DNA of 64,000 nucleotides. It comes from Escherichia coli (GTDB lineage: Bacteria > Pseudomonadota > Gammaproteobacteria > Enterobacterales > Enterobacteriaceae). Positions 1 through 64,000 of the stretch are shown here, one piece after another. Both the position numbers and the translations under genes were made by a program. The notes beneath the pieces were generated by a model, which ran no database searches, had not been told where the DNA came from, and saw nothing but the letters and a program-made list of their open reading frames with translations. Each line of letters opens with the position of its first letter. The stretch's first letter is position 1. The stretch lies in the NCBI RefSeq assembly GCF_041886205.1, contig NZ_CP169029.1. One strand, 5' to 3'.

Positions 1-434
1 TCGAGGAACTCAGTCGCGGTTGGAACGCCTAGCTCATTTACCTGTAAAAGTAATTTGCGCGCCAGCTCCAGACCGTGATTTACCCGATAGCTACCGTTTA
101 AATCCGGATCGGAGATTAGTCCTTTCCAGCCGACAACAGTTCGTGGTTTTTCAAAATAGGTGCGCATTACGATTTCCAGCCGTGACTGGTACTGGTTGCG
201 CAGCGACTGCAGACGGGTGGCGTACTCCATTGCAGCGGTAAGATCGTGGATCGAGCAGGGGCCAATAATGACCAACAGTCGCTTATCTTCACCATTGAGT
301 ATTTTTTCAATTCTGCGGCGGGAGTCGGTGACATGGGTGGCGACGCCAGGCGTTACGGGATACCGTAGCGCGAGTTCGGCGGGCGTTACCAGGCTCTCAA
401 TACGCGCAGTACGGAGTTCGTCAGTTCTGTTCAT
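1..434 (-). CDS. aroH: DAHP synthase, Trp-sensitive (5' part; 3' end lies beyond the window start)
   Basis: Minus-strand reading frame from ATG at ~434 translates MNRTDELRTARIESLVTPAELALRYPVTPGV..., recognised as AroH N-terminus; no stop before window edge. Confidence 0.85.
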   Translation of the reverse strand, partial: MNRTDELRTARIESLVTPAELALRYPVTPGVATHVTDSRRRIEKILNGEDKRLLVIIGPCSIHDLTAAMEYATRLQSLRNQYQSRLEIVMRTYFEKPRTVVGWKGLISDPDLNGSYRVNHGLELARKLLLQVNELGVPTATEFL

Positions 435-590
435 TACAAGTCTCAGAAATTTGTTGCTTCTACGGCAGGACTGCCGGGAAGTGATGCGCATCACGATAAA
501 CCAATCGCTGCTGATTTCAAGTGCGAGGTGTGTCACACCTCGCAGGGTGGTTAGCATGATAACAAAAAAATAAGCTAATGCACTAGTTCT

Positions 591-1424
591 CTAGTACATT
601 CGGCGACTAAGGCCCATGATATCGAGGATCTTGGTGGCAATCTCTTCTACCGAATAATTGGTACTGTTAATCCACGGGATCTGATTTTTACGGTACAACG
701 CTTCCACTTCCGCGACTTCCATCCTGCACTGACGAAGCGAGGCATAGCGACTGTTCTCCCGACGCTCTTCACGAATCGCCGCCAGACGTTCCGGGTCGAT
801 AGTCAGGCCGAACAATTTATGCTGAAGCGGTTTGAGCGACGCGGGTAGCACCAGATTGTCCATATCGTCGGCAATAAAGGGGTAGTTTGCCGCGCGGATA
901 CCAAACTGCATTGCCAGATACAGACTGGTGGGGGTTTTACCACAGCGAGAAACACCGAGCAGGATCACCTGAGCCTGATCCAGATTGCGCAACGAAATGC
1001 CGTCATCGTGGGCGAGGGTGTAATCAATCGCCGCAATGCGCGCATCATATTTATTGAGATTATTAGGGTTAAGGCCATGGGTACGATGAGCAATCGGCGT
1101 TGGATCCAGTTTCATCTCTTGTTGTAGCGGGGCAACCAGCGCCTGAACGATATCCTGGCAAAAGCCTTCACTTTGCAAGATGATGGCGCGAATCTCCGGC
1201 AACACGATGGAGTAGAAGACCAGCGGGCGCACGCCTGTCTGGTGATAAATTGCGTCAATCTGATCCTTCACTGCCCGTGCACGGCTCTCATTTTCGACAA
1301 ACGGCAGCGTAATGCTGCTGATAGTGACGGGAAATTGTGACATTACTGCGTGTCCTAATACCTCCGCAGTTATTGCCGTACCATCAGAAATATAAAAAAC
1401 GTGGCGATCAACAGCATTATCCAT
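591..1424 (-). CDS. ppsR: PEP synthase regulatory protein (bifunctional kinase/pyrophosphorylase)
   Basis: 277-aa ORF in track; sequence recognised as PpsR (YdiA); divergent from ppsA as in K-12. Confidence 0.93.
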
Positions 1425-1755
1425 TTTGTTCTTCCCGTGATGCAGACATAATTCTATGAAAGCATAAATTAAAAACGCACAGAAGCGTAGAACGTTATGT
1501 CTGGTTTATAAAATGAACCTTCAATTTTATTTTTTATGAAAACAGCATTTCATTTTTACGGTTTCGTTTATACCGATGGTTTATGTGGAAATTGTCGAAG
1601 AGAGCAGATTTGCGCAACGCTGGGATCAGTCTTAAAAAGTAAAAAATATATTTGCTTGAACGATTCACCGTTTTTTTCATCCGGTTAAATATGCAAAGAT
1701 AAATGCGCAGAAATGTGTTTCTCAAACCGTTCATTTATCACAAAAGGATTGTTCG

Positions 1756-4134
1756 ATGTCCAACAATGGCTCGTCACCGCTGGTGCTTTGGTATAACCAA
1801 CTCGGCATGAATGATGTAGACAGGGTTGGGGGCAAAAATGCCTCCCTGGGTGAAATGATTACTAACCTTTCCGGAATGGGTGTTTCCGTTCCGAATGGTT
1901 TCGCCACAACCGCCGACGCGTTTAACCAGTTTCTGGACCAAAGCGGCGTAAACCAGCGCATTTATGAACTGCTGGATAAAACGGATATTGACGATGTTAC
2001 CCAGCTTGCGAAAGCGGGCGCGCAAATCCGCCAGTGGATTATCGACACTCCCTTCCAGCCTGAGCTGGAAAATGCCATCCGCGAAGCTTATGCACAGCTT
2101 TCCGCCGATGACGAAAACGCCTCTTTTGCGGTGCGCTCTTCCGCTACTGCAGAAGATATGCCGGACGCTTCCTTTGCCGGTCAGCAGGAAACCTTCCTCA
2201 ACGTTCAGGGTTTTGACGCCGTTCTCGTGGCAGTGAAACATGTATTTGCTTCTCTGTTTAACGATCGCGCCATCTCATATCGTGTGCACCAGGGTTACGA
2301 TCACCGTGGTGTGGCGCTCTCCGCCGGTGTTCAACGGATGGTGCGCTCTGACCTCGCATCATCTGGCGTGATGTTCTCCATTGATACCGAATCCGGCTTT
2401 GACCAGGTGGTGTTTATCACTTCCGCATGGGGCCTTGGTGAGATGGTCGTGCAGGGGGCGGTTAACCCGGATGAGTTTTACGTCCATAAACCGACACTTG
2501 CAGCGAATCGCCCGGCTATCGTGCGTCGCACCATGGGGTCGAAAAAAATCCGCATGGTTTACGCGCCGACCCAGGAGCACGGCAAGCAGGTTAAAATCGA
2601 AGACGTACCGCAGGAACAGCGTGACATCTTCTCGCTGACCAACGAAGAAGTGCAGGAACTGGCAAAACAGGCCGTACAAATTGAGAAACACTACGGTCGC
2701 CCGATGGATATTGAGTGGGCGAAAGATGGCCACACCGGCAAACTGTTCATTGTGCAGGCGCGTCCGGAAACCGTGCGCTCACGCGGTCAGGTCATGGAGC
2801 GTTATACACTGCATTCACAGGGTAAGATTATCGCCGAAGGCCGTGCTATCGGTCATCGCATCGGCGCGGGACCGGTGAAAGTCATCCATGACATCAGCGA
2901 AATGAACCGCATCGAACCTGGCGACGTGCTGGTTACTGACATGACCGACCCGGACTGGGAACCGATCATGAAGAAAGCATCTGCCATCGTCACCAACCGT
3001 GGCGGTCGTACCTGTCACGCGGCGATCATCGCTCGTGAACTGGGCATTCCGGCGGTAGTGGGCTGTGGTGATGCAACAGAACGGATGAAAGACGGTGAGA
3101 ACGTCACTGTTTCTTGTGCCGAAGGTGATACCGGTTACGTCTATGCGGAGTTGCTGGAATTTAGCGTGAAAAGCTCCAGCGTAGAAACGATGCCGGATCT
3201 GCCGTTGAAAGTGATGATGAACGTCGGTAACCCGGACCGAGCTTTCGACTTCGCCTGTCTGCCGAACGAAGGCGTGGGCCTTGCGCGTCTGGAATTTATC
3301 ATCAACCGTATGATTGGCGTCCACCCACGCGCACTGCTTGAGTTTGACGATCAGGAACCGCAGTTGCAAAACGAAATCCGCGAGATGATGAAAGGTTTTG
3401 ATTCTCCGCGTGAATTTTACGTTGGTCGTCTGACTGAAGGGATCGCGACGCTGGGTGCCGCGTTTTATCCGAAGCGCGTCATTGTCCGTCTCTCTGATTT
3501 TAAATCGAACGAATATGCCAACCTGGTCGGTGGTGAGCGTTATGAGCCAGATGAAGAGAACCCGATGCTCGGCTTCCGTGGCGCGGGCCGCTATGTTTCC
3601 GACAGCTTCCGCGACTGTTTCGCGCTGGAGTGTGAAGCAGTGAAACGTGTGCGCAACGACATGGGGCTGACCAACGTTGAGATCATGATCCCGTTCGTGC
3701 GTACCGTAGATCAGGCGAAAGCGGTGGTTGAGGAACTGGCGCGTCAGGGGCTGAAGCGTGGTGAGAACGGGCTGAAAATCATCATGATGTGTGAAATCCC
3801 GTCCAACGCCTTGCTGGCCGAGCAGTTCCTCGAATATTTCGACGGCTTCTCAATTGGCTCAAACGATATGACGCAGCTGGCGCTCGGTCTGGACCGTGAC
3901 TCCGGCGTGGTGTCTGAATTGTTCGATGAGCGCAACGATGCGGTGAAAGCACTGCTGTCGATGGCTATCCGTGCCGCTAAGAAACAGGGCAAATATGTCG
4001 GGATTTGCGGTCAGGGGCCGTCCGACCACGAAGACTTTGCCGCATGGTTGATGGAAGAGGGGATCGATAGCCTGTCTCTGAACCCGGATACTGTGGTGCA
4101 AACCTGGTTAAGCCTGGCTGAACTGAAGAAATAA
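1756..4134 (+). CDS. ppsA: phosphoenolpyruvate synthase
   Basis: 792-aa ORF; PEP-utilising enzyme motifs ([13 protein letters not shown]); full-length match to PpsA. Confidence 0.96.
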
Positions 4135-4143
4135 AATAAATAC

Positions 4144-4172
4144 CCGGCGGCGTTTTGTCGCCGGGTTTATGT
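4144..4172. terminator. GC-rich hairpin (CCCGGCGGCG...CGCCGGG) flanked by A/T runs between convergent ppsA and fadK
   Basis: Inverted repeat seen directly in sequence, A-rich before and T-rich after; likely bidirectional. Confidence 0.6.
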
Positions 4173-4190
4173 GATCCCCAAAGATGAAAC

Positions 4191-5837
4191 TTATTCAATC
4201 TCTTCACAGACATCCTGAGTTAACCGCCGCATAATATCTTTTCTTAACAAAAACCTTTGTATTTTACCTGAGGCAGTGCGCGGTAGTTTTTCGATTACCA
4301 CGATATGTTCAGGATATTTATATTTTGCGACCCGTTTACGGCTAAAAAAAGCCACCACCTCTTCCAGCGATAATGAATGATGCGGCGCTTTCAGCACGAC
4401 ATAAGCGCATGATCGTTCACCTAAACGTTCATCGGGCATTGCAACCACACAGGCATCGTGAATTTTAGGATGCTGCAATAAAATATCTTCCACTTCAAGG
4501 CTGCTAATATTTTCGCCGCCGCGGACAATAATATCTTTTTTGCGTCCGGTAATTTTTATATAGCCAGCCTCATCCATACGGCAGAGATCGCCGCTGTAAT
4601 ACCAGCCTTCTTCATCCAGCGCACGGGCGGTTAATTCAGGTTCATCAAAATATCCCATAAACACATTGGGGCCACGCGAGGCTTCTTCACCTTCGCAACC
4701 TGGCGGTAAGGTCTTGCGTGCGTCATCGACCACTTTAATCTCTACACCTGCGGCAGCGTAACCATCGGTGTGCATAAAGCGCGACAAAGGATCATCGAGA
4801 TTCACCACCGCATGCGGCGAACTTTCTGTGGAACCATAAACACTTAATAATTTAATGCTGCGCTGCTGGCATTCACGCGCCACTTTTTTGGGGATTGTGG
4901 TGCCACCGCAAAGAAAGAAGCGCAGCGCTGAAAGGTCTGCGGGCTGTTTCTCTAGCAAATTCAAAAGATCATAGACAAACGGCGTTGCGCCGAGCATACA
5001 GGTGCAACGCTGCTGCTCAAGCAGCGCGAGACACGCATCAGGAGTGAAAATATCTAACAACACGCTGCGAGCACCAATCAAAAATGGTGCTGTTACGCCA
5101 TGCAGAAAGCCCGTTGCGTGGCCGAGTGGCGCAGGCATCATAAAGACATCCTGCCAGGTCAGATTCAGCCGCGTGCAATAAGCCCGCTCACTGGCGAGAA
5201 TATTGTTATGCGTTAGCATCACGCCCTTTGGCAGACCCTCGGTTCCGGAGGTAAACAGCACCGCAGCTAATTCATCGCCGTGGGTCGTTATCGCCGTGGT
5301 CAGTGGGGTATTGTCGGCGATAATCTGACTTAATGAGAGGGAAGAGGTGGCGGGAGCCAGTTTGTCCACGCCGACAATTTGTTGTAGTTGTGGAAGCTGA
5401 TTTTGCAGCGGCAGGATTAAATCTACCGGGCGCGTTTGTTTAAACAACGTCGGTGCAAAGAACATTTTTGCCTGACACTTATTGAGCACCCACACCAGTT
5501 CTGCTTCCCGCCAGGAAGGCAACAGCGGCACGGAAACCGCACCGATTTTCAGGCAGGCAAGATAGATAACGGTAAATTCACACCAGCCAGGCAGTTGAAA
5601 TGCGATGCGATCGCCTGATTCAATACCCTTCGCTAACATCCAGTTTGCCAGACAGCTCGCGGCGTGATCGAGCGCGCTATAGGTGTACGATGCACCATGA
5701 TTATCGACCACGGCAATTTTGTCTGGCATCGCACGAGCGGTCTGCTGCCAGTAATCGGCCAGCGAAGCATCGCCCCATAGCCCTTGCTGACGATACGCCG
5801 CACGACGTTGTTCGTTGAACGTTAATGTCACTTTCAT
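4191..5837 (-). CDS. fadK: short-chain acyl-CoA synthetase (anaerobic)
   Basis: ORF 4191..5891; start chosen at internal Met (MKVTLTFNEQ...) giving 548 aa; AMP-binding motifs (FTSGTEGLPKGV). Confidence 0.88.
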   Translation of the reverse strand: MKVTLTFNEQRRAAYRQQGLWGDASLADYWQQTARAMPDKIAVVDNHGASYTYSALDHAASCLANWMLAKGIESGDRIAFQLPGWCEFTVIYLACLKIGAVSVPLLPSWREAELVWVLNKCQAKMFFAPTLFKQTRPVDLILPLQNQLPQLQQIVGVDKLAPATSSLSLSQIIADNTPLTTAITTHGDELAAVLFTSGTEGLPKGVMLTHNNILASERAYCTRLNLTWQDVFMMPAPLGHATGFLHGVTAPFLIGARSVLLDIFTPDACLALLEQQRCTCMLGATPFVYDLLNLLEKQPADLSALRFFLCGGTTIPKKVARECQQRSIKLLSVYGSTESSPHAVVNLDDPLSRFMHTDGYAAAGVEIKVVDDARKTLPPGCEGEEASRGPNVFMGYFDEPELTARALDEEGWYYSGDLCRMDEAGYIKITGRKKDIIVRGGENISSLEVEDILLQHPKIHDACVVAMPDERLGERSCAYVVLKAPHHSLSLEEVVAFFSRKRVAKYKYPEHIVVIEKLPRTASGKIQRFLLRKDIMRRLTQDVCEEIE

Positions 5838-5893
5838 GTTGGACTCTCGAAACAGAACATCAGGCCCGAGATGCGGGCCTGTGGGATGCATGA

Positions 5894-6187
5894 TTAGCCG
5901 TAGCGAAAATCAATACCGAAGGTGCCTGCGGGATATTGCCACTGTTCGAGAATAGTGTTACCGCACAGCACCCGACAGGTGCCGCACTCCAGACAACCGG
6001 CAGAATCAAAATGAATGTTGCCGGCGTCATCCTGCTTATAAAGTCCGGCAGGGCAGGCTTTCATTAATTTACGGAATTCATTGATATCGGGATTTGCCGC
6101 CAGAATGATATGCGGGTGGCCCTCATCAACATGGAATTTATTGACGCCTAATTTGATGTCGACGTTAACCGTAGCGTTCTGGCTCAT
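5894..6187 (-). CDS. ydiT: ferredoxin-like protein (FixX family)
   Basis: 97-aa ORF with Cys-rich 4Fe-4S motif; position downstream of ydiS. Confidence 0.88.
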   Translation of the reverse strand: MSQNATVNVDIKLGVNKFHVDEGHPHIILAANPDINEFRKLMKACPAGLYKQDDAGNIHFDSAGCLECGTCRVLCGNTILEQWQYPAGTFGIDFRYG

Positions 6188-7473
6188 AGCGCGGTTGCTC
6201 CCTTAATGCCATCTTTCAGCAAGTTGATCAGCCCAATTTTCTTCGCATGTCCCATGATCATTTTTCGTACCGGCTGGTTTGGTTTGCCGTCAATGGTGAA
6301 CATCTCGTTCATGATGTCGGCGACCATGCGCGGATACTGACTAAACAGGCGCGGGTTTTCCATCAGCGCCGGGATCTTGCGAAAATGCTGCATATCACGC
6401 ATGACGCAGCTTTGTTCCAGCTCACGTTTGTATTGCGCCAGACCGCTGGCGGAGAAATCCTCGCGTTTTTTGGCGGCGATCACCGTTGTGGCGGCAGCCT
6501 GAGCCGATGCAATGGCTAAATCCATGCCGCGGACCGTAAAACCCAAATTCAGGCAGAAGCCTGCGGCGTCACCAACGATCATCACGCCCTCGTTAACCAG
6601 TTGCGGCACCATTGCCAGACCGCCTTCCGGCACCATATGTGCGGAATATTCAAGCAGTTTGCCGCCGCTAATCAGCGGGCGAATGGCGGGGTGTTGTTTA
6701 AAATCTTCCAGCATTTGCGGCACGCTTTTTTGCGCATGGGCGATATCACCCAATCCACAAACCAGCCCCAAGGATATGGAATCCTTGTTGGTATAGAGAA
6801 ATCCCCCGCCCATCAGGCCGTCAGAAGGGGAACCGGCAAACAGCCAGGCGGCACCTTCCTCGCCCGTAATATTAAAGCGATCGTTGATCTGTTCTGGTGT
6901 GAGGCCAATAACCTCTTTAACACCAACAGCGTAATGATGCGGATCGGAAGCGGGAACCATTCCCAGCGAGCGGCCAAGCATCGAGTTAACGCCATCAGCC
7001 AGAATCACCACATTCGCTTCGAGAATATCATCCCCAGCCTGGACGCCAGTGACCTTGTTTCCTTCACGAACCAGCGCATCGACGCGAACGCCCGGGATAA
7101 ACTGTGCGCCCGCCTGCTCGGCTTGTTCCATCAACCACGGGTCCAGACGATTACGCAATACGGTATAAGACGCGTGTTGCGGAACATCTGGTTGCTCGCG
7201 GTGAAAGTCGAGGGTAACGGCGCTTTCTTCGGTTAAGAAGGAGATTTTCTCGCGTGTGACCTTGCGTTCTACCGGCGCTGATACTGCAAAGCCTGGAATG
7301 ATTGCTTCAAGTGTGTGGGCATAAAGACGCCCGCCGGTCATGTTTTTACATCCGGCACTGTCGCCGCGTTCTATCACCAGGACATCCAGCCCGGCTCGCG
7401 CCATGACCAGTGCGGCAACGCTACCAGCAACGCCCGCACCGACCACAATGGCATCAAATTTGTCATCCGACAT
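6184..7473 (-). CDS. ydiS: FAD-dependent oxidoreductase (FixC/ETF-QO-like)
   Basis: 429-aa ORF; N-terminal GxGxxG FAD motif (VVGAGVAGS); stop overlaps ydiT start. Confidence 0.9.
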   Translation of the reverse strand: MSDDKFDAIVVGAGVAGSVAALVMARAGLDVLVIERGDSAGCKNMTGGRLYAHTLEAIIPGFAVSAPVERKVTREKISFLTEESAVTLDFHREQPDVPQHASYTVLRNRLDPWLMEQAEQAGAQFIPGVRVDALVREGNKVTGVQAGDDILEANVVILADGVNSMLGRSLGMVPASDPHHYAVGVKEVIGLTPEQINDRFNITGEEGAAWLFAGSPSDGLMGGGFLYTNKDSISLGLVCGLGDIAHAQKSVPQMLEDFKQHPAIRPLISGGKLLEYSAHMVPEGGLAMVPQLVNEGVMIVGDAAGFCLNLGFTVRGMDLAIASAQAAATTVIAAKKREDFSASGLAQYKRELEQSCVMRDMQHFRKIPALMENPRLFSQYPRMVADIMNEMFTIDGKPNQPVRKMIMGHAKKIGLINLLKDGIKGATAL

Positions 7474-7528
7474 GCGTTATGCTCCCTTCCCGCTGCGTTT
7501 ACAGCGGGAGATGTGGTTGAAAGGGGAA

Positions 7529-8467
7529 TTAGCGGCTCAACTGGCTAATCAGGGCAGGGACGACTTTGTAGATATCGCCCACCAGACCGTAGTCGGCATA
7601 GTTGAAGATTGGCGCATTTTTATCTTTATTGATGGCGACAATCACTTTTGCGCCGTTGCCGCCAACCATATGCTGGATCTGCCCGGAGATCCCCAGCGTC
7701 AGGTAGAGATCGGATTTCAGTAACACGCCGGAGACACCGATATAACGTTCACGCTCCATCCAGTTCTCGCCTTCGGCAATTGGACGTGAACAGCCGACTT
7801 CAGCATTCAGAACCGCCGCCAGTTCGTGGACCATTTTCAGGTCATCCTGCGCTGCCAGACCACGACCGACGCCAACCACACGTTTTGCTTTGCTCAGGTC
7901 CACGCTGCTTGCCGCTTTCGCACGGCGCTCGCGACAGAGAATTTCATGACGCGGAGCAACATAAGGTACCGTTTCTGTCGGGCATTGATGAGAGTTATCA
8001 CTGGCGCACGGTTCCTGTACACCGGGTGCAAGGGTAATGATCGCCAGCGGGCTGTTGATCTTTTCCTGAGCGAACGCTAACCCGCCATACATCCGGTGTT
8101 CGGCGCAAATGTGATCATCGACAATATCCACCGCCGTGGCATCGTTCACCAGCGCCGCATTCAGTTGCACACTTAACCGTGCTGCCAGAGCTTTACTACG
8201 TTTCGTCGCGGCCAACAGCAACATAGCGGGGTGTTTATCTTTCAGCAGGGCAGCAATGCTTTCGGCGTAATTTTCAGTACGTTGCAGCGCGTCGTTTTGC
8301 GCAAGAACATAAATACATTTTGGACCATAAGGCATAACTGCCTGCGCCTGGTCGGTATTTTGTACAATGGCATACACCTGTTGGCCCCATTGCTGCGCGC
8401 CGCCAAACAGTTCAGCATAACGTTCAGGATTATCGCTAAAGACCCAGACGCTGTTTAATTGACTCAT
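7529..8467 (-). CDS. ydiR: electron transfer flavoprotein alpha subunit-like
   Basis: 312-aa ORF recognised as EtfA/FixB homolog. Confidence 0.9.
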   Translation of the reverse strand: MSQLNSVWVFSDNPERYAELFGGAQQWGQQVYAIVQNTDQAQAVMPYGPKCIYVLAQNDALQRTENYAESIAALLKDKHPAMLLLAATKRSKALAARLSVQLNAALVNDATAVDIVDDHICAEHRMYGGLAFAQEKINSPLAIITLAPGVQEPCASDNSHQCPTETVPYVAPRHEILCRERRAKAASSVDLSKAKRVVGVGRGLAAQDDLKMVHELAAVLNAEVGCSRPIAEGENWMERERYIGVSGVLLKSDLYLTLGISGQIQHMVGGNGAKVIVAINKDKNAPIFNYADYGLVGDIYKVVPALISQLSR

Positions 8468-8486
8468 CGTTTCTTCTCCGTAGGCT

Positions 8487-9251
8487 TCAGTTCAGGGCTT
8501 TCTTCAGATGTTCCGCCAGCTCGGCAATGGCCTCCGGCGAATCGTTATCGAGAATGATGTGCTTACGTTCTGTTTGCGGCGGTACGCGAATGCCGACCAG
8601 TTCAGCAAGTGGCGCGCTCTGGCTCCAGCCAATATCACTTGCCTGCCACTGATTTACCGGTTTTTTACCCGCGCCAAGAATGGCTTTCATCGAAGGAATG
8701 CGTGGCACGTTAATATCGGAGGTGACGCAGAGCACGGCTGGAACAGAGAGTTCAATAACTTCAACATCATCTTCAAGCGTGCGTTCAATCACCAGTGTAT
8801 TGCCCTGACGCTGAATAGCACTCACTGCATTAATCACCGGAAGTTGCAGAATTTCTCCGACCAGCAAGCCAACCTGCTGGGCATAAAGGTCGCCGGAACC
8901 TTCACCAAAGATCAGTAAATCGAAGCCGATCTTTTCAACTGCTGCCGCCAGTGCTTTTGCGGTATCGAGAGGCAGTGCATGTTCAAGTTGCGCATCCTGC
9001 ACCAAATACAGGCTGTGCGGCCCGCGGGATAGCACGTCTTTGCGCACTTTCGAGTTCTGCAACAATGAGCCGCCAACGGTCAGCGCGGCTATCTCATCGT
9101 CATCTGTTGCAAGCTGGCTTGCAGCTTCAATGGCATTGAGATCGAACTGGCTGATTTTGGCGTCGGCATTATCGAAATTCAGGGTGTATTCTGGAGTGAC
9201 AACAATGTCCTGTTCTTCAGGCACCAGCTTAAAGCAGGTTATTATTTTCAT
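8487..9251 (-). CDS. ydiQ: electron transfer flavoprotein beta subunit-like
   Basis: ORF 8487..9350; start chosen at MKIITCFKLV with AGGAGA RBS upstream, giving 254 aa. Confidence 0.88.
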   Translation of the reverse strand: MKIITCFKLVPEEQDIVVTPEYTLNFDNADAKISQFDLNAIEAASQLATDDDEIAALTVGGSLLQNSKVRKDVLSRGPHSLYLVQDAQLEHALPLDTAKALAAAVEKIGFDLLIFGEGSGDLYAQQVGLLVGEILQLPVINAVSAIQRQGNTLVIERTLEDDVEVIELSVPAVLCVTSDINVPRIPSMKAILGAGKKPVNQWQASDIGWSQSAPLAELVGIRVPPQTERKHIILDNDSPEAIAELAEHLKKALN

Positions 9252-9566
9252 GATTTCTCCTGTGAGTCGCATACGGAACCATCTCCGATGGAAGGTAAAA
9301 ATGGCCTGAAAATAGTGTGCGATAGCGGTGCGGGGTTTTCGACGGAGCAAGCTGTTTTCCTTGCCAACAATCTTGCAAAAAAAATGCGATCGCTAAAACA
9401 AAAGTGCAATTTGCGGCAATATAGTTATTCCATGACCGTACAATCTTGCATTCAGTGTAAATAATCTTGTTTAGCTCTCGCTAAACGCGGTTGTATAACC
9501 GCAATACACGCCGTATTTTATCCGGCATATATTGTTTTTGCTTGCTCATGGAATAGGGAGGTTGTC

Positions 9567-10478
9567 ATGTATCAACGCTGTTTTGATAATGCCAGTGAAA
9601 CGCTGTTTGTCGCCGGTAAAATGCCACGGCTTTCACGTTTTGCATTTAGCGATGATCCAAAATGGGAGTCTGGACATCACGTTCATGACAATGAAACCGA
9701 GCTGATTTACGTCAAGAAAGGGGTGGCAAGGTTTACCATCGATTCTTCATTATATGTCGCGCATGCAGATGATATAGTGGTGATAGAACGCGGCAGGTTG
9801 CATGCGGTGGCCTCTGACGTTAACGATCCGGCAACGACGTGTACTTGTGCGCTGTATGGCTTTCAGTTTCAGGGGGCTGAGGAAAATCAGCTACTGCAAC
9901 CGCATTCTTGTCCGGTAATTGCCGCGGGGCAGGGAAAAGAAGTCATAAAAACCTTATTTAATGAGCTAAGTGTGATTTTGCCGCAAAGTAAAAATAGCCA
10001 AACATCTTCGTTATGGGATGCATTTGCCTATACATTAGCAATTCTTTACTACGAAAACTTTAAAAATGCTTATCGTTCGGAGCAGGGGTATATTAAAAAA
10101 GATGTTCTGATAAAAGATATTCTTTTTTATCTGAATAATAATTATCGCGAAAAAATCACTTTAGAACAGTTATCGAAAAAATTTCGTGCCAGCGTCAGTT
10201 ATATTTGCCATGAATTTACCAAAGAGTATCGTATTTCCCCTATTAACTATGTTATTCAACGGCGTATGACGGAAGCAAAATGGTCACTCACTAATACTGA
10301 ATTATCACAGGCAGAGATCTCCTGGCGTGTGGGTTATGAAAATGTCGATCACTTTGCCAAACTGTTTTTGCGCCATGTCGGTTGTTCGCCCAGCGATTAC
10401 CGTAGGCAATTTAAAAATTGTTTTGCGGAACAAGAAATCTTATCTGAATTTCCTCAACCGGTAAGTCTTGTTGGATAA
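9567..10478 (+). CDS. ydiP: AraC-family transcriptional regulator
   Basis: 303-aa ORF with C-terminal AraC-type HTH; divergent from ydiQRST-fadK. Confidence 0.88.
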   Translation: MYQRCFDNASETLFVAGKMPRLSRFAFSDDPKWESGHHVHDNETELIYVKKGVARFTIDSSLYVAHADDIVVIERGRLHAVASDVNDPATTCTCALYGFQFQGAEENQLLQPHSCPVIAAGQGKEVIKTLFNELSVILPQSKNSQTSSLWDAFAYTLAILYYENFKNAYRSEQGYIKKDVLIKDILFYLNNNYREKITLEQLSKKFRASVSYICHEFTKEYRISPINYVIQRRMTEAKWSLTNTELSQAEISWRVGYENVDHFAKLFLRHVGCSPSDYRRQFKNCFAEQEILSEFPQPVSLVG

Positions 10479-10520
10479 ATCTGGCGGCGCACTTTGTTAG
10501 GAAGCTGCGCCGCCTGCAGA

Positions 10521-11672
10521 TTATTTGTTCTGATAATCTTTCAGGATCTGCCGACCTGCTACGTAAATCATAATTTCGTCTGTACCGCCGCCGATACGTT
10601 CACAACGGACATCACGCCAGAAGCGGGAGACGCGCGCCTCATCGGTATAGCCCAGACCGCCCATGATTTGAATCGCATCATCAATGACTTCCATTGCGGT
10701 ACGTGCACAGTACAGTTTTGCCAGCGCCGCGCTGGTGCGCAGTGATTGATGCTGATCGGCTTGCCATGCCACTTTCAGCACCATGTTGCGCATGTTGTCG
10801 ATCTTAATCGCCATCAGCGCCAGTTTTTCCTGGATCATCTGGTTATGCCCAATGGGTTTACCAAAAGCGATACGCTGGTTGGCATAGCGAGCGGCATCTT
10901 CAAAGGCACACTCGGCAAAGCCGGTGCTGCGCGCGGCGTTGATCAGGCGCTCCATCTCAAAGTTGTACATCACATTGAGGAAACCCATTCCTTCTTCGCC
11001 CACCATGTCGCTCTCTTCAACTTCCACGTTGTCGAGATAGACTTCGCAGGTGCTGAGCATATGCCAGCCGATTTTATGCAGCGGGTTAATCTTAATGCCG
11101 GGCTTACTGGAGTCGACCCACCACAGGGTGAAGGCCTTTTTCGGATCATTCGGTTCAGGATCGCGCGCCAGCACCAGCATATATGGGTACTCTTTCGCAC
11201 CGGTAATAAAGGTTTTCTGTCCGTTGATGTAAACCTTGCCGTTTTTACGCGTGTAAGTGGTGGTGGCACTGTTGTTGTCTGAGCCTGCGCCTGGCTCCGT
11301 CAACGCCAGGGCATAGGCGGGATCACCCGTTTCCAGGGTGCTTTCTGCCGTTTTACGTAGCTGCTCTGCAGAACCGAAACGGCGCATACTGTGAATACAT
11401 TGACCGTTGGTGATCAAAAATGCCGGAGCACCGCATTTTGACACTTCCATCAGCGCCAGCATCTGGGTGACGTAATCCGCAGGGATACCACCAAATTCTT
11501 CCGGCACGCCAAGCATGGAAATACCGTTATCCGCCAGTGCCCGCATAAATTCACGCGGGTATGTCCCGTTTTGATCGCAGGTGCGGAAATACTCTTCCGG
11601 AAAGTTAGTCGTAATCAGTTCGCGAATACTGGCCAGCAGCAGTTCTTGTTCTTCAGTTAAAGAAAAATCCAT
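10521..11672 (-). CDS. ydiO: acyl-CoA dehydrogenase (CaiA-like)
   Basis: ORF 10521..11726; start chosen at MDFSLTEEQELL giving 383 aa; acyl-CoA dehydrogenase family. Confidence 0.88.
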   Translation of the reverse strand: MDFSLTEEQELLLASIRELITTNFPEEYFRTCDQNGTYPREFMRALADNGISMLGVPEEFGGIPADYVTQMLALMEVSKCGAPAFLITNGQCIHSMRRFGSAEQLRKTAESTLETGDPAYALALTEPGAGSDNNSATTTYTRKNGKVYINGQKTFITGAKEYPYMLVLARDPEPNDPKKAFTLWWVDSSKPGIKINPLHKIGWHMLSTCEVYLDNVEVEESDMVGEEGMGFLNVMYNFEMERLINAARSTGFAECAFEDAARYANQRIAFGKPIGHNQMIQEKLALMAIKIDNMRNMVLKVAWQADQHQSLRTSAALAKLYCARTAMEVIDDAIQIMGGLGYTDEARVSRFWRDVRCERIGGGTDEIMIYVAGRQILKDYQNK

Positions 11673-13280
11673 CGTGATACTCCTGTTAATGAGCCGCTTC
11701 AGGCAGGACAAAACCCATCGCCGCATCGATAAATAATCTTTCGTCCATCAGTTTGAGTTCTGGCGAAATCACTGGGGTGAAATCCATTTTGTCGAGAATA
11801 TCTTTTTGTAAATCGACGCCAGGGGCGATTTCGATTAAATGCAGTCCGTCTTCTTTCAGCGTGAATACTGCGCGCTCAGTGATATAACGAACATCCAGCC
11901 CTCGCTCGAGAGCGATTTTTCCGCTAAAAGTAATTTCCGGTAGTTCCCGAATAAATTTATTTACCCGTCCTTCCTGGACGATATTCAATTTGCCGTCGGT
12001 AATTTCTGTTTTTAAACTGCCCGCAGTTAATGTGCCGCAGAAAACGATTTTCTTCGAAGTGGCACTGATATCAATAAATCCACCGGTGCCCATGATTTTA
12101 CCATTGAATTTATGCACGCCGACGTTACCGTGCTGGTCGACTTCAGCAAAACTCAAATAACAAACATCCAGACCGCCACCGTGATAAAAATCAAACTGGG
12201 ACGTCATATCCAGAATGGCGCGGGTATTCACGTTCGCGCCAAAGGCGATCCCCTGTGAAGTAATTCCGCCAATCGGACCTGTTTCTACCGTCAGAATAAA
12301 GTCATCAGCACAACCTTCTTCTCGGGCGACCAGGCCAATGCCGTCAGCAATACCGACGCCGACATTCCCCACCGCGCCTTTACGCATTTCGAATAATGCG
12401 CGCCGCGCAACTAATTTACGTTGGTTTAGGGGCAGGCTAAGTTTGGTACTGTCATCAAGGGTGAAGTCACCAGAAATAAAGCGGTTAACCGGTGCACCGC
12501 CATACAGTTGGGTTTGATCCGGATCGACCACCACAATATCCACCAGATAACCCGGAATACGGACAGATTTAGGATGCAGCGTGGCTTTCTTAACCATTTT
12601 CTGCACCTGCATCATCACAATACCGCCGTTATTGTGCACCGCCTGGGCAATAACCAATGCGTCGAGATACATCACCTCATCTTCAAAAGTGGCGTAGCCT
12701 TCGCTGTCGCAGGTGGTAGCGCGAATGAAGGCGATATCTGGCGCAATCGCTTTGTAATAGAGATATTCTTTGTTATCAAACTCGACCAGTTTAATCAGGT
12801 CTTCTTTAGTGACTTCATTCAGTTTGCCGCCTTGCTGGCGTGGATCGACAAATGTCCCGATGCCAATATCACTAATAATACCAGGCTGGTGGGCTGCGGC
12901 GGCGCGTAAGGTTTGTGTAAGTACACCTTGTGGATAGTTATAAGCAATAATTTTATTTTGTTCTGCGAGATCAGAAATACGCGGCGATTGTCCCCAGTGA
13001 CCGCATAATGCCCATTTCACCAGACCTTCTTGCGCCAGCGGACTAATACCGCGATCGGCGCGATCGCCAAGCCCTGTTGGACTAATAATCGATAAATTAC
13101 GTGGCGTTTGAGTCTGTTTATATTTATCAGCAAGAGCAGTAATTAACGTGGTGGCTTCCAGAATACCGCCGCCAGCGCCTAACACACAAAGTGTTGCTTC
13201 GTCGGGAATATAATTCACCGCTTCCGGTGATGCTGCCAACTTACTGATTTAGTGTATGATGGTGTTTTTGAGGTGCTCCA

Positions 13281-13556
13281 GTGGCTTCTGTTTCTATCAG
13301 CTGTCCCTCCTGTTCAGCTACTGACGGGGTGGTGCGTAACGGCAAAAGCACCGCCGGACATCAGCGCTATCTCTGCTCTCACTGCCGTAAAACATGGCAA
13401 CTGCAGTTCACTTACACCGCTTCTCAACCCGGTACGCACCAGAAAATCATTGATATGGCCATGAATGGCGTTGGATGCCGGGCAACCGCCCGCATTATGG
13501 GCGTTGGCCTCAACACGATTTTCCGCCATTTAAAAAACTCAGGCCGCAGTCGGTAA
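13281..13556 (+). CDS. insA: IS1 InsA (transposition inhibitor / N-terminal part of transposase)
   Basis: 91-aa [25 protein letters not shown]...; A6C frameshift motif (TTAAAAAACTC) near its 3' end. Confidence 0.9.
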
Positions 13557-13978
13557 CCTCGCGCATACAGCCGGGCAGTGACGTCATCGTCTGCGCGGAA
13601 ATGGACGAACAGTGGGGCTATGTCGGGGCTAAATCGCGCCAGCGCTGGCTGTTTTACGCGTATGACAGGCTCCGGAAGACGGTTGTTGCGCACGTATTCG
13701 GTGAACGCACTATGGCGACGCTGGGGCGTCTTATGAGCCTGCTGTCACCCTTTGACGTGGTGATATGGATGACGGATGGCTGGCCGCTGTATGAATCCCG
13801 CCTGAAGGGAAAGCTGCACGTAATCAGCAAGCGATATACGCAGCGAATTGAGCGGCATAACCTGAATCTGAGACAGCACCTGGCACGGCTGGGACGGAAG
13901 TCGCTGTCGTTCTCAAAATCGGTGGAGCTGCATGACAAAGTCATCGGGCATTATCTGAACATAAAACACTATCAATAA
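13475..13978 (+). CDS. insB: IS1 InsB reading frame (expressed as InsAB' transposase by -1 frameshift)
   Basis: 167-aa ORF recognised as IS1 InsB. Confidence 0.88.
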
Positions 13979-14202
13979 GTTGGAGTCATTACCCCGCTTC
14001 CTGTGCCGACAGGACCGGCACTCGTCCATTAATACGAGGTGGTTTTACAGGTTTCATTGTTAATTCCTGATTCAGGTGTGATTTTCCCTACGCCAGATGG
14101 AGAATTAGCGCACAGAGACTCACGAAATATTTTTATTAAATACGGTTAACTATATTTTTTTTAGTTCGGCGGGGGAGGGTATTCCCGCCGAAATATTATT
14201 GC

Positions 14203-14961
14203 TTATGCCTGATGTAAAATAGTTAATACAGTGCGCAAATCATTTACCGAGATTTGCCCTGGTGCAGAGGCTTTTTTTACCGCACCAAAAGTTGCCGCCG
14301 AGCCAAATACTTCACCAGCCAGACGAGAAATTACGCCAGTTTTTGCCATCGACATCGTGATGATTGGACGATCGGCATACTGCTCCTGCATCTCCAGGGT
14401 CGCGGCAAGCAACGTCAGCACATCGCTGGTACTTTGCGGCATCAGCGCAATCTTAGGAATATCGGCGTCGAAGGACTGCATTTTGCGCAGACGGGCAATG
14501 ATTTCTTCGGCTTCCGGCGTTTTATGGAAGTCATGGTTGGACATGACAACTTTCACATCATGCGCGTGGGCGTAGGCGACGGTTTCTTTAACCTGATCAT
14601 CGCCGGTAAATAACTCCAGATCGATCATATCAACCAGGCCGCTGTCGATGGCTGCACGATTGAGAGCAATATAAGCCTCGGTGGAAATCGCCTGCTCGCC
14701 GCCTTCTTTGGCACTGCGGAAGGTAAACAGCAGCGGTTTTTCTGGCATGGTTTCACGGAGAATTTTTGCCGCCGCCATGACAGACTCCACATTGGAGAGG
14801 TCGGCAAAGTGGTCCACACGCCATTCCAGAATATCAAAGTCCGCTTCACGATAGGCGAGAGCTTCGGATTTCACGCGGGCGATATCTTTCGCCATCAGCG
14901 AGACGATGATTTTAGGTGCGCCCGTACCAATGACGAGATCTTTTACAGTTACGGTTTTCAT
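14203..14961 (-). CDS. aroD: 3-dehydroquinate dehydratase (type I)
   Basis: 252-aa ORF recognised as AroD. Confidence 0.93.
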
Positions 14962-14991
14962 TTTTTACCCTTTCTGCACGCGGTCAGCCTG

Positions 14992-15858
14992 TCAGGCACC
15001 GAACCCCATGACCTGTTTAACATATTCCAGAGGGAAATCTTTGCCAGTCCATAACGTGAACTGTTCAGCCCCTTGCCACAACAACATGCCGTATCCATCA
15101 ATCGTTTTGCAACCAGCTTGTTGCGCCTGCTGCAATAACTTCGTCATATGCGGGTTATACACGCATTCAGTGACCAGAAGTCCCGGATGTAACAGACTGA
15201 TATCATTAACTAATGATTCATTCTCAAGGGGTTTCATACCCACTTTTGTGCCATTGGTTAAAATGTCGGCGGAAGCCAGGGCTTCAGCAAAGGCTTGCTG
15301 ATCGGCGAGATCGGTAACCGTGACGACACAATCGGTGTTTTCGTTAACCCGCTGCGCGAAGGCGAGGGCTTTATCGAAGAACTCATCCCGACGGTTAAAG
15401 AGTTTAATTTCTTTTAAACCTTCAATTGCCCCCTGCGCGCCAATCGCCGTTGAGGCACCTCCGGCCCCTAACAGCACCATTGTTTTGCCTTTGATATCAA
15501 AACCGCTCTCTTTAATGGCGCGAATATGGCCCGTGCCATCGGTGTTATAGCCGCGCAGGTAGCCATCATCATTAACGATGGTGTTGATGGCACCCACCAG
15601 TTTGGCTGCCGGCGTTAATTCATCAACATATTCACACGCCAGTTGTTTGTTCGGCATTGATACACCAGTTCCGCGCATTTTTAGAGCTTTTAATCCTTCA
15701 ATTGCTCCGGGAAAGCTATCGTTATCCACTTCGAAGGCCATATAGGTAAATGGCAATCCCGCTTTTTCTAAGGCTTTATTCTGCATTTCAGGCGATAAAC
15801 TGTGGCGGATAGGATAAGCCATCAACCCAATCAATTCGTATTTTGCGGTAACATCCAT
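14992..15858 (-). CDS. ydiB: quinate/shikimate dehydrogenase
   Basis: 288-aa ORF recognised as YdiB (AroE paralog). Confidence 0.92.
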
Positions 15859-15869
15859 AATTAACTCCT

Positions 15870-17141
15870 TTAACCTCTATGCTTAATTGTGTTTAACCGG
15901 GTGCTAAATTTGCGCTCGCCAAACCGCACATCATTCTCAGGAATAATAAAAACGCGGTAATAGCGGATAAAAACAATAATTGCGGTAATCAGGGCCAGCA
16001 GCGCGAAAGTAAAATCGAGAACAATGATATATTGCAGGCCGATGTTCGACAGATAACCGGTAATCAGCGGAATAACAAAGTTAGCCAGTCCACCCATCAT
16101 CATATAAATACTGGTGACTTTGGCTTTGCTTTTTGGGAAAAACTCTGACATGACCGAAACACCGAGCTGTAAAATGCCGCCAGCTGCTGAGAAACCGATA
16201 ACAAAGGCGCCGGCATTACACACCAGTGGAGAAGGGTACAGGTAGATAATGGCTGCTGTTATTGTTGCCAGTGCAGAGTTAAATACATTAGCCCAGATGG
16301 GCCGGACCATTTTTTTCAGTAGTGCGGCAAAAATAAAGACACAGACCAACGAGCCCATACTGTAATAAGAGATGGTTTTTAATGCCTCAGCTTCTGACAT
16401 ACCAGCAAAAGCCATCGCATATTTGGGCATCCACACCACAATCACATAAAAGGTCGAGAATGCGGCTACACCGAACAGTACCGATGAAACACCTTCCAGC
16501 CAGACTAACGGTTTGCTGTTCATTTGCGGTAATTCATTAGCTACGCTGGCGTCCACCAACTGGCTGGGGAATTTGCTTTTCAACAGCATCAGCGTGATCA
16601 GTACAAACAGAATACCCGGAATAATCAGCCCATAGCCGTACCAGATATTATTGAGCAACATATAGCTCACCAGCATTGGGTAGAACATTTGCCCGAATGA
16701 CACCATCGCTTTAACCAGTATGACCGCCGAACCAGAGGCTTTCGGAAAGCATTCCATGAGCGCGGGGTAGCCACCCGTATCCAGCGCTGAGTTAGCGATA
16801 CCTACGCACACTGCCAGACCGTAGGCGAGAGTTAAATTCGGGCAAGCGGGAATACCAAAGAAGAATAGCAGATACATTATTACTGCCATTAATATCACCG
16901 CCCGACGACCAAACTTATCGGAGATCACACCGAAGAATAAAATACTGATCAATCGCCCCAAACCGATACCGGAAATTAAGTAGGCAATGCCCGCGTTGTC
17001 AGTGGAAAACTTTTCCGCCAGAGATGACATATTTTGGGCAAGCGTAATAACACTAATGCCGTGCAGGAAGTAGCTGAAGTAAATACAAAGAACAGCCAGG
17101 ATAAATGGTGTGCTGAAAGCCTTATTTTGAGACATTTTCAC
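15870..17141 (-). CDS. ydiN: MFS transporter
   Basis: 423-aa hydrophobic ORF; true start may be 1–2 codons downstream. Confidence 0.85.
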
Positions 17142-17361
17142 AGCTCCTTGCTGAAAGATTATTTCGTTACCGTACGTATTGTTCTCCGACGGTTTACATA
17201 ATTACTATACTGAAGATGATTATCCCTGGGTATATGGCATAAAGTTTATGTTTCCAGGAATATTGCATGTCATAGTTTGTTTTTGATCGCGATTTTCCTT
17301 AGTTAGCGCAGAAAGAGTTATTTATCCGTAAGATCTTGCATGACATGAAAAGAATATTGCA

Positions 17362-18576
17362 TTACCCACCCGAAGCGACATTTTCCTTTAGCGAGTGATG
17401 CCGCGTTTTTTTGCGGCTGCGTAAGCCGATAAACAGTGCCAGTAAAAAACCGATGGCAGCGATGGCGGTATCGAACCACATAATATCGGCAATACTTCTT
17501 TGGGACAGATGAGCCGTAATCAACGGAATAGTAAAGGTCGCAATACTGCCCGCACTGTAATAGATCCCTGTAGCTTTACCTTTAGCGTAAGGGAAACGTT
17601 CAGCCATTAACGTCAAGCCAATTTGCACAACACCTCCAGCAGAGGTAAAACCAATGACAAAAGCAAATATTATCACCACATAAAATGTGGGATGCAGGCA
17701 GACGGTAAACAGACCAATAAATGAGATAAAGGTGTACAGCATCAGTAATGTTGTTGGGCGAACGGTATTACGAATGAGTGGAGCGGTAATAAATACACAA
17801 AGCAGCGAACCCACGGTGTAGATACTGAGTAGTTTGATCGACATAGTGTATGACATGCCTGTAACAAATTGTCCGTACTGTGCCAGCCACTGGCTAACCA
17901 GATAAAACGTTGCCATTGAGATATAGCCATATAAGGTATAACTGGCTAAATCGATAATTGAACAGCGATGTTCCGTAGAGCTGGTGGTTTTCTTTATGAC
18001 AGGTAAGCGACGACCCGGATGGGGTGGGAACGTACAACGGTATAAAAACAGAGCGTTAATAAACATAATGCCTGCAGCAATCATAAAAGACCAACCGAAC
18101 CACAGTTCAGCCCACACTAACAGGCTAATGATTAGCGGTAATAAAAATTGTCCGCTGGAAACAAATGCTTTAATTAAAATATTGGCTGTCCCAGGTGAGC
18201 GTGGAAAAGCTTCCATCAAACTGGGATAAGTGCCTGCATCGAGAAAACTGTTTGCCATTCCCGCCAGAAAGCCAAAAACATAAGCGATAATGATGTTATT
18301 GGTCTGCAGGATGCCAAAAAAGAAGGCCATATAGCAGCACATCCCGAGCATGATAAAAGGGCGGCGACCAAAGCGATCGGATAATAATCCTGCAAAAAGC
18401 AAGACACTTAATCGACCAATGCCCAGCGATGAGATAACTATCGAGACGCCCGCGGCATTAGTCTGCCAAAGTGTCTCCAGCGAGGCCATATTCAGGCTCA
18501 TCAAAATGACGCCCATACCATGCACCAGGTAATTAAAATACAACCCAAGTGCGGTAGGGTAATAGGGATTTTTCAT
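17362..18576 (-). CDS. ydiM: MFS transporter
   Basis: 404-aa hydrophobic ORF. Confidence 0.85.
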   Translation of the reverse strand: MKNPYYPTALGLYFNYLVHGMGVILMSLNMASLETLWQTNAAGVSIVISSLGIGRLSVLLFAGLLSDRFGRRPFIMLGMCCYMAFFFGILQTNNIIIAYVFGFLAGMANSFLDAGTYPSLMEAFPRSPGTANILIKAFVSSGQFLLPLIISLLVWAELWFGWSFMIAAGIMFINALFLYRCTFPPHPGRRLPVIKKTTSSTEHRCSIIDLASYTLYGYISMATFYLVSQWLAQYGQFVTGMSYTMSIKLLSIYTVGSLLCVFITAPLIRNTVRPTTLLMLYTFISFIGLFTVCLHPTFYVVIIFAFVIGFTSAGGVVQIGLTLMAERFPYAKGKATGIYYSAGSIATFTIPLITAHLSQRSIADIMWFDTAIAAIGFLLALFIGLRSRKKTRHHSLKENVASGG

Positions 18577-18675
18577 AGGTTCTACTTAGCAAAGGTGCTT
18601 TAAAAAGTGTAGCGATGTTGTGTCAGTATCCATTCATTATTGTTGTAACAACGACAATTCCTTTCTGTGGAAAAA

Positions 18676-19032
18676 TTAACAAAGCCGCTCCAGATCGTGT
18701 GCATATAATTCAGCGGCTACCGATTGATAGATCTTCCAGTCAATAAAATTGCCATCAGGGTAGACTCGTTGAAATGCGGTTAAGTCGGGGAAAAAACGCA
18801 TGGTGTTGTTGCCGATGCGGTTATTTATTTTCTCTATGATGGCATGAAGATGTTTTTTTCTTTGCTGACGCATAGCCAACAGTTGCTCGACTACACGATC
18901 AGGAATGGCACACTTGCCATTTTCCCATTGACGCCAGCTTTCACTGTCACCGGTCTGGGCAATCCAGGTCGCGCATTCATCAATAGTCATGGCAAAAATA
19001 TGGCGGAGTGCCTGGAGTTCATAAGCGTTCAT
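18676..19032 (-). CDS. ydiL: DUF1870-family small protein
   Basis: ORF 18676..19059; start chosen at MNAYELQALRH giving 118 aa. Confidence 0.8.
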   Translation of the reverse strand: MNAYELQALRHIFAMTIDECATWIAQTGDSESWRQWENGKCAIPDRVVEQLLAMRQQRKKHLHAIIEKINNRIGNNTMRFFPDLTAFQRVYPDGNFIDWKIYQSVAAELYAHDLERLC

Positions 19033-19170
19033 CGTGTAATGGCTGCATGAAATAAACAATAAAATATAAATAACATTATCAGCCTGCTGACGGCTTGAAG
19101 AGAGTCACAGTATCTTGTGCAACATTATTGGAAAGAGTGAGGGGCGAGGTAGCGAAGTGGAAAAATGTTA

Positions 19171-19275
19171 AAAAAAAGCCCATCGTGGGAGATGGGCAAA
19201 GACTACACACAGCAATTCGTTGTTTCACTCAGGGGATTTCCATGCTTATAAATCAATATGTTGATTTATAACCGT
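19171..19275 (-). ncRNA. rprA: RprA small regulatory RNA (RpoS translational activator)
   Basis: Reverse complement matches the RprA sequence I recall (ACGGTTATAAATCAACATATTGATTTATAAGCATGG...CCCACGATGGGCTTTTTTT), including intrinsic terminator; coordinates +/-2 nt. Confidence 0.85.
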
Positions 19276-19460
19276 GAGCTAATAGTAGGCATACGGACTT
19301 TTTGCGTCGATCAGATTCGTCTCATTAGTTTAAAAACTGTAAAGAATTTGCGACAGGTACTACCAGCTGAATGGCGGTAAGCAGGAAAATATGGGGAAGA
19401 GCAAGCAAATATCAATTAGCGGGGGTTAACAATCAGGCGGCAGAGCCGCCTGATGAGAAA

Positions 19461-20573
19461 TTACTTATTCGGTTTCTCGATTTCGCCAAGTTCTTCGAGA
19501 ATTTCTTCCGGTTGGTCCGTCGGCGGCGGGACTTCTTCCACCCACGCGGCAAACAGACGCCAGGAAACGGCTAACAGAACCGGACCAATAAACAGACCGA
19601 TCATCCCGAAAGCAATCAAACCACCAATAACACCAGAGAGGATCAGGATCAGCGGTAAATCGGCACCCATGCGAATTAACATTGGGCGGATGACGTTATC
19701 CAGCGTGCCAACCACACCGCTCCACACTAACAATACCGTTCCCCAGGTGGTATCGCCAGTCCAGTAGAGCCAGATAATCGCCGGAATCAGTACCGGCAAC
19801 GGGCCAAGCTGGACAAGGCAGGAGAGGATCATTAACACCGTTAGCAACGTTGCATAAGGTACGCCGGATACGGCGAGGCCGATACCGCCAAGCACTGCCT
19901 GTACTAACGCCGTCACCACCACACCCAGCGCCACCGCGCGGATAGCCTGTGCCGCCAGCAGCACGGCGGCATCTCCGCGAACGCCTGCCAGACGGGTTGC
20001 AAAATGGCGAATGCCTTGTGCCACCTGTTCACCGCGCCAGTACAGCAGGGCACTGAAGAGAAGCATCAGCGCACAATGCACCATAAAGCGCCCGATATGC
20101 GCCGCCTGCCCAACGAACCAGGTGGTGGTGGTGCCAATATAAGGGCGGACTTTCGCCATGATCGCCGTCCCCCCCATATCCAGCAAGTTGTGCCAGCCTG
20201 CATACAGCTTCGCGCCAATCACCGGAATGGTATTAAGCCACGCCAGATCGGGTAACGTCATGTCACCGCTGGAAATGGCTTTAATTAGCGGGCCGCTGCC
20301 GTCGACGATACTGTTAACCAGCAAAGCAATAGGGATGATAAACACCATCACTAATAACAGCGTCATCACCAGAACGGCGAGAGAGCGGCGACCAAACATG
20401 ATCTTTTGCAAACGTAACAATACCGGCCAGGTGGCGATAACCACCGTACCGGCCCATGCAAAGCCGAGAATAAAGGGTTGAACAATCCACAGACATGCCA
20501 CAATCATGATGGCTAAAAACAGCACCGAAAGCAGAATTTGTGCGACATCCCTGGGCTGACGAACATTTACCAT
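19461..20573 (-). CDS. ydiK: AI-2E family (UPF0118) inner-membrane transporter
   Basis: 370-aa polytopic ORF recognised as YdiK. Confidence 0.88.
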   Translation of the reverse strand: MVNVRQPRDVAQILLSVLFLAIMIVACLWIVQPFILGFAWAGTVVIATWPVLLRLQKIMFGRRSLAVLVMTLLLVMVFIIPIALLVNSIVDGSGPLIKAISSGDMTLPDLAWLNTIPVIGAKLYAGWHNLLDMGGTAIMAKVRPYIGTTTTWFVGQAAHIGRFMVHCALMLLFSALLYWRGEQVAQGIRHFATRLAGVRGDAAVLLAAQAIRAVALGVVVTALVQAVLGGIGLAVSGVPYATLLTVLMILSCLVQLGPLPVLIPAIIWLYWTGDTTWGTVLLVWSGVVGTLDNVIRPMLIRMGADLPLILILSGVIGGLIAFGMIGLFIGPVLLAVSWRLFAAWVEEVPPPTDQPEEILEELGEIEKPNK

Positions 20574-20961
20574 AACTACTTTTCACCTTTTTTGTGCGTC
20601 AAATCGTCGACGCGACGTGAACACGCGAAACTCACCTGCATAATGATGAGCAATTTCAGCGGTTTTTAACAGGCCGATTCTGCCCTTAATTCTGATGGGC
20701 GTGTTAGAAAAAAATGTGGTACAACAACTCAGGCAACACGCAAACGATTTACTCGTCGTATTTCAAGTTGCATGTGCTGCGGCTACGTTCGTTCACCCCA
20801 GTCACTTACTATTGTAAGCTCCTGGAGTTCACTCGCTTGCCGCCTTCCTGCAACACGAAATCCATAGAGTAAACAAACATCACCTTTCAGTGCGCTATTG
20901 CAGCAGCCTGAAAGAATAGTGTATCGACCTACATCACAGACCGCAGGAAAGGGTCAATATA

Positions 20962-23900
20962 ATGATTCCACAGATTTCCCAGGCACCCGGCGTCGTTCAA
21001 CTGGTGCTTAATTTTTTGCAAGAGCTGGAGCAACAAGGTTTTACCGGCGATACGGCGACAAGTTATGCCGATCGTCTGACAATGTCGACCGACAACAGTA
21101 TTTACCAACTTCTCCCCGATGCGGTGGTATTTCCGCGTTCAACCGCAGATGTGGCGCTGATCGCCCGTCTTGCCGCGCAGGAACGCTATTCATCGCTGAT
21201 CTTTACCCCCCGCGGCGGCGGCACCGGCACTAACGGTCAGGCGCTCAACCAGGGGATTATTGTTGATATGTCCCGCCATATGAACCGCATCATCGAAATT
21301 AACCCTGAAGAGGGCTGGGTGCGCGTTGAGGCCGGGGTGATAAAAGATCAACTCAATCAGTACCTGAAACCGTTCGGCTACTTTTTTGCGCCGGAACTTT
21401 CGACCAGCAACCGGGCAACGCTCGGTGGGATGATCAATACCGATGCATCCGGTCAGGGATCGCTGGTCTATGGCAAAACGTCAGATCACGTACTTGGCGT
21501 ACGCGCGGTGTTGTTGGGGGGCGATATTCTCGATACGCAACCTTTACCCGTCGAATTGGCGGAAACGCTGGGTAAATCCAATACCACAATCGGGCGAATT
21601 TATAACACGGTTTATCAACGTTGCCGTCAGCAACGCCAGTTAATTATCGACAACTTCCCCAAACTTAACCGCTTTCTTACCGGTTACGATCTGCGTCATG
21701 TCTTTAACGATGAGATGACCGAGTTCGACCTGACGCGCATTCTGACGGGTTCAGAAGGGACGCTGGCCTTTATTACCGAAGCGCGGCTGGATATTACACG
21801 CTTGCCTAAAGTGCGCCGTCTGGTGAACGTCAAATATGACTCTTTTGACTCTGCGCTGCGTAACGCGCCGTTTATGGTTGAGGCGCGGGCGCTTTCGGTA
21901 GAGACGGTGGACTCAAAAGTGCTGAATCTGGCGCGGGAAGATATTGTCTGGCATTCCGTCAGCGAGTTGATTACCGATGTGCCTGACCAAGAGATGCTCG
22001 GGCTGAACATTGTGGAATTTGCTGGTGATGATGAGGCGCTGATTGATGAGCGGGTAAATGCACTCTGTGCGCGGTTGGATGAGCTGATCGCCAGTCATCA
22101 AGCAGGTGTCATCGGCTGGCAGGTGTGCCGTGAGCTGGCGGGGGTTGAACGTATCTATGCAATGCGCAAAAAAGCCGTTGGTCTGCTTGGCAATGCCAAA
22201 GGTGCCGCTAAGCCAATTCCGTTTGCTGAGGATACCTGCGTACCGCCGGAACACCTGGCGGATTATATTGCTGAATTTCGCGCGCTGCTCGACAGCCACG
22301 GCTTAAGCTACGGTATGTTCGGTCACGTCGACGCAGGTGTCTTGCACGTCCGTCCAGCGCTGGATATGTGCGATCCTCAACAAGAGATTTTGATGAAGCA
22401 AATCTCTGATGACGTGGTGGCGCTGACTGCGAAATACGGTGGTTTGTTGTGGGGCGAGCACGGCAAAGGTTTTCGCGCTGAATACAGCCCGGCGTTTTTC
22501 GGTGAGGAACTTTTTGCAGAACTGCGCAAAGTGAAAGCGGCATTTGACCCGCATAACCGACTCAACCCAGGGAAGATTTGCCCGCCAGAAGGTCTCGATG
22601 CGCCGATGATGAAAGTGGACGCGGTGAAGCGCGGTACATTCGATCGGCAGATCCCCATTGCGGTACGCCAGCAGTGGCGCGGTGCGATGGAGTGTAACGG
22701 CAACGGTTTATGCTTCAACTTTGATGCCCGTAGTCCGATGTGTCCGTCGATGAAGATCACCCAGAACCGGATTCATTCACCGAAAGGGCGCGCAACGCTG
22801 GTGCGTGAATGGCTGCGTTTGTTGGCGGATCGCGGCGTTGATCCACTCAAACTGGAACAAGAACTGCCTGAATCCGGCGTCAGTTTGCGGACGTTAATTG
22901 CCCGCACGCGCAATAGCTGGCATGCGAATAAAGGCGAATATGACTTCTCACACGAAGTCAAAGAGGCGATGTCGGGCTGTCTGGCCTGTAAAGCGTGTTC
23001 GACCCAGTGCCCCATCAAAATTGATGTGCCGGAGTTTCGCTCTCGTTTTCTGCAGCTCTATCACACCCGTTATTTACGCCCGCTGCGCGACCACCTCGTC
23101 GCTACGGTCGAGAGCTACGCGCCGCTGATGGCACGCGCGCCGAAAACCTTTAACTTCTTCATTAACCAGCCGCTGGTGCGCAAACTCTCGGAAAAACATA
23201 TCGGCATGGTTGATTTGCCGCTGCTGTCGGTCCCCTCGCTACAACAACAAATGGTGGGGCATCGCTCGGCAAACATGACGCTGGAACAGCTTGAATCTCT
23301 CAATGCAGAGCAGAAAGCGCGCACAGTGTTGGTGGTGCAGGACCCCTTTACCAGCTATTACGATGCGCAAGTGGTGGCGGATTTTGTCCGTCTGGTCGAA
23401 AAATTAGGTTTCCAGCCTGTGTTACTGCCATTTTCGCCAAATGGCAAAGCCCAGCATATTAAAGGTTTTCTTAATCGTTTTGCGAAGACGGCGAAAAAGA
23501 CGGCGGATTTCCTCAACCGTATGGCGAAGCTGGGTATGCCAATGGTGGGCGTCGATCCGGCGCTGGTACTTTGTTATCGCGATGAATATAAACTGGCGCT
23601 GGGCGAGGAGCGTGGCGAGTTTAACGTCTTACTGGCGAATGAATGGCTGGCAAGCGCACTTGAGTCACAGCCAGTGGCTACAGTCAGCGGTGAATCATGG
23701 TATTTCTTTGGTCACTGTACCGAAGTTACCGCCTTGCCGGGTGCGCCAGCACAATGGGCCGCGATATTTGCCCGTTTTGGCGCGAAACTGGAAAATGTCA
23801 GCGTGGGTTGCTGCGGCATGGCAGGGACTTACGGACATGAAGCGAAAAACCATGAAAATTCGCTCGGGATCTATGAGTTATCCTGGCATCAGGCTATGCA

Positions 23901-24018
23901 GCGACTGCCGCGTAACCGCTGTCTGGCGACCGGATATTCCTGCCGTAGCCAGGTAAAACGGGTTGAAGGCACGGGGGTACGCCATCCTGTGCAGGCTTTA
24001 CTGGAGATTATTAAATGA
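20962..24018 (+). CDS. ydiJ: FAD-linked oxidoreductase with C-terminal Fe-S / CCG domains (reported D-2-hydroxyglutarate dehydrogenase)
   Basis: 1018-aa ORF; FAD-binding PCMH domain N-terminal, Cys clusters C-terminal. Confidence 0.9.
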   Translation: MIPQISQAPGVVQLVLNFLQELEQQGFTGDTATSYADRLTMSTDNSIYQLLPDAVVFPRSTADVALIARLAAQERYSSLIFTPRGGGTGTNGQALNQGIIVDMSRHMNRIIEINPEEGWVRVEAGVIKDQLNQYLKPFGYFFAPELSTSNRATLGGMINTDASGQGSLVYGKTSDHVLGVRAVLLGGDILDTQPLPVELAETLGKSNTTIGRIYNTVYQRCRQQRQLIIDNFPKLNRFLTGYDLRHVFNDEMTEFDLTRILTGSEGTLAFITEARLDITRLPKVRRLVNVKYDSFDSALRNAPFMVEARALSVETVDSKVLNLAREDIVWHSVSELITDVPDQEMLGLNIVEFAGDDEALIDERVNALCARLDELIASHQAGVIGWQVCRELAGVERIYAMRKKAVGLLGNAKGAAKPIPFAEDTCVPPEHLADYIAEFRALLDSHGLSYGMFGHVDAGVLHVRPALDMCDPQQEILMKQISDDVVALTAKYGGLLWGEHGKGFRAEYSPAFFGEELFAELRKVKAAFDPHNRLNPGKICPPEGLDAPMMKVDAVKRGTFDRQIPIAVRQQWRGAMECNGNGLCFNFDARSPMCPSMKITQNRIHSPKGRATLVREWLRLLADRGVDPLKLEQELPESGVSLRTLIARTRNSWHANKGEYDFSHEVKEAMSGCLACKACSTQCPIKIDVPEFRSRFLQLYHTRYLRPLRDHLVATVESYAPLMARAPKTFNFFINQPLVRKLSEKHIGMVDLPLLSVPSLQQQMVGHRSANMTLEQLESLNAEQKARTVLVVQDPFTSYYDAQVVADFVRLVEKLGFQPVLLPFSPNGKAQHIKGFLNRFAKTAKKTADFLNRMAKLGMPMVGVDPALVLCYRDEYKLALGEERGEFNVLLANEWLASALESQPVATVSGESWYFFGHCTEVTALPGAPAQWAAIFARFGAKLENVSVGCCGMAGTYGHEAKNHENSLGIYELSWHQAMQRLPRNRCLATGYSCRSQVKRVEGTGVRHPVQALLEIIK

Positions 24019-24425
24019 TATGGAAACGGAAAATCACCCTGGAAGCACTGAATGCTATGGGTGAAGGAAACATGGTGGGGTTCCTGGATATTCGCTTTGA
24101 ACATATTGGTGATGACACCCTTGAAGCGACAATGCCAGTAGACTCGCGGACAAAGCAGCCTTTCGGGTTGCTGCATGGAGGAGCATCCGTGGTACTGGCC
24201 GAAAGTATCGGTTCCGTTGCCGGTTATTTATGTACCGAAGGTGAGCAAAAAGTGGTTGGTCTGGAAATCAATGCTAACCACGTCCGCTCGGCACGAGAAG
24301 GGCGGGTGCGCGGCGTATGCAAACCGTTGCATCTCGGTTCGCGTCACCAGGTCTGGCAGATTGAAATCTTCGATGAGAAAGGGCGTTTGTGCTGTTCGTC
24401 ACGATTGACGACCGCCATTTTGTGA
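24015..24425 (+). CDS. menI: 1,4-dihydroxy-2-naphthoyl-CoA hydrolase (hotdog-fold thioesterase)
   Basis: 136-aa ORF recognised as YdiI/MenI; start overlaps ydiJ stop. Confidence 0.9.
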   Translation: MIWKRKITLEALNAMGEGNMVGFLDIRFEHIGDDTLEATMPVDSRTKQPFGLLHGGASVVLAESIGSVAGYLCTEGEQKVVGLEINANHVRSAREGRVRGVCKPLHLGSRHQVWQIEIFDEKGRLCCSSRLTTAIL

Positions 24426-24524
24426 CGTTGTCACCAGAAAAGTGTGACGCATATTGCTTTTGGTCATTATCTGCACAGTAAACGGTGGTATACTGTGCAG
24501 GTCTTGTCTAAAAGCGAGGATGCT

Positions 24525-24713
24525 ATGTCTACTCAACTTGATCCCACCCAGCTGGCCATTGAATTTTTACGCCGTGACCAGAGCAATCTTTCACCTGCCC
24601 AATATCTCAAACGTCTGAAACAACTAGAACTTGAATTTGCTGACCTGCTTACTCTCTCTTCTGCTGAATTAAAAGAAGAAATCTACTTTGCCTGGCGTCT
24701 GGGCGTGCATTGA
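24525..24713 (+). CDS. ydiH: small protein YdiH
   Basis: ORF 24444..24713; start chosen at MSTQLDPTQLAIEF giving 62 aa. Confidence 0.7.
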   Translation: MSTQLDPTQLAIEFLRRDQSNLSPAQYLKRLKQLELEFADLLTLSSAELKEEIYFAWRLGVH

Positions 24714-24937
24714 TCCTGACTTAATGCCGCAAGTTCGCCAAATCGACCTGGATTAACCTCCGTCCAGGTTCGATGACCTTCTTAATACTGCTTATCTACC
24801 GCCTGATATTGTTCAAAAATAATACTAATCGCAGTTTGTGTTAAAACGGCGGGTTAGCTTTATGAGATTATTCTTATCGCCCCTTCAAGAGCTAAGCCAC
24901 TGAGAGTGCCGGAGATAAGCGCCGGATGGGGTAGAAA

Positions 24938-24980
24938 CCCTTAAGCCTGTGTCGCACAGACTTAAGGGTTTTCTTATTTC
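24938..24980 (+). terminator. strong intrinsic terminator hairpin (CCCTTAAGCCTGTG…CACAGACTTAAGGG) followed by TTTTCTTATTT; possible 3' end of sRNA RydB
   Basis: Perfect inverted repeat plus U-tract seen in sequence, about 225 nt downstream of the ydiH stop. Confidence 0.6.
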
Positions 24981-25200
24981 TGAACGCTGCACTTTTTTAC
25001 CTATCTCTTAAATAGTCATTTTCAATACAACTTTTTCTTTTTCATCACAGCCTTAATGCTCCTTAGATAATAACCATTATCTAACAATGAGATACCTAAT
25101 TCTTAGCGTGCCTGTTAACCCACACATCAGGGTCTATGCTTATTAAAAGCAGGCAAAAAGCATGTTTTACGGTAAAGCCCCTGCGTTTGCTGGGTTGAAC

Positions 25201-25219
25201 TGATAATCATTATCACTAA
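25201..25219. promoter_or_regulatory. Fur box (TGATAATCATTATCA) in the sufA promoter
   Basis: Near-consensus Fur operator about 45 bp upstream of the sufA start; suf operon is known to be Fur-repressed. Confidence 0.7.
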
Positions 25220-25260
25220 CATGCTGTTATACGCTGAAAGCGATGAAGTGAGGTAAATCG

Positions 25261-25629
25261 ATGGACATGCATTCAGGAACCTTTAACCCACAAGATTTCG
25301 CCTGGCAAGGCTTAACGCTGACACCCGCAGCGGCGATACACATCCGTGAGCTGGTGGCAAAGCAGCCGGGTATGGTCGGCGTGCGCTTAGGCGTGAAGCA
25401 AACGGGCTGCGCGGGCTTTGGCTATGTGCTCGACAGTGTTAGCGAGCCGGACAAAGACGATCTGCTGTTTGAACACGACGGCGCGAAGCTGTTTGTCCCG
25501 CTGCAAGCGATGCCGTTTATTGATGGCACGGAAGTCGATTTCGTTCGTGAAGGACTTAATCAGATATTCAAATTTCACAACCCTAAAGCCCAGAATGAAT
25601 GTGGCTGTGGCGAAAGCTTTGGGGTATAG
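25261..25629 (+). CDS. sufA: Fe-S cluster A-type carrier
   Basis: 122-aa ORF with C-terminal CGCGESF motif. Confidence 0.95.
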
Positions 25630-25637
25630 GCGGTACT

Positions 25638-27125
25638 ATGTCTCGTAATACTGAAGCAACTGACGATGTCAAAACCTGGACCGGCGGCCCGCTGAATTAT
25701 AAAGAAGGATTCTTCACCCAGTTAGCCACCGATGAGCTGGCAAAGGGGATAAACGAAGAGGTGGTGCGCGCAATTTCGGCGAAGCGTAATGAGCCGGAGT
25801 GGATGCTGGAGTTTCGTCTAAACGCCTATCGCGCATGGCTGGAGATGGAAGAACCGCACTGGTTGAAAGCGCACTACGACAAGCTGAATTATCAGGATTA
25901 CAGCTACTACTCAGCACCATTGTGCGGTAATTGTGACGACACTTGCGCGTCTGAACCTGGCGCGGTGCAGCAAACTGGCGCGAACGCCTTTTTAAGTAAA
26001 GAGGTGGAGGCGGCGTTTGAGCAGTTGGGCGTTCCCGTGCGGGAAGGCAAAGAGGTGGCGGTGGATGCCATTTTCGACTCAGTTTCGGTTGCCACTACTT
26101 ATCGCGAAAAACTGGCGGAGCAGGGAATTATTTTCTGTTCCTTTGGTGAGGCGATCCACGATCACCCGGAACTGGTGCGTAAATATCTCGGCACCGTGGT
26201 GCCGGGGAATGACAACTTCTTTGCCGCGCTTAATGCGGCGGTAGCCTCTGACGGTACGTTTATTTATGTGCCTAAAGGCGTGCGCTGCCCGATGGAACTT
26301 TCCACCTATTTTCGCATTAACGCAGAAAAAACCGGGCAGTTTGAGCGCACCATTCTGGTGGCCGACGAAGACAGCTACGTCAGCTACATTGAAGGCTGTT
26401 CCGCTCCGGTGCGTGACAGCTATCAGTTACACGCGGCAGTGGTGGAAGTCATCATCCATAAAAACGCCGAGGTGAAATATTCCACGGTACAAAACTGGTT
26501 TCCTGGCGATAACAACACCGGCGGTATTCTCAACTTCGTCACCAAGCGTGCTTTGTGCGAAGGCGAAAACAGCAAAATGTCATGGACGCAATCAGAAACC
26601 GGGTCAGCGATTACGTGGAAATATCCCAGCTGCATTTTGCGCGGCGATAACTCCATTGGTGAGTTTTACTCAGTGGCGCTGACCAGCGGTCATCAGCAAG
26701 CGGATACCGGCACCAAGATGATCCACATCGGTAAAAACACCAAATCGACCATTATCTCGAAAGGGATCTCTGCCGGACATAGTCAGAACAGTTATCGCGG
26801 CTTAGTGAAAATCATGCCGACGGCAACCAATGCGCGCAATTTCACTCAGTGCGACTCAATGCTGATTGGCGCTAATTGTGGGGCGCATACCTTCCCGTAT
26901 GTCGAATGTCGCAATAACAGTGCACAACTGGAGCACGAGGCAACGACATCACGTATTGGTGAAGATCAACTGTTTTACTGCCTGCAACGCGGGATCAGCG
27001 AAGAAGACGCCATCTCGATGATTGTTAACGGTTTCTGCAAAGACGTGTTCTCAGAACTGCCGCTGGAATTTGCCGTTGAAGCACAAAAACTCCTCGCCAT
27101 CAGTCTTGAACACAGCGTCGGATAA
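25638..27125 (+). CDS. sufB: Fe-S cluster assembly scaffold SufB
   Basis: ORF 25599..27125; start chosen at [10 protein letters not shown] giving 495 aa. Confidence 0.93.
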
Positions 27126-27134
27126 GGAATAAAT

Positions 27135-27881
27135 ATGTTAAGTATTAAAGATTTACACGTTAGCGTGGAAGATAAAGCTATCCTGCGCGGATTAAGCCTC
27201 GACGTTCGTCCCGGCGAAGTTCACGCCATTATGGGGCCAAACGGTTCGGGCAAAAGTACCTTATCGGCAACGCTTGCCGGGCGCGAAGATTATGAAGTGA
27301 CGGGCGGCACGGTTGAGTTCAAAGGCAAAGATTTGCTTGCACTGTCGCCGGAAGATCGTGCAGGCGAAGGCATCTTTATGGCCTTCCAGTATCCGGTGGA
27401 GATTCCAGGTGTCAGTAACCAGTTTTTCCTGCAAACGGCACTTAATGCGGTGCGCAGCTATCGCGGCCAGGAAACGCTCGACCGCTTTGATTTTCAGGAT
27501 TTGATGGAAGAGAAAATCGCTCTCCTGAAGATGCCGGAAGATTTATTAACCCGTTCGGTAAACGTTGGTTTTTCCGGCGGCGAGAAAAAGCGCAACGATA
27601 TTTTGCAAATGGCGGTGCTGGAACCGGAGTTATGCATTCTTGATGAGTCGGACTCCGGGCTGGATATTGACGCATTAAAAGTGGTCGCCGATGGCGTGAA
27701 CTCGCTGCGTGATGGCAAGCGCTCATTCATCATTGTTACGCACTACCAACGCATTCTCGACTACATCAAGCCTGATTACGTTCATGTGCTATATCAGGGA
27801 CGAATTGTGAAATCCGGCGATTTCACGTTGGTCAAACAACTGGAGGAGCAGGGTTATGGCTGGCTTACCGAACAGCAGTAA
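27135..27881 (+). CDS. sufC: Fe-S cluster assembly ATPase SufC
   Basis: 248-aa ORF with Walker A GPNGSGKST. Confidence 0.95.
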   Translation: MLSIKDLHVSVEDKAILRGLSLDVRPGEVHAIMGPNGSGKSTLSATLAGREDYEVTGGTVEFKGKDLLALSPEDRAGEGIFMAFQYPVEIPGVSNQFFLQTALNAVRSYRGQETLDRFDFQDLMEEKIALLKMPEDLLTRSVNVGFSGGEKKRNDILQMAVLEPELCILDESDSGLDIDALKVVADGVNSLRDGKRSFIIVTHYQRILDYIKPDYVHVLYQGRIVKSGDFTLVKQLEEQGYGWLTEQQ

Positions 27882-29127
27882 CGCGCTGCAACAGTGGCAT
27901 CACTTGTTTGAAGCTGAAGGGACAAAACGCTCCCCGCAAGCACAGCAGCATTTACAACAATTGCTGCGTACCGGACTGCCGACACGTAAACATGAAAACT
28001 GGAAATATACGCCGCTGGAAGGGCTGATCAATAGCCAGTTTGTCAGCATTGCGGGAGAGATATCCCCACAGCAGCGTGATGCCTTAGCGTTAACGTTAGA
28101 CTCCGTGCGGCTGGTGTTTGTCGATGGGCGTTACGTGCCCGCACTGAGCGATGCAACTGAAGGCAGCGGATATGAAGTGAGCATTAACGACGACCGTCAG
28201 GGTTTACCCGACGCTATTCAGGCGGAAGTGTTTCTGCATTTGACGGAAAGCCTGGCACAAAGCGTGACGCATATCGCCGTGAAGCGCGGTCAACGGCCGG
28301 CAAAGCCATTGCTGTTAATGCATATCACCCAGGGCGTGGCAGGTGAAGAGGTGAACACTGCCCATTACCGACATCATCTGGATCTGGCGGAAGGTGCCGA
28401 AGCAACGGTGATCGAACATTTTGTCAGCCTGAATGATGCTCGTCATTTTACCGGGGCACGGTTCACTATCAACGTCGCAGCGAATGCCCACTTGCAGCAT
28501 ATCAAGCTGGCGTTTGAAAACCCGCTCAGTCACCACTTTGCTCATAACGATTTGTTGCTGGCTGAGGATGCCACCGCATTTAGCCACAGTTTCCTGCTGG
28601 GTGGCGCAGTGTTACGACACAACACCAGTACGCAACTCAATGGCGAAAACAGCACGCTGCGGATCAATAGCCTGGCGATGCCGGTGAAAAACGAGGTGTG
28701 TGATACCCGTACCTGGCTGGAACACAATAAAGGTTTTTGTAACAGCCGACAGTTGCACAAAACTATCGTCAGCGACAAAGGCCGCGCGGTATTTAACGGT
28801 TTGATCAACGTCGCGCAGCACGCCATCAAAACGGATGGTCAGATGACCAACAACAATCTGCTGATGGGCAAACTGGCGGAAGTGGATACGAAACCGCAGC
28901 TGGAAATCTATGCAGATGATGTGAAATGCAGCCACGGCGCGACGGTGGGGCGTATTGATGATGAACAGATATTCTATCTGCGCTCGCGCGGGATCAATCA
29001 GCAGGATGCCCAGCAGATGATCATTTACGCCTTCGCTGCCGAACTGACGGAAGCACTGCGTGATGAGGGGCTTAAACAGCAGGTGCTGGCCCGAATCGGT
29101 CAACGGCTGCCAGGAGGTGCAAGATGA
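27856..29127 (+). CDS. sufD: Fe-S cluster assembly protein SufD
   Basis: 423-aa ORF; start overlaps sufC 3' end. Confidence 0.93.
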
Positions 29128-30344
29128 TTTTTTCCGTCGACAAAGTGCGGGCCGACTTTCCGGTGCTTTCGCGTGAGGTAAACGGTTTGCCGCTGGCTTA
29201 TCTCGACAGCGCCGCCAGTGCGCAGAAACCGAGCCAGGTGATTGACGCCGAGGCCGAGTTTTATCGTCATGGCTACGCGGCGGTGCATCGTGGTATTCAT
29301 ACCTTAAGCGCCCAGGCGACCGAGAAAATGGAGAACGTGCGCAAGCGGGCATCGCTGTTTATTAATGCCCGTTCGGCGGAAGAGCTGGTGTTCGTCCGCG
29401 GCACGACGGAAGGGATCAATCTGGTCGCCAATAGCTGGGGCAACAGCAACGTGCGGGCGGGCGATAACATCATCATCAGTCAGATGGAGCACCACGCTAA
29501 CATTGTTCCCTGGCAGATGCTTTGCGCACGCGTTGGCGCAGAGCTGCGTGTGATCCCGCTCAATCCCGATGGTACGTTGCAACTGGAGACGCTGCCTACG
29601 CTGTTTGATGAGAAAACTCGCCTGCTGGCAATTACTCATGTCTCCAACGTGCTTGGCACAGAAAATCCACTGGCGGAAATGATCACGCTTGCGCACCAGC
29701 ATGGCGCAAAAGTGCTGGTGGATGGCGCTCAGGCGGTGATGCATCATCCGGTGGATGTTCAGGCGCTGGATTGCGACTTTTACGTGTTCTCCGGGCATAA
29801 ACTGTATGGCCCCACCGGAATTGGCATTCTTTATGTGAAAGAAGCCTTGTTGCAGGAGATGCCGCCGTGGGAAGGGGGCGGTTCTATGATCGCCACCGTC
29901 AGCCTGAGTGAAGGCACTACCTGGACCAAAGCACCATGGCGGTTTGAAGCCGGTACACCCAATACCGGGGGCATCATTGGTCTTGGCGCGGCGCTGGAGT
30001 ATGTTTCGGCGCTGGGGCTTAATAACATAGCCGAGTATGAACAGAATCTGATGCATTACGCGCTATCACAGCTGGAATCTGTACCGGATCTCACTCTCTA
30101 TGGCCCACAAAACAGGCTTGGCGTTATTGCTTTTAATCTCGGTAAACACCACGCCTATGATGTTGGCAGTTTTCTCGATAATTACGGCATTGCTGTGCGT
30201 ACCGGACATCACTGCGCTATGCCATTAATGGCCTATTACAACGTCCCTGCGATGTGTCGGGCGTCGCTGGCCATGTATAACACCCATGAAGAAGTGGATC
30301 GTCTGGTGACCGGATTGCAACGTATTCACCGTCTGCTGGGATAA
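29124..30344 (+). CDS. sufS: cysteine desulfurase SufS
   Basis: 406-aa ORF, class-V aminotransferase fold; start overlaps sufD stop. Confidence 0.95.
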
Positions 30345-30356
30345 CAGGGAGGCACT

Positions 30357-30773
30357 ATGGCTGTATTGCCGGATAAAGAAAAATTGCTGCGTAATTTTTT
30401 ACGCTGCGCCAACTGGGAAGAGAAATATCTCTACATTATTGAGCTGGGCCAGCGTCTGCCAGAATTACGCGACGAAGACCGAAGCCCACAAAATAGCATT
30501 CAGGGCTGCCAGAGTCAGGTGTGGATTGTCATGCGCCAGAATGCGCAGGGAATTATTGAATTGCAGGGCGACAGCGATGCGGCGATTGTGAAAGGGCTTA
30601 TTGCGGTCGTCTTTATTCTCTACGATCAGATGACGCCGCAGGATATTGTCAATTTCGATGTGCGTCCGTGGTTTGAAAAAATGGCGCTCACCCAACATCT
30701 CACCCCATCTCGTTCACAAGGTCTGGAAGCGATGATTCGCGCAATTCGCGCCAAAGCCGCTGCACTTAGCTAA
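30357..30773 (+). CDS. sufE: sulfur acceptor SufE
   Basis: 138-aa ORF recognised as SufE. Confidence 0.95.
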
Positions 30774-30921
30774 ACTAAAGGGACAGCTTTCATCCGGTTG
30801 GCTCACATTGCCGGATGGTCAATGTTTACACTGACCTGCACAGGAGTGTTTTGGTTTCAGGTGAACATAAGCGCCATCCGACGTTTCAGCGTGAGTCTCC
30901 GGCAAATACAGGAGGTTTACA

Positions 30922-31926
30922 ATGAAACGCGCGTCTTTGCTTACACTCACGCTTATCGGCGCTTTTAGCGCCATCCAGGCTGCCTGGGCGGTTGATTATC
31001 CGCTACCACCAACCGGAAGCCGACTGGTTGGGCAAAATCAAACGTATACGGTGCAAGAAGGGGATAAAAACCTTCAGGCTATTGCCCGACGTTTTGATAC
31101 TGCGGCAATGTTGATCCTTGAAGCCAATAACACTATCGCCCCGGTGCCAAAGCCCGGTACGACGATAACTATTCCTTCGCAACTGTTATTACCTGATGCG
31201 CCGCGTCAGGGGATTATCGTTAACCTTGCAGAGCTGCGCCTTTATTATTATCCGCCGGGAGAAAATATCGTGCAGGTTTATCCGATAGGTATTGGCTTGC
31301 AGGGGCTGGAAACGCCGGTGATGGAAACGCGTGTGGGGCAGAAAATCCCTAACCCAACCTGGACGCCTACGGCAGGCATTCGTCAACGTTCGCTGGAGCG
31401 TGGCATTAAATTACCGCCAGTCGTTCCTGCCGGACCAAATAACCCGCTAGGACGTTACGCACTGCGCCTCGCGCATGGTAATGGCGAATACCTCATTCAT
31501 GGCACCAGTGCGCCGGACAGCGTTGGTTTGCGCGTCAGTTCAGGGTGTATTCGCATGAATGCACCGGATATTAAAGCCTTGTTCTCCAGCGTGCGGACGG
31601 GAACGCCGGTGAAAGTGATCAACGAACCGGTGAAATATTCCGTGGAACCTAACGGGATGCGTTATGTTGAAGTACATCGACCACTATCAGCAGAAGAACA
31701 GCAAAACGTTCAGACAATGCCATACACACTGCCAGCAGGCTTTACGCAATTTAAAGACAATAAGGCTGTAGATCAGAAGTTAGTCGATAAAGCGTTGTAT
31801 CGTCGGGCAGGGTATCCGGTTTCGGTGAGCAGTGGAGCAACTCCCGCAGCCAGCAATGCGCCTTCAGTAGAGTCAGCGCAGAATGGTGAACCAGAGCAAG
31901 GGAATATGTTACGCGCGACGCAGTAG
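30922..31926 (+). CDS. ldtE: L,D-transpeptidase (LysM + YkuD domains)
   Basis: 334-aa ORF with signal peptide and catalytic SSGCIRM motif. Confidence 0.9.
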
Positions 31927-31941
31927 CGGTAAACGGCAAAC

Positions 31942-31974
31942 AAAAAAAATGGCGCACAATGTGCGCCATTTTTC
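31942..31974. terminator. hairpin AATGGCGCACAATGTGCGCCATT flanked by A-run and T-run (lpp terminator, probably bidirectional)
   Basis: Perfect inverted repeat between convergent ldtE and lpp. Confidence 0.75.
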
Positions 31975-31989
31975 ACTTCACAGGTACTA

Positions 31990-32238
<249 letters not shown>

Positions 32239-32480
32239 CTAGATTGAGTTAATCTCCATGTAGCGTTACAAGTATTACACAAAGTTTTTTATGTTGAGAA
32301 TATTTTTTTGATGGGAAGGCACTTATTTTTGATCGTTCGCTCAAAGAAGCATCGAACGCTGGGTTTTAGATAAAAAAATTGAGAGAAAACAGGATGCTTC
32401 CATCGGATTCATCTTAGATAAAGTGAGATTATATAGTGAAATCCGATTTGATTTTTTATTGCTTCTGGTTATCGATTAAA

Positions 32481-32506
32481 TAAAAAAAGCGCCCATCAGG
32501 GCGCTT
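32481..32506 (-). terminator. intrinsic terminator downstream of pykF (GCGCCCTGATGGGCGC + U-run on minus strand)
   Basis: Inverted repeat and A-run on plus strand immediately 3' of pykF. Confidence 0.7.
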
Positions 32507-32536
32507 CGATATACAAATTAATTCACAAAAGCAATA

Positions 32537-33949
32537 TTACAGGACGTGAACAGATGCGGTGTTAGTAGTGCCGCTCGGTACCAGTGCACCAGAAACCATA
32601 ACTACAACGTCACCTTTGTGTGCCAGACCGCTCTGCAGAGCCAGTTCTTTACCCAGACGGTAGAAATCATCAGTAGAAGTGATCTCTTTAACCAGCTGCG
32701 GCACAACGCCTTTGCTCAGTACCAACTGATGAGCCGTTTTTTCGTTGGTGGTCAGTGCCAGGATGGTGGCATCCGGGAAGTATTTACGTACTGCGCGAGC
32801 AGATTTACCGCCCTGAGTAGCAACCACGATCAGCGGAGCATCCAGTTTTTCAGCAGTTTCAACGGCACCACGGCATACCGCTTCGGTAATGCGCAGTTTA
32901 CGGTTGTCATTGTTGAACTCGAGACGGCTGTTCATCACGCGGTCGGTACGTTCGCAGATGGTCGCCATGATAGAAACCGCTTCCAGCGGGTATTTACCTT
33001 TTGCGGATTCACCAGACAGCATCACTGCGTCAGTACCGTCGAGGATGGCGTTTGCAACGTCACCGGCTTCTGCGCGAGTCGGGCGTGGGTTTTTGATCAT
33101 GGAATCCAGCATCTGGGTCGCAGTGATAACGACTTTACGTGCACGGATACATTTTTCGATCATCATCTTCTGGGCGAAGATAACTTCTTCTACCGGGATT
33201 TCTACACCCAGGTCGCCACGCGCAACCATGATGCCGTCAGAGGCTTCGAGGATTTCGTCGAAGTTGTTGAGGCCTTCCTGGTTTTCGATTTTGGAGATGA
33301 TGTGGATGTTTTCGCCGCCGTGCGCTTTCAGGTGCTCACGGATTTCGATAACGTCAGAACGCTTACGAATAAAGGAAGCAGCAACAAAGTCTACGCCTTG
33401 TTCGCAACCAAAGATCAGGTCCTGTTTGTCTTTTTCAGCCAGTGCTGGCAGAGCAATGGAAACGCCAGGCAGGTTCACACCTTTGTTTTCGCCCAGGTCA
33501 CCGTTGTTCAGCACTTTACAGATAACTTTGTTACCTTCAATGGCGGTAACTTCCATACCGATCAGACCATCGTCAACCAGTACGGTGTTGCCAACAGACA
33601 GGTCAGTAGTGAAACCTTCATACGTTACCGCAACCATTTCGCTGTTGCCGATAACAGATTTATCAGTGGTGAAAGTAAAGGTCTGACCAGCTTTCAGAGA
33701 AACGTCGTTACCGCCTTCCAGTTTCATGGTGCGGATTTCCGGACCTTTGGTATCAAGCAGGATAGCGGCGGTTTTACCAGTTTTGCTCATCACGTTGCGC
33801 AGATTCTGAATGCGCTGACCGTGTTCTGCATAGTCACCATGAGAGAAGTTCAGACGCATAACGTTCATGCCAGCGTCCAGCATTTTAGCTAACATCTCTT
33901 CAGATTCGGTTTTCGGTCCGATGGTGCAAACAATTTTGGTCTTTTTCAT
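32537..33949 (-). CDS. pykF: pyruvate kinase I
   Basis: ORF 32537..34165; start chosen at [19 protein letters not shown] giving 470 aa. Confidence 0.95.
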
Positions 33950-34505
33950 GACAGTCTTAGTCTTTAAGTTGAGAAGGATGGGAGAAACTTGCTTTCTGGG
34001 CGCACTGCCGGAAAGCGAATCCGGTATTACGAAAGTGGTGGTGCCTCGCTCTAAGGATAGGTGACATCGAAAAAGCGTGCAGAGGAATGTGTGCTTGTGT
34101 CTCAGCCCAACGTGAGTGCCTGTTTTTGAGTCGTTGAGTTCTACAGTCCAAAGTGCTGAAACCATTCAAGAGTCAATTGGCGCGCATTATACGCTGAAAT
34201 TAATCCAAAAGGAAAACAAAAACAGCGTTTCAAAAAATATACAACTTGTTAGACAATAAATTGTTATCAAAGATTTAACGTTCCAGGGAAAAGGTTACGC
34301 AAAAACTTCACTGTTTGCGCAACGTCTGGTGCCGAAGTTGTCAGTGTGAGGATAAGTGAAAGTTCATCCGGTGTATAAATATATCATCGCTCAATTGCTA
34401 CAGTTAAAATAATTTATCGCGTTATTTGTCTGATTTTGTTTGATTTTTGTTTAATTGGTTAGATTGATATATGCTGATAGTTGGCATGATAAATAGGTAT
34501 AAAGA

Positions 34506-34715
34506 ATGGGAAATCGGACAAAAGAGGATGAACTGTACCGAGAAATGTGCAGAGTTGTCGGTAAAGTTGTGCTGGAAATGCGCGATCTGGGGCAGGAACC
34601 AAAGCATATTGTTATCGCAGGCGTATTACGTACAGCATTAGCCAATAAACGCATTCAGCGCAGTGAGCTGGAAAAGCAGGCGATGGAAACCGTCATTAAC
34701 GCACTGGTAAAATGA
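34506..34715 (+). CDS. fumD: small fumarase D (YdhZ)
   Basis: 69-aa ORF MGNRTKEDELYREMCRVVGKV... Confidence 0.8.
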   Translation: MGNRTKEDELYREMCRVVGKVVLEMRDLGQEPKHIVIAGVLRTALANKRIQRSELEKQAMETVINALVK

Positions 34716-35170
34716 CCATTCAGGATGAGGCGGTAAGCTTCATCCTGATATTCTTGCTTCAGTTGCGGTCCAGTTAATCATTCTAAATAACAACTGCTGA
34801 AATTATACGAATTGCGGTATGTATTTTAATTTATAACGATAATATTATTTTTATTTTCTGCAATGAACGTCACAAATAATTGTCGCTTAAGTTAAATTTA
34901 TTTTAAATGATAATAAATATCAGTTCACTTATAATTTCTTGCTTTGTAATTTTAATTGATAACGATCAATGTTAAGGGTTCAGAATAATTACATTATTTT
35001 TTCTCCTAACCATAAAGGATTAGTTTATCGGCGTTAAATCTTTTCTCATACACTATCGGGTTAGGGAAAATATCTGGTGTTGGGGACAGAGTCAGCAGCG
35101 TATTAGTTGAATGCTTAATATCAGGCTGCTGAATTGTCAGCACTGTGTTTGCGAAGAGGATGCGAAATAA

Positions 35171-37920
<2,750 letters not shown>

Positions 37921-37923
37921 GGA

Positions 37924-38571
37924 ATGGGTAAGATGAACCATCAGGATGAATTGCCGTTAGCGAAAGTCAGCGAAGTTGACGAGGCGAAGCGGCAATGGTT
38001 GCAGGGGATGCGTCACCCCGTTGATACGGTAACCGAACCAGAACCTGCTGAAATCCTGGCTGAGTTCATTCGCCAGCATTCTGCGGCTGGGCAGCTGGTG
38101 GCGCGCGCCGTGTTTCTCTCGCCACCCTATTTGGTTGCAGAAGAGGAACTGTCAGTTTTGCTGGAAAGCATTAAGCAGAACGGAGACTACGCGGATATCG
38201 CTTGTTTGACGGGAAGCAAGGATGATTACTATTACTCAACGCAGGCCATGAGTGAAAACTACGCGGCGATGTCTTTGCAAGTTGTGGAGCAGGACATTTG
38301 TCGCGCCATTGCACACGCCGTTCGTTTTGAGTGCCAGACGTATCCTCGTCCTTACAAAGTCGCCATGCTGATGCAAGCGCCATATTACTTCCAGGAAGCG
38401 CAGATTGAAGCCGCGATCGCCGCGATGGATGTTGCACCTGAATATGCCGATATACGGCAGGTGGAGTCATCGACGGCGGTGTTGTACTTGTTTAGCGAGC
38501 GATTTATGACCTATGGCAAGGCTTATGGCTTATGCGAATGGTTCGAGGTAGAGCAGTTTCAGAACCCCTGA
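37924..38571 (+). CDS. ydhW: uncharacterised protein YdhW
   Basis: 215-aa ORF in operon position between ydhV and ydhX. Confidence 0.82.
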   Translation: MGKMNHQDELPLAKVSEVDEAKRQWLQGMRHPVDTVTEPEPAEILAEFIRQHSAAGQLVARAVFLSPPYLVAEEELSVLLESIKQNGDYADIACLTGSKDDYYYSTQAMSENYAAMSLQVVEQDICRAIAHAVRFECQTYPRPYKVAMLMQAPYYFQEAQIEAAIAAMDVAPEYADIRQVESSTAVLYLFSERFMTYGKAYGLCEWFEVEQFQNP

Positions 38572-38634
38572 AATTTCAGGGAGATGTCATGGATAGGGTG
38601 GACAGTTGCAGCCACTGCATTAGGGGATAATCAG

Positions 38635-39303
38635 ATGTCCTTCACTCGACGCAAATTTGTTCTGGGGATGGGAACAGTAATCTTTTTTACTGGTTCTGCG
38701 TCTTCTCTGTTAGCGAACACGAGGCAAGAAAAGGAAGTTCGGTATGCCATGATTCATGACGAGTCACGGTGCAATGGCTGTAATATTTGCGCCCGCGCAT
38801 GCCGTAAAACTAACCACGTCCCCGCTCAGGGAAGCCGTTTATCGATAGCACACATTCCAGTCACCGATAACGACAACGAAACGCAGTATCACTTTTTTCG
38901 CCAGTCATGTCAGCACTGCGAAGATGCTCCGTGCATCGACGTTTGCCCGACGGGGGCATCGTGGCGTGATGAGCAGGGGATCGTGCGGGTAGAAAAATCG
39001 CAGTGCATCGGCTGCAGTTATTGCATTGGCGCTTGTCCGTACCAGGTTCGCTACCTTAACCCTGTCACTAAAGTGGCAGATAAATGTGATTTCTGCGCTG
39101 AGTCCCGGCTGGCAAAAGGCTTTCCGCCCATTTGCGTCAGCGCTTGTCCGGAACACGCATTGATCTTTGGTCGCGAAGATAGCCCAGAAATTCAGGCGTG
39201 GTTGCAGGAAAATAAATACTATCAATATCAGCTACCTGGTGCCGGGAAACCGCATCTGTATCGCCGGTTCGGTCAACATTTGATTAAAAAGGAAAATGTA
39301 TGA
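38635..39303 (+). CDS. ydhX: 4Fe-4S ferredoxin-like protein (Tat signal)
   Basis: ORF 38584..39303; start chosen at MSFTRRKFVLGMGT giving 222 aa; four Cys clusters. Confidence 0.85.
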   Translation: MSFTRRKFVLGMGTVIFFTGSASSLLANTRQEKEVRYAMIHDESRCNGCNICARACRKTNHVPAQGSRLSIAHIPVTDNDNETQYHFFRQSCQHCEDAPCIDVCPTGASWRDEQGIVRVEKSQCIGCSYCIGACPYQVRYLNPVTKVADKCDFCAESRLAKGFPPICVSACPEHALIFGREDSPEIQAWLQENKYYQYQLPGAGKPHLYRRFGQHLIKKENV

Positions 39304-40085
39304 ACCCGTCGCAACATGCTGAACAGTTTCAGAGCCAGTTAGCGAACTATGTGCCACAGTTCACTCCCGAATTTTGGCCGGTGTGGTTGATCATTGCCGG
39401 AGTATTGCTGGTTGGGATGTGGTTGGTGCTGGGGCTGCACGCCTTGCTTCGTGCTCGTGGCGTGAAGAAATCAGCCACCGATCATGGTGAGAAGATTTAT
39501 CTTTACAGCAAAGCGGTCAGATTATGGCACTGGTCGAATGCGTTACTCTTTGTATTGTTGCTGGCAAGTGGGCTGATAAATCACTTTGCGCTGGTGGGCG
39601 CAACTGCGGTCAAAAGTCTGGTTGCGTTGCATGAAGTTTGCGGATTTTTGTTACTCGCATGCTGGCTCGGCTTTGTGCTGATCAATGCTGTTGGGGGTAA
39701 TGGTCACCACTATCGCATTCGTCGTCAGGGGTGGCTGGAACGAGCGGCAAAACAAACGCGATTTTATTTGTTTGGCATTATGCAGGGGGAAGAACATCCT
39801 TTCCCGGCAACAACCCAGTCTAAATTTAATCCCTTACAGCAGGTCGCCTATGTTGGTGTCATGTATGGATTGCTGCCGTTGTTACTATTGACGGGGCTGC
39901 TGTGTCTCTATCCGCAAGCCGTGGGAGATGTGTTTCCTGGCGTAAGATACTGGTTATTGCAGGCGCATTTTGCTCTGGCATTTATAAGCCTCTTTTTTAT
40001 CTTCGGTCATCTTTATCTTTGCACCACGGGGCGTACGCCACACGAAACCTTTAAAAGCATGGTCGATGGCTATCACCGGCACTAA
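39300..40085 (+). CDS. ydhU: cytochrome b-type membrane subunit (PhsC/NrfD-like)
   Basis: 261-aa polytopic ORF; start overlaps ydhX stop. Confidence 0.85.
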   Translation: MNPSQHAEQFQSQLANYVPQFTPEFWPVWLIIAGVLLVGMWLVLGLHALLRARGVKKSATDHGEKIYLYSKAVRLWHWSNALLFVLLLASGLINHFALVGATAVKSLVALHEVCGFLLLACWLGFVLINAVGGNGHHYRIRRQGWLERAAKQTRFYLFGIMQGEEHPFPATTQSKFNPLQQVAYVGVMYGLLPLLLLTGLLCLYPQAVGDVFPGVRYWLLQAHFALAFISLFFIFGHLYLCTTGRTPHETFKSMVDGYHRH

Positions 40086-40088
40086 CGA

Positions 40089-40901
40089 ATGATCATTACA
40101 CGAGCAGACCTGCGAGAATGGCGTATCGGAGCGGTGATGTATCGCTGGTTCCTGCGCCATTTCCCACGCGGCGGTAGTTATGCCGATATTCATCATGCAC
40201 TGATTGAGGAAGGATATACGGACTGGGCGGAGAGTCTGGTTGAGTATGCGTGGAAAAAATGGCTGGCGGATGAAAACTTCGCGCATCAGGAAGTTTCCTC
40301 TATGCAAAAACTGGCCACAGACCCCGGAGAGATACCATTTTGCAGTCAGTTTGCCCGCAGCGACGATCATGCTCGCATCGGCTGTTGTGAGGATAACGCC
40401 CGAATCGCAACCGCTGGGTATGCCGCGCAAATTGCCAGTATGGGTTATAGCGTGCGGATTGGAAGTGTCGGCTTTAACAGTCACATTGGCAGCTCCGGTG
40501 AACGCGCACGGGTTGCTGTAACCGGTAATTCTTCGCGGATAAGCAGCGCTGGAGATAGTAGTCGGATTGCGAACACCGGAATGCGAGTACGCGTTTGTAC
40601 ATTGGGTGAACGGTGTCATGTCGCCAGTAATGGTGACCTGGCGCAAATCGCCAGCTTTGGCGCAAACGCCAGAATTGCCAACAGCGGCGACAATGTACAC
40701 ATCATTGCCAGCGGTGAAAATTCAACGGTTGTGAGCACGGGCGTGGTCGACTCAATTATTCTCGGGCCAGGGGGAAGCGCCGCACTGGCATATCATGACG
40801 GCGAAAGAGTTCGCTTCGCCGTCGCCATTGAAGGTGAAAACAATATTCGAGCCGGAGTCCGCTATCGTCTTAATGAACAGCATCAGTTTGTTGAGTGCTG
40901 A
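40089..40901 (+). CDS. ydhT: uncharacterised protein with about 13 tandem 9-residue repeats
   Basis: 270-aa ORF; repeats with the pattern xRIxxxGxx visible in the translation. Confidence 0.85.
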   Translation: MIITRADLREWRIGAVMYRWFLRHFPRGGSYADIHHALIEEGYTDWAESLVEYAWKKWLADENFAHQEVSSMQKLATDPGEIPFCSQFARSDDHARIGCCEDNARIATAGYAAQIASMGYSVRIGSVGFNSHIGSSGERARVAVTGNSSRISSAGDSSRIANTGMRVRVCTLGERCHVASNGDLAQIASFGANARIANSGDNVHIIASGENSTVVSTGVVDSIILGPGGSAALAYHDGERVRFAVAIEGENNIRAGVRYRLNEQHQFVEC

Positions 40902-40912
40902 TAGCTTTACCT

Positions 40913-42517
40913 TTAATCAAACGAAAGACGCCGACGTGCACGGGATGCAGGTTTTACGACCGCCCGAGCCATCGCCTCACCAATTTCTGCACATGCCGTA
41001 AGTCCCTGAACGAAAGGCTGGTCGTGCATCAACCAGGGCAACGCGCCGAACGCTACGCGTCCACGAATATCTTCGGGTTGCTGTAACGTATAATCTTCGC
41101 CAACATCAGGGATTTCATCCCCTGTTTTCTGTAATTGCTCGCGTAGCCCAGGGAAAGGAATATCTTTCACTTTAAGCGGACGCTGTCCGCGGGCATCAAT
41201 AAAAACGTCAAACGAGTAGCTGTTGTCTTCCGTTTTCAGGACGGTGCGCGACTCATTAATTTCCATTTCGTAGTCTTCACCGAGGGCGAGAATATGAATG
41301 ATCCCCGCTTCACGTAAGGCCAGCAGCCGACGAATAGACTCTGAAGGGATTGCCGCATAATTATCGATAAAAACCCGGGTAAGGCCTTTACTGAACCGTT
41401 TATGGTCGTGTTCATTCAGATGTGGAACAATTTCCTGTACGGCTTCATGCAGGCGCAGAATGACATAACGCCAGGGAACAGTATGTTTTTCTCGTTTATT
41501 GCGTTCGACTTCCTGGAGATTTTTTTCTGCCCAGTCAAATGGGTCGCGTTGTTTGCGCTCGGCAAACCAGGCTTGAGCAAAGGAATCGACATTCAGGCTC
41601 TCTAAGGCTATGCGTTGGCTCCAGTCTGGATCAGCAAACTTGATTTCCTCTACTATCAATCTAAATACCCGATCCAAAAGGCCCTCTTCGCCTTTTTGAA
41701 TCTCAGCATTTAATGCCTGATCGGTGACAATGTGTAAGGACTCGTAGGGAATAGGGCAATAGAAATCGGCTTCGGGTAAAATACCCGTGCGCGACATCAA
41801 CGTGATATTTAGCTTTTCACTTGCGTTATCGCGGTGAAAAACGACGTGTTGTTTATCATCTTCAATGAACGAACCATGCTGAATAGCCACTGCCATTGCC
41901 GCATCCAGTCCGCTCAAGGATGTTCCCATAATACCCACGTTACACGCATCGACCTTTGCTTCCATCAGGCCTGACCACGGGCTGGGAAAATACGTTCGGG
42001 TTGCTTCTTCTTCATCAGGCCAGACGTGACCCGTGGCAATCACCGCTAAATCAAACGTCTCGCTGGGTAAACCCTGATTTGTAGCGAGCATGACGCCAGC
42101 ATTTGTAATTTGCAGATCGGTAACCTGGCATGATTCATAAACAGCCACTGCAAATTTTTGCTTTCGTGCCTGGTCTACTAATCGTAAAAATTGATCGCGG
42201 AAATATTCGCCCAGCAGAATTCGCGGTAAAAACTGACGATCGTGCAAGGTTTCTTTTTTAACGCCATAACGCTGGAGATGGCTGGCTTCTTGCTTTTGTA
42301 GCCATTCGAGATACGTACAATTAATCGGCGGTATTTCAATACTGGCAATATTTGCCAGCATCATTTTTGAGTTTTCCTCATCACTGTATGGCATCCCGAC
42401 ACCGGCCTCGTCAGCCTGCTCGAAGATAGAAATAGAAAGTGGAGTTTGTTGCTGTAGAAGCGAGAATAAGGTGTAGATCCCCGTAGGCCCGGCACCCACA
42501 ATAGCAATTTTTTTCAT
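40913..42517 (-). CDS. ydhS: FAD/NAD(P)-binding protein
   Basis: 534-aa ORF with N-terminal GAGPTG dinucleotide-binding motif. Confidence 0.88.
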   Translation of the reverse strand: MKKIAIVGAGPTGIYTLFSLLQQQTPLSISIFEQADEAGVGMPYSDEENSKMMLANIASIEIPPINCTYLEWLQKQEASHLQRYGVKKETLHDRQFLPRILLGEYFRDQFLRLVDQARKQKFAVAVYESCQVTDLQITNAGVMLATNQGLPSETFDLAVIATGHVWPDEEEATRTYFPSPWSGLMEAKVDACNVGIMGTSLSGLDAAMAVAIQHGSFIEDDKQHVVFHRDNASEKLNITLMSRTGILPEADFYCPIPYESLHIVTDQALNAEIQKGEEGLLDRVFRLIVEEIKFADPDWSQRIALESLNVDSFAQAWFAERKQRDPFDWAEKNLQEVERNKREKHTVPWRYVILRLHEAVQEIVPHLNEHDHKRFSKGLTRVFIDNYAAIPSESIRRLLALREAGIIHILALGEDYEMEINESRTVLKTEDNSYSFDVFIDARGQRPLKVKDIPFPGLREQLQKTGDEIPDVGEDYTLQQPEDIRGRVAFGALPWLMHDQPFVQGLTACAEIGEAMARAVVKPASRARRRLSFD

Positions 42518-42903
42518 TGTTACTTACCTGTACGCATTCTTTCGAATTTAGTGTTATCAGATAAGTTTGGTTGAGATTTTTAGAATTTGAGAAATTTCAG
42601 ACAGGGATGAAAAGGGCGCTAACCGCCCTTGATTAAATTCTGTCAGGCGAGTTTTGCCTGATTGATTTGACTCAGTGGCTCATTGACATCGAAAACTTTG
42701 GCGACAACTTCCTCAACGCCGAGATTTTTAAGTCGGGCAGTATGTTTTTCCAGATAGGCAAGGGCGCTTTTTTCATCAGTAAAAAGATAGATCCCACCGG
42801 CTTCGTGGTTCTTTTCACTTTCTGTCCATACCTTCCACAGAAAACCAGGTTCCTGATTAATTGAACCGCCCCGGGTTTCCTGGAGAGTGTTTTATCTGTG
42901 AAC

Positions 42904-43794
42904 TCAGGCTGCCAGATCATCGTTTCCGATGGAAGCATAATAAGCTTTTTCTGCTTCTGCCGGAGGAGTATGGCCCAGCCTTTCCAGCAATCGTCGATTG
43001 TTATACCAGTCCACCCACGTGAGTGTGGCCAGTTCCACTTCTGCACGGTTTTTCCAGCTCTTACGGTGTATTACCTCCGCTTTGTAAAGACCATTGATGC
43101 TCTCCGCCATCGCGTTGTCATACGAGTCGCCTGTACTTCCTGTTGATGCCAGTAATCCGGCTTCCTTAAGCCGCTGTGTGTAGGCCAGCGATACATACTG
43201 AGAACCTTTATCACTGTGATGGACCGTGCCGGACGGTCGACGGGCCCATAACGCCTGCTCCAGTGCATCCAGCACGAATGTCGTTTCCATGGACGATGAG
43301 ACCCGCCACCCCACGATGTATCCGGCAAACACATCAATGATGAACGCCACATAGACGAAGCCCCGCCATGTGCTGACGTAAGTAAAATCAGCCACCCACA
43401 GCTGGTCAGGTCGTTCTGCCACGAACTGACGGTTTACGCGGTCGCCTGCGGCAACGGCTTTCCGGCTGATGGTCGTACGGACCTTTTTACCCCGGAGAAC
43501 ACCGGCAAGTCCCATAACCGCCATGAGACGTGCCACAGTGCATCTGGCCACTCTGATACCTTCCCGTAACAACTGACGCCAGACTTTACGCACACCGTAT
43601 ACCTTGTGATTTTCATCGTATACGCGCTGTATCTCTTTCTTCAGCCAGTCATCGCGCTGCGCACGGGCACTGCGTTTATCCGGATGATGTCGCTGTTGCT
43701 GACAGTGGTAATACGTTGACGGGGCAATATGCAGTTCGCTGCATAGCGGTCCGACCCCGTACTGCTCACGCAGCTTATCCAGCAGTGGCATCAT
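42904..43794 (-). CDS. IS3-family transposase OrfB (DDE integrase core)
   Basis: 296-aa ORF; overlaps orfA 3' end at an A-run consistent with -1 frameshifting. Confidence 0.88.
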
Positions 43795-44117
43795 TTTTTC
43801 CAGAGGCGGTCGAACTCCGCCTTCGCAAAATAAGCGGAAGCCTGGCGAAGGATATCGTTACTGCGGCGCAGTTCACGATTTTCACGTTCCAGCTCTTTCA
43901 GACGCTGACGTTCAGCGGTGGTGAGCCCTCCATCACCGCCCCCGGTATCCCGCTCATGCTGGCGAACCCAGACACGCAGAGTCTCCGGCGTACAGCCAAT
44001 CTTTGGAGCAATGGAACAAATTGTCGCCCATTGTGAGTCATATTCGCTCTGACTTTCCAGAACCATACGGACTGCCCGTTGACGGACTTCGGGGGAAAAA
44101 CGAGTATTTTTAGTCAT
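43791..44117 (-). CDS. IS3-family transposase OrfA (HTH)
   Basis: 108-aa [26 protein letters not shown]... Confidence 0.88.
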
Positions 44118-44368
44118 CCTGTTTACCTCTTTCTCAGGAAGTTTAGTCTCCAGGATTCCCGGGGCGGTTCAAATCGACTCAGCAAGCGGTTTAAGCTGCT
44201 CAGCCATTGCGTCGCCAAATGGGCCATTAAAAGCAAAATGAAGTTGTAACAAAGTTGCCATAGCGATTCTCCTTCTGATAACGCATACGAAGACAGTGTA
44301 AATCTTTTAACGTATTGGATACAGAGAAGAAACAGAGGGAAAAAGGAGAAGACCAGATTAAGAAAATC

Positions 44369-44445
44369 TGGTGCGTCCGAGTGGACTCGAACCACCGACC
44401 CCCACCATGTCAAGGTGGTGCTCTAACCAACTGAGCTACGGACGC
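44369..44445 (-). tRNA. valW: tRNA-Val (GAC anticodon)
   Basis: Reverse complement reads GCGTCCGTAGCTCAGTTGGTTAGAGCACCACCTTGACATGGTGGGGGTCGGTGGTTCGAGTCCACTCGGACGCACCA; valV/valW assignment by position; +/-1 nt. Confidence 0.9.
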
Positions 44446-44449
44446 AGGA

Positions 44450-44526
44450 TGGTGCGTTCAATTGGACTCGAACCAACGACCCCCACCATGTCAAGGTGGT
44501 GCTCTAACCAACTGAGCTATGAACGC
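44450..44526 (-). tRNA. valV: tRNA-Val (GAC anticodon)
   Basis: Reverse complement reads GCGTTCATAGCTCAGTTGGTTAGAGCACCACCTTGACATGGTGGGGGTCGTTGGTTCGAGTCCAATTGAACGCACCA; +/-1 nt. Confidence 0.9.
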
Positions 44527-44833
44527 AACGTTGTAGGTGACAACGGGGACGAATATTAGCGGCAGAGTGGGAAGGTGGCAAGAGGCAAAACGTAATTTTC
44601 TGCGCTATTTCGACCGTTTGCAGAGCTTTTAAGCAAATTGGCTATATTTTGTTGATTTGCAAGGGCGATTTTTATTCAGGATCGCATTTACATCTGATAC
44701 AACCCAATAATTCGTGTATCAGAGTTTAAACAGAGTTGTTTGCCACCATCTCAAATCTGTCGTGGATAAATCCTCCGTAGCCTTTACACTTAGGTAGCAA
44801 TAAAGGCACACAGATGCAGCAAAGGAATAAATC

Positions 44834-46090
44834 ATGGGATCTGATGCGAAAAACTTGATGAGCGACGGGAATGTGCAAATTGTTAAGACCGGCGAGGTCA
44901 TTGGCGCGACGCAACTTACTGAAGGCGAGTTGATTGTTGAAGCTGGCGGAAGAGCCGAAAATACCGTGGTCACGGGGGCTGGCTGGTTGAAAGTGGCAAC
45001 CGGTGGGATCGCCAAATGTACACAGTACGGTAACAATGGCACGCTATCGGTCAGCGACGGTGCCATTGCCACAGATATTGTTCAGTCCGAGGGAGGCGCA
45101 ATTAGTCTCTCTACGCTCGCTACGGTTAATGGCCGCCATCCCGAAGGTGAATTCAGCGTTGATCAGGGTTATGCCTGCGGTTTGTTGCTGGAAAATGGCG
45201 GTAACCTGCGTGTACTGGAAGGACATCGCGCGGAAAAAATCATTCTCGATCAAGAGGGCGGCCTGTTGGTTAATGGGACAACCTCAGCGGTCGTGGTAGA
45301 TGAAGGTGGTGAATTGTTGGTGTATCCAAGTGGGGAAGCCAGCAATTGTGAGATTAATCAGGGCGGCGTTTTTATGCTGGCCGGGAAAGCCAGTGATACG
45401 TTGCTTGCTGGTGGCACCATGAATAATCTCGGTGGTGAAGACTCTGACACTATTGTTGAGAATGGATCCATTTATCGTCTGGGGACGGATGGCCTTCAGC
45501 TCTACAGTTCCGGTAAGACGCAAAACCTGTCCGTGAATGTGGGTGGTCGGGCTGAAGTGCATGCCGGTACGCTGGAAAATGCGGTAATACAAGGTGGGAC
45601 AGTGATCCTGTTGTCACCCACCAGCGCGGACGAAAATTTTGTCGTAGAGGAAGATCGCGCACCGGTTGAACTGACCGGGAGTGTTGCATTACTGGACGGC
45701 GCTTCAATGATTATTGGCTATGGCGCAGATCTGCAACAATCAACGATTACTGTACAGCAGGGCGGTGTATTGATTCTCGACGGCAGTACGGTAAAAGGTG
45801 ACAGTGTCACTTTAAATGTTGGTAACATCAATCTAAATGGCGGAAAACTGTGGCTAATCACTGGTGCGGCAACGCATGTGCAACTGAAAGTGAAACGCCT
45901 GCGCGGAGAGGGAGCGATTTGCCTGCAAACCAGTGCGAAAGAAATTTCACCTGACTTCATCAATGTGAAAGGGGAAGTTACCGGTGATATACACGTTGAG
46001 ATAACAGATGCCAGTCGGCAAACTCTGTGTAACGCACTGAAACTACAGCCAGACGAAGACGGGATTGGCGCAACGCTCCAGCCTGCGTAA
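44834..46090 (+). CDS. ydhQ: autotransporter-passenger-like (AIDA-type repeat) protein without evident beta-barrel
   Basis: 418-aa ORF, Gly/Thr/Val-rich degenerate repeats. Confidence 0.85.
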   Translation: MGSDAKNLMSDGNVQIVKTGEVIGATQLTEGELIVEAGGRAENTVVTGAGWLKVATGGIAKCTQYGNNGTLSVSDGAIATDIVQSEGGAISLSTLATVNGRHPEGEFSVDQGYACGLLLENGGNLRVLEGHRAEKIILDQEGGLLVNGTTSAVVVDEGGELLVYPSGEASNCEINQGGVFMLAGKASDTLLAGGTMNNLGGEDSDTIVENGSIYRLGTDGLQLYSSGKTQNLSVNVGGRAEVHAGTLENAVIQGGTVILLSPTSADENFVVEEDRAPVELTGSVALLDGASMIIGYGADLQQSTITVQQGGVLILDGSTVKGDSVTLNVGNINLNGGKLWLITGAATHVQLKVKRLRGEGAICLQTSAKEISPDFINVKGEVTGDIHVEITDASRQTLCNALKLQPDEDGIGATLQPA

Positions 46091-46130
46091 AAACACAGGC
46101 GCAACCCGTGAAGGTTGCGCCTTGTCTTTA

Positions 46131-47525
<1,395 letters not shown>

Positions 47526-47718
47526 TTATATGAGAGACTAAAAAGCCGCCTGAATGGGCAGCAAAAAGAAGAAGCAGGGGAAATTCAGTCTATTGTAGCG
47601 AGGATTTATTAATTCTCCAGTGAAAAAATAGTCATTCTTACCCCTTCACTGGTAAGGGCGTTTGCCACCTGCTATTGTGCTGAACAGAATGTCTTAACTG
47701 ATTTCAGGAGTTGTAAGT

Positions 47719-48360
47719 ATGTTTACGGGGATTGTACAGGGCACCGCAAAACTGGTGTCGATTGACGAGAAACCAAATTTTCGCACACATGTGGTGGAGT
47801 TACCCGACCACATGCTGGACGGTCTGGAAACCGGTGCTTCCGTGGCGCATAACGGTTGCTGCCTGACCGTGACGGAAATTAACGGCAACCATGTCAGTTT
47901 TGACCTGATGAAAGAAACGTTGCGCATTACCAATCTTGGCGATTTAAAAGTGGGGGATTGGGTAAACGTTGAGCGTGCGGCGAAATTCAGTGATGAAATT
48001 GGCGGACACTTAATGTCAGGTCATATTATGACTACCGCTGAAGTAGCGAAAATATTAACCTCGGAAAATAATCGCCAGATCTGGTTTAAAGTCCAGGATA
48101 GTCAGTTGATGAAATATATTCTGTACAAAGGATTTATTGGCATCGACGGTATTAGCCTGACCGTCGGCGAAGTCACGCCAACGCGTTTTTGCGTCCATTT
48201 AATTCCGGAAACACTGGAACGCACGACTCTTGGGAAGAAAAAACTTGGCGCACGCGTCAACATTGAAATCGATCCACAAACTCAGGCAGTGGTAGATACG
48301 GTAGAACGTGTGCTGGCGGCACGAGAAAATGCCATGAATCAACCAGGTACAGAAGCCTGA
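47719..48360 (+). CDS. ribC: riboflavin synthase
   Basis: 213-aa [24 protein letters not shown]... Confidence 0.93.
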
Positions 48361-48399
48361 TCTGAAATCGCCCCCGGAGAGGGGGCGATAGAATAGCCT

Positions 48400-49548
48400 T
48401 TAGCGAGCCACTCGAAGGCCGTTTTCAACACCGCGTGAGAACACGACCTGCCAGAGCTGAATATCACGGGCGCGGAAAGCACCTGCACAGGCATTCAGAT
48501 AATAGGTAAACATTCGTTTAAAGCGTTCACTGTAGTTATCCGCAATTTCTGGCCATGCGGCGAGGAATCGTTCATACCACGCCATCAACGTAGTATCGTA
48601 ATCAGCACCGAAGTTATGCCAGTCTTCCATCACAAAGTGGGGTTCGCTGGATTGAGCAATCTGGCGTACAGAGGGCAGGCAACCGTTCGGAAAAATATAT
48701 TTATTAATCCAGGGATCAACATTCAGATCGGTTTTTTTCGAACCGATAGTATGGAGCAGGAATATACCTTCCGGTTTCAAATTACGATCCACCACCGCAA
48801 AATAGGTATCGTAATTTTTCGGTCCGACGTGCTCGAACATCCCCACAGAAACAATACGATCAAACTGGTCGTTCAGGTCACGATAATCTTGCAGCAAAAT
48901 GGTGACATCCAGGCCTTCACAGCGTTCCTGAGCCATTTTTTGCTGTTCGGCAGAAATGGTGACGCCGACCACGCTTACGTCATAGTTAGATGCCATGTAG
49001 TGCGCCAGTCCGCCCCAGCCGCAGCCAATATCCAGTACGCGCATCCCTGGTTTTAACTGCAATTTTTCACAAATCATTTTGAGCTTCGCCTGCTGGGCAG
49101 ATTCCAGATTATCGGCATCTTTCCAGTAAGCGCAGGAATATTGCATGAAGGGATCAAGCATGCGGCTGAACAAGTCATTACCCAAATCGTAATGCTCCTT
49201 GCCGACTATCCAGGCACGTTTTTTACTCTGCAGATTGAAGAGACGAGCGCCGGCAATACGCAGCGTGTCTTTGAAATGATGGGGGAGTTGGTTCTCGAGA
49301 CCTGCGCGTAAGACTTTGCTAAAAAACATATCCAGTCGGTCACATTCCCACCAGCCATCCATATAACTTTCGCCTAACCCCAAAGAGCCTTCTTGCAGAA
49401 CGCGTTTAAAAAAATCGGGGTTTTTCACACGAATATCCGCCGGGGCAGAACCGTTAATGGCTATACCGGCACGGCTAAGTAATTCGTTGGCGATACGGTA
49501 CCAGTTGTCATCCGGTACACTGACTTCTTCTATACACGATGAACTCAT
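48400..49548 (-). CDS. cfa: cyclopropane-fatty-acyl-phospholipid synthase
   Basis: 382-aa ORF with SAM-binding motif (VLDIGCGWGG). Confidence 0.95.
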   Translation of the reverse strand: MSSSCIEEVSVPDDNWYRIANELLSRAGIAINGSAPADIRVKNPDFFKRVLQEGSLGLGESYMDGWWECDRLDMFFSKVLRAGLENQLPHHFKDTLRIAGARLFNLQSKKRAWIVGKEHYDLGNDLFSRMLDPFMQYSCAYWKDADNLESAQQAKLKMICEKLQLKPGMRVLDIGCGWGGLAHYMASNYDVSVVGVTISAEQQKMAQERCEGLDVTILLQDYRDLNDQFDRIVSVGMFEHVGPKNYDTYFAVVDRNLKPEGIFLLHTIGSKKTDLNVDPWINKYIFPNGCLPSVRQIAQSSEPHFVMEDWHNFGADYDTTLMAWYERFLAAWPEIADNYSERFKRMFTYYLNACAGAFRARDIQLWQVVFSRGVENGLRVAR

Positions 49549-49838
49549 AGTTTCTCCATCACTGGTCGGTGATCAGAACCTTAAAACAGCGTAGACGCTT
49601 TTTGGGCTTTGTGAGAAATCTCGCAGAAAAAACCGCGAGTCTATAATCCGACGTAGAACAGAGGGAAAGGAGGAACCCTTGCCGAAATGACCATCCATAG
49701 TGAGTCGGGAACGATCCTGTCCCCGTAAAAACATAATATTTATCGTAGCTTTAACAACTCGAAATTAGTATAGGCCGCTAATTTCAATCATACAACAAAA
49801 TTTTGTTAGCAGCCTAAGTATAAGTATATCGATATAGA

Positions 49839-51050
49839 TCAGTGTGATTCGCTATGAGCGACTTCGGCATTGCCATGATTCTGGCAGCCAACTTCTTCAC
49901 AACGTTGCATCATGTAACCCAGCGCGACCAGCACTACTGTTGATAACATCACGCTGGTGGTGGTGAGCAATGGCGTGCTGATACTGATCAGCCAGGAAAC
50001 TACCAGACTTGCGAGGAAGCACAGACCCAGTTGTAGAGTGTTCTGCAACGCTGCGGCGCGACCAGTTGCGTGTGGGAAGGGACGCAGCGCCTGGGCGACA
50101 ACAATAGGGTAGATCGCGCCATTGGCAATCGCCATCACACAGAATGGGATCAGAATTTCGACCAGCGACACATGGCTAATGAAGCCCGCAGCCCAGGTCG
50201 CAATGACGCTGACAGCAAACAGCACCAGCAACCACGGTAATAACTGCTTGCCTTGCCATTTCTGCAGCGCGGCGCGACAGCCATAACCACCAATCAGAAA
50301 CGCGATAGTTTGCGGGACATAACTTAAACCAATAACTGCCGGGCTGTAGCCCATTTCACTAAGGATGAACGGTGAACCGGTCAGCCATGCAAAAAAACTG
50401 GCTGAACAGGCCGCGTATATCAGCACGTTGCCGCGATAGGTTTTAGAACGTAGCAGGTCGGTAAAGGTCAGACCATCCTGACTATTGTTACGGGCCTTCG
50501 TCGTGGGTTTGAGCCAGAAAATAGGCAGAATCAGCACCACGGTAATGGCAAACAGGGTGGCGAAAATCGCTTGCCAGGAAAAATGGACCAGCAGCCAGCT
50601 TCCTAACAGAGGAGCCAGGGCCGGAGATAGACCCACCAGCGGCATGATGGTCGCAAAAATTCGGTTAACTTTCTGTGAAGGATAATAATCCGTCACTAAC
50701 GCTTGCCAGATAACCGCCGCGGCGCAGACACCCACAGCCTGTACAAAACGCAATACCAGCAGCGTAGCGGCGTTTTCTACCCACAGCATCCCCAGACTAC
50801 CTAACGCAAAAATTGTCAGGCCGATTAATAATACCGGTTTACGACCATAACGGTCGGAGAGCGGCCCCCACAGAAGCTGGGCTGCGGCAAAACCGGCAAG
50901 GAACAGACTAAGGCTGGCACTGACAGCAGACGCAGGCGTTTGCAGGTCGGCCTGTATGGCGGCGAAAGCAGGCAGATACATATCGGTTGCCAGAAAACCG
51001 AGTACGCTCAAACCCGCCAGCCAGACTAAAAATCTTTTCCCAGGTTGCAT
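49839..51050 (-). CDS. punC: MFS transporter (purine nucleoside / drug exporter family)
   Basis: 403-aa ORF recognised as YdhC/PunC. Confidence 0.88.
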
Positions 51051-51162
51051 GTATATTCTCTAAATCTCTCAATTAAACACCGCCGCAAAGTGTAGGGAGT
51101 GAAATTAGTGTTGTGAAACGGTAATATTTGATGACTGGTTTCAAAAATTTTGCAGGCAGACT

Positions 51163-52095
51163 ATGTGGTCAGAATATTCACTCGAAGTTGTTGATGCGGT
51201 AGCGCGTAATGGTAGTTTTAGCGCTGCGGCACAGGAGCTGCATCGCGTTCCTTCTGCGGTCAGCTATACCGTGCGTCAGCTGGAAGAGTGGCTGGCGGTG
51301 CCGCTCTTTGAAAGACGGCACCGTGATGTGGAACTGACCGCTGCCGGGGCGTGGTTTCTCAAAGAAGGGCGCTCTGTTGTCAAAAAAATGCAGATCACCC
51401 GCCAGCAATGTCAGCAGATAGCGAACGGCTGGCGCGGTCAGTTAGCTATCGCAGTGGATAATATTGTCAGGCCAGAACGTACACGGCAGATGATCGTTGA
51501 TTTTTATCGCCATTTTGACGACGTCGAACTTCTGGTCTTTCAGGAAGTGTTTAACGGTGTCTGGGATGCGCTTTCCGATGGGCGCGTGGAACTGGCGATT
51601 GGCGCAACACGCGCGATTCCGGTAGGCGGTCGTTATGCCTTCCGGGATATGGGGATGCTAAGCTGGAGTTGCGTTGTTGCCAGCCACCACCCGCTGGCGT
51701 TGATGGATGGCCCGTTCAGCGATGATACGTTGCGCAACTGGCCGTCGTTGGTGCGCGAAGACACCTCGCGAACGCTACCTAAACGTATTACCTGGTTGCT
51801 GGATAACCAAAAAAGAGTTGTCGTGCCTGACTGGGAATCATCGGCAACCTGTATCTCGGCAGGATTATGCATAGGGATGGTGCCAACACATTTCGCCAAA
51901 CCGTGGCTTAATGAGGGGAAGTGGGTAGCACTTGAATTGGAGAACCCCTTCCCGGATTCGGCATGTTGTCTGACATGGCAGCAAAATGATATGTCGCCTG
52001 CGTTAACCTGGCTGCTTGAGTATCTCGGCGATAGTGAGACGCTGAATAAGGAGTGGCTGCGGGAGCCGGAAGAGACTCCCGCAACGGGTGATTAA
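51163..52095 (+). CDS. punR: LysR-family transcriptional regulator
   Basis: 310-aa ORF with N-terminal HTH; divergent from punC. Confidence 0.88.
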
Positions 52096-53117
52096 CGACG
52101 ATAGTCGCGGAACGGGCCGTCAGCCACGGAGCGGCGTTCAATCAAACGCGGATGCACTTCAATGGACTGCGGTTCTTCACGTTTGTTGACGATACGATCC
52201 AACAGCATGTTGAACGCTGTTTCACCCAGCGAATCTTTTGGCTGATGGATCGTGGTCAGCGCCGGCGTAAAATAGCGCGCGTTGCGCACGTTATCATAAC
52301 CGATCAGCGAAACATCCTGCGGGACGCGCAGGCCCATTTCATCAGCAGCACAAAGTGCGCCCATTGCCATGATATCGCCACCACAGAAGACGGCAGTAGG
52401 GCGATGCGGCTGCGACAGGATTTGCTGCATGGCGCGATAACCAGATTCGGGTTCAAAGTCACCCTGCACAATCCAGCTTTCCGGCACCTTTATCATCGCT
52501 TCTTCCATCGCCTTCATAAAACCGGCAAGGCGGCCTGCGCCGGTGTTACGTTCCAGCGGGCCGGGGATGACGCCGATTTCGCGGTGGCCGCGTTCAATCA
52601 GATAACGCCCGGCCATGTAGCCGCCTTCGAACGCGTTATCAATGACCGCATCGGTGAAGTCAGCTTTTGCTTCACCCCAGTCCATGACCACCATTGGGAT
52701 ATGGCGATACTCTTCCAGCATCGCCAGCAACGGCTCTGGGTACTCAGAACACATCACCAGCAGACCATCGACGCGTTTTTGCGCCATCATCGACAGATAA
52801 GCCCGCTGTTTCTCAAGATTGTTCCACGCATTACCCAGAATCAGGGTGTAACCTTTCTGGAAGCAATTTTTTTCAACCGCTTCAATGATCTCGGCAAAAT
52901 AGGCCGCTTCGCTGCTGGTCGCCAGCAAACCGATAGACTTGGTGTGGTTAACCTTCAGGCTACGCGCCACCGCGCTAGGGGAGTAGTGTAATTCTTTAAT
53001 CGCTGCCCACACGGCGTTGCGCGTTTCTTCAGCGACGAAACGTGTTTTGTTGATCACGTGTGACACAGTTGTAGTGGAAACGTTTGCTCGTTTCGCTACA
53101 TCTTTTATTGTTGCCAT
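52092..53117 (-). CDS. purR: purine repressor (LacI family)
   Basis: 341-aa [36 protein letters not shown]... Confidence 0.96.
53075..53090. promoter_or_regulatory. PurR operator-like palindrome (CGAGCAAACGTTTCCA) inside the 5' end of purR
   Basis: Match to PurR box core GCAAACGTTT; purR is known to be autoregulated through downstream operators. Confidence 0.6.
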
Positions 53118-53161
53118 TCCATTTCACTCCAGACCCTAACTTCAGCTCCTGCAAAATCGCA

Positions 53162-53177
53162 AGGTAAACGTTTGCCT
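53162..53177. promoter_or_regulatory. PurR operator-like palindrome (AGGCAAACGTTTACCT) in the purR leader
   Basis: Match to PurR box core about 45 bp upstream of the purR start codon. Confidence 0.6.
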
Positions 53178-53415
53178 TTACACACCTTACGCACAACAAA
53201 AGTGTTGCGGTACGCCGGAAAAACGACACGGAGCGTCAGGAAGGGGTCAATGGCCAGTACGCAAATAGTGTAAGCGTGGAATTTTGGCCGATCTTGACGA
53301 AAAGGGGAAGTGGTAAAAACACTTATCATTATAAATGACGGGAGATTTTTTCATCACAGTGTGTAAAAATGCGTAATATCACTTTTTGTGTGGTAATAAA
53401 AAAGGAGAAAACTTG

Positions 53416-53505
53416 ATGAGCACCGACCTTAAATTTTCACTGGTAACAACGATTATCGTCCTCGGTTTGATCGTGGCCGTGGGTTTGACTGCCGCGCTGC
53501 ACTGA
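53416..53505 (+). CDS. ynhF: 29-aa single-TM small protein
   Basis: ATG preceded by AAAGGAGAAA RBS; translation MSTDLKFSLVTTIIVLGLIVAVGLTAALH; below the ORF-track length cutoff; +/-1 nt. Confidence 0.7.
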   Translation: MSTDLKFSLVTTIIVLGLIVAVGLTAALH

Positions 53506-53670
53506 TTTCCTCTCGAGGGAGCGCGTTCTCCCTCGCATCTCCTTCCTGTTTGTTAGCAAAATGGCAAAAGTGTTTTCTCTTTTTGTTATTTTCATTTTTT
53601 TGTGATTGCTGTCATGCTTTCGCCACTTTAATGAATATCGCGTAATGACGCGAAGAGGTGGAGATAAGGC

Positions 53671-54840
53671 ATGAAAATTAACTATCCGTTGCTGGCGCTG
53701 GCGATTGGCGCGTTTGGTATCGGGACAACGGAGTTCTCGCCAATGGGCTTATTGCCCGTCATTGCGCGCGGTGTGGATGTCTCGATTCCCGCTGCCGGAA
53801 TGTTAATCAGTGCCTATGCAGTTGGCGTAATGGTGGGCGCGCCGCTGATGACGCTTCTACTTTCTCATCGTGCCCGCCGCAGTGCGTTGATTTTCCTGAT
53901 GGCGATTTTCACGCTCGGCAACGTACTTTCCGCCATCGCGCCGGATTATATGACTCTCATGCTTTCACGCATTTTGACCAGCCTGAATCACGGAGCATTT
54001 TTTGGTTTGGGTTCAGTTGTGGCCGCAAGCGTGGTGCCAAAACATAAACAGGCCAGCGCAGTTGCCACTATGTTTATGGGGTTAACCCTGGCAAATATCG
54101 GTGGCGTGCCGGCGGCGACCTGGTTGGGTGAAACCATCGGCTGGCGGATGTCATTTCTGGCAACGGCGGGGCTGGGCGTGATTTCAATGGTAAGTCTGTT
54201 CTTCTCATTACCTAAAGGTGGTGCAGGGGCACGACCTGAAGTGAAAAAAGAGCTGGCGGTATTAATGCGTCCGCAGGTGCTGTCTGCATTGCTGACGACG
54301 GTACTGGGAGCTGGTGCAATGTTTACCCTCTACACCTATATCTCTCCGGTACTGCAAAGTATTGCCCACGCAACACCGGTGTTCGTCACGGCAATGCTGG
54401 TGCTGATTGGTGTCGGATTCTCTATCGGTAACTATCTCGGCGGCAAACTGGCAGATCGTTCAGTTAACGGCACGTTGAAAGGCTTTTTGTTGTTGTTGAT
54501 GGTGATTATGCTGGCAATCCCGTTCCTGGCCCGCAATGAGTTCGGCGCAGCTATTAGCATGGTGGTGTGGGGCGCAGCAACCTTTGCGGTCGTACCGCCG
54601 TTACAGATGCGCGTGATGCGTGTCGCCAGTGAAGCGCCAGGTCTGTCTTCATCAGTCAATATTGGTGCCTTTAATCTTGGAAATGCGCTGGGAGCAGCGG
54701 CTGGTGGTGCGGTAATTTCCGCTGGGCTGGGATACAGCTTTGTGCCGGTGATGGGGGCGATTGTCGCGGGACTGGCATTATTGCTGGTGTTTATGTCAGC
54801 CAGAAAACAACCTGAAACAGTTTGCGTTGCTAACAGCTAA
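53671..54840 (+). CDS. ydhP: MFS transporter
   Basis: 389-aa 12-TM ORF. Confidence 0.88.
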   Translation: MKINYPLLALAIGAFGIGTTEFSPMGLLPVIARGVDVSIPAAGMLISAYAVGVMVGAPLMTLLLSHRARRSALIFLMAIFTLGNVLSAIAPDYMTLMLSRILTSLNHGAFFGLGSVVAASVVPKHKQASAVATMFMGLTLANIGGVPAATWLGETIGWRMSFLATAGLGVISMVSLFFSLPKGGAGARPEVKKELAVLMRPQVLSALLTTVLGAGAMFTLYTYISPVLQSIAHATPVFVTAMLVLIGVGFSIGNYLGGKLADRSVNGTLKGFLLLLMVIMLAIPFLARNEFGAAISMVVWGAATFAVVPPLQMRVMRVASEAPGLSSSVNIGAFNLGNALGAAAGGAVISAGLGYSFVPVMGAIVAGLALLLVFMSARKQPETVCVANS

Positions 54841-54842
54841 TT

Positions 54843-54875
54843 AAACAAAAACGCAGAAGGATAACCTTCTGCGTT
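54843..54875 (-). terminator. intrinsic terminator of sodB (AACGCAGAAGG…CCTTCTGCGTT + U-run on minus strand)
   Basis: Inverted repeat between convergent ydhP and sodB. Confidence 0.7.
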
Positions 54876-54985
54876 ACAGTTGCTGACAACGTGCGATTTA
54901 TCTTGCCGAATGCGCTGTTAACGCCTCATCCGCGTTGGCATGGTAAGCGAAGCGCATTAGGCAATACTGCATTTGCCATCAGTTA

Positions 54986-55567
54986 TTATGCAGCGAGATT
55001 TTTCGCTACGAATTCCCAGTTCACCAGCGCCCAGAAGTGCTCCAGATAGCCAGGACGTGCATTGCGATAGTCGATGTAATAAGCGTGTTCCCAGACATCA
55101 ACGGTCAGCAGCGGAGTCGCATCGGTGGTCAGCGGAGTACCCGCGTTAGAGGTTGAAACGATAGCCAGTTTGCCATCGCTGTTTTTCACCAGCCAGGTCC
55201 AGCCAGAACCAAAGTTTTTGATCGCTGCATCAGTAAACTGCGCTTTGAAATCGGCAAAGCTGCCAAAAGATACGGCGATAGCTTCAGCGACTTTTCCAGT
55301 CGGTTCGCCACCGGCGTTCGGTGCCAGGCAGTTCCAGTAGAAAGTATGGTTCCAGACCTGAGCTGCGTTGTTGAATACGCCACCTTCAGAGCTGCGAATA
55401 ATCTCTTCCAGTGATTTACCTTCAAACGCGGTACCTTTAATCAGGTTGTTCAGGTTAGTGACATAAGTCTGATGGTGCTTGCCGTAGTGATACTCGATGG
55501 TTTCCGCAGAAATGTGCGGTGCCAGAGCATCTTTAGCATATGGTAGTGCAGGTAATTCGAATGACAT
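54986..55567 (-). CDS. sodB: superoxide dismutase [Fe]
   Basis: 193-aa [35 protein letters not shown]... Confidence 0.97.
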
Positions 55568-55694
55568 TGCTACTCTCCTTTATTATTAATTTGCATACGT
55601 ACAATAGCCTTATTGTGCGTATGGATAGGGTAGCAAATTAAAAGGTGAGACAAAAGATGAACTTACCCTGTTGCCGTAACAACAGGGTAAAGTT

Positions 55695-56510
55695 TTAGCG
55701 AAGTGTTTTTGGGGTCATTACCCGACGAGCGCCAACATAGTGGCGCTGCCAGTAGTCTTCACTGAGAGAAGTGATTTGAATTTCCTGACCTGTGCGCGGT
55801 GACTGAATAAATTTGCCGTTGCCGACATACACGCCGACATGATCGGCTGTGCCGCGTCCCTGAGTACGGAAAAAGACCAGGTCGCCGTTTTTCAGTTCAC
55901 TACGTTCGATTGGCGCTGCATCACGCAGGTGATACATTTCATTCGCCGTACGCGGAATACGAATTTTCACCAAATCTTTATAAGCGTAATAAACCAGGCC
56001 GCTGCAATCAAAACCGGTACGCGGTGAGCTGCCACCCCAACGATATGGCTTACCAATTTGCTGCATCAGTTTATTCATTGCCACTTTCGTAGCTTTTTGC
56101 ACCTTCGCTTTGTGCGCGTCGGCAAGAGTTCCTGACGCGGCATTTTTGACTTTCACACAATGCGATTTATAGCCCTTACGTTTGGTACACTTTTCGGTAA
56201 AGCTGGCTGAGGCCGTTTTATTGACGGCGTGTTTGCTGCGAGTTTTGGCGTTTTTAGAAGCGGTAATGGAAGATTTTTTAACGGAAGAAGCGGTTTTGCT
56301 TTTGGTCGTACTTTTACTGGCGGCTTTTTTCGCTGTTTTCTGGGTCTTTTTGGTGGTTGCCGTGCTTTTCTTTTTATCTGCTTTTTTGGTGATATGAGTG
56401 GTAGCAGAACTCTCCCTGGCTTGCTTTGAAGCATGGGCCATAGGCGTTAAAGGCAGGGTGGTAAAAAGTAAAGCACAGAGCGTGATCGAAATACGGTTTA
56501 TCCGCGCCAC
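55695..56510 (-). CDS. mepH: NlpC/P60 peptidoglycan DD-endopeptidase with Lys/Thr/Ser-rich low-complexity linker
   Basis: 271-aa ORF with signal peptide; C-terminal NlpC/P60 domain (DCSGLVYYAY). Confidence 0.88.
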   Translation of the reverse strand: MARINRISITLCALLFTTLPLTPMAHASKQARESSATTHITKKADKKKSTATTKKTQKTAKKAASKSTTKSKTASSVKKSSITASKNAKTRSKHAVNKTASASFTEKCTKRKGYKSHCVKVKNAASGTLADAHKAKVQKATKVAMNKLMQQIGKPYRWGGSSPRTGFDCSGLVYYAYKDLVKIRIPRTANEMYHLRDAAPIERSELKNGDLVFFRTQGRGTADHVGVYVGNGKFIQSPRTGQEIQITSLSEDYWQRHYVGARRVMTPKTLR

Positions 56511-56843
56511 TGAGCGTCCCTCTGTTAAGGCAGGTCTATCATGCCTGCGTCTGATTTACAAAACTTGATGATTCTAATGCATAGAAGAAGAGAAAGTTAA
56601 TAGCTTTTATTGTTAAAAAATACGTTTCGTTGGCGAGCGCAAAAAAATGCAGCAGTGAAAGCTAAAAATGGTTATAAATACGCCAGTTTGCCGGCATCAG
56701 AGAAGAAACGAATATTTGAAATGCAACAAATAGAGCAAAGGGATAAAATAGCAAAAGCGTGATGAAAATGTTATTTTCCGATGCCGCACTGACCCGCTAC
56801 AATGTCAGATTACTGCCGTAAAGAAGTTTGAGGAAGCAAGACA

Positions 56844-57191
56844 ATGAGCACCACTATCGAAAAAATCCAACGCCAGATTGCTGAAAACCCGATCCTGCTG
56901 TACATGAAAGGTTCACCGAAACTGCCGAGCTGCGGTTTCTCTGCCCAGGCAGTCCAGGCGCTTGCCGCATGTGGCGAACGTTTTGCCTATGTTGATATTC
57001 TGCAGAATCCGGACATTCGTGCGGAACTGCCGAAATATGCTAACTGGCCGACCTTCCCGCAACTGTGGGTTGACGGCGAGCTGGTAGGCGGTTGTGATAT
57101 CGTGATCGAAATGTATCAGCGTGGCGAATTGCAGCAGCTGATCAAAGAAACTGCCGCTAAATACAAGTCTGAAGAGCCGGACGCGGAATAA
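56844..57191 (+). CDS. grxD: monothiol glutaredoxin Grx4
   Basis: 115-aa ORF with CGFS active site. Confidence 0.96.
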   Translation: MSTTIEKIQRQIAENPILLYMKGSPKLPSCGFSAQAVQALAACGERFAYVDILQNPDIRAELPKYANWPTFPQLWVDGELVGGCDIVIEMYQRGELQQLIKETAAKYKSEEPDAE

Positions 57192-57205
57192 TCCGTCTCG
57201 CAATA

Positions 57206-57240
57206 CTGACGGATGCGAACGGGCATCCGTCAGTCCTTTC
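57206..57240 (+). terminator. intrinsic terminator after grxD (CTGACGGATGC…GCATCCGTCAG + T-rich tail)
   Basis: Perfect 11-bp inverted repeat seen in sequence. Confidence 0.7.
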
Positions 57241-57241
57241 T

Positions 57242-60200
57242 CTATCCCCAATCTAGCCCTTGTGGCGAACTTGAAAATCCCGCCTCACGCAGCAACGTAA
57301 ACATCGGCGTTTGCCGGACCGGTAGATCATTCACTTCTGTTAGCGTAAAGCGCAGCCGTGGTTCGCGACGCAGTGCGGTAGTCAGCGCGTGGAAAATCTC
57401 TGGGGCGAGTAATTCCTCTTTTTCCTGCCAGACCAGCATTTTTTTGCCGCCTTGCGCCAGATAGAGTAACAATTTGCCGCCAGAAACGACCACCAGCGCA
57501 CCCGCCCGACGCGTTGGAACCAGCGTTGCCGGATGTGCAGGCCAGGGCAGAAGATTTCCCCACACATTAGCCGGATCGTTGGCGGAGAGCGCCACTGGTG
57601 TATAGTGGCGCGTTTGCGCGGTTTGTGTCGCCAGGTCACGCAATCGATCAATAGTCAGACGTTCAGCGAATTGCGCGCCACCCAGACCTTCTACAAAACG
57701 ACCTCGCATAATTCGCCCGGAGTCTTCCATACTTCGACAAAGCGTTTGCATCGATGGAAACCCGCCAGGGATATTTTCGGCTATCACCGCCTGACGACTG
57801 ATGATGCCGTAGCGGTCGAGCATATTTTCCGCCAGCGCCAGCATCCTTTCGGTATCGTTTAGTGGCTCCACCTGCAATAACGACCAGCGTCCAGCCAGAT
57901 TTGGTGTGTTGTAAGATACCCGCGGCGAGACGGGTTGCGCATAGACAGGACGTCCACGACGAGCCCGGTGACTGCGGCGAGTTGAGGTGCGTGCGTTGGA
58001 ACTGCTGCGGGTGAGGGCGCGTAACGGTGCCCAAATGTCGCTGGTGATGACGCCTTGCCAGACCAGCGCCCATAACGCCTCTTGCAGGGCAGAGAGATCA
58101 ACCGATTCGCCGATTTTGTCGCGTATCCGTTGGCTGATTTGTTGTGCAAACCAGGCTCCTCCGTCAGCCAGAACAGCGACTATCGCTTGTTGCAGCGCCG
58201 AACGATTCGCCTGATCCGCTTCGGCGGGAGTGAACGATTCTGCAGCATATTCCTGTAGATGCAGTGCCACCAGGCCGTCATCTTCACCCAGTTTTTTTTG
58301 CCCCGACCAGATAACCGCACCGGTTGCCAGTAATTCATCGAGCATTTCTGACGAATAGTCGCGTACGCGGGCAGGCAGGATCTGGCTTTCCCAGAGTGAG
58401 GCGGGTAAACCGACTCCGGCAAGCTGTTCGATCACCCGCATCACGCCATCTACGCCCTCATAAACGCCTGGCGATGTTGAGGCAAAGAGCGCCGGGCTAC
58501 CATCGGTGGCGGGTAATACGCCCTGACGTTCCAGCAGCAATCGCGCATAGGTCGTGGCTGCAACGGGACGCGTCGCTTCTCTGGCAGCTTGCAGCGAGCG
58601 CAAACGCAGACGACGAAATACTTCATCGCTCACCCAGATGTCTTGTTGCAGATTCATCACCAGACCCTGTTCACGCAGTTGCTGAAGCTGCTCTTCGACA
58701 ATGGCAATACCGAGACTAAACTCATGAGCCAGTTGTTCAGCCGTGACCAGAGCATGAGCCCGGAGATAGCGCAGAAAGAGGTCGCGAAGCGGGTAACTGA
58801 CTCTATGTAAATAAATCTCTGGCAATGACTCTGGTAGTCGTACGCCGAGGGCATCACGCAGCCTGGCGGCATCATCCATACAGGCAAGACGCTCCTGTCC
58901 GCTAATCATCGCCGGGAAGATTCGTTTTACTGCAAGAAGATTTTCCAGATACGACGCAACCTCTTCACTGCTGCCTGTATGCCGTTGCGCCAGGTCTTCA
59001 ACGGTCATTGGCCCCAGTTCGCGCAGCAGGTCGAACAATCCTTCTTCACCTTTCGCTCTTCTGCCAGGAGCCAGTCGTTGCAACTCTTCTTCCACCTGGC
59101 GAATGACCTGCGGGTCGAGTAATTCCCCCGGATCGACCTGTCCGAGTAGATTGCGCAGTAACTCGCTGTCCAGCGACAGTACGGATGCCCGGCGCTCTGC
59201 CAGCGGGGCGTCGCTCTGGTACATAAATTCCGCGACATAGCCGAACAATAAACTGGTGGCGAAAGGCGAGGGCGTAGTAGTCGTTACATCGGATATTTGA
59301 ATTTCGCCACCGTTCAGGCGAAGCATCAAACGTTCCAGTGCGGGAAGATCATAAACATCTTGCAGACATTCGCGTAGGGTTTCGAGAATGACCGGAAAAT
59401 CCGGATATCCCTGAGCGATTTCCAGCAACTGACTGGCGCGCAGCCGTTGTTGCCAAAGCGGGGTGCGATGGCCCGGCGTGCGGCCCGGCATTAATAATGC
59501 CCGCGCGGCGCATTCGCGAAAACGGGCGGCGAAAAGTGCCGAACTGCCTACCGCCTCGCGGACAATTTGCAGCAACTTTTCTGGTTCAAACAAAAAAATC
59601 GCGGCATCGGGCAATTTACCATCGGTGTCAGGAATACGTGCAACAATGCCGTCATCACTGGCGACCACCGACGCGTCAGCGCCCCATAGGGCATGTATTC
59701 GCCCGGCAATCGCCAGCGCCCAGGGTTCATGCACCCGTCTTCCATAGGGAGAGTGCAAAATAATACGCCAGTCACCAATTTCATCACGGCACCGTTCGAG
59801 GACCAGATGGCGACTCCCCGGAACGATGCCCGTCGCGTTGCGCTGCTCCTCAATCAACCCCTGAATATTGGCGATCGTATTTTCTTCTGCCAGCCACGGG
59901 GGAATAGTCCCGGAAAAGAACGCGCCATCCGCCAGCAAATGAAGAAAATCGCCGATCATCTCGCCTAATTCAGCCGGACGTCCGTTACCTTCACCACGCC
60001 AGAAGGGGAGCCGGGCAGAACGACCCGGAGCAGGAGTCACAATCACCTGATCGCGGGTGATTTGCTGGATCCGCCATGAGGTAGCGCCGAGAGTGATAAT
60101 GTCGTTCACCCGCGACTCATATACCATCTCCTCATCCAGTTCACCCACCCGCCGCGAACCGGCCTTTTCTTCACCTTCGGGTAATAACACGCTATACATG

Positions 60201-61567
60201 CCACGATCCGGAATGGTGCCGCCGCTGGTAACCGCCAACAATTGAGCGCCAGGTCGGGCGGTCAATATCCCGGTCTCCCTGTTCCAGACCAGTTTGGGGC
60301 GAAAAGCAGAAAAATCGCCAGAGGGATAGCGCCCGGAAAGCATATCCAGCGTGGCGTCAAAAACACGTCTTGGCAGATCTTTCCACGGTGCGGCACGGCG
60401 TACGCGGGAGTACCATTCGTCTACCTGTAATGCATCCATCGCCGCGGCGGCAACGGTTTGCTGCGCAAGGACGTCGAGAGGATTATGCGGTGGTGTCAGG
60501 TTTTCCAGCCTGCCTGCGAACATACACTCTACAATGACTGTGGAATCGACTAAATCACGCCGGGTACGGGGGAAAAACAGCCCTTTAGATACACCGCCAA
60601 CCTGATGTCCGGCGCGACCAATGCGTTGTAACCCACTGGCAACAGAAAGCGGCGTTGCCACCTGAATCACCAGATCCACCGCGCCCATATCAATCCCCAG
60701 TTCAAGACTGGAGGTTGCGACCACGCAGCGTAATTCACCCGATTTCAGCGCCTGTTCGGTGATTGCTCGTTGTTCTTTAGAGACGGAGCCGTGGTGTGAG
60801 CGGGCAATAAAAACGTCGCTACTTTGTACACGGTTAGAGGTTGCGCCGGAGGTCGACTCGAAATGGGCCGCATCAACGGCGATAGACGGGGAACGCTGTA
60901 AGCGTGCGGCGTAAAGCTCATTTAATCGTGCCGTCAGTTTTTCCGCCAGCCCCCGCGAATTAGTAAAGACAATGGTCGAGCGATGGCGCAACACTTCATC
61001 AAGGATGCCCGTTTCAATATATGGCCAGATGGAGCCTTCCCGGCCGGCATGGCTGTCTTCGCCAGTGCCGCTGGCGACCGATGAGACATCATCCATATTG
61101 GCGACCGGTACGACAATCCGTATCTGCGGATGACGCATTGCGGGCGGGTTGACTACCGTAACCGGGCGATCGCCACCAAGAAATGCTGCCACATCGCTGG
61201 CTGAGCGCACAGTGGCAGAAAGGCCAATTCGCTGTGCTGAGGTGTGGAGCAGCGCATCGAGCCGCTCCAGACTTAACGCCAGATGCGCACCACGTTTACT
61301 GCCCGCTACCGCGTGGACTTCATCAATAATTACCGTTTCGACGCCGCGTAGCGTTTCGCGCGCGCGGGAGGTCAGCATCAGATAGAGTGATTCGGGTGTG
61401 GTGATCAGAATATCCGGCGGATTACGGGTGAGTTTGCTGCGTTCCTGTGCAGGCGTATCGCCAGTACGGATCCCTACGCGAAGATTGACTTCCGTTTCGC
61501 CGCGCCGCTGAAAAGCGGCGCACGAAAAACGCGAAAGCGTTTCACGATAAATGCGAAAACAACTGTT
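57242..61567 (-). pseudogene. lhr: ATP-dependent helicase Lhr, 5'-truncated (lacks N-terminal region with helicase motif I)
   Basis: Track ORF 57242..61378 (1378 aa) begins just before motif II (IIDEVHAV); frame stays open upstream to a stop at ~61568 with no ATG/GTG/TTG; Lhr in K-12 is about 1538 aa; yniB starts at 61690. Confidence 0.8.
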
Positions 61568-61689
61568 TCACGGAAAGGCATAATGGTTAAACACCCGGTT
61601 CTGGCGCATATAACTGAACGAAGTACACGACAAAAAAATATGTCACAGGTAAACTAAGTGAAACGACGCGTCTTAATCAAGGAGAACTC

Positions 61690-62226
61690 ATGACGTATCA
61701 ACAAGCTGGACGCATTGCTGTTTTGAAAAGGATTTTGGGTTGGGTGATTTTTATACCTGCATTGATCTCTACATTGATTTCTTTGCTGAAATTTATGAAT
61801 ACCCGACAGGAAAACCAGGAAGGCATTAATGCGGTCATGCTCGACTTTACTCATGTCATGATCGATATGATGCAGGCGAATACGCCTTTTTTGAATCTGT
61901 TCTGGTATAACTCCCCGACGCCCAATTTTAATGGTGGCGTGAACGTTATGTTCTGGGTGATTTTCATCCTGATTTTTGTCGGACTGGCGTTCCAGGATTC
62001 CGGTGCCCGGATGAGTCGCCAGGCGCGCTTCTTGCGGGAAGGTGTTGAAGATCAACTCATTCTGGAAAAAGCCAAAGGGGAAGAGGGGCTAACGCGTGAA
62101 CAAATTGAGTCCCGTATTGTTGTTCCGCACCATACTATTTTCCTGCAGTTTTTCTCACTGTATATCCTGCCGGTTATTTGTATTGCTGCAGGTTATGTGT
62201 TCTTTTCTCTGCTTGGGTTTATTTAA
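61690..62226 (+). CDS. yniB: inner-membrane protein YniB
   Basis: 178-aa ORF with RBS AAGGAG; MTYQQAGRIAVLKRILGWVIF... Confidence 0.85.
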   Translation: MTYQQAGRIAVLKRILGWVIFIPALISTLISLLKFMNTRQENQEGINAVMLDFTHVMIDMMQANTPFLNLFWYNSPTPNFNGGVNVMFWVIFILIFVGLAFQDSGARMSRQARFLREGVEDQLILEKAKGEEGLTREQIESRIVVPHHTIFLQFFSLYILPVICIAAGYVFFSLLGFI

Positions 62227-62266
62227 TCAAAAGGCCGCACAGAGCGGCCATTATCTTCAACCCATA

Positions 62267-63127
62267 TCATGCTGCTAATAATCTATCCAGTGACTGCTGA
62301 GCAATAACCAAATGCTGACCGCCAAATAACCTTGCACGATTTAACAGCGTGTAGAGTTGGTAAACCGGTTGACGTTCAAGGAAATCGGCAGGTAGCGGGG
62401 ATACTGACTGATAGCCGTCATAGATTTGTGGCGGCTGTTCAGTATGCAGCGGTAACATCGCCAGGTCGCACTCTCGGTCACCCCAGTAGCAGGCCGGGTC
62501 GAAAATGTACGGGCCATCCGGACCCAGCGCACAGTTGCCGGACCATAAATCGCCGTGCAACAGAGAAGGCTGCGGTTGATGCGAGGCCAGACGCTGCTGA
62601 ATATGCTCGACGATGGCGTCGATATTGCCGAAAGCGATCCCTTTCTCTGCTGCCAGTTCCAACTGCCAGCCAATCCGTTGTTCAGCAAAAAACGTTGACC
62701 AGCGACGTTGCCAGGTGTTGGGCTGTGGAGTTGTGGAGAGCGAGTTATCAAAATCGAGGCCAAATTGTGGTTGGTCACTCCATTGATGTAAACGCGCAAT
62801 TTGCTGACCAAGAATAAATGCGCTATGCGCTTCCAGCGGACGAGGTGGGAGATAATCCATCACCAGAAAACTGTAGTCACGGTCAGCGCCTACTGCCCAA
62901 ACCTTAGGCACGGTGACGGTTTTACTACGCGACAGTAACTCCAGTTGGTCGGCTTCGGCGGTAAAACCGGGAAGCAGTTCCCTTTCATCACATTTGACGA
63001 AAAAGTCATGTCCTGCATAGCGCAAATGCCATGCGGCATGGACTTCTCCGCCAGGCAGTTCATTACGCAGTTCGATTTCGCCTTCGCCTAACTGCTCGCT
63101 CAAAAGACGACTGATTGCCTGCCACAT
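62267..63127 (-). CDS. yniA: fructosamine/ketosamine kinase-family protein
   Basis: 286-aa ORF recognised as YniA. Confidence 0.88.
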   Translation of the reverse strand: MWQAISRLLSEQLGEGEIELRNELPGGEVHAAWHLRYAGHDFFVKCDERELLPGFTAEADQLELLSRSKTVTVPKVWAVGADRDYSFLVMDYLPPRPLEAHSAFILGQQIARLHQWSDQPQFGLDFDNSLSTTPQPNTWQRRWSTFFAEQRIGWQLELAAEKGIAFGNIDAIVEHIQQRLASHQPQPSLLHGDLWSGNCALGPDGPYIFDPACYWGDRECDLAMLPLHTEQPPQIYDGYQSVSPLPADFLERQPVYQLYTLLNRARLFGGQHLVIAQQSLDRLLAA

Positions 63128-63232
63128 GATGTCTCTCCCATGTTGTCTGCCAGATCATAAGGTTAGCGCAAGAATGCGGTGTAAAAACACGAGCTAACGC
63201 ACACCACAGACTGATTATTGCCCAAAAACCAT

Positions 63233-63523
63233 TTATTTTCTGTTGCTATTCCATTCCTCCCAGGTCGTGATGGTGATTTCAGGATCTTTGCCGGTTGCAC
63301 TTTGGGTAAGCCCCGAAACCAGTTCTCTAATTTCTTCTTCACTTTGGGTACTGATAAGTCCAAAAGTGTTAGTCCCCAGCTCTTGGATATTTCCCTCATC
63401 ATCCGTCATGGTGAGCAAAAAACCGTCGCGAGTCAGGTAATTATTCAACTCGTTAATTTCAGTCAATGTATCCTCATGCAACATGACGGTTATGACATAA
63501 CGGACAAGATCGCCACTGGCCAT
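63233..63523 (-). CDS. ydiZ: uncharacterised protein YdiZ
   Basis: 96-aa ORF MASGDLVRYVITVMLHEDTL... Confidence 0.8.
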   Translation of the reverse strand: MASGDLVRYVITVMLHEDTLTEINELNNYLTRDGFLLTMTDDEGNIQELGTNTFGLISTQSEEEIRELVSGLTQSATGKDPEITITTWEEWNSNRK

Positions 63524-63623
63524 AGTTCACCCCTTTGTTATCACATGACTTTTGAGCATAGTCGGAGAAACGCGTTGCCGACAGGTTGGTGGTGATTCCC
63601 CCAATGCTGGGGGAATGTTTTTG

Positions 63624-64000
63624 TTAGCGGGAAAGGTAAGCGTAAATTTTTTGCGTATCGTCATGGGAGCACAGACGTGTTCCCTGATTGAGTGTGGCTG
63701 CACTCCCTGCAGCTACGCCAAAACGGACCATCTCTTCAAGAGAGGCATTTTCTGCCAGTTTCAGTGTCATCGCGCCGACCATGCTGTCACCAGCGCCAAC
63801 GGTACTCTGGCTTTTCACCGGTGGTGGCACCACCTGAATGCAGTTTTCACTATCAACACCCAGCGCTCCTTGTGGACCAAGGGAAACGACAACCCGTTTG
63901 GCCTTGCCGCTATTAACGATTTCCTGCGCGGCTTTGCGGACATCGTCTGGCTGGGTGAGTTCGCGATTCACCAGCGCACTGAGTTCTTTTTGGTTAGGCT
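63624..64000 (-). CDS. pfkB: 6-phosphofructokinase II (3' part; 5' end beyond window)
   Basis: Frame open to the window edge; C-terminal sequence ...GAGDSMVGAMTLKLAENASLEEMVRFGVAAGSAATLNQGTRLCSHDDTQKIYAYLSR. Confidence 0.85.
   Translation of the reverse strand, partial: PNQKELSALVNRELTQPDDVRKAAQEIVNSGKAKRVVVSLGPQGALGVDSENCIQVVPPPVKSQSTVGAGDSMVGAMTLKLAENASLEEMVRFGVAAGSAATLNQGTRLCSHDDTQKIYAYLSR

Follow-up and report, generated by a model that had tools for sequence, protein, structure and literature searches.

The locus considered here raises the question of why the ydhR gene of an Escherichia coli strain is interrupted by a mobile element near a pair of tRNA-Val genes, and whether anything other than chance brought the element to this site. 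The window, i.e., the whole stretch of DNA analyzed (64,000 nucleotides of contig NZ_CP169029.1), contains the element at 42862..44171 (1310 bp), with its transposase genes on the minus strand, like ydhR and valV-valW. The sequence TGAACCGCCCCGGG occurs in exactly two copies within the 64-kb window, at 42862-42875 (plus strand) and 44158-44171 (minus strand), and the terminal inverted repeats reach 25–26 nt at 92% complementarity. The termini read TGAACC...GGTTCA, that is 5′-TG...CA-3′ as in the IS3 family, and the length lies within the range of about 1.2–1.55 kb of that family. The AAT duplication of 3 bp is also in line with the IS3 family (3–4 bp in the group of IS629). The features that delimit the insertion are:

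42859..42861: target-site duplication, copy 1, AAT on the plus strand, equivalent to ATT, Ile30 of ydhR; exact in the empty-site reconstruction
42862..42886, plus strand: IRR, TGAACCGCCCCGGGTTTCCTGGAGA, read from outside to inside
44147..44171, minus strand: IRL (orfA-proximal), TGAACCGCCCCGGGAATCCTGGAGA, starting with 5′-TG; 23 of 25 positions pair with IRR
44172..44174: target-site duplication, copy 2, AAT; exact in the empty-site reconstruction

When the element and one AAT were excised in silico, the remaining 1,687 bp were found, letter for letter, in E. coli 6EVA, whose ydhR locus is uninterrupted, and the restored ydhR encoded the K-12 YdhR protein sequence. This exact recovery of the empty locus and of the K-12 protein means that the simple insertion is real and not a chance likeness. 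Judged from the perfect duplication and the intact coding sequence of the restored ydhR, the insertion is recent. The original prediction had described a 1310-bp element with terminal repeats at 42862-44171, interrupting ydhR after codon 30 with an AAT duplication and carrying an orfA/orfB pair. Coordinates, length and termini hold, the exact empty site exists in 6EVA, and both reading frames are present:

42904..43794, minus strand: orfB, 296 aa, in the -1 frame with respect to orfA, with HTH_21 and a DDE (rve) core
43791..44117, minus strand: orfA, 108 aa, helix-turn-helix DNA-binding protein (Pfam HTH_Tnp_1, 49 bits), the N-terminal part of NCBIfam transpos_IS3

Concerning the identity of the element, the NCBIfam model transpos_IS3 (NF033516) scored 314.6 bits against a cut-off of 160, and OrfB matched Pfam rve with 97 bits, its catalytic D136, D195 and E231 lying in conserved motifs (DNAMAES among them) with the second D some 35 residues ahead of the E, a spacing that characterizes the IS3 family. 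The exact fusion of OrfA and OrfB is WP_085959878.1, an "IS3-like element IS629 family transposase". At the nucleotide level, identity was 1310/1310 to copies in the E. coli chromosomes 582, 23AR0151, 32-4 and 210221272, and dozens of plasmids, from E. coli and from Salmonella, also carry copies of 100% identity. A fragment labelled IS3411 family by NCBI was 99.8% identical, and the copies that the authors of the Shigella plasmid pCP301 annotated as IS629 reached 98.9% and 98.5%. The copies that NCBI labels IS1203 family (O157-type) were 96.1–96.3% identical, so that the window element differs from them by 49–51 substitutions. The NCBI family label on identical copies varies, being IS3, IS629 or IS3411.

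In ISfinder, IS629, an element of Shigella sonnei, is classified in the IS3 group of the IS3 family, and isoforms share at least 95% nucleotide identity with the reference element. The window element resembles IS629 in its length of 1310 bp, TG...CA ends, inverted repeats of about 25 bp, 3-bp duplication, and 108-aa orfA followed by a 296-aa orfB in the -1 frame; it agrees with the ISfinder entry (1310 bp, OrfA of 108 aa, OrfB of 296 aa). IS1203 and IS3411 have been handled as isoforms of IS629 (PMC3271280). The isoform name IS629 is assigned here by proxy, from the pCP301 copies and the NCBI protein names rather than from the type sequences X51586, M19532 and U06468. The IS629-like, IS3-family identity that had been predicted is supported by NCBIfam, Pfam, the NCBI-named OrfAB and the pCP301 copies, and the element is not a new one.

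The two reading frames overlap in a window (element positions 315-381) that contains both U_UUU_G and A6, and the region matches a known type of frameshift signal:

43720..43836, minus strand: ALIL (apical loop-internal loop) frameshift-stimulating pseudoknot, Rfam RF01497, with stem-loop 1 at 43805-43821
43794..43799, minus strand: alternative candidate slippery run, A6 (AAA AAA TGA), at the end of orfA
43826..43830, minus strand: candidate slippery site for the -1 shift, U_UUU_G; 4 nt (GCGA...CGAA) separate its end from stem-loop 1 downstream, a hairpin of 17 nt

RF01497 was matched over its full length (model positions 1-117) with 120.2 bits against a gathering score of 50 (E = 5e-32). As read off the Rfam alignment, the apical loop of stem-loop 1 (GUUCGA) could form six pairs, including one G-U, with the internal loop of stem-loop 2 (UCGGAC); with respect to the RF01497 consensus, one pair is switched on both sides (C-G to U-A) and another has become a wobble (U-A to U-G). 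The IS3411 hairpin has 17 nt, and the spacing rule between slippery site and hairpin is 4–10 nt (PMC4066793). For the ALIL frameshift signal of IS3411, Mazauric et al. 2008 is the work cited in PMC5009743 and PMC4066793. The window element is like that signal in having a 17-nt stem-loop 1 that starts 4 nt past the U-run, with stem-loop 2 placed 45 nt further 3′, and differs from it by a second candidate slippery site, the A6 at the orfA stop. The join in the current NCBI annotation is at U_UUU_G, whereas an older NCBI "IS629 family transposase" protein uses A6. Going by sequence, the slippage position is ambiguous between these two candidates.

The consequences for the neighbouring genes follow from this arrangement:

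42643..42861, minus strand: 3′ fragment of ydhR, with the duplicated codon 30, codons 31-101 and the stop (Pfam ydhR, 106.7 bits)
44172..44261, minus strand: 5′ fragment of ydhR, codons 1-30, followed by the stop TGA at 44169-44171 from the IS end
44369-44445, minus strand: valW, tRNA-Val(GAC), upstream of the insertion, in the centre of the putative IS629-family hot region
44450-44526, minus strand: valV, tRNA-Val(GAC), likewise upstream and in the centre of that region

The first three bases of the element (TGA) provide an immediate stop, so YdhR, a putative monooxygenase, would be cut to a product of 30 residues and the upstream tRNA genes would be left untouched. A promoter-like site for valV-valW lies at 44581-44553 on the minus strand, with predicted transcription towards ydhR. 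The distance to the two tRNA-Val genes had been given as about 200 bp, and the gap to the nearer one, valW, measures 197 bp. On the other hand, the proposal that the element could affect the "upstream context" of these genes was mistaken: since valV-valW are on the minus strand and are read towards ydhR, the element lies downstream of valW. According to PMC2190699, ydhR is not co-transcribed with valV-valW. An Rfam match to HPnc0260 at 44245-44407, antisense to valW, was dismissed as tRNA-driven.

Two other accounts of the insertion have to be weighed. One is an error of assembly, in which a repeat was collapsed or wrongly placed in ydhR; IS copies are a classic source of mis-joins, and many draft assemblies end exactly at the ydhR/IS junction. 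However, both junctions are intact with a perfect 3-bp duplication, the excised locus reproduces the empty one over its 1,687 bp, and analogous simple insertions occur, at this site as well as nearby, in independent complete genomes, which leaves this account with a practically negligible probability. The other is that the element is an O157-type IS1203, or a Shigella/EHEC marker, and that the window comes from an IS-expanded pathogen. IS629 and IS1203 are indeed famous from O157:H7 and Shigella, and an IS1 is present 29 kb away, at 13226-13993. Nevertheless, this IS1 and the ydhR element make merely two IS in 64 kb, the pCP301 copies of IS629 are closer to the element than the IS1203 family copies are, and the exact variant is common on plasmids of both E. 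coli and Salmonella. In addition, the flanks (24.9 kb on the left and 11.8 kb on the right) are about 100% identical to the non-EHEC E. coli 6EVA, LHM10-1, CP52E and wlxctx60, with genomes of 4.6–4.8 Mb; the E. coli with matching flanks come from human faeces, pig, bear and cattle, and O157 flanks are about 1% different. The window insertion was not found in the complete RefSeq E. coli genomes, nor did a scan of GTDB representative genomes for the exact 40-nt junction give a match. Altogether, a pathogen origin is very unlikely.

The background had been predicted to be IS-rich, Shigella- or EHEC-like, and not K-12. Only the exclusion of K-12 survives: flank identity to MG1655 is 98.8%, and K-12 is reportedly devoid of IS629 (bioRxiv 10.1101/2023.06.07.543989), whereas flanks and element both speak against Shigella or EHEC. 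By sequence comparison, there is very little doubt that the element is one intact copy of the known IS629 (IS3 family; IS629/IS3411/IS1203 isoform group, nearest to the IS629/IS3411 branch), recently inserted at ydhR codon 30 in an ordinary commensal-type E. coli lineage. A large proportion of E. coli genomes carry IS629-family sequence, with a median of about five matched places per genome, two of them being flanks. The case is a reminder that IS629 is not limited to Shigella or EHEC; as such, an IS629 knock-out of ydhR is routine, and useful as a strain marker.

What is less routine is the position. Comparison of the ydhR locus across strains, which had been proposed with the original prediction, found it empty in 6EVA and hit repeatedly by IS629-family elements in other genomes, a recurrence that the prediction had missed. 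Of 5,426 complete E. coli genomes, about 30 had an IS629-family end in the 1.25 kb downstream of valW, among the matches listed (one place per record, with the pieces per record capped), counted per genome and not per phylogenetically independent event; the position/orientation combinations in this ydhR-side interval were at least 21. Upstream of valV, IS629-family elements were found in nine further genomes, again among the matches listed. On the same basis, 20 matched control intervals gave three genomes together, or about 0.15 genomes per interval: one genome in seven unselected core intervals, none in six intervals downstream of other tRNA operons, and two, corresponding to one event, in seven AT-matched intervals. 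These direct controls replaced a uniform-density estimate (some 20,000 chromosomal IS ends in 27 Gb, or about five per 1.25 kb) by which the enrichment would have been only mild. Three of the first eight same-region matches, taken at first as the same insertion, were all at other positions, 12 or 69 bp off.

The site of the window insertion deserves separate mention. At ydhR nt 90, inverted insertions belong to at least three flank/IS haplotype groups, and the window contributes a direct one; the same 3-bp target (ydhR nt 88-90) has thus received at least four independent insertions, which include both orientations. A second reused 3-bp site is at ydhR nt 157-159. The insertions at ydhR nt 1, found in four genomes, may share a complex ancestral structure. 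Further clusters lie in ydhS and between valV and ydhQ.

On balance, and with some reserve, we favour the view that valV-valW/ydhR/ydhS is a hot spot for IS629-family elements, some 200-fold above matched core intervals, with individual 3-bp sites hit more than once, independently and in either orientation. The same pattern could be produced by selection for loss of ydhR, or of ydhR-ydhS, with no preference of the transposase for this target. Of the ydhR-side insertions, about two thirds are indeed within the ydhR coding sequence (306 bp) or right at its beginning, and a conditional cost of ydhR is conceivable, as it is without known function. Against selection, large insertions or deletions in ydhR occur in just 19 of 5,425 genomes, 16 of them by IS629-family elements, and other abundant families (IS1, IS2, IS5 and others) are essentially missing from the gene. 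Moreover, the insertions of the valV-ydhQ and ydhS clusters do not inactivate ydhR, and insertions of both orientations recur at identical 3-bp sites. It seems reasonable to consider the selective account improbable, and to keep target preference as the working interpretation. The site choice of the window insertion was probably not random.

No description of a valVW-ydhR hot spot was found in the literature searched, and according to PMC3271280 IS629 has no specific hot spot. Several possible causes were discarded. AT-richness alone does not suffice, as the seven AT-matched intervals, equally or more AT-rich, had a single event, and nearness to any tRNA operon fails with the six other operons. 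Rho-dependent termination was rejected because the leuQPV operon, terminated in the same way as valV-valW (PMC2190699), has no insertion in its downstream interval. Ungapped and gapped scans of the locus for likeness to the IS ends gave nothing above the window background; there being no IR-like sequence in valVW-ydhR by these scans, targeting beside IR-like sequences of the IS911 type fails to explain the hot spot. A common target consensus was sought in the short flank extensions of top BLAST matches, and the flanks of 19 insertions show none that is clear beyond AT-rich duplications. The motif CTGAGTC-N4/5-AATCAGG is repeated and present at two used sites, which makes it a candidate local targeting signal.

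Strong target preference is possible in IS3-family transposases, since IS1397 and ISKpn1, members of this family, target the palindromic units of REP/BIME. Unlike those targets, the present one is a 1.6-kb coding and intergenic stretch around valVW, with insertions at many positions. As to the route of transposition, IS911, IS3 and IS2 have the gene layout and the DDE transposase in common with the window element, and IS911 and IS3 also the 3-bp duplication. By analogy with them, a programmed -1 frameshift would give the OrfAB transposase, by which one 3′ end would be joined to the opposite end of its own strand; an IS circle, its two ends abutted, would then be copied out by replication and would integrate via a 3-bp staggered cut. 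For IS629 and IS1203v, the assumed pathway is copy-out-paste-in via a circle (bioRxiv 10.1101/2023.06.07.543989).

The insertion sites of IS629 serve for typing O157 and other STEC, under the assumption that an identical site means common descent. Because the same site has been hit independently at least four times, that assumption fails. If the hot spot is true, the IS629 transposase or the circle-integration complex would recognize some feature of the DNA of the locus, or of a protein or structure bound to it. This would account for the repeated disruption of ydhR in particular, and a locus preference of about 200-fold would be a concrete substrate for the study of target choice in the IS3 family.

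The 1310-bp element at 42862-44171 was delimited correctly by the original prediction, with TGAACCGCCCCGGG at both ends. This sequence has two exact occurrences in the 64-kb window, one per element end and in opposite orientation, and according to a repeat finder the terminal arms stretch to 25-26 nt with 92% complementarity. The expected 3-bp duplication, AAT, is present at 42859-42861 and 44172-44174. Removal in silico of the element and one AAT yielded a 1,687-bp sequence that matched exactly the uninterrupted ydhR of E. coli 6EVA, and the restored gene codes for the K-12 YdhR protein, a putative monooxygenase of 101 aa and unknown role. The insertion after codon 30 was thus recovered as proposed: since the element begins with TGA, ydhR stops directly after Ile30. 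With an exact empty site, a perfect duplication and no other lesion in the target gene, the insertion is real, simple and recent. The predicted orfA/orfB pair was also found, within the following arrangement.

Features of the element
44171-44147, - strand: IRL, inverted-repeat arm
44117-43791, - strand: orfA, 108 aa, with a Pfam HTH_Tnp_1 match
43836-43720, - strand: ALIL pseudoknot, full-length Rfam match, 120 bits (gathering score 50)
43794-42904, - strand: orfB, 296 aa, -1 frame, with Pfam HTH_21 and rve
42886-42862, - strand: IRR, inverted-repeat arm

The assignment to the IS3 family and to IS629 was upheld by the NCBIfam transpos_IS3 match of orfB (314.6 bits, cut-off 160) and by the identity of the element to the two author-annotated IS629 copies of Shigella flexneri pCP301 (98.9% and 98.5%). 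The catalytic residues of orfB occur in the usual motifs, D136 (WVADFTY), D195 (HSDKGSQY) and E231 (DNAMAES), with 35 residues from the second D to the E. The element is matched at 100% identity by copies in the E. coli strains 582, 23AR0151, 32-4 and 210221272 and on numerous plasmids of E. coli and Salmonella. It is 99.8% identical to a fragment labelled 'IS3411 family' by NCBI, in contrast to 96.1-96.3% for NCBI-labelled copies of IS1203 (O157 type) and 95.0-96.0% for the variant of STEC 2013C-4974 and its relatives. IS1203 and IS3411 are regarded as isoforms of IS629, with subtypes 55-60 nt apart (PMC3271280). On these identity figures and the isoform literature, the element is best placed as IS629 in the broad sense, in the IS629/IS3411 branch and not in the IS1203 branch, an isoform name that takes annotated or labelled copies, rather than ISfinder entries, as references. 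The element is, then, a known IS and its insertion an ordinary one.

The reading frames of orfA and orfB overlap at element positions 315-381, where there are two slippery runs: U_UUU_G, with 4 nt between its end and the 17-nt stem-loop 1 downstream, and A6, at the orfA stop codon. In IS3411, a 17-nt hairpin begins 4-10 nt past the motif and its apical loop pairs to a more 3' internal loop; U_UUU_G and stem-loop 1 agree with this published geometry (PMC4066793; PMC5009743). According to the Rfam alignment, GUUCGA in the loop of stem-loop 1 is able to pair with UCGGAC of the stem-loop 2 internal loop, one pair being altered on both sides relative to the consensus. NCBI lists both alternative 404-aa fusion proteins: joined at the U-run, the protein is the current 'IS3 family transposase', on 379 contigs; joined at A6, it is WP_085959878.1, 'IS3-like element IS629 family transposase'. 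The U-run seems the likelier slippage site. The identical or near-identical element in three comparison loci (L001, L034 and L035) is variously labelled 'IS3 family', 'IS3-like element IS629 family' and 'IS3411 family' transposase, and the same DNA carries both joins in NCBI annotation.

The route of transposition is taken from IS3-family biology, as summarised in bioRxiv 10.1101/2023.06.07.543989; the ends, the duplication, the two ORFs, the DDE domain and the frameshift signal are what is seen here. A -1 frameshift would produce the OrfAB transposase, one 3'-OH would attack the other element end on the same strand, replication would copy out a circle with abutted ends, and this circle would integrate with a 3-bp stagger.

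Concerning the tRNA-Val genes, the predicted distance of about 200 bp is correct (197 bp from valW), while the supposed risk to their upstream context is not borne out. The genes are on the - strand, with a promoter-like site at 44581-44553, and as transcription runs in the order valV, valW, ydhR, the element lies downstream of them. It has been reported that ydhR is not co-transcribed with valV-valW and that the valV-valW transcript ends by Rho-dependent termination (PMC2190699). As the transposase genes and ydhR share direction, read-through from the ydhR promoter into orfA could occur. An Rfam match to 'Bacterial antisense RNA HPnc0260' (44245-44407, + strand, 112 bits) covers the antisense strand of valW and of the valW-ydhR spacer. 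It is strongest in the tRNA acceptor/T-arm region and so is probably tRNA-driven, not a genuine antisense RNA.

Nothing indicates the IS-rich, Shigella- or EHEC-like background that had been suggested. The flanking sequence is 98.8% identical to K-12 MG1655. On the right, 11.8 kb match 6EVA without a difference; on the left, 24.9 kb are nearly identical to wlxctx60, LHM10-1, CP52E and 6EVA. The genomes of these isolates, which come from human faeces, pig, bear and cattle, measure 4.6-4.8 Mb. Many E. coli genomes and plasmids contain IS629-family sequence. The 768-bp copy of IS1, at 13226-13993, is a separate insertion near the 5' end of ydiF, with the 8-bp direct repeat CCGCTTCC. The close relative VE-T9 has IS1 in the neighbouring ydiP-like gene instead, so these are separate events.

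When the ydhR locus was compared across related strains, as had been proposed, the gene was intact in all four flank-matching isolates, and other strains had IS629-family elements nearby, inserted elsewhere in ydhS or ydhR, in the tRNA genes or in the valV-ydhQ spacer. None of the 5,426 complete RefSeq genomes has the insertion of the window, and its junction gave no match in the GTDB representatives. Exact look-up of the truncated 30-aa YdhR yielded hits in 62 public-collection blocks. Junctions could be read at eight loci, and at these the IS follows the same codon 30 in the orientation opposite to that of the window. These loci form three flank haplotype groups (0-3 differences within and 10-38 between, over 3 kb) and carry two IS-end variants, and their full IS copies are only 95-96% identical to the window element. 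Counting the three inverted groups and the direct copy of the window, the 3-bp target at codon 30 has been used independently at least four times.

A census was made with composite BLAST queries, in which 150-bp anchor segments were combined with the terminal 150 bp of both IS ends; a match joining the two kinds of segment marks an IS end at most 1.25 kb to one side of the anchor.

IS629-family ends next to each anchor
Just upstream of the ydhR ATG: about 30 of 5,426 genomes
Upstream of valV: 9 genomes, five positions
Seven non-essential core genes of the window, combined: 1 genome
Six intervals downstream of other tRNA operons, combined: 0 genomes
Seven intervals equally or more AT-rich, combined: 2 genomes, one lineage

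In per-genome counts, roughly 30 genomes in one interval versus 3 genomes in 20 control intervals represent an enrichment of about 200-fold; relative to the crude genome-wide density of IS629 ends, it is about six-fold. The ydhR-side insertions, in both orientations, lie at nt -11, 1, 7, 12, 90, 103, 145, 159, 190, 192, 284, 285, 330, 381, 393, 455, 505, 606, 895 and 1002 from the ATG. Offset 159 is occupied in direct orientation in 582 and TUM9812 and in inverted orientation in VR50. In 582 (L001 3494-4803) and TUM9812 (L005 994-2303), site, orientation and duplication (GAT) coincide; their IS copies nevertheless show 21 differences, which implies either independent hits in the two strains or gene conversion between copies of the IS. 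Secondary rearrangements also arise at the locus: CP027597.1 has lost the 3' part of ydhR in an IS-adjacent deletion of ~240 bp, CEC96047 has an IS in place of one tRNA-Val gene plus 97 bp, and ISCro1 truncates the IS629 copy that DLI.6n has at the start of ydhR.

A general tendency to lose ydhR does not account for these insertions: only 19 genomes among 5,425 have the gene broken by a large insertion or deletion and, because IS629-family elements account for 16 of the 19, the effect is specific to this family. The hot region corresponds to 1.5 kb of AT-rich DNA (GC 0.39-0.45) that flanks the GC-rich tRNA genes and takes in the ydhQ promoter region (window about 42100-44870 without the IS). 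AT-richness alone was rejected as the cause since the AT-matched intervals were cold, as was proximity to a tRNA operon, the six other operons being free of insertions. A Rho-dependent terminator fares no better, since leuQPV has the same terminator type (PMC2190699) yet is cold. A scan of the locus for resemblance to IS ends found none. Two similar sequences in ydhR, CTGAGTCGATTAATCAGG (nt 78-98, window 44164-44184 region) and CTGAGTCAAATCAATCAGG (nt 272-292, window 42657-42677 region), have each received IS629-family insertions, at corresponding places in the motif, and may constitute a local target motif. Among other tRNA operons, the K-12 lysT and valU operons share a duplicated tail, nearly identical over the 150 bp after the last tRNA gene (L028 2654-2803, downstream of lysQ; L031 6330-6479, downstream of lysV) and comprising a hairpin terminator and about 120 bp.

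A survey of IS629 observed no specific hot spot (PMC3271280), and our search found no literature linking IS629/IS1203 with ydhR, ydhQ, ydhS or valVW; two further candidate papers make no mention of the locus, and an earlier description outside that search is possible. Recurrent, family-specific targeting of the valVW-ydhR locus is well supported as a pattern and is the only feature that merits follow-up.

Follow-up and report, generated by a model that had tools for sequence, protein, structure and literature searches.

IS629 and IS1 are two of the best-known insertion sequences of Escherichia coli, and everything described here belongs to their already known biology. IS629, an IS3-family element of Shigella sonnei and E. 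coli, is 1310 bp long, has 25-bp terminal inverted repeats (IRs), generates a 3-bp target-site duplication (TSD) and carries orfA and orfB in phases 0 and -1. IS1203 and IS1203v of E. coli O157:H7 are near-identical to it. The IS1A and IS1B elements of strain K-12 are 768 bp long, with 23-bp IRs and the heptamer A_AAA_AAC at element positions 307-313. The TSD of IS1 is more usually 9 bp. We analysed a stretch of 64,000 nucleotides of E. coli DNA (NCBI RefSeq assembly GCF_041886205.1, contig NZ_CP169029.1; hereafter the window), which contains one complete IS629 and one complete IS1, both simple chromosomal insertions whose transposases are very probably made through programmed -1 ribosomal frameshifting. 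The IS629 copy agrees with the named element in length, IRs, TSD and the phases of orfA and orfB, and shows no sequence-level difference from it, while IS1203-type copies are about 96-97% identical to the element here. The IS1 copy shares with IS1A and IS1B its length, its IRs, the position of the heptamer and the coordinates of insA and insB', but has a TSD of 8 bp instead of the usual 9 bp. The window was searched for additional copies or fragments of IS629 or IS1, and none were found. A Shigella source of the DNA was considered and ruled out, as its YdhS and AroD agree exactly with proteins named Escherichia coli.

The IS1 element comprises the following features.

13226-13993, plus strand: IS1 element, 768 bp, near the 5' end of ydiF and in the opposite orientation to ydiF
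13218-13225, no strand, second copy at 13994-14001: IS1 target-site duplication of 8 bp, CCGCTTCC
13281-13556, plus strand: IS1 insA, 91 aa, GTG start (coordinates match K-12 insA1)
13475-13978, plus strand: IS1 insB' reading frame, -1 relative to insA (Pfam DDE_Tnp_IS1)
13532-13538, plus strand: IS1 slippery heptamer A_AAA_AAC (frame check)

The 23-bp IRs of IS1 occupy positions 13226-13248 and 13971-13993. When the element and 8 bp are taken out in silico, ydiF regains its reading frame. A 9-bp TSD was also considered and ruled out, as removing 9 bp fails to restore ydiF. Compared with its nearest E. coli copies, this IS1 carries a single difference (A instead of G at 13873), which is synonymous and lies outside the IRs; from K-12 IS1A and IS1B it differs by five to six nucleotides, none of them in the IRs. 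The A at 13873 was present in none of the IS1 copies of 5,426 complete E. coli genomes.

The original prediction had quoted two motifs, the canonical one of IS1 and an A-rich stretch of IS629 over the end of orfA and the start of orfB, and both were found where it had placed them. Chance is not the question here, because both motifs sit at the expected positions in well-known elements. The sequence TTAAAAAACTC lies at 13530-13540 on the plus strand and is read as TTA AAA AAC in the insA frame. A -1 shift on the heptamer joins the two frames into a continuous InsAB' fusion of 232 aa (...RHLKK/LRPQ..., the slash marking the junction), identical to a widespread protein annotated as 'IS1-like element IS1B family transposase' (294 contigs), so that the identification of the canonical motif stands. 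InsAB' contains the Pfam domains Zn_ribbon_InsA, HTH_Tnp_IS1 and DDE_Tnp_IS1, the last over its full length (1-131 of 131, 260 bits), and scores 244 bits with the NCBIfam profile transpos_IS1 against a cut-off of 100. A small fraction of the ribosomes translating insA would move back by one base at A_AAA_AAC and continue in the insB' frame to produce InsAB'. In published measurements, A_AA.A_AA.C, the motif used by IS1, is rated as low-efficiency. No stimulatory hairpin was detected after the heptamer, where folding was no better than that of shuffled sequence (z = 0.08), and slippage would take place there with no evident downstream structure.

IS629 is inserted in ydhR and is encoded on the other strand.

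42862-44171, minus strand: IS629 element, 1310 bp, in ydhR (terminal IRs and DNA identity)
42859-42861, no strand, right copy at 44172-44174: IS629 target-site duplication, AAT (left copy)
43791-44117, minus strand: IS629 orfA, 108 aa (open reading frame list and translation; Pfam HTH_Tnp_1 at residues 1-87)
42904-43794, minus strand: IS629 orfB, 296 aa, in the -1 frame relative to orfA (Pfam HTH_21, rve and rve_3)

The terminal IRs match at 23 of 25 positions and end in TGAACC...GGTTCA, the 5'-TG...CA-3' termini of IS3-type elements. The length of 1310 bp is inside the IS3-family range of approximately 1.2-1.5 kb, and the 3-bp TSD inside the range of 3-4 bp. In-silico excision of the element with one copy of AAT yields an intact YdhR open reading frame of 101 aa. 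Copies 100% identical to this DNA over the full 1310 bp were found in unrelated contexts on many E. coli chromosomes and plasmids.

In several strains of E. coli, IS629/IS1203-type elements have hit ydhR independently of one another. The element follows nucleotide 90 of the gene in the window, nucleotide 102 in strain 23AR0151 and nucleotide 159 in strain 582, and strain F3398 carries one at yet another position. Each of these insertions has its own 3-bp duplication, and all share one orientation. IS629/IS1203-type elements may favour this short gene, which adjoins two tRNA-Val genes, as a target.

44372-44445 and 44453-44526, minus strand: tandem tRNA genes (tRNA-Val in matching E. coli annotation)

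An Rfam match to the 'bacterial antisense RNA HPnc0260' (44245-44407, plus strand, 112 bits) lies opposite one of these tRNA genes, in antisense, and also partly over the 5' end of ydhR; the model seems to have picked up the complement of the tRNA, not a real small RNA. Elsewhere in the window, full-length Rfam matches were obtained to the known enterobacterial small RNAs STnc550 (53118-53508, plus strand, 396 bits), RprA (19168-19275, minus strand, 118 bits) and rydB (24879-24939, plus strand, 82 bits).

The orfA stop codon UGA occupies 43793-43791, and the orfB start codon AUG begins one base back, at 43794-43792, which places orfB in the -1 frame. A -1 shift can join the two frames at either of two positions, and both of the resulting fusions are continuous proteins of 404 aa with the Pfam domains HTH_Tnp_1, HTH_21 and rve. 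The catalytic residues of OrfAB, with codons checked, are D244 (43389-43387), D303 (43212-43210) and E339 (43104-43102), accompanied by K346; the intervals of 58 and 35 residues between them correspond to a DD(35)E signature. OrfAB also matches the NCBIfam equivalog transpos_IS3 along the entire profile (positions 1-369 of 369, 370 bits against a cut-off of 160). Translation across the overlap in the -1 frame, the check proposed with the original prediction, thus gives a continuous transposase with an intact DDE triad. Frameshift or nonsense changes in orfB and insB relative to reference copies were looked for, and neither element contains any. The suggestion that both elements are potentially active agrees with their intact open reading frames, IRs and TSDs and with the occurrence of 100% identical IS629 DNA at many loci, all of which is evidence read from the sequence.

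The features relevant to frameshifting in IS629 are listed below.

43791-43857, minus strand: overlap of orfA with the -1 frame, which opens at 43857; a -1 shift inside it yields full OrfAB
43826-43830, minus strand: conserved slippery site U_UUU(G), in phase, with ALIL stem-loop I 5 nt downstream
43720-43836, minus strand: ALIL frameshift-stimulating pseudoknot (Rfam RF01497)
43821-43805, minus strand: ALIL stem-loop I (SL I)
43759-43720, minus strand: ALIL stem-loop II (SL II)
43791-43799, minus strand: A6 run (43799-43794) and, directly after it, the orfA stop UGA (43793-43791), overlapping with the orfB AUG (43794-43792) as AUGA

Exactly two in-phase tetramers of the type Z_ZZN, U_UUU and A_AAA, occur within the overlap. 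As eight such tetramers are found in phase in the 108 codons of orfA, a slippery tetramer alone is weak evidence, and it is the position relative to a conserved RNA structure that counts. For U_UUU, such a structure is present. The IS629 DNA matches the Rfam model RF01497 over all of its positions (1-117 of 117) with 120.2 bits (gathering score 50), and the same ALIL feature is annotated by RefSeq in identical IS629 copies. The last base of U_UUU is 43827 and the first base of SL I is 43821 or 43822; a review likewise places SL I of ALIL a few nucleotides downstream of a slippery motif that is in phase. Six pairs, one of them G-U, can form between the SL I apical loop (GUUCGA, 43815-43810) and the internal loop of SL II (UCGGAC, 43754-43749), at a spacing of 45 nt (the ALIL criterion being 44-104 nt 3'). 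Both stem-loops were also recovered by folding. In published shift measurements, U_UU.C and U_UU.U rank just behind A_AA.G among the tetramers, and A_AA.A ranks lower.

The A6 run lies downstream of SL I, within the 45-nt linker between the two stem-loops and 34 nt before SL II. At 43802-43789 on the minus strand, the coding sequence reads ...CTC TGG AAA AAA TGA TG..., with the in-phase A_AAA at 43797-43794. No stimulatory hairpin was found directly after the run, where folding is no better than that of shuffled sequence (z = 0.06). A slip at U_UUU would give the junction ...SAYF/..., and a slip at A_AAA the junction ...DRLWKK/MMPLL....

The conservation of the two motifs was compared in a scan of bacterial genomes, one per species, with the 17-nt SL I sequence GGCGGAGCTCGACCGCC alone, a pattern that is blind to both slippery motifs and in which SL I is fixed, so that its own conservation is uninformative. 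We obtained at least 111 distinct SL I matches. Among the matches listed, 72 have an IS3-type 0/-1 overlap according to the corrected filter; the slightly looser first filter retained 76 overlaps among the matches listed, and the motif counts given here are from these 76. U_UUU or U_UUC is found at a fixed offset from SL I in 63 of the 76 overlaps among the matches listed. By contrast, only one of the 76, again among the matches listed, has an A-run of four or more after SL I. It belongs to a relative of IS629 in Escherichia albertii, in which the slippery Lys-Lys is kept (AAA AAG UGA). All 20 loci tested passed the Rfam gathering score for ALIL. The exact SL I sequence with the same frame layout was seen, among the matches listed, in IS3-type elements of very distant bacteria, and the groups listed include Proteobacteria, Actinobacteria, Armatimonadetes and Gemmatimonadota. 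A further 80 IS629 relatives from viral contigs were dropped from the conservation test, being too similar (91-100%) to tell the two motifs apart in conservation.

A gap-free alignment of 17 diverse ALIL members is consistent with these counts. Its UUU columns are invariant, whereas those below the IS629 A-run are freely variable. In the same alignment, 94% of the cells at ALIL pairs are paired, compared with 30-45% when the partners are slid by one to three columns, and seven pairs have changed on both sides in a compensatory manner. The loop-loop helix is 99% paired and includes one such compensatory pair, C-G in 15 sequences and U-A in both sequences of the IS629 lineage. Because U_UUU or U_UUC at a fixed offset is widespread and the A-run nearly absent in relatives, U_UUU is, as judged from sequence comparison, the conserved slip site of IS629, and the A-run appears as a second, lineage-specific in-phase site.

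From these data we infer slippage at each site and a split of the product between them. Ribosomes translating orfA would slip mainly at U_UUU(G) (43830-43826), stimulated by the ALIL pseudoknot 5 nt further on, to produce an OrfAB with the ...SAYF/... junction. A minority would most likely slip at A_AAA-UGA, the secondary and lineage-specific site, to produce the ...DRLWKK/MMPLL... form. The AUGA stop/start junction would provide the route by which OrfB alone can be made.

The last of these steps could also be taken as the principal role of the junction. It is possible, though on balance improbable, that AUGA serves mainly in translational coupling, with termination of OrfA followed by re-initiation on OrfB, and that all OrfAB comes from U_UUU. 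In 45 of the 76 overlaps among the matches listed, the orfA stop has a constant offset of 28 nt downstream of the SL I start, and most related elements have it in an ATGA or GTGA overlap, irrespective of the bases before it. OrfB of IS629 has moreover been reported as being produced and as lowering transposition. Coupling nevertheless leaves the slippery Lys-Lys run, peculiar to the IS629 lineage, unexplained. It is also compatible with slippage at U_UUU and, in a minority, at A_AAA, and does not exclude it.

It is less likely that the A6 run is itself the IS629 frameshift site, with ribosomes slipping on A_AAA while UGA is in the A site to give ...LWKK/MMPLL.... This was the site expected by the original prediction, and part of that expectation is borne out, since an in-phase A_AAA does directly precede the stop codon and a shift there does give a 404-aa OrfAB with intact DDE residues. 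The complete product exists as a database protein (WP_085959878.1), and the E. albertii relative retains a slippery Lys-Lys. A4T is reportedly one of two IS629 shift sites; Chen and Hu are reported to have described in 2006 frameshift products from both the T4G and the A4T motifs. The choice of the A-run as the expected site is what did not hold, as the conserved slip site is U_UUU with ALIL, about 30 nt upstream. Relative to the A-run, SL I is upstream and SL II starts beyond the usual spacing of 4-10 nt, and a local hairpin is missing after the run. Other ALIL-type elements among the matches listed nearly all do without an A-run and yet keep the T-run, and A_AA.A is a weak tetramer.

Where the IS629 of the window has A6, a natural IS629-like copy, in IMGVR_UViG_2534681674_000028, carries A7 between orfA and orfB. 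The additional base fuses both frames and hard-codes the ...LWKKMMPLL... protein, the very fusion that a slip on the A-run would generate, and this counts in favour of the A-run as the shift site. The seventh A marks either a variant that makes its transposase constitutively or a sequencing error in the homopolymer.

One or both copies might be intact in sequence and still be functionally dead or silent, through a regulatory defect or host repression, which we regard as quite improbable. The private substitution of IS1 at 13873 is in keeping with such a state, but it is synonymous and outside the IRs, and the identity of IS629 DNA at many sites indicates a recently mobile lineage. Finally, although some IS3-family elements use transcriptional realignment, production of OrfAB by RNA polymerase slippage on the A6 or T4 run, and not by ribosomal slippage, was rejected as highly improbable because the runs, only 6 and 4 long, are too short (known cases need runs of about nine or more A or T), and a ribosomal mechanism is suggested by the conserved RNA pseudoknot further downstream.

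Frameshifting mainly at U_UUU, with A_AAA as a secondary site, also bears on how IS629 is annotated. Two different 404-aa transposases are present in public databases for identical IS629 DNA (42904-44117, minus strand), because the shift has been modelled at either U_UUU or the A-run. The U_UUU fusion is on record as 'IS3 family transposase' in 379 contigs, and the A-run fusion is identical to WP_085959878.1, 'IS3-like element IS629 family transposase', in one contig, junction choices (379 versus 1) that are set by annotation software and not by experiment. The IS629 frameshift annotation is corrected accordingly by drawing the shift at U_UUU with the ALIL pseudoknot, and not at the A-run of the open reading frame junction.

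The two IS629 shift products that have reportedly been published fit the two sites found here. Should that two-site report hold, the principal IS629 transposase might even be the A-run product. The chances are about even that IS629 has two OrfAB isoforms that are an 11-residue junction apart and whose ratio could tune transposition. The second, Lys-Lys site would in that case abut the orfA stop inside the ALIL linker, an arrangement missing from nearly all sampled ALIL-type elements. Only the lineage specificity of this second site would then be new, as two IS629 frameshift products had reportedly been described already in 2006. For the strain itself, both elements are complete and so are plausible sources of further insertions and rearrangements; ydhR and ydiF have already been knocked out by IS629 and IS1, respectively.

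The closest relatives of the IS629 frameshift region are IS3411 and the other members of the ALIL family (Rfam RF01497), a pseudoknot family with which the work of Mazauric et al. from 2008 is reportedly associated. IS629 shares with them the match to the full-length model, SL I located 5 nt after an in-phase U-run, and SL II 45 nt further 3', with an apical loop complementary to an internal loop. It differs from the family consensus in the loop-loop helix, where a compensatory U-A and a U-G replace C-G and U-A, and in having an additional slippery run, A6, in the linker, absent from the consensus. IS3, IS911 and IS150 resemble IS629 in the 0/-1 phases of OrfA and OrfB, the fused OrfAB and the combination of a slippery motif with a 3' RNA structure. 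In those three elements the motif is A_AAG or A_AAA_AAG with a hairpin or an H-type pseudoknot, whereas in IS629 it is U_UUU with the ALIL pseudoknot.

Follow-up and report, generated by a model that had tools for sequence, protein, structure and literature searches.

YdhQ of Escherichia coli carries the AIDA-type repeats of SAAT (Ag43/AIDA-I/TibA) passengers, and the linker and barrel of an autotransporter are cleanly absent from it. Here, we determined its architecture, fold class and missing export parts, its conservation and selection, and the boundaries of the DNA insert in which it lies, working from a 64,000-nucleotide stretch of E. coli DNA (NZ_CP169029.1, referred to as the window). 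On balance, we favour the reading that YdhQ is a passenger domain retained as a soluble cytoplasmic binding or scaffold protein.

Earlier descriptions cover the gene, the family of its repeats and the missing recognisable leader (RefSeq and NCBIfam names; PMC13101318). The present analysis adds the exact truncation point, the insertion boundaries, the restriction to one genus, the selection estimates and two near-invariant blocks. The matter is of some weight, as ydhQ is a gene of unknown function in essentially every E. coli genome sampled. The label of adhesin or autotransporter is common for this gene and is misleading, because YdhQ lacks two of the parts that define the family. A mislabelled ydhQ affects counts of virulence factors and adhesins, the choice of surface-display 'anchors' and the use of 'neutral' integration sites.

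Gene model and regulatory surroundings of ydhQ

The ydhQ coding sequence spans positions 44834-46090 of the window on the plus strand and encodes 418 amino acids plus the stop codon from an ATG start. In the RefSeq annotation, the identical stretch holds this reading frame under the name 'ydhQ: AIDA repeat-containing protein', in the gene order ydhR, valVW, ydhQ, mdtK, ribE, cfa. The NCBIfam equivalog NF007409 (PRK09945) matches YdhQ over positions 1-418 of 418 with 939 bits (cut-off 830), and the protein belongs to this curated family of its own.

A Shine-Dalgarno sequence, AAGGAA, is situated about 6-7 nt 5′ of the ATG and is followed by an in-frame TAA at 44828-44830, two codons before the start; this whole region (44822-44833, plus strand) is invariant in five Escherichia lineages. 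Due to this stop codon, the N-terminus of YdhQ cannot be extended, which rules out a hidden leader. At the other end, a hairpin scan revealed a strong hairpin at 46097-46122 that begins 7 nt past the ydhQ stop and scores as an intrinsic terminator on both strands, common to ydhQ and the convergent mdtK. The latter gene, encoding a MATE efflux pump (46131-47504, minus strand), has its stop codon at 46131, leaving only 40 bp, occupied by the terminator, between the ydhQ stop and mdtK. In the locus of an orthologue with 72% identity, a different hairpin is found at the same place.

Family resemblance alone would suggest that the gene model is wrong and that ydhQ is a conventional autotransporter whose leader or barrel lies in another frame, upstream, downstream or beyond a frameshift. 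This is excluded by the sequence itself: besides the in-frame stop ahead of a start with a good Shine-Dalgarno sequence and the 40 bp filled by the terminator, a blastx search of both ydhQ flanks against 104 full-length relatives returned no remnant of a leader or barrel (best E = 1.7). Furthermore, the 418-residue model holds in all Escherichia species sampled, and the NCBIfam equivalog is itself 418 positions long. A hidden leader or barrel was rejected on the in-frame stop and the empty flanks, and a wrong gene model can be regarded as effectively refuted.

Upstream, ydhQ is divergent from the valV/valW tRNA-Val(GAC) pair (44369-44526, minus strand). A simple scan called no sigma-70 promoter for ydhQ on the plus strand. 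The spacer between ydhQ and valV contains the block GCTTTTAAGCAAATTGnCTATATTTTGTTGATTT (44625-44660), which is invariant in five Escherichia lineages and lies inside the Escherichia-specific segment described below. The same scan made no call at this block, which could serve as promoter of ydhQ or, for the divergent valVW tRNAs, as upstream activating sites of their promoter. In the ydhQ leader, the Shine-Dalgarno sequence, the start region and three GGA motifs are invariant among the five lineages compared, and the three motifs fit the reported status of ydhQ as a CsrA target (PMC5389547). In addition, an FlhDC site in the ydhQ-valV spacer has been listed by genomic SELEX (PMC9962212).

Repeats, domains and missing export parts

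An earlier note on this DNA had described the product as built of degenerate repeats rich in Gly, Thr, Asn and Val. This is borne out by the composition of YdhQ (Gly 15%, Leu 11%, Val 9%, Thr 8%, Asn 6%) and by its GG dipeptides, which recur at intervals of 16-20 residues. Against shuffled sequences, self-identity at lags 17 and 19 gave a z of about 3, indicating that the repeats are real, though degenerate. The Pfam family AIDA (PF16168) matches three stretches of the protein with an E value of 5.6e-28, and TIGR04415 scores 39 bits (cut-off 30). Pfam, NCBIfam, homology to Ag43 and the structural model together place the AIDA-type beta-helix rungs at approximately residues 25-260 (44906-45613, plus strand). 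A partial pertactin/autochaperone-like domain follows at residues 329-403 (45818-46042, plus strand), where Pertactin (PF03212) matches with 26.3 bits (cut-off 22) over profile positions 1-78 of 121.

Neither an ESPR nor a PF03797 barrel was matched by Pfam in YdhQ, the latter being absent even at E<=1. Together with the terminator 7 nt past the stop and the flanks free of remnants, this confirms that the protein has no C-terminal beta-barrel, as the earlier note had it. The same note had seen no N-terminal signal peptide, and this holds as well. The N-terminus, MGSDAKNLMSDGNVQ..., is polar and net acidic, with one basic and two acidic residues among the first 12, and in its MGSDAKNL start seven of eight residues are invariant, the exception being A/E at residue 5. 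No hydrophobic region of a signal peptide was found in the first 60 residues, where the maximum of the Kyte-Doolittle 10-residue window reaches 1.19 versus 2.66 in the OmpA/Ag43 leaders. SignalP 6.0 has also been reported negative for YdhQ (PMC13101318), in line with the missing ESPR and the upstream in-frame TAA.

Two-partner secretion (type Vb, TpsA) finds no counterpart either, as no TPS-domain family appeared among the Pfam matches at E<=1, and the neighbours of ydhQ are tRNA-Val, ydhR and mdtK, with no adjacent TpsB transporter gene. YdhQ thus has the passenger of a classical type Va autotransporter and neither its signal peptide nor its barrel. It should not be filed as an autotransporter nor assumed to be an adhesin; the accurate label is 'autotransporter-passenger-like protein'. 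With respect to other functions, no PADLOC-DB family of anti-phage defence matched YdhQ at E<=0.01, and the matches from a PHROG scan are families of unknown function.

Predicted fold and point of truncation

The structure of YdhQ was modelled with AlphaFold2 from an alignment of the Escherichia orthologues and matched segments of distant relatives. The model is entirely beta, with a mean pLDDT of 91.1 and a pTM of 0.88, and only residues 1-6 and 264-274 are of low confidence (pLDDT below 50 for 264-274). A Foldseek search against the PDB gave the Ag43 structures and TibA as the best matches, with E values from 1.6e-12 to 3.7e-9. Modelling, which the earlier note had proposed as a check, therefore returned a passenger-type beta fold, and no enzymatic fold competes with the Ag43 and TibA matches. 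Combined with the PF16168 match, the all-beta model and these passenger fold matches uphold the proposed likeness to AIDA-type beta-helical passengers. By sequence, residues 26-214 of YdhQ align with residues 202-393 of Ag43.

The full-length relatives recovered in a whole-library search share the order AIDA repeats, Pertactin (profile positions 1-121) and PF03797 barrel. Residue ~395 of YdhQ aligns 385-401 residues before the C-termini of four complete relatives, in three of which Pfam confirmed the full Pertactin domain and the barrel. These extra residues indicate that YdhQ corresponds to a distal passenger part plus about two-thirds of the autochaperone cap. Beyond the pertactin match, the tail (residues 402-417) forms two further strands in the model, with a pLDDT of about 85.

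Conservation and selection in Escherichia

The gene is present in 5425 of 5426 complete E. coli genomes, 5424 of which carry it at >=80% coverage and >=95% identity. In E. coli AR_0013 (locus L021, 3305-6222), ydhQ is split by the insertion of an ISEcp1 (IS1380-family) transposase; among the matches listed, this is the sole best match that is not full-length in the 5425 genomes. The 418-codon frame is also intact in the E. coli alleles that diverge most among those sampled. Orthologues of 418-419 amino acids occur in E. ruysiae, E. whittamii, E. marmotae, E. albertii and the 72%-identity lineage, and direct inspection placed the gene beside mdtK in E. albertii, E. marmotae and the 72%-identity lineage. 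In the latter, YdhQ is 72% and MdtK 95% identical to its E. coli counterpart. One contig labelled Escherichia coli SCPM-O-B-8794 (NZ_JAATUR010000015.1, locus L011) carries a ydhQ that is only 87% identical to that of the window, the same value as for E. whittamii and Escherichia sp. E1V33, and may represent a cryptic-clade Escherichia labelled as E. coli.

The ratio dN/dS (omega) was estimated by the Nei-Gojobori method. For ydhQ it amounts to 0.07-0.13 between species (dS 0.8-2.8) and 0.04-0.14 within E. coli, 5-10 times higher than for its neighbours mdtK, ribE and cfa (0.011-0.034). The constraint is unevenly distributed along the protein. The most constrained block, residues 94-135 (TLATVNGRHPEGEFSVDQGYACGLLLENGGNLRVLEGHRAEK; 45113-45238, plus strand), has 41 of 42 positions invariant across the genus and an omega of 0.025, and its hairpin-containing motif also occurs in Ag43 and distant relatives. 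The acidic junction loop at residues 261-280 (SPTSADENFVVEEDxAPVEL; 45614-45673, plus strand) is disordered in the model, yet near-invariant across the genus (17 of 20 positions), with an omega of 0.028. Both values fall in the range of the housekeeping neighbours. The least constrained part is the pertactin-like domain at residues 329-403 (omega 0.27).

Judged by its presence and by these substitution patterns, ydhQ is not a decaying fragment and is kept intact by purifying selection throughout Escherichia. It might nevertheless be a functionless relic, a truncated autotransporter gene that is still transcribed and translated and is tolerated because it is harmless. Consistent with such a relic, ydhQ represents only the middle part of a typical autotransporter, strains deleted for it serve as neutral controls, and an occasional disruption by an insertion sequence is tolerated (ISEcp1 in AR_0013). 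The omega values bear on this in both directions: they are several-fold above those of the neighbours, and reach 0.27 in the pertactin-like part, but they remain at 0.07-0.13 overall and at about 0.03 in the two blocks. Moreover, with an interspecies dS of about 1 or more, an unconstrained frame of 418 codons would close, whereas this one is open in at least six lineages and about 5400 genomes. The Shine-Dalgarno sequence, the start region and the motifs of the 5′UTR are conserved, the terminator is maintained through a different hairpin sequence in the divergent lineage, and the protein is detected in proteomes. The selection data make a relic unlikely, and we give this reading little weight.

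Origin of the insert

Alignment of the spacers delimits an Escherichia-specific segment of about 1.53 kb (44602-46130), comprising ydhQ, 232 bp upstream of it and the terminator. Its left boundary is formed by the valV/valW pair with the tRNA promoter region (44527-44601), and its right boundary by mdtK. The segment replaces about 77 bp of the mdtK-tRNA spacer found in Enterobacter and Salmonella. In the Salmonella enterica and Enterobacter loci examined, ydhQ is absent between mdtK and tRNA-Val, and the two tRNA-Val genes known from the window lie about 150 bp past mdtK.

The boundaries and content of the segment indicate that ydhQ was acquired as a single gene, on that side of valVW where the promoter lies. 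In Salmonella enterica (locus L017, 9514-17362), the SPI-2 type III secretion genes, in the order ssaU to ssaV as judged by Pfam families, stand directly 3′ of the tRNA-Val pair; in Enterobacter (locus L018, 9528-11399), ydhS occupies that side. With SPI-2 or ydhS on one side and ydhQ on the other, the valVW neighbourhood took up different DNA on each side, depending on the genus. A shared slot for ydhQ and SPI-2 was considered and rejected, because SPI-2 is located 3′ of the tRNA-Val pair and ydhQ on the promoter side towards mdtK.

Beyond Escherichia, a whole-library HMMER search for orthologues gave only autotransporters at <=38% identity, and a scan of genome contigs found ydhQ in Escherichia only, with a sensitivity limited by its use of exact peptide patterns. 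In these searches, no protein from outside the genus combined the architecture of YdhQ with true orthology. Intermediates at 54-73% identity are short fragments, and those inspected (P0078 and P0027) proved to be frameshifted or error-ridden assemblies of E. coli ydhQ. P0057 (422 amino acids), despite a similar domain string, is no orthologue but a fragment from another E. coli autotransporter cluster.

Several features were observed in the DNA around the tRNA-Val pair on the side away from ydhQ. An IS3-family element of about 1.31 kb (42862-44171) interrupts ydhR about 29 codons in, with orfA at 43791-44117, orfB at 42904-43794 and the ydhR stub at 44172-44265, all on the minus strand. The ydhR flanks of the element overlap by 3 bp, representing the target duplication. 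Strain LHM10-1 has an intact ydhR, and its ydhQ region otherwise matches the window at 100% identity. A match to Rfam RF02194 ('HPnc0260 bacterial antisense RNA'), with 112 bits (gathering score 59), covers positions 44245-44407 on the plus strand, in antisense orientation to the ydhR 5′ end and to the tRNA-Val next to it.

Cellular location and probable role

In the explanation that we propose, YdhQ is a stand-alone SAAT-type passenger of about 13 beta-helix rungs and the first two-thirds of an autochaperone cap, with neither a Sec leader nor the linker and 12-stranded barrel. An insert of about 1.5 kb, with ydhQ as its single gene, would have reached the site between mdtK and valVW in an ancestor of Escherichia, and the gene has been held by purifying selection since then. 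Unable to cross the inner membrane, the protein would fold and stay in the cytoplasm, where it probably offers a soluble acidic beta-solenoid as a binding surface or scaffold, rather than acting as a self-exported adhesin. We infer that its native function is intracellular and exerted by binding, with the near-invariant block at residues 94-135 and the acidic loop at 261-280 as the likely functional surfaces.

Published work has located leaderless YdhQ in the cytoplasm. In a 2026 surface-display study, a YdhQ fusion without a signal peptide was fluorescent, cytoplasmic and devoid of extracellular agarase activity, while surface display was reported once a foreign signal peptide had been added (PMC13101318). 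As that study does not explain how the barrel-less YdhQ would cross the outer membrane, we treat the display claim with caution. The protein has also been detected in proteomes, including quantification in a shotgun data set (PMC6561319). A further possible marker of a cytoplasmic protein, though a weak one, is the cysteine content of 1.2%, by which YdhQ ranks in the top 5-9% when compared with the 104 exported relatives (median 0.5%).

Lateral 'Velcro' contacts are typical of self-associating autotransporters. In a rival reading, YdhQ would mediate adhesion or aggregation from outside: it would leave the cell by a non-classical path, through lysis, in outer-membrane vesicles or with the aid of another autotransporter or of the Bam/TAM machinery, and would dock through such contacts on the Ag43-type helices of neighbouring cells. 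The closest folds, TibA and Ag43, are indeed those of self-associating adhesins. However, YdhQ has no leader, TPS domain or barrel, and its near-invariant MGSDAKNL start is polar and acidic. We know of no barrel-independent route for type V passengers. Diversifying selection is usual for exposed passengers, and no sign of it is seen in ydhQ, with a gene-wide omega of about 0.1. Nonetheless, a wastewater-isolate study states, citing Roux et al. 2005, that ydhQ is needed for early adhesion, and the study counts ydhQ among its positively selected genes, with selected sites as for exposed proteins (PMC9110714). YDHQ is also listed among the COG3468 members seen in vesicle proteomes. The surface display reported with an exogenous signal peptide would agree with a role outside; in the same study, the protein without one remained cytoplasmic and its agarase fusions inactive (PMC13101318). 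Taken together, an extracellular role seems doubtful to us.

Regarding possible partners of a cytoplasmic YdhQ, a proteome-wide tagging survey saw the protein co-purify with EF-Tu (PMC2672614), and the RNase-sensitive UV-crosslinked fraction of another study included it among 17 unannotated proteins (PMC11066096). Both are matches from high-throughput screens prone to false positives and serve as leads, not as evidence of a mechanism. Since YdhQ contains 51 acidic and only 24 basic residues, its strong net negative charge makes it an unlikely direct binder of RNA. Given these two leads, a role at the translation apparatus comes into consideration: a type V passenger turned cytoplasmic in the ancestor of Escherichia may have been exapted for a binding role there, through residues 94-135 and 261-280, which we put forward as a tentative possibility. 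That ydhQ deletions are in routine use as neutral controls or sites of integration implies that they have no obvious phenotype in the laboratory. Should the intracellular reading hold, the passenger of a secretion system can be repurposed as a cytosolic protein. The two near-invariant blocks offer concrete targets for mutagenesis.

Comparison with known autotransporters

Residues 25-260 of YdhQ are homologous to passenger residues about 201-393 of Ag43 (Flu/Ag43a and Ag43b; PDB IDs: 4KH3, 7KOH, 7KO9 and 7KOB), with an identity of only about 20% over the structural alignment. Ag43, a processed and surface-displayed protein, is equipped with a full autochaperone domain in addition to a 52-residue leader, a linker and a PF03797 barrel, whereas YdhQ lacks every export part. 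YdhQ scores 92.7 bits against the Ag43/Cah equivalog NF033177, far below its cut-off of 1200.

TibA (PDB ID: 4Q1Q), like Ag43 a self-associating adhesin, shares with it the place of closest fold to YdhQ. TibA and AIDA-I, the glycosylated SAAT adhesins of ETEC and DAEC, are full autotransporters encoded beside a heptosyltransferase gene (tibC and aah, respectively), while no such gene flanks ydhQ. The AIDA-I model NF033176 gives 55.7 bits for YdhQ (cut-off 1200).

The nearest relative outside Escherichia, P0026, is a protein of 1534 amino acids with an ESPR leader and 38% identity to YdhQ. It belongs to the long ESPR-AIDA-AC_1/Pertactin autotransporters (P0026, P0081, P0129, P0157 and P0158), whose identity to YdhQ is <=38%. 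Relatives of the P0026 type and YdhQ share the type of repeat, the pertactin-like junction and a loop at the position of residues 261-280, but the complete relatives have leaders, barrels and many more repeats. The P0026 locus (L015, Logan SRR33454298, 1848-13933) also holds a second AIDA-type autotransporter, a protein with a NEL (novel E3 ligase) domain and one further protein, both of the latter with faint LRR matches, a cluster that, from its gene content, looks like a virulence-type island.

Within E. coli K-12, YcgV offers a further comparison. This AIDA-type adhesin homologue of 955 amino acids resembles YdhQ in having no confident signal peptide, and its derivative YcgV-T, from which residues 1-621 were removed, has been used as an anchor scaffold consisting of the translocation domain only (PMC13101318). 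In the same study, cytoplasmic folding was seen for the YdhQ fusion but not for that of YcgV (PMC13101318).

Follow-up and report, generated by a model that had tools for sequence, protein, structure and literature searches.

The punC-cfa spacer of an Escherichia coli genome corresponds to the described cfa regulatory region with its small RNA- and Rho-controlled leader

Cyclopropane fatty acids, made by the synthase that cfa encodes, render the inner membrane stiffer and help E. coli and Salmonella to withstand acid and other stresses. Other long enterobacterial leaders are known that undergo Rho-dependent premature termination modulated by small RNAs (sRNAs), e.g. that of rpoS with DsrA, ArcZ and RprA. 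Earlier work on regulation through cfa's long 5' UTR is reportedly that of Frohlich in 2013, which is cited through a later paper.

Transcription of cfa from a distal sigma-70 promoter yields a 212-nt 5' UTR, and transcription from a proximal sigma-S promoter a 34-nt 5' UTR (PMC6755755, itself citing Wang & Cronan 1994 and Kim et al. 2005). The long isoform alone responds to RydC and ArrS, its activators, and to CpxQ, its repressor (PMC6755755), and GcvB and OxyS likewise act on this isoform only (PMC12691595). Counted from the cfa ATG, RydC and ArrS pair at -109..-95 and thereby cover the RNase E site GG|AUUAU, which is cut between -100 and -99, while CpxQ pairs at -135..-128 and GcvB at -155..-140; the RydC/ArrS pairing (G101C) and the CpxQ pairing (G135C/C11G) were tested with compensatory mutations (PMC6755755). 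YieP, FnrS and OmrB are indirect inputs that work through RydC (PMC11340327). Rho-dependent premature termination at cfa was first reported in a study in which reporter activity rose in rho-R66S and 5' fragments were visible on northern blots (PMC7815308). The Rho utilisation (rut) site consists of a 16-nt CU-rich tract at +86..+101, counted from the distal start site, plus sequence to about +138, and C-to-G substitutions in the tract abolish Rho dependence (PMC12691595). A stem-loop at +78..+97 hides the rut core, as was shown with weak-stem and strong-stem mutants; CpxQ opens this stem-loop, which leads to more termination, and RydC blocks the access of Rho (PMC12691595). In rho-R66S, regulation by RydC, ArrS, CpxQ and GcvB is largely gone (PMC12691595). 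Between the 2019 and 2025 papers the weight given to RNase E and Rho has shifted, and Rho-dependent termination control is now favoured as the main mechanism, beyond mRNA stabilisation. This Rho-, Hfq- and sRNA-dependent expression was demonstrated in K-12 and partly in Salmonella (PMC6755755, PMC12691595).

The window analysed here is a 64,000-nt stretch of Escherichia coli DNA (NCBI RefSeq assembly GCF_041886205.1, contig NZ_CP169029.1). Its open reading frames and the RefSeq annotation of an identical O157:H7 record place cfa at 48400..49548 (382 aa) and punC (ydhC) at 49839..51050 (403 aa), both on the minus strand, as are all features of this region given below. The intergenic region, upstream of cfa and downstream of punC, spans 49549-49838 and is exactly 290 bp long, where a preliminary description had estimated about 290 bp. 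In the O157:H7 record, punC and cfa are the only RefSeq features over the spacer region. A 591-nt query spanning the spacer had 100% identity to many O157:H7 and related genomes, and this stretch was found in 5424 of 5426 complete E. coli genomes. Compared with K-12 MG1655, a single base differs in the 330 nt around the spacer (49692: G here, A in K-12).

Published positions were converted to window coordinates as 49548+N for -N (from the cfa ATG) and as 49761-N for +N (from the distal start site, TSS1). The landmarks GG|AUUAU, G-101, G-135, G-143/-147/-148 and TTCCTCCTTTCCCTCT each land exactly on the right base, and the TSS1-based numbering, checked against the RNase E site, G-101, G-135 and the CU tract, was at the expected offset for all of them. 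The spacer and the published long cfa 5' UTR of E. coli K-12 and Salmonella are the same locus, with the same sequence except at one base, and have promoter sequences, sRNA sites, RNase E site, CU-rich rut core and stem-loop at identical offsets. With a probability of about 0.95, we therefore identify the punC-cfa spacer as the E. coli cfa regulatory region with an sRNA- and Rho-controlled long leader, as published. The element is real, but it is already described in detail in the literature. That the leader is regulated in the window strain as it is in K-12 we infer from the near-identity of the two sequences.

For the comparison across genera, cfa loci were fetched via Cfa homologues from Cronobacter, Phytobacter, Kosakonia, Cedecea, Kluyvera, Enterobacter and Lelliottia, and from one metagenomic contig whose Cfa is 92% identical to that of the window. 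The punC-cfa synteny is kept at these 8 further loci (seven other genera plus the metagenomic contig) with a spacer of roughly 290-310 bp, and the equivalent of the leader is 209-213 nt long across eight genera. Kept in all ten cross-genus sequences are ACGTCGGAT, CTACGCT in the region of the proximal promoter, and the ribosome-binding site GGAGAA; TCTACGTCGGAT is common to nine of the ten, Cedecea differing by one base upstream of ACGTCGGAT. All genera sampled have a pyrimidine-rich tract at the position of the rut core. From about +61 to the ATG, conservation of the leader across genera is strong and exceeds that of the punC 3' end. An exact-pattern scan of species-representative genomes for CCTCCTTTCC-N(2-14)-CTACGTCGGA yielded nothing but five Escherichia loci and four matches by chance; the other genera were missed because their CU tract differs by a few bases. 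The scan supplied the Escherichia set (E. albertii, E. whittamii and two cryptic-clade genomes), in which the leader is almost invariant from about +61 to the ATG.

The spacer is divided into the leader (49549..49760, 212 nt) and 78 bp (49761..49838) that contain the sigma-70 promoter and the punC-proximal spacer. An extended cfa 5' UTR, as suggested in the preliminary description, agrees with the 212-nt sigma-70 isoform published for K-12, whose sequence is one base different (PMC6755755); it starts at TSS1 (49760) and accounts for 212 of the 290 bp only. Starts are not confined to the last 30 nt or so before the ATG, those at -34 and -212 being both published for K-12. A search for -10 and -35 elements had also been proposed, and in this respect the result was mixed. 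Our consensus promoter and terminator scan of 49400-50000 called no sigma-70 site and found no intrinsic terminator after punC. However, hexamers for the distal promoter P1 (49767..49795) can be read from the sequence at the published TSS1: a putative -35 TTGTAT (49795..49790), a 17-bp spacer and a putative -10 TATACT (49772..49767), which sit at the correct distance from TSS1. P1 was missed by the scan because its -35 matches the consensus at only 3 of 6 positions, below the threshold. The sequence of P1 and TSS1 is identical to K-12; across genera, the -10 is invariant in 9 of 10 sequences (one base off in Cedecea) and the -35 reads TTG(T/A)AT. For the proximal sigma-S promoter P2 (49582..49595), the published 34-nt leader (PMC6755755) sets TSS2 at 49582, and TCTACGCT (49595..49588) before it is probably a sigma-S-type -10 with an upstream C. 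The P2 region is likewise identical to K-12. Both start sites of the window strain are presumably carried over from K-12 and Salmonella.

Upstream of P1, the cross-genus alignment revealed a 12-bp inverted repeat, TTAGGCTGCTAA (TTAG-N4-CTAA; 49806..49817), centred about -51.5 from TSS1. All ten sequences, which come from nine genera, carry the same TTAG and TGCTAA although the flanks have diverged, and for this reason we regard the repeat as a candidate activator or repressor site. TTAG-N4-CTAA has 2 matches in the window versus 0.68 expected. An assignment to PunR or YieP was rejected, since no similar motif is present in the punR-punC spacer or near rydC. A literature search for factors binding the cfa promoter or the repeat yielded nothing, and we know of no factor that binds the repeat. 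Two palindromes were also observed in the spacer. The AT-rich AACAAAATTTTGTT (49793-49806, minus strand) overlaps or adjoins the P1 -35, is partly conserved (AACAGTTTTCTGTT in Phytobacter and Kluyvera) and may be UP-element-like. The second, GCGAGATTTCTCAC (49609-49625, minus strand), is a nearly perfect DNA palindrome of the form 6+2+6, with GTGAGATTTCTCAC in 7 of 8 other genera. It is located about 28-41 bp upstream of the sigma-S start, overlaps the 3' arm of hairpin H3 (see below) and might serve for protein binding or for an alternative pairing of the RNA.

The description of the leader as structured is correct locally, not globally. The minimum free energy of the whole leader was not better than that of shuffles (-63.5 versus -60.9 +/- 4.8 kcal/mol, z = -0.54), but RNAalifold predicted four local hairpins that are kept in eight enterobacterial genera, and three of these hairpins show compensatory changes. 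In the four helices 96.2% of the cells are paired, compared to 45-60% when the partners were slid by 1-3 columns, and 5 compensatory pairs were counted versus 0-2 in the slid controls. In a shuffle test, the observed value was attained by no more than 1 in 500 shuffles for four of the five measures. Hairpin H1 (+36..+55, CGGGGAC-AGGAUC-GUUCCCG, 49706..49725) has 3 compensatory pairs, and the published stem-loop, recovered as helix 2 at +78..+98 (49663..49683), has 1. Hairpin H3 (+122..+141, CUCGCGG-UUUUUU-CUGCGAG, 49620..49639) also has 1, a G-C to A-U change, and falls inside the region +118..+138 that is needed for Rho dependence according to truncation data (PMC12691595). The fourth hairpin is adjacent to the ribosome-binding site (+184..+208, UCU-G-AUCAC-loop-GUGAU-GG-AGA, 49553..49577), overlaps GGAGA and is contained in both isoforms. 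Its pairing is complete (100%) in 9 sequences although the loop varies, and it has 0 compensatory pairs and thus no covariation support because 7 of its 8 pairs never vary.

H1 deserves attention for a further reason, as a published 3' end at +59 (PMC12691595) lies 4 nt downstream of it. The first ~59 nt of the leader might accumulate as a stable 5'-UTR-derived small RNA that ends at H1 and has a trans function of its own, for example as an sRNA sponge. Besides the 3' end, the 5' fragments on northern blots (PMC7815308) would fit this idea, as would the fact that H1 is the best-covarying helix and overlaps the Hfq-binding region (-195..-161, 49709..49743), which is required for CpxQ repression (PMC6755755). 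In Cronobacter, H1 is followed by TTTTTTATTT, a U-tract that makes it resemble an intrinsic terminator. However, H1 of E. coli lacks a following U-tract, trimming back to a hairpin after Rho termination is a common origin of such 3' ends, and no target or phenotype is known. We consider this small RNA unlikely; it, or an attenuator at H1, would possibly be an addition to sRNA- and Rho-dependent control of the leader, not a replacement for it.

A long conserved leader with covarying hairpins and premature 3' ends would also be expected of a metabolite- or ion-sensing riboswitch or a thermosensor that works without trans factors. Yet no Rfam family matched the cfa strand between 48000 and 51500 at E <= 1, and no match at gathering score covered the leader. 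The hairpins are short and independent, without a multi-helix junction, and the conserved blocks that stay single-stranded fall on validated sRNA sites. Moreover, regulation is lost upon mutating the sRNAs or Rho (PMC6755755, PMC12691595), and we regard an autonomous sensor as very improbable.

Elsewhere in the window, Rfam produced several matches. The ALIL pseudoknot (RF01497) has a full-length match of 120 bits at 43720-43836 (minus strand), at the ydhR-ydhS junction and the beginning of ydhS in the O157 annotation, and no insertion sequence is annotated there. Two tRNA-Val genes occur together with an opposite-strand match to HPnc0260, an 'antisense RNA', that overlaps one of them (44245-44407, plus strand; 44372-44526, minus strand). 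The sRNA families STnc550 (over the cydH/ynhF region), RprA and RydB were found at gathering score, at 53118-53508 (plus strand), 19168-19275 (minus strand) and 24879-24939 (plus strand). In the identical O157:H7 record NZ_AP018488.1, ydhT is annotated as frameshifted and ydhW with an internal stop (2285333-2286144 and 2287662-2288300, corresponding to about 39400-40215 and 37240-37885 of the window); they are possible pseudogenes in the ydhYVWXUT oxidoreductase cluster.

Access of Rho could also be set by a translated upstream ORF, as at mdtU-mdtJI. In that other E. coli leader an upstream ORF is known to control Rho termination (PMC7815308), and the cfa leader contains a 53-codon ORF (49734..49573, start at +27) with a nested 41-codon ORF from an ATG near +63 that is kept in 7 of 9 sequences. 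We nevertheless rejected an upstream-ORF attenuator. Reading frame, length (17-46 codons) and peptide vary from genus to genus, the frame being shifted by single-base indels in spite of the conserved nucleotides, and the ORF is missing from Cronobacter. Nor is there a Shine-Dalgarno sequence ahead of the ATG. Since the published sRNA and stem-loop mutants account for the regulation without translation (PMC12691595), we give this explanation only a slight chance.

The preliminary description had regarded the segment as an sRNA-target platform rather than spacer and had named RydC as an example. This agrees with the published control by RydC, ArrS, CpxQ, GcvB and OxyS and with our own pairing scan. 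On the window, the activator site lies at 49643..49657, with RydC at -109..-99 (49657..49647) and ArrS at -105..-95 (49653..49643), as established by G101C compensatory tests and primer extension (PMC6755755); it includes G-101 (49649) and the RNase E site GG|AUUAU (49649..49643), which is cut between 49648 and 49647. The CU-rich rut core TTCCTCCTTTCCCTCT occupies 49660..49675, and the stem-loop that hides it (GGCAAGG-GUUCCU-CCUUUCC, with a mismatch at C80) occupies 49664..49683, in a sequence that fits the published G78, G79 and C80 (PMC12691595). The CpxQ site (49675..49696) combines a core at 49683..49676 (-135..-128), validated by a compensatory test and footprint (PMC6755755), with a second helix at 49696..49690 that our scan predicts for the G allele. 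It contains G-135 (= G78) at 49683 and G-143, G-147 and G-148 at 49691, 49695 and 49696. The GcvB site (-155..-140, 49688..49703) contains the sole difference from K-12; it is placed there by the IntaRNA entry in Table S1 and the RNase T1 footprint described in the legend of Figure S1C (PMC6755755).

For the scan, sRNA sequences were taken from the K-12 annotation, and windowed hybridisation was combined with accessibility, dinucleotide-shuffled leaders serving as controls. It recovered the RydC site, nt 2-14 of RydC pairing with -109..-98 (+104..+115) at an Etot of -14.7 kcal/mol (0/60 shuffles as good). For CpxQ, nt 3-25 pair with -148..-127 (core -135..-127; Etot -11.1 kcal/mol, 0/60 shuffles as good), for GcvB, nt 154-171 pair with -156..-139 (+57..+74; Etot -14.0 kcal/mol, 0/30), and for ArrS, nt 1-11 pair with -105..-94 (Etot -7.8 kcal/mol, 2/60). 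The sites match those in the IntaRNA table of PMC6755755, and the energies are close to those listed there. A calculation of full-length sRNA/leader duplexes gave uninformative end-to-end duplexes that were no better than shuffles and was superseded by the windowed scan.

These results also bear on whether the spacer might be mostly inert, i.e. a promoter near cfa and otherwise a gene separator. The consensus scans without promoter or terminator, the z-score of -0.54 and the missing Rfam match would all be expected of such a sequence. But an inert spacer would not be nearly invariant in Escherichia from about +61 and more conserved across genera than the punC 3' end, nor would its hairpins covary or its sRNA pairing exceed that of shuffles. 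It is refuted by the published reporter and compensatory-mutation data on a sequence one base different, and we give it practically no credence.

The mechanism demonstrated in K-12, and partly in Salmonella, would operate in the window strain as follows. Transcripts from P1, with its weak -35, would start at 49760 and carry the untranslated 212-nt leader. Rho would load on the CU-rich site (49675..49660 plus ~40 nt downstream) and terminate transcription early, with the short stem-loop at 49683..49664 partly hiding the rut site and limiting Rho loading. CpxQ, which signals envelope stress, and, just upstream, GcvB would pair on or next to the 5' arm of the stem, so that the rut site is exposed and cfa output falls. 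RydC and the acid-related ArrS would pair just 3' of the tract (49657..49643), covering part of the rut site and the RNase E site (49648/49647) and thereby raising cfa output. Hfq bound close to the leader's 5' end (49743..49709) would help CpxQ. In stationary phase, RpoS would drive the internal promoter (start 49582), whose 34-nt leader would bypass all leader controls.

The single base that differs from K-12 lies at -144. The G at 49692 is also found in other Escherichia species, and most other genera have G at the aligned position, so that the A of K-12 appears to be derived and G the ancestral Escherichia allele. The 61-mer around 49692 with G is identical in 2566 of 5423 (47%) complete E. 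coli genomes. While the published K-12 leader has A at -144, the leader of the window has G and with it a predicted extra CpxQ helix, the second one, of 7 bp, with CpxQ nt 18-24, in which C20 of CpxQ is the predicted partner of G-144. Some genera carry GGAAGG where GGATGG would otherwise stand at +65..+70. For the G versus the K-12 A allele, the predicted pairing energies with CpxQ are -24.4 versus -14.3 (Ehyb) and -11.1 versus -7.7 kcal/mol (Etot). With GcvB, one A-U pair becomes G-U, and the predicted pairing weakens from -16.8 (A) to -14.0 (G). According to these models, base 49692 could change the strength of the GcvB and CpxQ inputs. CpxQ itself is polymorphic, as full identity to the K-12 sequence is limited to 899 of 5421 E. 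coli genomes. A seed change was rejected as the nature of this polymorphism on the basis of one aligned non-K-12 strain, in which C-to-A at nt 42, within the terminator loop, is all that distinguishes CpxQ from that of K-12; the seed is unchanged.

Putting the two less familiar features together, we tentatively propose, as a possibility with the odds against it, that P1, which has been called constitutive, may receive a so far undescribed input from a transcription factor at TTAG-N4-CTAA and that, separately, the G at -144 may strengthen CpxQ repression and weaken GcvB repression in about half of the E. coli lineages, including O157:H7, relative to K-12. Possibly useful additions are limited to this lineage-specific base, in the region where CpxQ and GcvB pair, and to the conserved repeat that precedes P1. 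Otherwise, the leader in this window holds no new biology and confirms a real and well-documented element.

The cfa leader serves as a model of one gene being moved up or down by several small RNAs via the access of Rho to the nascent RNA. Like leaders of the rpoS type, it is long and untranslated, contains a rut site and can be shielded from Rho by sRNA pairing. In contrast to these, CpxQ increases termination at cfa by opening the stem-loop, so that control is exerted in both directions (PMC12691595). Like cfa, mdtU-mdtJI and other premature-termination leaders (PMC7815308) have Rho-dependent 3' ends in the leader, and their reporters go up in rho-R66S. However, the input at mdtU-mdtJI is a metabolite-sensitive upstream ORF, whereas cfa receives its inputs from sRNAs and has no conserved upstream ORF.

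Follow-up and report, generated by a model that had tools for sequence, protein, structure and literature searches.

The window, a stretch of 64,000 nucleotides from an Escherichia coli genome (contig NZ_CP169029.1), carries purR on its minus strand at 52092..53117, with the ATG at 53117. Both the list of open reading frames and the RefSeq annotation give a product of 341 aa, and the same purR annotation for a 341-aa product occurs in more than 5,400 E. coli genomes. Residues 2-341 match the crystallised E. coli purine repressor (1PNR and related PDB entries, E = 9e-231), and the product is the repressor that binds the two operators described below. The gene is flanked by punR and punC on one side and by cydH, ydhP, and sodB on the other, and the intergenic region between purR and cydH, which contains the first of the operators, is 298 bp long. 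The 801 bp around the operators are annotated as purR / cydH / ydhP, and 5,423 out of 5,426 complete E. coli genomes carry them at 99-100% identity. This segment is 100% identical to that of strain RM14723, whose record is offset from the window coordinates by approximately 1.3 kb. In the RM14723 annotation, ydiJ, ydiK, and menI are frameshifted pseudogenes; in the window, ORFs of 1018 aa and 370 aa are intact at approximately 19400..24100. One genome (NZ_CP014488.1) is without most of the 801-bp region.

Two 16-bp PurR boxes were read from the sequence, both on the minus strand. O1 (purRo1) occupies 53162..53177 in the leader, at -60..-45 from the ATG. It reads AGGCAAACGTTTACCT on the purR strand (...GTGTAA AGGCAAACGTTTACCT TGCG...) and AGGTAAACGTTTGCCT on the plus strand, and has three mismatches to the ideal palindrome ACGCAAACGTTTGCGT. 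O2 (purRo2) is a weak box at 53074..53089, reads GAGCAAACGTTTCCAC on the purR strand (...AAAC GAGCAAACGTTTCCAC TACA...), and has five mismatches to the ideal palindrome. It spans purR codons 10-15, which encode R-A-N-V-S-T, a part of PurR's own helix-turn-helix (HTH). The centres of the two boxes are 88 bp apart. Both have the form of a PUR box, with the core GCAAACGTTT and a 16-bp imperfect palindrome with a central CG (core AAACGTTT, motif ACGNAAACGTTTGCNT). The core 10-mer GCAAACGTTT is present in exactly two copies in the 64-kb window, at 53078..53087 and 53166..53175 and both on the minus strand; 0.39 matches are expected by chance per window, and two or more copies appeared in 6 of 100 shuffles. 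A sequence-only reading of this DNA had placed one box inside the early codons of purR and the other in the leader, which is borne out by the positions at codons 10-15 and -60..-45; its coordinates were exact for O1 (53162-53177) and 1 bp off for O2, which it had put at 53075-53090.

The segment 52980..53420 (441 bp, minus strand) is 100% identical to K-12 MG1655 (NC_000913.3), without a single difference, and O1 and O2 are therefore the K-12 sites base for base (positions 1737784-1737799 and 1737872-1737887, respectively). The claim of the sequence-only reading that the regulatory architecture is intact here thus stands. The plus-strand reading of O1 is the motif tabulated for the purR ChIP-chip peak (PMC3159470). 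The tables of Qian et al. 2016 list AGGCAAACGTTTACC at 1737791 and GAGCAAACGTTTCCAC at 1737872-1737887 and state, with reference to Meng et al. 1990 and Rolfes & Zalkin 1990, that these sites overlap PurR operators (PMC5110547). Compared with purRo1 and purRo2 of E. coli K-12 (Rolfes & Zalkin 1990), the boxes in the window have the same sequence, spacing, and position relative to the ATG, with no detectable difference, and the same placement, with purRo1 in the leader and purRo2 in the coding region. O1 and O2 are the long-known autoregulatory operators purRo1 and purRo2. Beyond annotation the result has little consequence, as textbook purR autoregulation is unchanged; it illustrates that reading raw sequence by core words can find such an architecture.

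The operator architecture of purR in the window is intact and represents the E. coli norm. Of 5,424 E. coli genomes, 5,337 match a 131-bp segment with both boxes at 99% identity or more; when the genome ranking was sampled at 25 evenly spaced rows, 20 of these were 100% identical. The lowest-ranked genome among the rows listed, out of the 5,424 matching genomes, is NZ_CP178859.1, an assembly labelled E. coli HB101. There, an IS30 element interrupts the 5' end of purR at a point between the two boxes, close to window position 53097/53098, and parts the promoter and O1 from O2 and the remainder of purR.

We scored the boxes with a PurR position-weight matrix (PWM) made from 27 published motifs (Cho et al. 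2011 Table 1, PMC3159470), from which purR's own site was excluded; both strands were scanned, and 300 dinucleotide-preserving shuffles of the window served as the null. O1 is near-consensus: it scores 21.5 bits and ranks first in the window, and a score of at least 21.5 bits appeared in 2 of 300 shuffles. The leave-one-out scores of the training sites have a median of 19.0 bits and range from 7.4 to 25.0. O2 scores 10.35 bits, ranks seventh among the strand-positions of the window, and outscores just two of the 27 training sites, the weakest ones (gadX, 7.4 bits, and fabB, 9.3 bits). The notion of two near-consensus PurR operators, put forward in the sequence-only reading, thus holds for O1 and fails for O2, whose score is at chance level for 64 kb; with O1 at 21.5 bits, the two sites do not both fall below threshold. 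A pair consisting of one site of at least 18 bits and one of at least 10.35 bits within 16-120 bp was found in 2 of 300 shuffles. What lends significance to the weak O2 box is solely where it lies, that it is paired with O1, and that it is conserved.

The weakness of O2 bears on a reading in which only O1 is real and O2 is a chance resemblance that arises from the R-A-N-V-S-T codons and has no regulatory role. Six sites of at least 10.35 bits were seen in the window where 7.5 are expected (mean of the 300 shuffles), and the five palindrome mismatches and the single purR motif, O1, given in Cho 2011 Table 1 (PMC3159470) also speak for it. We consider this reading extremely unlikely given the evolutionary record of the locus, which we followed through the purR loci of 80 Enterobacteriaceae species (PurR protein identity 92-100%).

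The codons of the O2 core, 11-14 (GCA AAC GTT TCC), have a synonymous conservation of 0.991 and rank first among the 201 four-codon windows of purR. The gene mean is 0.684, only 7.8% of its codons reach 0.95 or more, and codons 6-10, just upstream of the O2 core, are ordinary (0.51-0.85). Such a pattern is a strong argument that selection preserves O2 at the DNA level as well as through the encoded protein, and against a box that exists by chance. If codons were chosen uniformly, the peptide A-N-V-S would be encoded by exactly this DNA about once in 192 cases, which also counts against chance. The O2 16-mer is GAGCAAACGTTTCCAC or GCGCAAACGTTTCCAC in 76 of the 80 species, and a 77th species has TCGCAAACGTTTCCAC, in which positions 2-16 are unchanged. 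The variant GCGCAAAC, present in 42 of 80 species, is nearer to the consensus and scores 12.9 bits, again contrary to a chance origin. Finally, the title of Rolfes & Zalkin 1990 and citations of that work have it that two sites are required for purR autoregulation.

O1 was found in all 80 species, at -57..-60 from the ATG. The 16-mer is identical in 57 of them, and the variants alter only positions 2, 10, 13, 15, or 16. In an alignment of the 80 species from -300 to +180, no other 16-nt window in the 300 bp upstream of purR is as conserved as O1, with an identity to E. coli of 0.977 compared with 0.667 in its immediate flanks and 0.747 in the rest of the upstream region. Both boxes are under nucleotide-level purifying selection across the Enterobacteriaceae. 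The intragenic O2 is thus a weak site that is invisible to a PWM threshold, yet under clear nucleotide-level selection in 80 species.

PurR reportedly binds the two operators non-cooperatively and with an approximately 6-fold higher affinity for O1, and the gap between the PWM scores of O1 and O2 fits this difference. The coding constraint of PurR's own HTH probably caps the affinity of O2: judging from the codons, the right half of the box (GTT TCC AC) could not approach the consensus GTTTGCGT without altering the conserved residues V13-S14-T15, which would keep O2 weak.

A sigma-70 promoter scan of the purR strand of the 298-bp intergenic region returned no site. A relaxed -35/-10 scan combined with conservation points to a candidate purR promoter at 53281..53309 on the minus strand, composed of TTCCCC (-192..-187), a 17-nt spacer, and CAAAAT (-169..-164). 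Its hexamers have identities of 0.97 and 1.0 across the 80 species, and it implies a transcription start near -157, which would place O1 near +105. Rival candidates from the relaxed scan are TATAAT at -216, which is unconserved, and TACACT at -155. The promoter-like candidates imply starts at -204, -157, -143, and -99, all upstream of O1, and every one of them lies at least approximately 40 nt upstream of O1. Being within the ORF, O2 is necessarily downstream of the transcription start. Reportedly, O1 is located between the points where transcription and translation begin, with O2 in the coding sequence. The sequence-only reading had taken the boxes for the known autoregulation of purR by operators downstream of the promoter. 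The autoregulatory part of this claim is supported by the identity to K-12; the placement downstream of the promoter comes from the literature and, for O2, from its location inside the ORF.

The leader also contains a block of approximately 50 nt at 53212..53262 (-145..-95; GCGTACTGGCCATTGACCCCTTCCTGACGCTCCGTGTCGTTTTTCCGGCG) with a conservation of approximately 0.93 over the 80 species, almost the level of O1. The block includes an intrinsic-terminator-like hairpin at 53238..53224, which we rejected: two such hairpins were found where 1.1 are expected, and there is no supporting covariation. RNAalifold on sequences of 18 genera gave no supported consensus RNA structure for the block (-2.2 kcal/mol, five pairs). 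Closer to the gene, GGAG at 53127..53130 (-13..-10, minus strand) is a candidate Shine-Dalgarno sequence inside the conserved block GGTCTGGAGTGA and would be the ribosome binding site of purR. An out-of-frame ATG at 53120..53122 on the minus strand, 5 nt upstream of the purR start, is nearer to this GGAG and opens a 5-codon ORF (MEWQQ and a stop). We rejected this short upstream ORF because its ATG (at 53122) is not conserved, with the G kept in approximately 40% of the 80 species.

We propose that, in the presence of hypoxanthine or guanine, PurR dimers carrying the corepressor would occupy the strong O1 in the leader and the weak O2 in codons 10-15. PurR bound there, downstream of the transcription start, would impede transcription after initiation as a roadblock, and the outcome would be a modest negative feedback on PurR synthesis. 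With both boxes downstream of the start, as the literature has it, PurR could bind without competing against RNA polymerase for the promoter. It is very probable that O1 and O2 are PurR autoregulatory operators that act downstream of the promoter by impeding transcription. Autoregulation of purR reportedly amounts to 2-3-fold and is abolished by mutation of either operator.

ChIP-chip shows that PurR occupies the purR region in vivo with adenine, and the authors of that study write that PurR "directly autoregulates itself" (PMC3159470). The bound region is 568 bp long, which is too coarse to separate O1 from O2, and the table names the O1 motif only (PMC3159470). For purB and purR, the same study asserts that PurR binds inside the ORF and thereby blocks elongation (PMC3159470). 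Direct experimental demonstration of the roadblock comes from the PurR site of purB, according to citations of He & Zalkin 1992. The corepressors of PurR given in the literature are hypoxanthine and guanine.

The two operators could also be joined by a DNA loop, as in lac or gal, instead of forming two independent roadblocks. Looping that joins an operator near the promoter to one inside the gene is known from other LacI-family repressors, and the purR operators, 88 bp apart and both reported to be required, would be compatible with such an arrangement. We regard a loop as very unlikely for several reasons. The distance between the box centres drifts from 85 to 88 bp among genera in the 80 species, with O1 at -60, -59, -58, and -57 in 52, 21, 4, and 3 species, respectively; this variable spacing argues against strict helical phasing and would fit independent binding better than a phased loop. 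A distance of 88 bp corresponds to approximately 8.4 turns, which also counts against a loop. PurR is a dimer without the tetramerisation helix of LacI, and its binding to the two sites is, as noted, said to be non-cooperative. If both sites are downstream of the start, a loop would furthermore not enclose the promoter.

The purR operators share features with other PurR-controlled genes. As in the intragenic PurR operator of purB (He & Zalkin 1992), which represses by elongation block and gives a weak, few-fold repression, there is a box downstream of the start and inside the reading frame. The purB operator is a single site deep in the ORF, whereas at purR the leader and the ORF each contain one site, and the target gene encodes the repressor itself. 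The promoter-overlapping PUR boxes of purF, purT, purL, purHD, and others have the same 16-bp motif ACGNAAACGTTTGCNT, repressor, and corepressor. In the pur regulon, approximately 44% of the boxes are situated between -35 and -10, where they block initiation and give stronger repression, in contrast to the purR boxes, which probably lie far downstream of the start.

Another LacI-family repressor is known to contact these sites, and the boxes might mainly be GalR/GalS or hybrid PurR/GalR operators through which galactose would act on the expression of purR. The operators of GalR (gal OE/OI and ChIP-defined sites) have in common with the purR boxes the LacI-family 16-bp palindrome with a central CG, and GalR binds the purR boxes in vivo (PMC5110547). 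The ynhF/purR ChIP-chip peak of GalR, with a score of 9.5, was validated by ChIP-qPCR, both boxes are tabulated as inferred GalR sites, and the right half of O2 (TTTCCAC) is GalR-like (PMC5110547). With a GalR PWM made from the 15 other GalR ChIP sites, O2 scores 12.2 bits and O1 11.3 bits, ranking third and sixth in the window. These scores are nonetheless below the weakest of the 15 ChIP sites (leave-one-out minimum 12.6 bits, median 19.2), on which ground a GalR-only identity of O1 and O2 was rejected. In addition, little or no GalR-dependent change in the expression of these genes is reported (PMC5110547). As a PurR site, O1 scores 21.5 bits, and occupancy by GalR may coexist with control by PurR without replacing it. 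Operators that serve mainly GalR are therefore unlikely, and the low GalR scores make GalR a possible secondary occupant of the sites and not their identity, which remains that of PurR operators.

A segment of purR mRNA predicted to pair with the small RNA SgrS, at 53055..53076 on the minus strand (+42..+63, codons 14-21), abuts and overlaps the 3' edge of O2. The site by which SgrS represses translation of purR is placed "within the first 34 codons" in the literature (PMC8634553). When SgrS nt 164-187 are paired locally along the whole purR mRNA, the best predicted duplex lies at +42..+63 with -22.9 kcal/mol, a value reached in 8 of 100 shuffles, and includes a 10-bp run in which purR GUCACACGUG pairs with SgrS CAUGUGUGAC. 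Strong complementarity is mostly confined to Escherichia-like sequences, with -18 kcal/mol or lower in 13 of the 80 species, and in most other genera the predicted pairing has only -14 to -15 kcal/mol.

Synonymous conservation continues past O2 and is very high in purR codons 15-22 (window 53050..53075; for example, ACA 0.975, TCA 1.0, and ATC 0.925). Codons 15-19 are well above the gene mean despite the presence of rare codons, which in the stretch 15-22 are ACA, GTA, and TCA. Pairing with SgrS is plausible as a cause of this conservation in E. coli (-22.9 kcal/mol), but does not explain the cross-genus signal, since most genera pair with SgrS only at -14 to -15 kcal/mol. As the constraint on codons 15-22 goes beyond the 16-bp box and, outside Escherichia, beyond the predicted SgrS pairing, we tentatively raise the possibility, doubtful as it is, that the stretch encoding the recognition helix harbours an additional, hitherto undescribed cis element superimposed on O2 and, in E. 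coli, also on the SgrS site. Such an element may be an extended PurR or GalR footprint, the site of another protein, or an mRNA element.

The second-best PurR box of the window, AGTAAATCGTTTGCGT at 20738..20753 on the minus strand, scores 18.6 bits and is located between the divergent genes ydiK (19461..20573, minus strand) and ydiJ (20962..24018, plus strand). An identical box is present in K-12 at 1768894-1768909 and falls, after a coordinate shift of 1,976 bp, inside the ydiJ/ydiK region bound by PurR in ChIP-chip, which has no motif assigned to it in Cho 2011 Table 1 (PMC3159470).

What the first reader, a model, noticed from the sequence alone, without database searches (positions are those of the whole stretch)
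53416..53505. 29-codon single-helix ORF (ynhF-like) between purR and ydhP, missed by the ORF track
A strong RBS (AAAGGAGAAA) precedes an ATG that opens MSTDLKFSLVTTIIVLGLIVAVGLTAALH*, an almost purely hydrophobic helix. Small membrane proteins of this type are often regulators of transporters or sensors, and this one is adjacent to the MFS gene ydhP.
Basis: partly seen in the sequence, partly recalled or inferred. Interest (0 to 1): 0.25.

Follow-up and report, generated by a model that had tools for sequence, protein, structure and literature searches.

The report
Known gene cydH (ynhF), oxidase subunit
The 29-codon reading frame is real, but it is the already characterised E. coli gene ynhF, now called cydH, whose single-helix protein is the fourth subunit of the respiratory enzyme cytochrome bd-I oxidase and not a regulator of the neighbouring transporter.

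Summary
Window 53416-53505 (+) is an ATG-initiated 29-codon ORF behind an AAGGAG Shine-Dalgarno sequence, and it encodes MSTDLKFSLVTTIIVLGLIVAVGLTAALH. It is not "ynhF-like": it is ynhF itself, now named cydH (also cydY). The peptide is 29/29 identical to chain H of the cryo-EM structure of E. coli cytochrome bd-I (PDB 6RKO). It passes the NCBIfam equivalog model for CydH (50.2 bits, cut-off 30). RefSeq annotates cydH at this spot, between purR and ydhP, in all ten listed genomes, and 5,420 of 5,426 complete E. coli genomes carry the region. In 80 Enterobacteriaceae species the ORF is always intact, with dN/dS about 0.08 in frame and above 1.4 in the other two sense frames. Published mass spectrometry detects the intact formylated 29-residue protein. 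The suggested link to the MFS gene ydhP is not supported. Six lineages keep cydH but lack ydhP, and a conserved stem-loop separates the two genes. In the published structures CydH sits in a cleft of CydA and shields heme b595 from the membrane. Verdict: already known, low interest. One side note: Rfam's "sRNA" family STnc550 covers this coding gene.

The parts
53416..53505 (+). cydH (ynhF, cydY) coding sequence: 29 codons plus TGA. It encodes the single-transmembrane-helix accessory subunit of cytochrome bd-I oxidase.
   Evidence: Sequence and translation. 29/29 identity to PDB 6RKO chain H. NCBIfam NF033411 equivalog, 50.2 bits against a cut-off of 30. RefSeq annotates cydH here. Intact in 80/80 orthologous loci, dN/dS 0.08.
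53402..53407 (+). Shine-Dalgarno sequence AAGGAG, with its last G 8 nt upstream of the ATG.
   Evidence: Read directly. AAGGAG, or GGGGG/GGAG variants, occupy the same position in the 80 orthologous loci.
53362..53370 (+). Candidate extended -10 promoter element TG-T-AAAAAT for cydH. This is inferred, not mapped. It would give a leader of roughly 40 nt.
   Evidence: TG[T/C]AAAAAT is the consensus here, kept in all but four of the 35 aligned taxa shown; L065, L074, L075 and L079 carry TGGGAAAAT. The generic sigma-70 scan called no + strand promoter here, so this rests on conservation and consensus resemblance only.
53513..53534 (+). G+C-rich stem-loop (CGAGGGAG-loop-CTCCCTCG) starting 8 nt after the stop codon. 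It is the likely 3'-end, stabilising or weak terminator hairpin separating cydH from ydhP.
   Evidence: Fold of -13.6 kcal/mol. A comparable hairpin is present in about 75 of 79 distinct orthologous sequences, with mean MFE -15.6 against -7.3 for shuffles. Stem sequences differ (GAGGGAG, GGGGGAGAG, GGGCCGC, GGAGAGGG) but pairing is kept. Most lack a U tract, and the terminator scan did not call it.
53118..53415 (.). The 298-bp purR-cydH divergent intergenic region. The purR-proximal part is the purR leader with the PurR operator at 53163-53177. The cydH-proximal part holds the cydH promoter and leader.
   Evidence: The spacing between the purR start and the cydH start is 288-300 bp in all 80 loci. 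There are blocks of at least 95% column conservation. The operator sequence is identical to the site listed for ynhF/purR in PMC5110547.

Best explanation
Window 53416-53505 (+) is the E. coli gene cydH (older names ynhF and cydY). It is transcribed on its own, divergently from purR, and translated from the ATG at 53416 behind a strong Shine-Dalgarno sequence. The product is a 29-residue protein that keeps its N-formyl-methionine and is little more than one transmembrane helix. The helix inserts into the inner membrane and binds CydA of cytochrome bd-I ubiquinol oxidase (CydA-CydB-CydX-CydH). It sits in the cleft between CydA transmembrane helices 1 and 9, opposite CydX. There it covers the lateral opening that leads from the lipid phase to heme b595. 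That opening is the O2 entry route in the Geobacillus enzyme and a menaquinone site in mycobacterial enzymes. With it covered, O2 reaches heme d through a separate narrow channel. Shown: the identity of the gene, its translation, purifying selection on it, and its physical place in the complex (published structures). Inferred: the functional consequence of blocking the b595 access, and the promoter and terminator assignments made here.
For: The peptide is 29/29 identical to PDB 6RKO chain H, named 'Cytochrome bd-I ubiquinol oxidase CydH (YnhF)'. The same sequence occurs in 8 PDB entries. It matches NCBIfam equivalog NF033411, 'cytochrome bd-I oxidase subunit CydH', at 50.2 bits against a cut-off of 30, end to end. 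The 701-bp stretch is present in 5,425 of 5,426 complete E. coli genomes, and RefSeq annotates purR, cydH and ydhP there in all ten listed genomes. PMC6853902 identified YnhF by nano-LC-ESI-MS/MS as the fourth subunit seen in the cryo-EM map. It places the gene between ydhP and purR and proposes that the subunit blocks the O2 channel to heme b595. PMC8951039 places it in the cleft between CydA TM helices 1 and 9. PMC8585947 reports that it is absent from bd-II. PMC12529367 detected intact CydH at 100% coverage with formyl-Met by top-down MS. Comparative test run here: 80/80 Enterobacteriaceae loci have an intact 29-codon ORF with ATG and a purine-rich Shine-Dalgarno-like sequence. pS is 0.63 and pN 0.10, so dN/dS is 0.08 in frame. 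The other sense frames give 1.4 and 2.0.
Against: Nothing contradicts the identity. Several points remain untested. The window does not contain cydABX, so co-occurrence with the oxidase genes could not be checked here. No loss-of-function phenotype for cydH turned up in the papers I could read, so 'blocks O2 access' is a structural inference by the depositors. The original discovery papers (Hemm 2008 and 2010, Guan 2011) and the paper behind 6RKO (cited in the reviews I read as Safarian et al. 2019) were not readable in the library, so low-oxygen induction is cited second-hand through PMC6853902. A local Pfam-A scan found no family, although PF28012.1 is precomputed on all 43 database relatives.
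Confidence: 0.97

Rival explanations
1. The small protein is a regulator or accessory factor of the adjacent MFS transporter YdhP, in the manner of AcrZ with AcrB or MgtS with MgtA.
For: ydhP follows cydH on the same strand in 73 of 80 loci. Single-helix proteins that modulate transporters are a known class (PMC12648545).
Against: Six loci with sufficient downstream sequence keep an intact cydH and have no ydhP: L004, L031 (Salmonella arizonae), L065, L074, L075 and L079. A conserved hairpin and about 165 nt separate the two genes. The protein co-purifies with and is resolved inside cytochrome bd-I. None of the papers I read that mention ynhF or cydH reports a YdhP interaction.
Confidence: 0.02
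2. The locus is primarily a non-coding regulatory RNA (Rfam STnc550), and the ORF is incidental or the transcript is dual-function.
For: Rfam RF02081 'Enterobacterial sRNA STnc550' matches 53118-53508 (+) end to end at 396 bits against a gathering score of 48. The intergenic region is much more conserved than neutral sequence.
Against: The 3' quarter of the Rfam match is a CDS under strong purifying selection at the protein level, with dN/dS 0.08. Its protein product is observed directly. The conserved 5' part coincides with the purR leader, its operator and its promoter on the other strand, which explains the conservation without an sRNA. The model's 5' end abuts the purR start codon, which looks like an intergenic-region boundary and not a mapped 5' end. 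No paper in the library mentions STnc550.
Confidence: 0.03
3. It is a chance ORF: a hydrophobic peptide that happens to be open in an intergenic region.
For: Short ORFs are abundant. 66 ORFs of at least 20 aa overlap the surrounding 4 kb.
Against: The ORF is intact in 80/80 loci with identical length, start, a purine-rich Shine-Dalgarno-like sequence and stop position. Substitutions follow codon periodicity and dN/dS is 0.08. The protein has been seen by MS and cryo-EM.
Confidence: 0

Closest known systems
CydH / CydY / YnhF of E. coli K-12 (UniProt A5A618; PDB 6RKO chain H; NCBIfam NF033411)
   Same: Identical in all 29 residues, with the same genomic position between purR and ydhP and the same orientation.
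   Different: Nothing. This is the same gene.
CydX (37 aa, E. coli), with AppX (bd-II) and CydS (Geobacillus)
   Same: All are single-helix accessory subunits that bind CydA/AppC of a bd-type oxidase through mainly hydrophobic contacts (PMC8951039, PMC12648545).
   Different: CydX is encoded in the cydABX operon, binds the opposite face of CydA near heme b558, and is needed for assembly or stability of the enzyme. CydH is an orphan gene away from the cyd operon and binds between CydA TM1 and TM9 next to heme b595. It was found only in bd-I and not in the bd-II, Geobacillus or mycobacterial enzymes. The 103 relatives found here were, among the 80 kept, all Enterobacteriaceae, although the search patterns only reach close relatives.
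Small membrane-protein modulators of transporters and sensors (AcrZ, MgtS, MgrB, KdpF)
   Same: Similar size, a single transmembrane helix, and action by binding a larger membrane protein (PMC12648545).
   Different: The partner here is a respiratory oxidase, not a transporter or sensor. Adjacency to the MFS gene ydhP is not conserved wherever cydH is.
Rfam RF02081 STnc550
   Same: Same locus and strand, full-length match at 396 bits.
   Different: The Rfam family is typed as an sRNA gene. Here its 3' part is a protein-coding sequence under purifying selection, and its 5' part overlaps the purR leader on the other strand.

Membership tests
CydH/YnhF (NCBIfam NF033411, cytochrome bd-I oxidase subunit CydH) | Sequence match to the curated equivalog model above its cut-off, end to end | tested here: met
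   50.2 bits against a cut-off of 30. Residues 1-29 align to profile positions 1-29 of 29.
CydH/YnhF (NCBIfam NF033411, cytochrome bd-I oxidase subunit CydH) | Identity with the polypeptide resolved as the fourth subunit in solved bd-I structures | tested here: met
   29/29 identical to 6RKO chain H. The same sequence occurs in 8 PDB entries.
CydH/YnhF (NCBIfam NF033411, cytochrome bd-I oxidase subunit CydH) | About 29 residues forming one hydrophobic transmembrane helix with the conserved N-terminal M-x-T-D-L-K-F-S motif and C-terminal L-H | tested here: met
   Sequence read directly. The motif is kept across 45 distinct orthologous peptides.
CydH/YnhF (NCBIfam NF033411, cytochrome bd-I oxidase subunit CydH) | Orphan gene located between purR and ydhP, outside the cyd operon | tested here: met
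   RefSeq annotation of the identical stretch. PMC6853902 states the same position. purR lies divergently upstream in 80/80 loci.
CydH/YnhF (NCBIfam NF033411, cytochrome bd-I oxidase subunit CydH) | Translated, under purifying selection | tested here: met
   dN/dS is 0.08 in frame and above 1.4 in the other sense frames. The intact protein was detected by top-down MS (PMC12529367).
CydH/YnhF (NCBIfam NF033411, cytochrome bd-I oxidase subunit CydH) | Co-occurrence with a long-Q-loop cytochrome bd-I (cydABX) in the same genome, and physical binding to CydA | not testable with these tools
   cydABX is not near this locus, and whole genomes of the loci were not available. Binding is documented for E. 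coli in the literature.
Small-protein regulators of an adjacent transporter (AcrZ/MgtS-type) | Evolutionary coupling with the partner transporter gene (here ydhP) | tested here: not met
   cydH is retained without ydhP in 6 loci that have enough downstream sequence.
Small-protein regulators of an adjacent transporter (AcrZ/MgtS-type) | Physical or functional interaction with the transporter | not testable with these tools
   None of the ynhF or cydH passages I read describes such an interaction.
Rfam RF02081 STnc550 (enterobacterial sRNA) | Covariance-model score above the gathering threshold | tested here: met
   396.1 bits against 48, model positions 1-388 of 388.
Rfam RF02081 STnc550 (enterobacterial sRNA) | Non-coding transcript | tested here: not met
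   Positions 53416-53505 of the match are a CDS with dN/dS 0.08 and a detected protein product.

The most novel reading that the evidence does not exclude
The strictly conserved head-to-head arrangement with purR suggests a possible second role. It is seen in 80/80 loci, with a 288-300 bp spacer carrying many near-invariant blocks, and Rfam describes the whole + strand stretch as the sRNA STnc550. This could mean that a longer + strand transcript exists that is both the cydH mRNA and an antisense or divergent-promoter regulator of the purR leader. That would couple purine-repressor expression to assembly of the micro-aerobic oxidase. The evidence here does not exclude this, because no 5' ends could be mapped.
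Probability: 0.04. Interest if true: 0.4.

Novelty: already known. Interest (0 to 1): 0.05.

Why it matters
For a genome scan, the result is a calibration point. The biology is worth knowing though not new. CydH shows that a respiratory enzyme studied for decades carried an unnoticed subunit encoded far from its operon. It may explain why the E. coli and Geobacillus bd oxidases use different O2 routes. The one practical by-product concerns Rfam family STnc550, which is typed as an sRNA. It should be read as the cydH mRNA region plus the purR leader.

Tried and rejected
A tandem duplicate of the peptide worked. It returned only mis-called, extended or frameshifted versions, apparently because the collection holds no proteins this short. 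Those versions supplied the variants for alignment A1.
2. The Pfam-A scan gave nothing.
3. The generic promoter and terminator scan found no + strand promoter upstream of cydH and did not call the hairpin after it. The promoter and hairpin assignments therefore rest on conservation.
4. Simple consensus searches for FNR and ArcA boxes near the cydH promoter found nothing convincing. The reported low-oxygen induction is left unexplained at the sequence level.
5. A literature search for STnc550 returned no papers.
6. The original YnhF papers (PMC2614699, PMC2798279, PMC3018292) are not held. The Ribo-seq preprint 10.1101/511675 does not mention ynhF in its main text.
7. The antisense 52-aa ORF at 53437-53595 (-) was considered and rejected. 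Its frame has a pN/pS-derived ratio of 1.28. The low ratio of 0.21 in another antisense frame is the expected artefact of shared third positions.
8. I did not run the large representative-protein search or structure prediction, because an identical solved structure exists.

Full report
**Observation.** The sequence at window 53416-53505 (+) reads ATG AGC ACC ... CAC TGA.

- AAGGAG lies at 53402-53407, with its last G 8 nt before the ATG.
- The mechanical ORF list extends the frame to an upstream TTG (53386, 39 aa). Published top-down MS of the intact 29-aa protein and the 29-residue PDB chain H support the ATG at 53416.
- The neighbours are purR (52092-53117, -) and an MFS gene (53671-54840, +). 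punR lies beyond purR, and sodB beyond the MFS gene.
- A 29-codon ORF is not remarkable on its own. 66 ORFs of at least 20 aa overlap this 4-kb stretch.

**Identity.** The peptide is 29/29 identical to chain H of PDB 6RKO, deposited as [quoted passage not shown]. The same sequence occurs in seven further PDB entries.

- It matches the NCBIfam equivalog model NF033411 (small_mem_YnhF, "cytochrome bd-I oxidase subunit CydH") end to end, at 50.2 bits against a cut-off of 30.
- The 701-bp stretch 53100-53800 is present in 5,425 of 5,426 complete E. coli genomes, and at 99% identity or more in 5,290 of them. All ten listed RefSeq records annotate purR, cydH and ydhP under it.
- In strain CFSAN061770 the cydH CDS (WP_000102278.1) lies exactly where the ORF lies in the window.
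- The window is therefore E. coli chromosome, and the finding is the gene ynhF, also called cydH or cydY, and not something "ynhF-like".

**What is known about it (from papers).**

- Thesseling et al. (PMC6853902) found a fourth, single-helix subunit of about 3 kDa in their cryo-EM map of E. coli bd oxidase. They identified it by nano-LC-ESI-MS/MS as YnhF and noted that the gene lies between ydhP and purR, outside the cydABX operon.
- The same paper cites earlier work that the protein is made at low oxygen and keeps its N-formyl-methionine. It proposed that the subunit blocks the O2 channel leading to heme b595.
- A review (PMC8951039) places the helix in the cleft between CydA TM helices 1 and 9. 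That position is occupied by a menaquinone in mycobacterial enzymes. The review contrasts this functional role with the structural role of CydX.
- The subunit was not detected in E. coli bd-II (PMC8585947). No additional small subunit was seen in the mycobacterial bd oxidase either (PMC8324918).
- Top-down proteomics detected intact CydH at 100% coverage with formyl-Met (PMC12529367).
- Cryo-EM work from 2025 again resolves CydA-CydB-CydX-CydH (bioRxiv 10.1101/2025.10.10.681541).

An alignment of peptide variants was used to scan one genome per species of bacteria and archaea. 103 stretches encoded a relative. The 80 kept are all Enterobacteriaceae: Escherichia, Citrobacter, Salmonella, Enterobacter, Klebsiella, Raoultella, Kosakonia, Leclercia, Lelliottia, Atlantibacter, Franconibacter, Cedecea, Buttiauxella and others.

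- All 80 have an ATG, 29 codons, a stop at codon 30 and a purine-rich Shine-Dalgarno-like sequence upstream, AAGGAG in most loci. 45 distinct peptides and 77 distinct nucleotide sequences were found.
- Variable sites number 19, 13 and 28 of 29 at codon positions 1, 2 and 3. The corresponding mean entropies are 0.40, 0.24 and 1.24.
- Pooled Nei-Gojobori pS is 0.63 and pN is 0.10, giving dN/dS of 0.08 in frame.
- The other two sense frames give 1.41 and 1.99.
- The antisense frame that holds a 52-aa ORF (53437-53595, -) gives 1.28.

**Neighbourhood.** purR lies divergently upstream in 80/80 loci, with a start-to-start spacer of 288-300 bp. ydhP follows in 73 loci.

- Six loci with ample downstream sequence keep cydH and lack ydhP: L004, L031 (Salmonella enterica subsp. 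arizonae), L065, L074, L075 and L079. In five of them sodB follows directly.
- The Salmonella Typhimurium table in PMC10268841 lists "purR<>ynhF" and sodB about 1.1 kb apart, which fits this.
- cydH therefore does not depend on ydhP.

**Downstream hairpin.** A G+C-rich hairpin begins 8 nt after the stop codon (53513-53534, -13.6 kcal/mol).

- A comparable hairpin is present in about 75 of 79 distinct orthologous sequences. Stem sequences differ but pairing is retained.
- Mean MFE is -15.6 against -7.3 kcal/mol for shuffles.
- Most lack a U tract, and the terminator scan did not call it.
- I read it as a 3'-end, stabilising or weak terminator element that separates cydH from ydhP. This is an inference.

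**Upstream region.** The intergenic region is highly conserved.

- The purR-proximal part carries the PurR operator at 53163-53177. A second operator lies inside purR at 53074-53088. Both are identical to the sites listed for ynhF/purR in a GalR ChIP-chip study (PMC5110547). This part belongs to purR autoregulation, according to my own recollection of the purR literature.
- Next to cydH, TG[T/C]AAAAAT at 53362-53370 is kept in all but four of the 35 aligned taxa shown. It is a plausible extended -10 element and would give a leader of about 40 nt. This is an inference, because no transcript ends were available.
- I found no convincing FNR or ArcA box.

**Side observation.** Rfam RF02081, "Enterobacterial sRNA STnc550", matches 53118-53508 (+) over its full 388 positions at 396 bits.

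- The match begins one base after the purR start codon and ends three bases after the cydH stop.
- Its 3' quarter is therefore the cydH coding sequence, and its 5' half is the complement of the purR leader and promoter.
- The family's conservation is explained by a protein-coding gene and a neighbouring gene's control region. Whether a long + strand RNA exists could not be tested.

**Mechanism committed to.** cydH is a short monocistronic gene. Its 29-residue product inserts as one transmembrane helix and binds CydA of cytochrome bd-I. There it shields heme b595 from the lipid phase, so that O2 reaches heme d through the narrow CydB-CydA channel.

- Shown: identity, translation, selection, and position in the complex.
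- Inferred by the structural papers: the consequence for O2 routing.
- Confidence is 0.97 for identity and role as a bd-I subunit, and lower for the channel-blocking consequence.

**Verdict.** Novelty: already known. Interest: low.

Noticed in passing
window 53118-53508 (+): Rfam RF02081 'STnc550 sRNA' matches end to end at 396 bits. It runs from the base after the purR start codon to 3 nt past the cydH stop. It therefore contains a protein-coding gene and the complement of the purR leader. The sRNA label looks doubtful. No paper in the library mentions STnc550.
   Followed up: partly
window 53163-53177 and 53074-53088: Two LacI-family operator palindromes (AGGCAAACGTTTACC on the - strand, GTGGAAACGTTTGCT on the + strand). 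They are identical to the sites listed for ynhF/purR in GalR ChIP-chip (PMC5110547) and are most likely the purR autoregulatory operators. One lies in the purR leader and one inside the purR CDS.
   Followed up: partly
window 53086-53100 (+): GCTCGTTTCGCTACA matches 14 of 15 bases of the MarA/RamA motif reported for the purR<>ynhF interval in Salmonella Typhimurium (PMC10268841). It lies inside the purR coding sequence.
   Followed up: no
window 53513-53534 (+); positions 3095-3130 of the orthologous loci (L002-L081): A stem-loop after the cydH stop is conserved across genera with different stem sequences (GAGGGAG, GGGGGAGAG, GGGCCGC, GGAGAGGG). It usually has no U tract. The four Atlantibacter-type loci (L054, L058, L061, L063) lack it.
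   Followed up: partly
L004, L031, L065, L074, L075, L079 (downstream of position 3090): ydhP is absent in these lineages, Salmonella enterica subsp. arizonae among them, while cydH is retained. In five of them sodB follows cydH directly.
   Followed up: yes
window 53362-53370 (+): TG[T/C]AAAAAT is kept in all but four of the 35 aligned taxa shown (L065, L074, L075 and L079 carry TGGGAAAAT). It is a candidate extended -10 for cydH. An almost invariant GATTTTT block lies about 17 bp upstream. No FNR or ArcA consensus was found that would explain the reported low-oxygen induction.
   Followed up: partly
window 53437-53595 (-): A 52-aa antisense ORF overlaps cydH. Its frame shows no purifying selection (ratio 1.28), so it is not coding.
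   Followed up: yes
proteins P0002, P0004, P0023, P0035-P0043: Public assemblies contain cydH calls with C-terminal frameshifts that read through into 70-77-aa products. One E. coli variant has an Ala-Val duplication in the helix (31 aa). I did not determine whether these are sequencing errors or real variants.
   Followed up: no
Pfam PF28012.1 is precomputed on all 43 database relatives, yet the local Pfam-A scan of the 29-aa peptide returned no family. Either the local copy lacks that model or HMMER filters drop so short a query.
   Followed up: no
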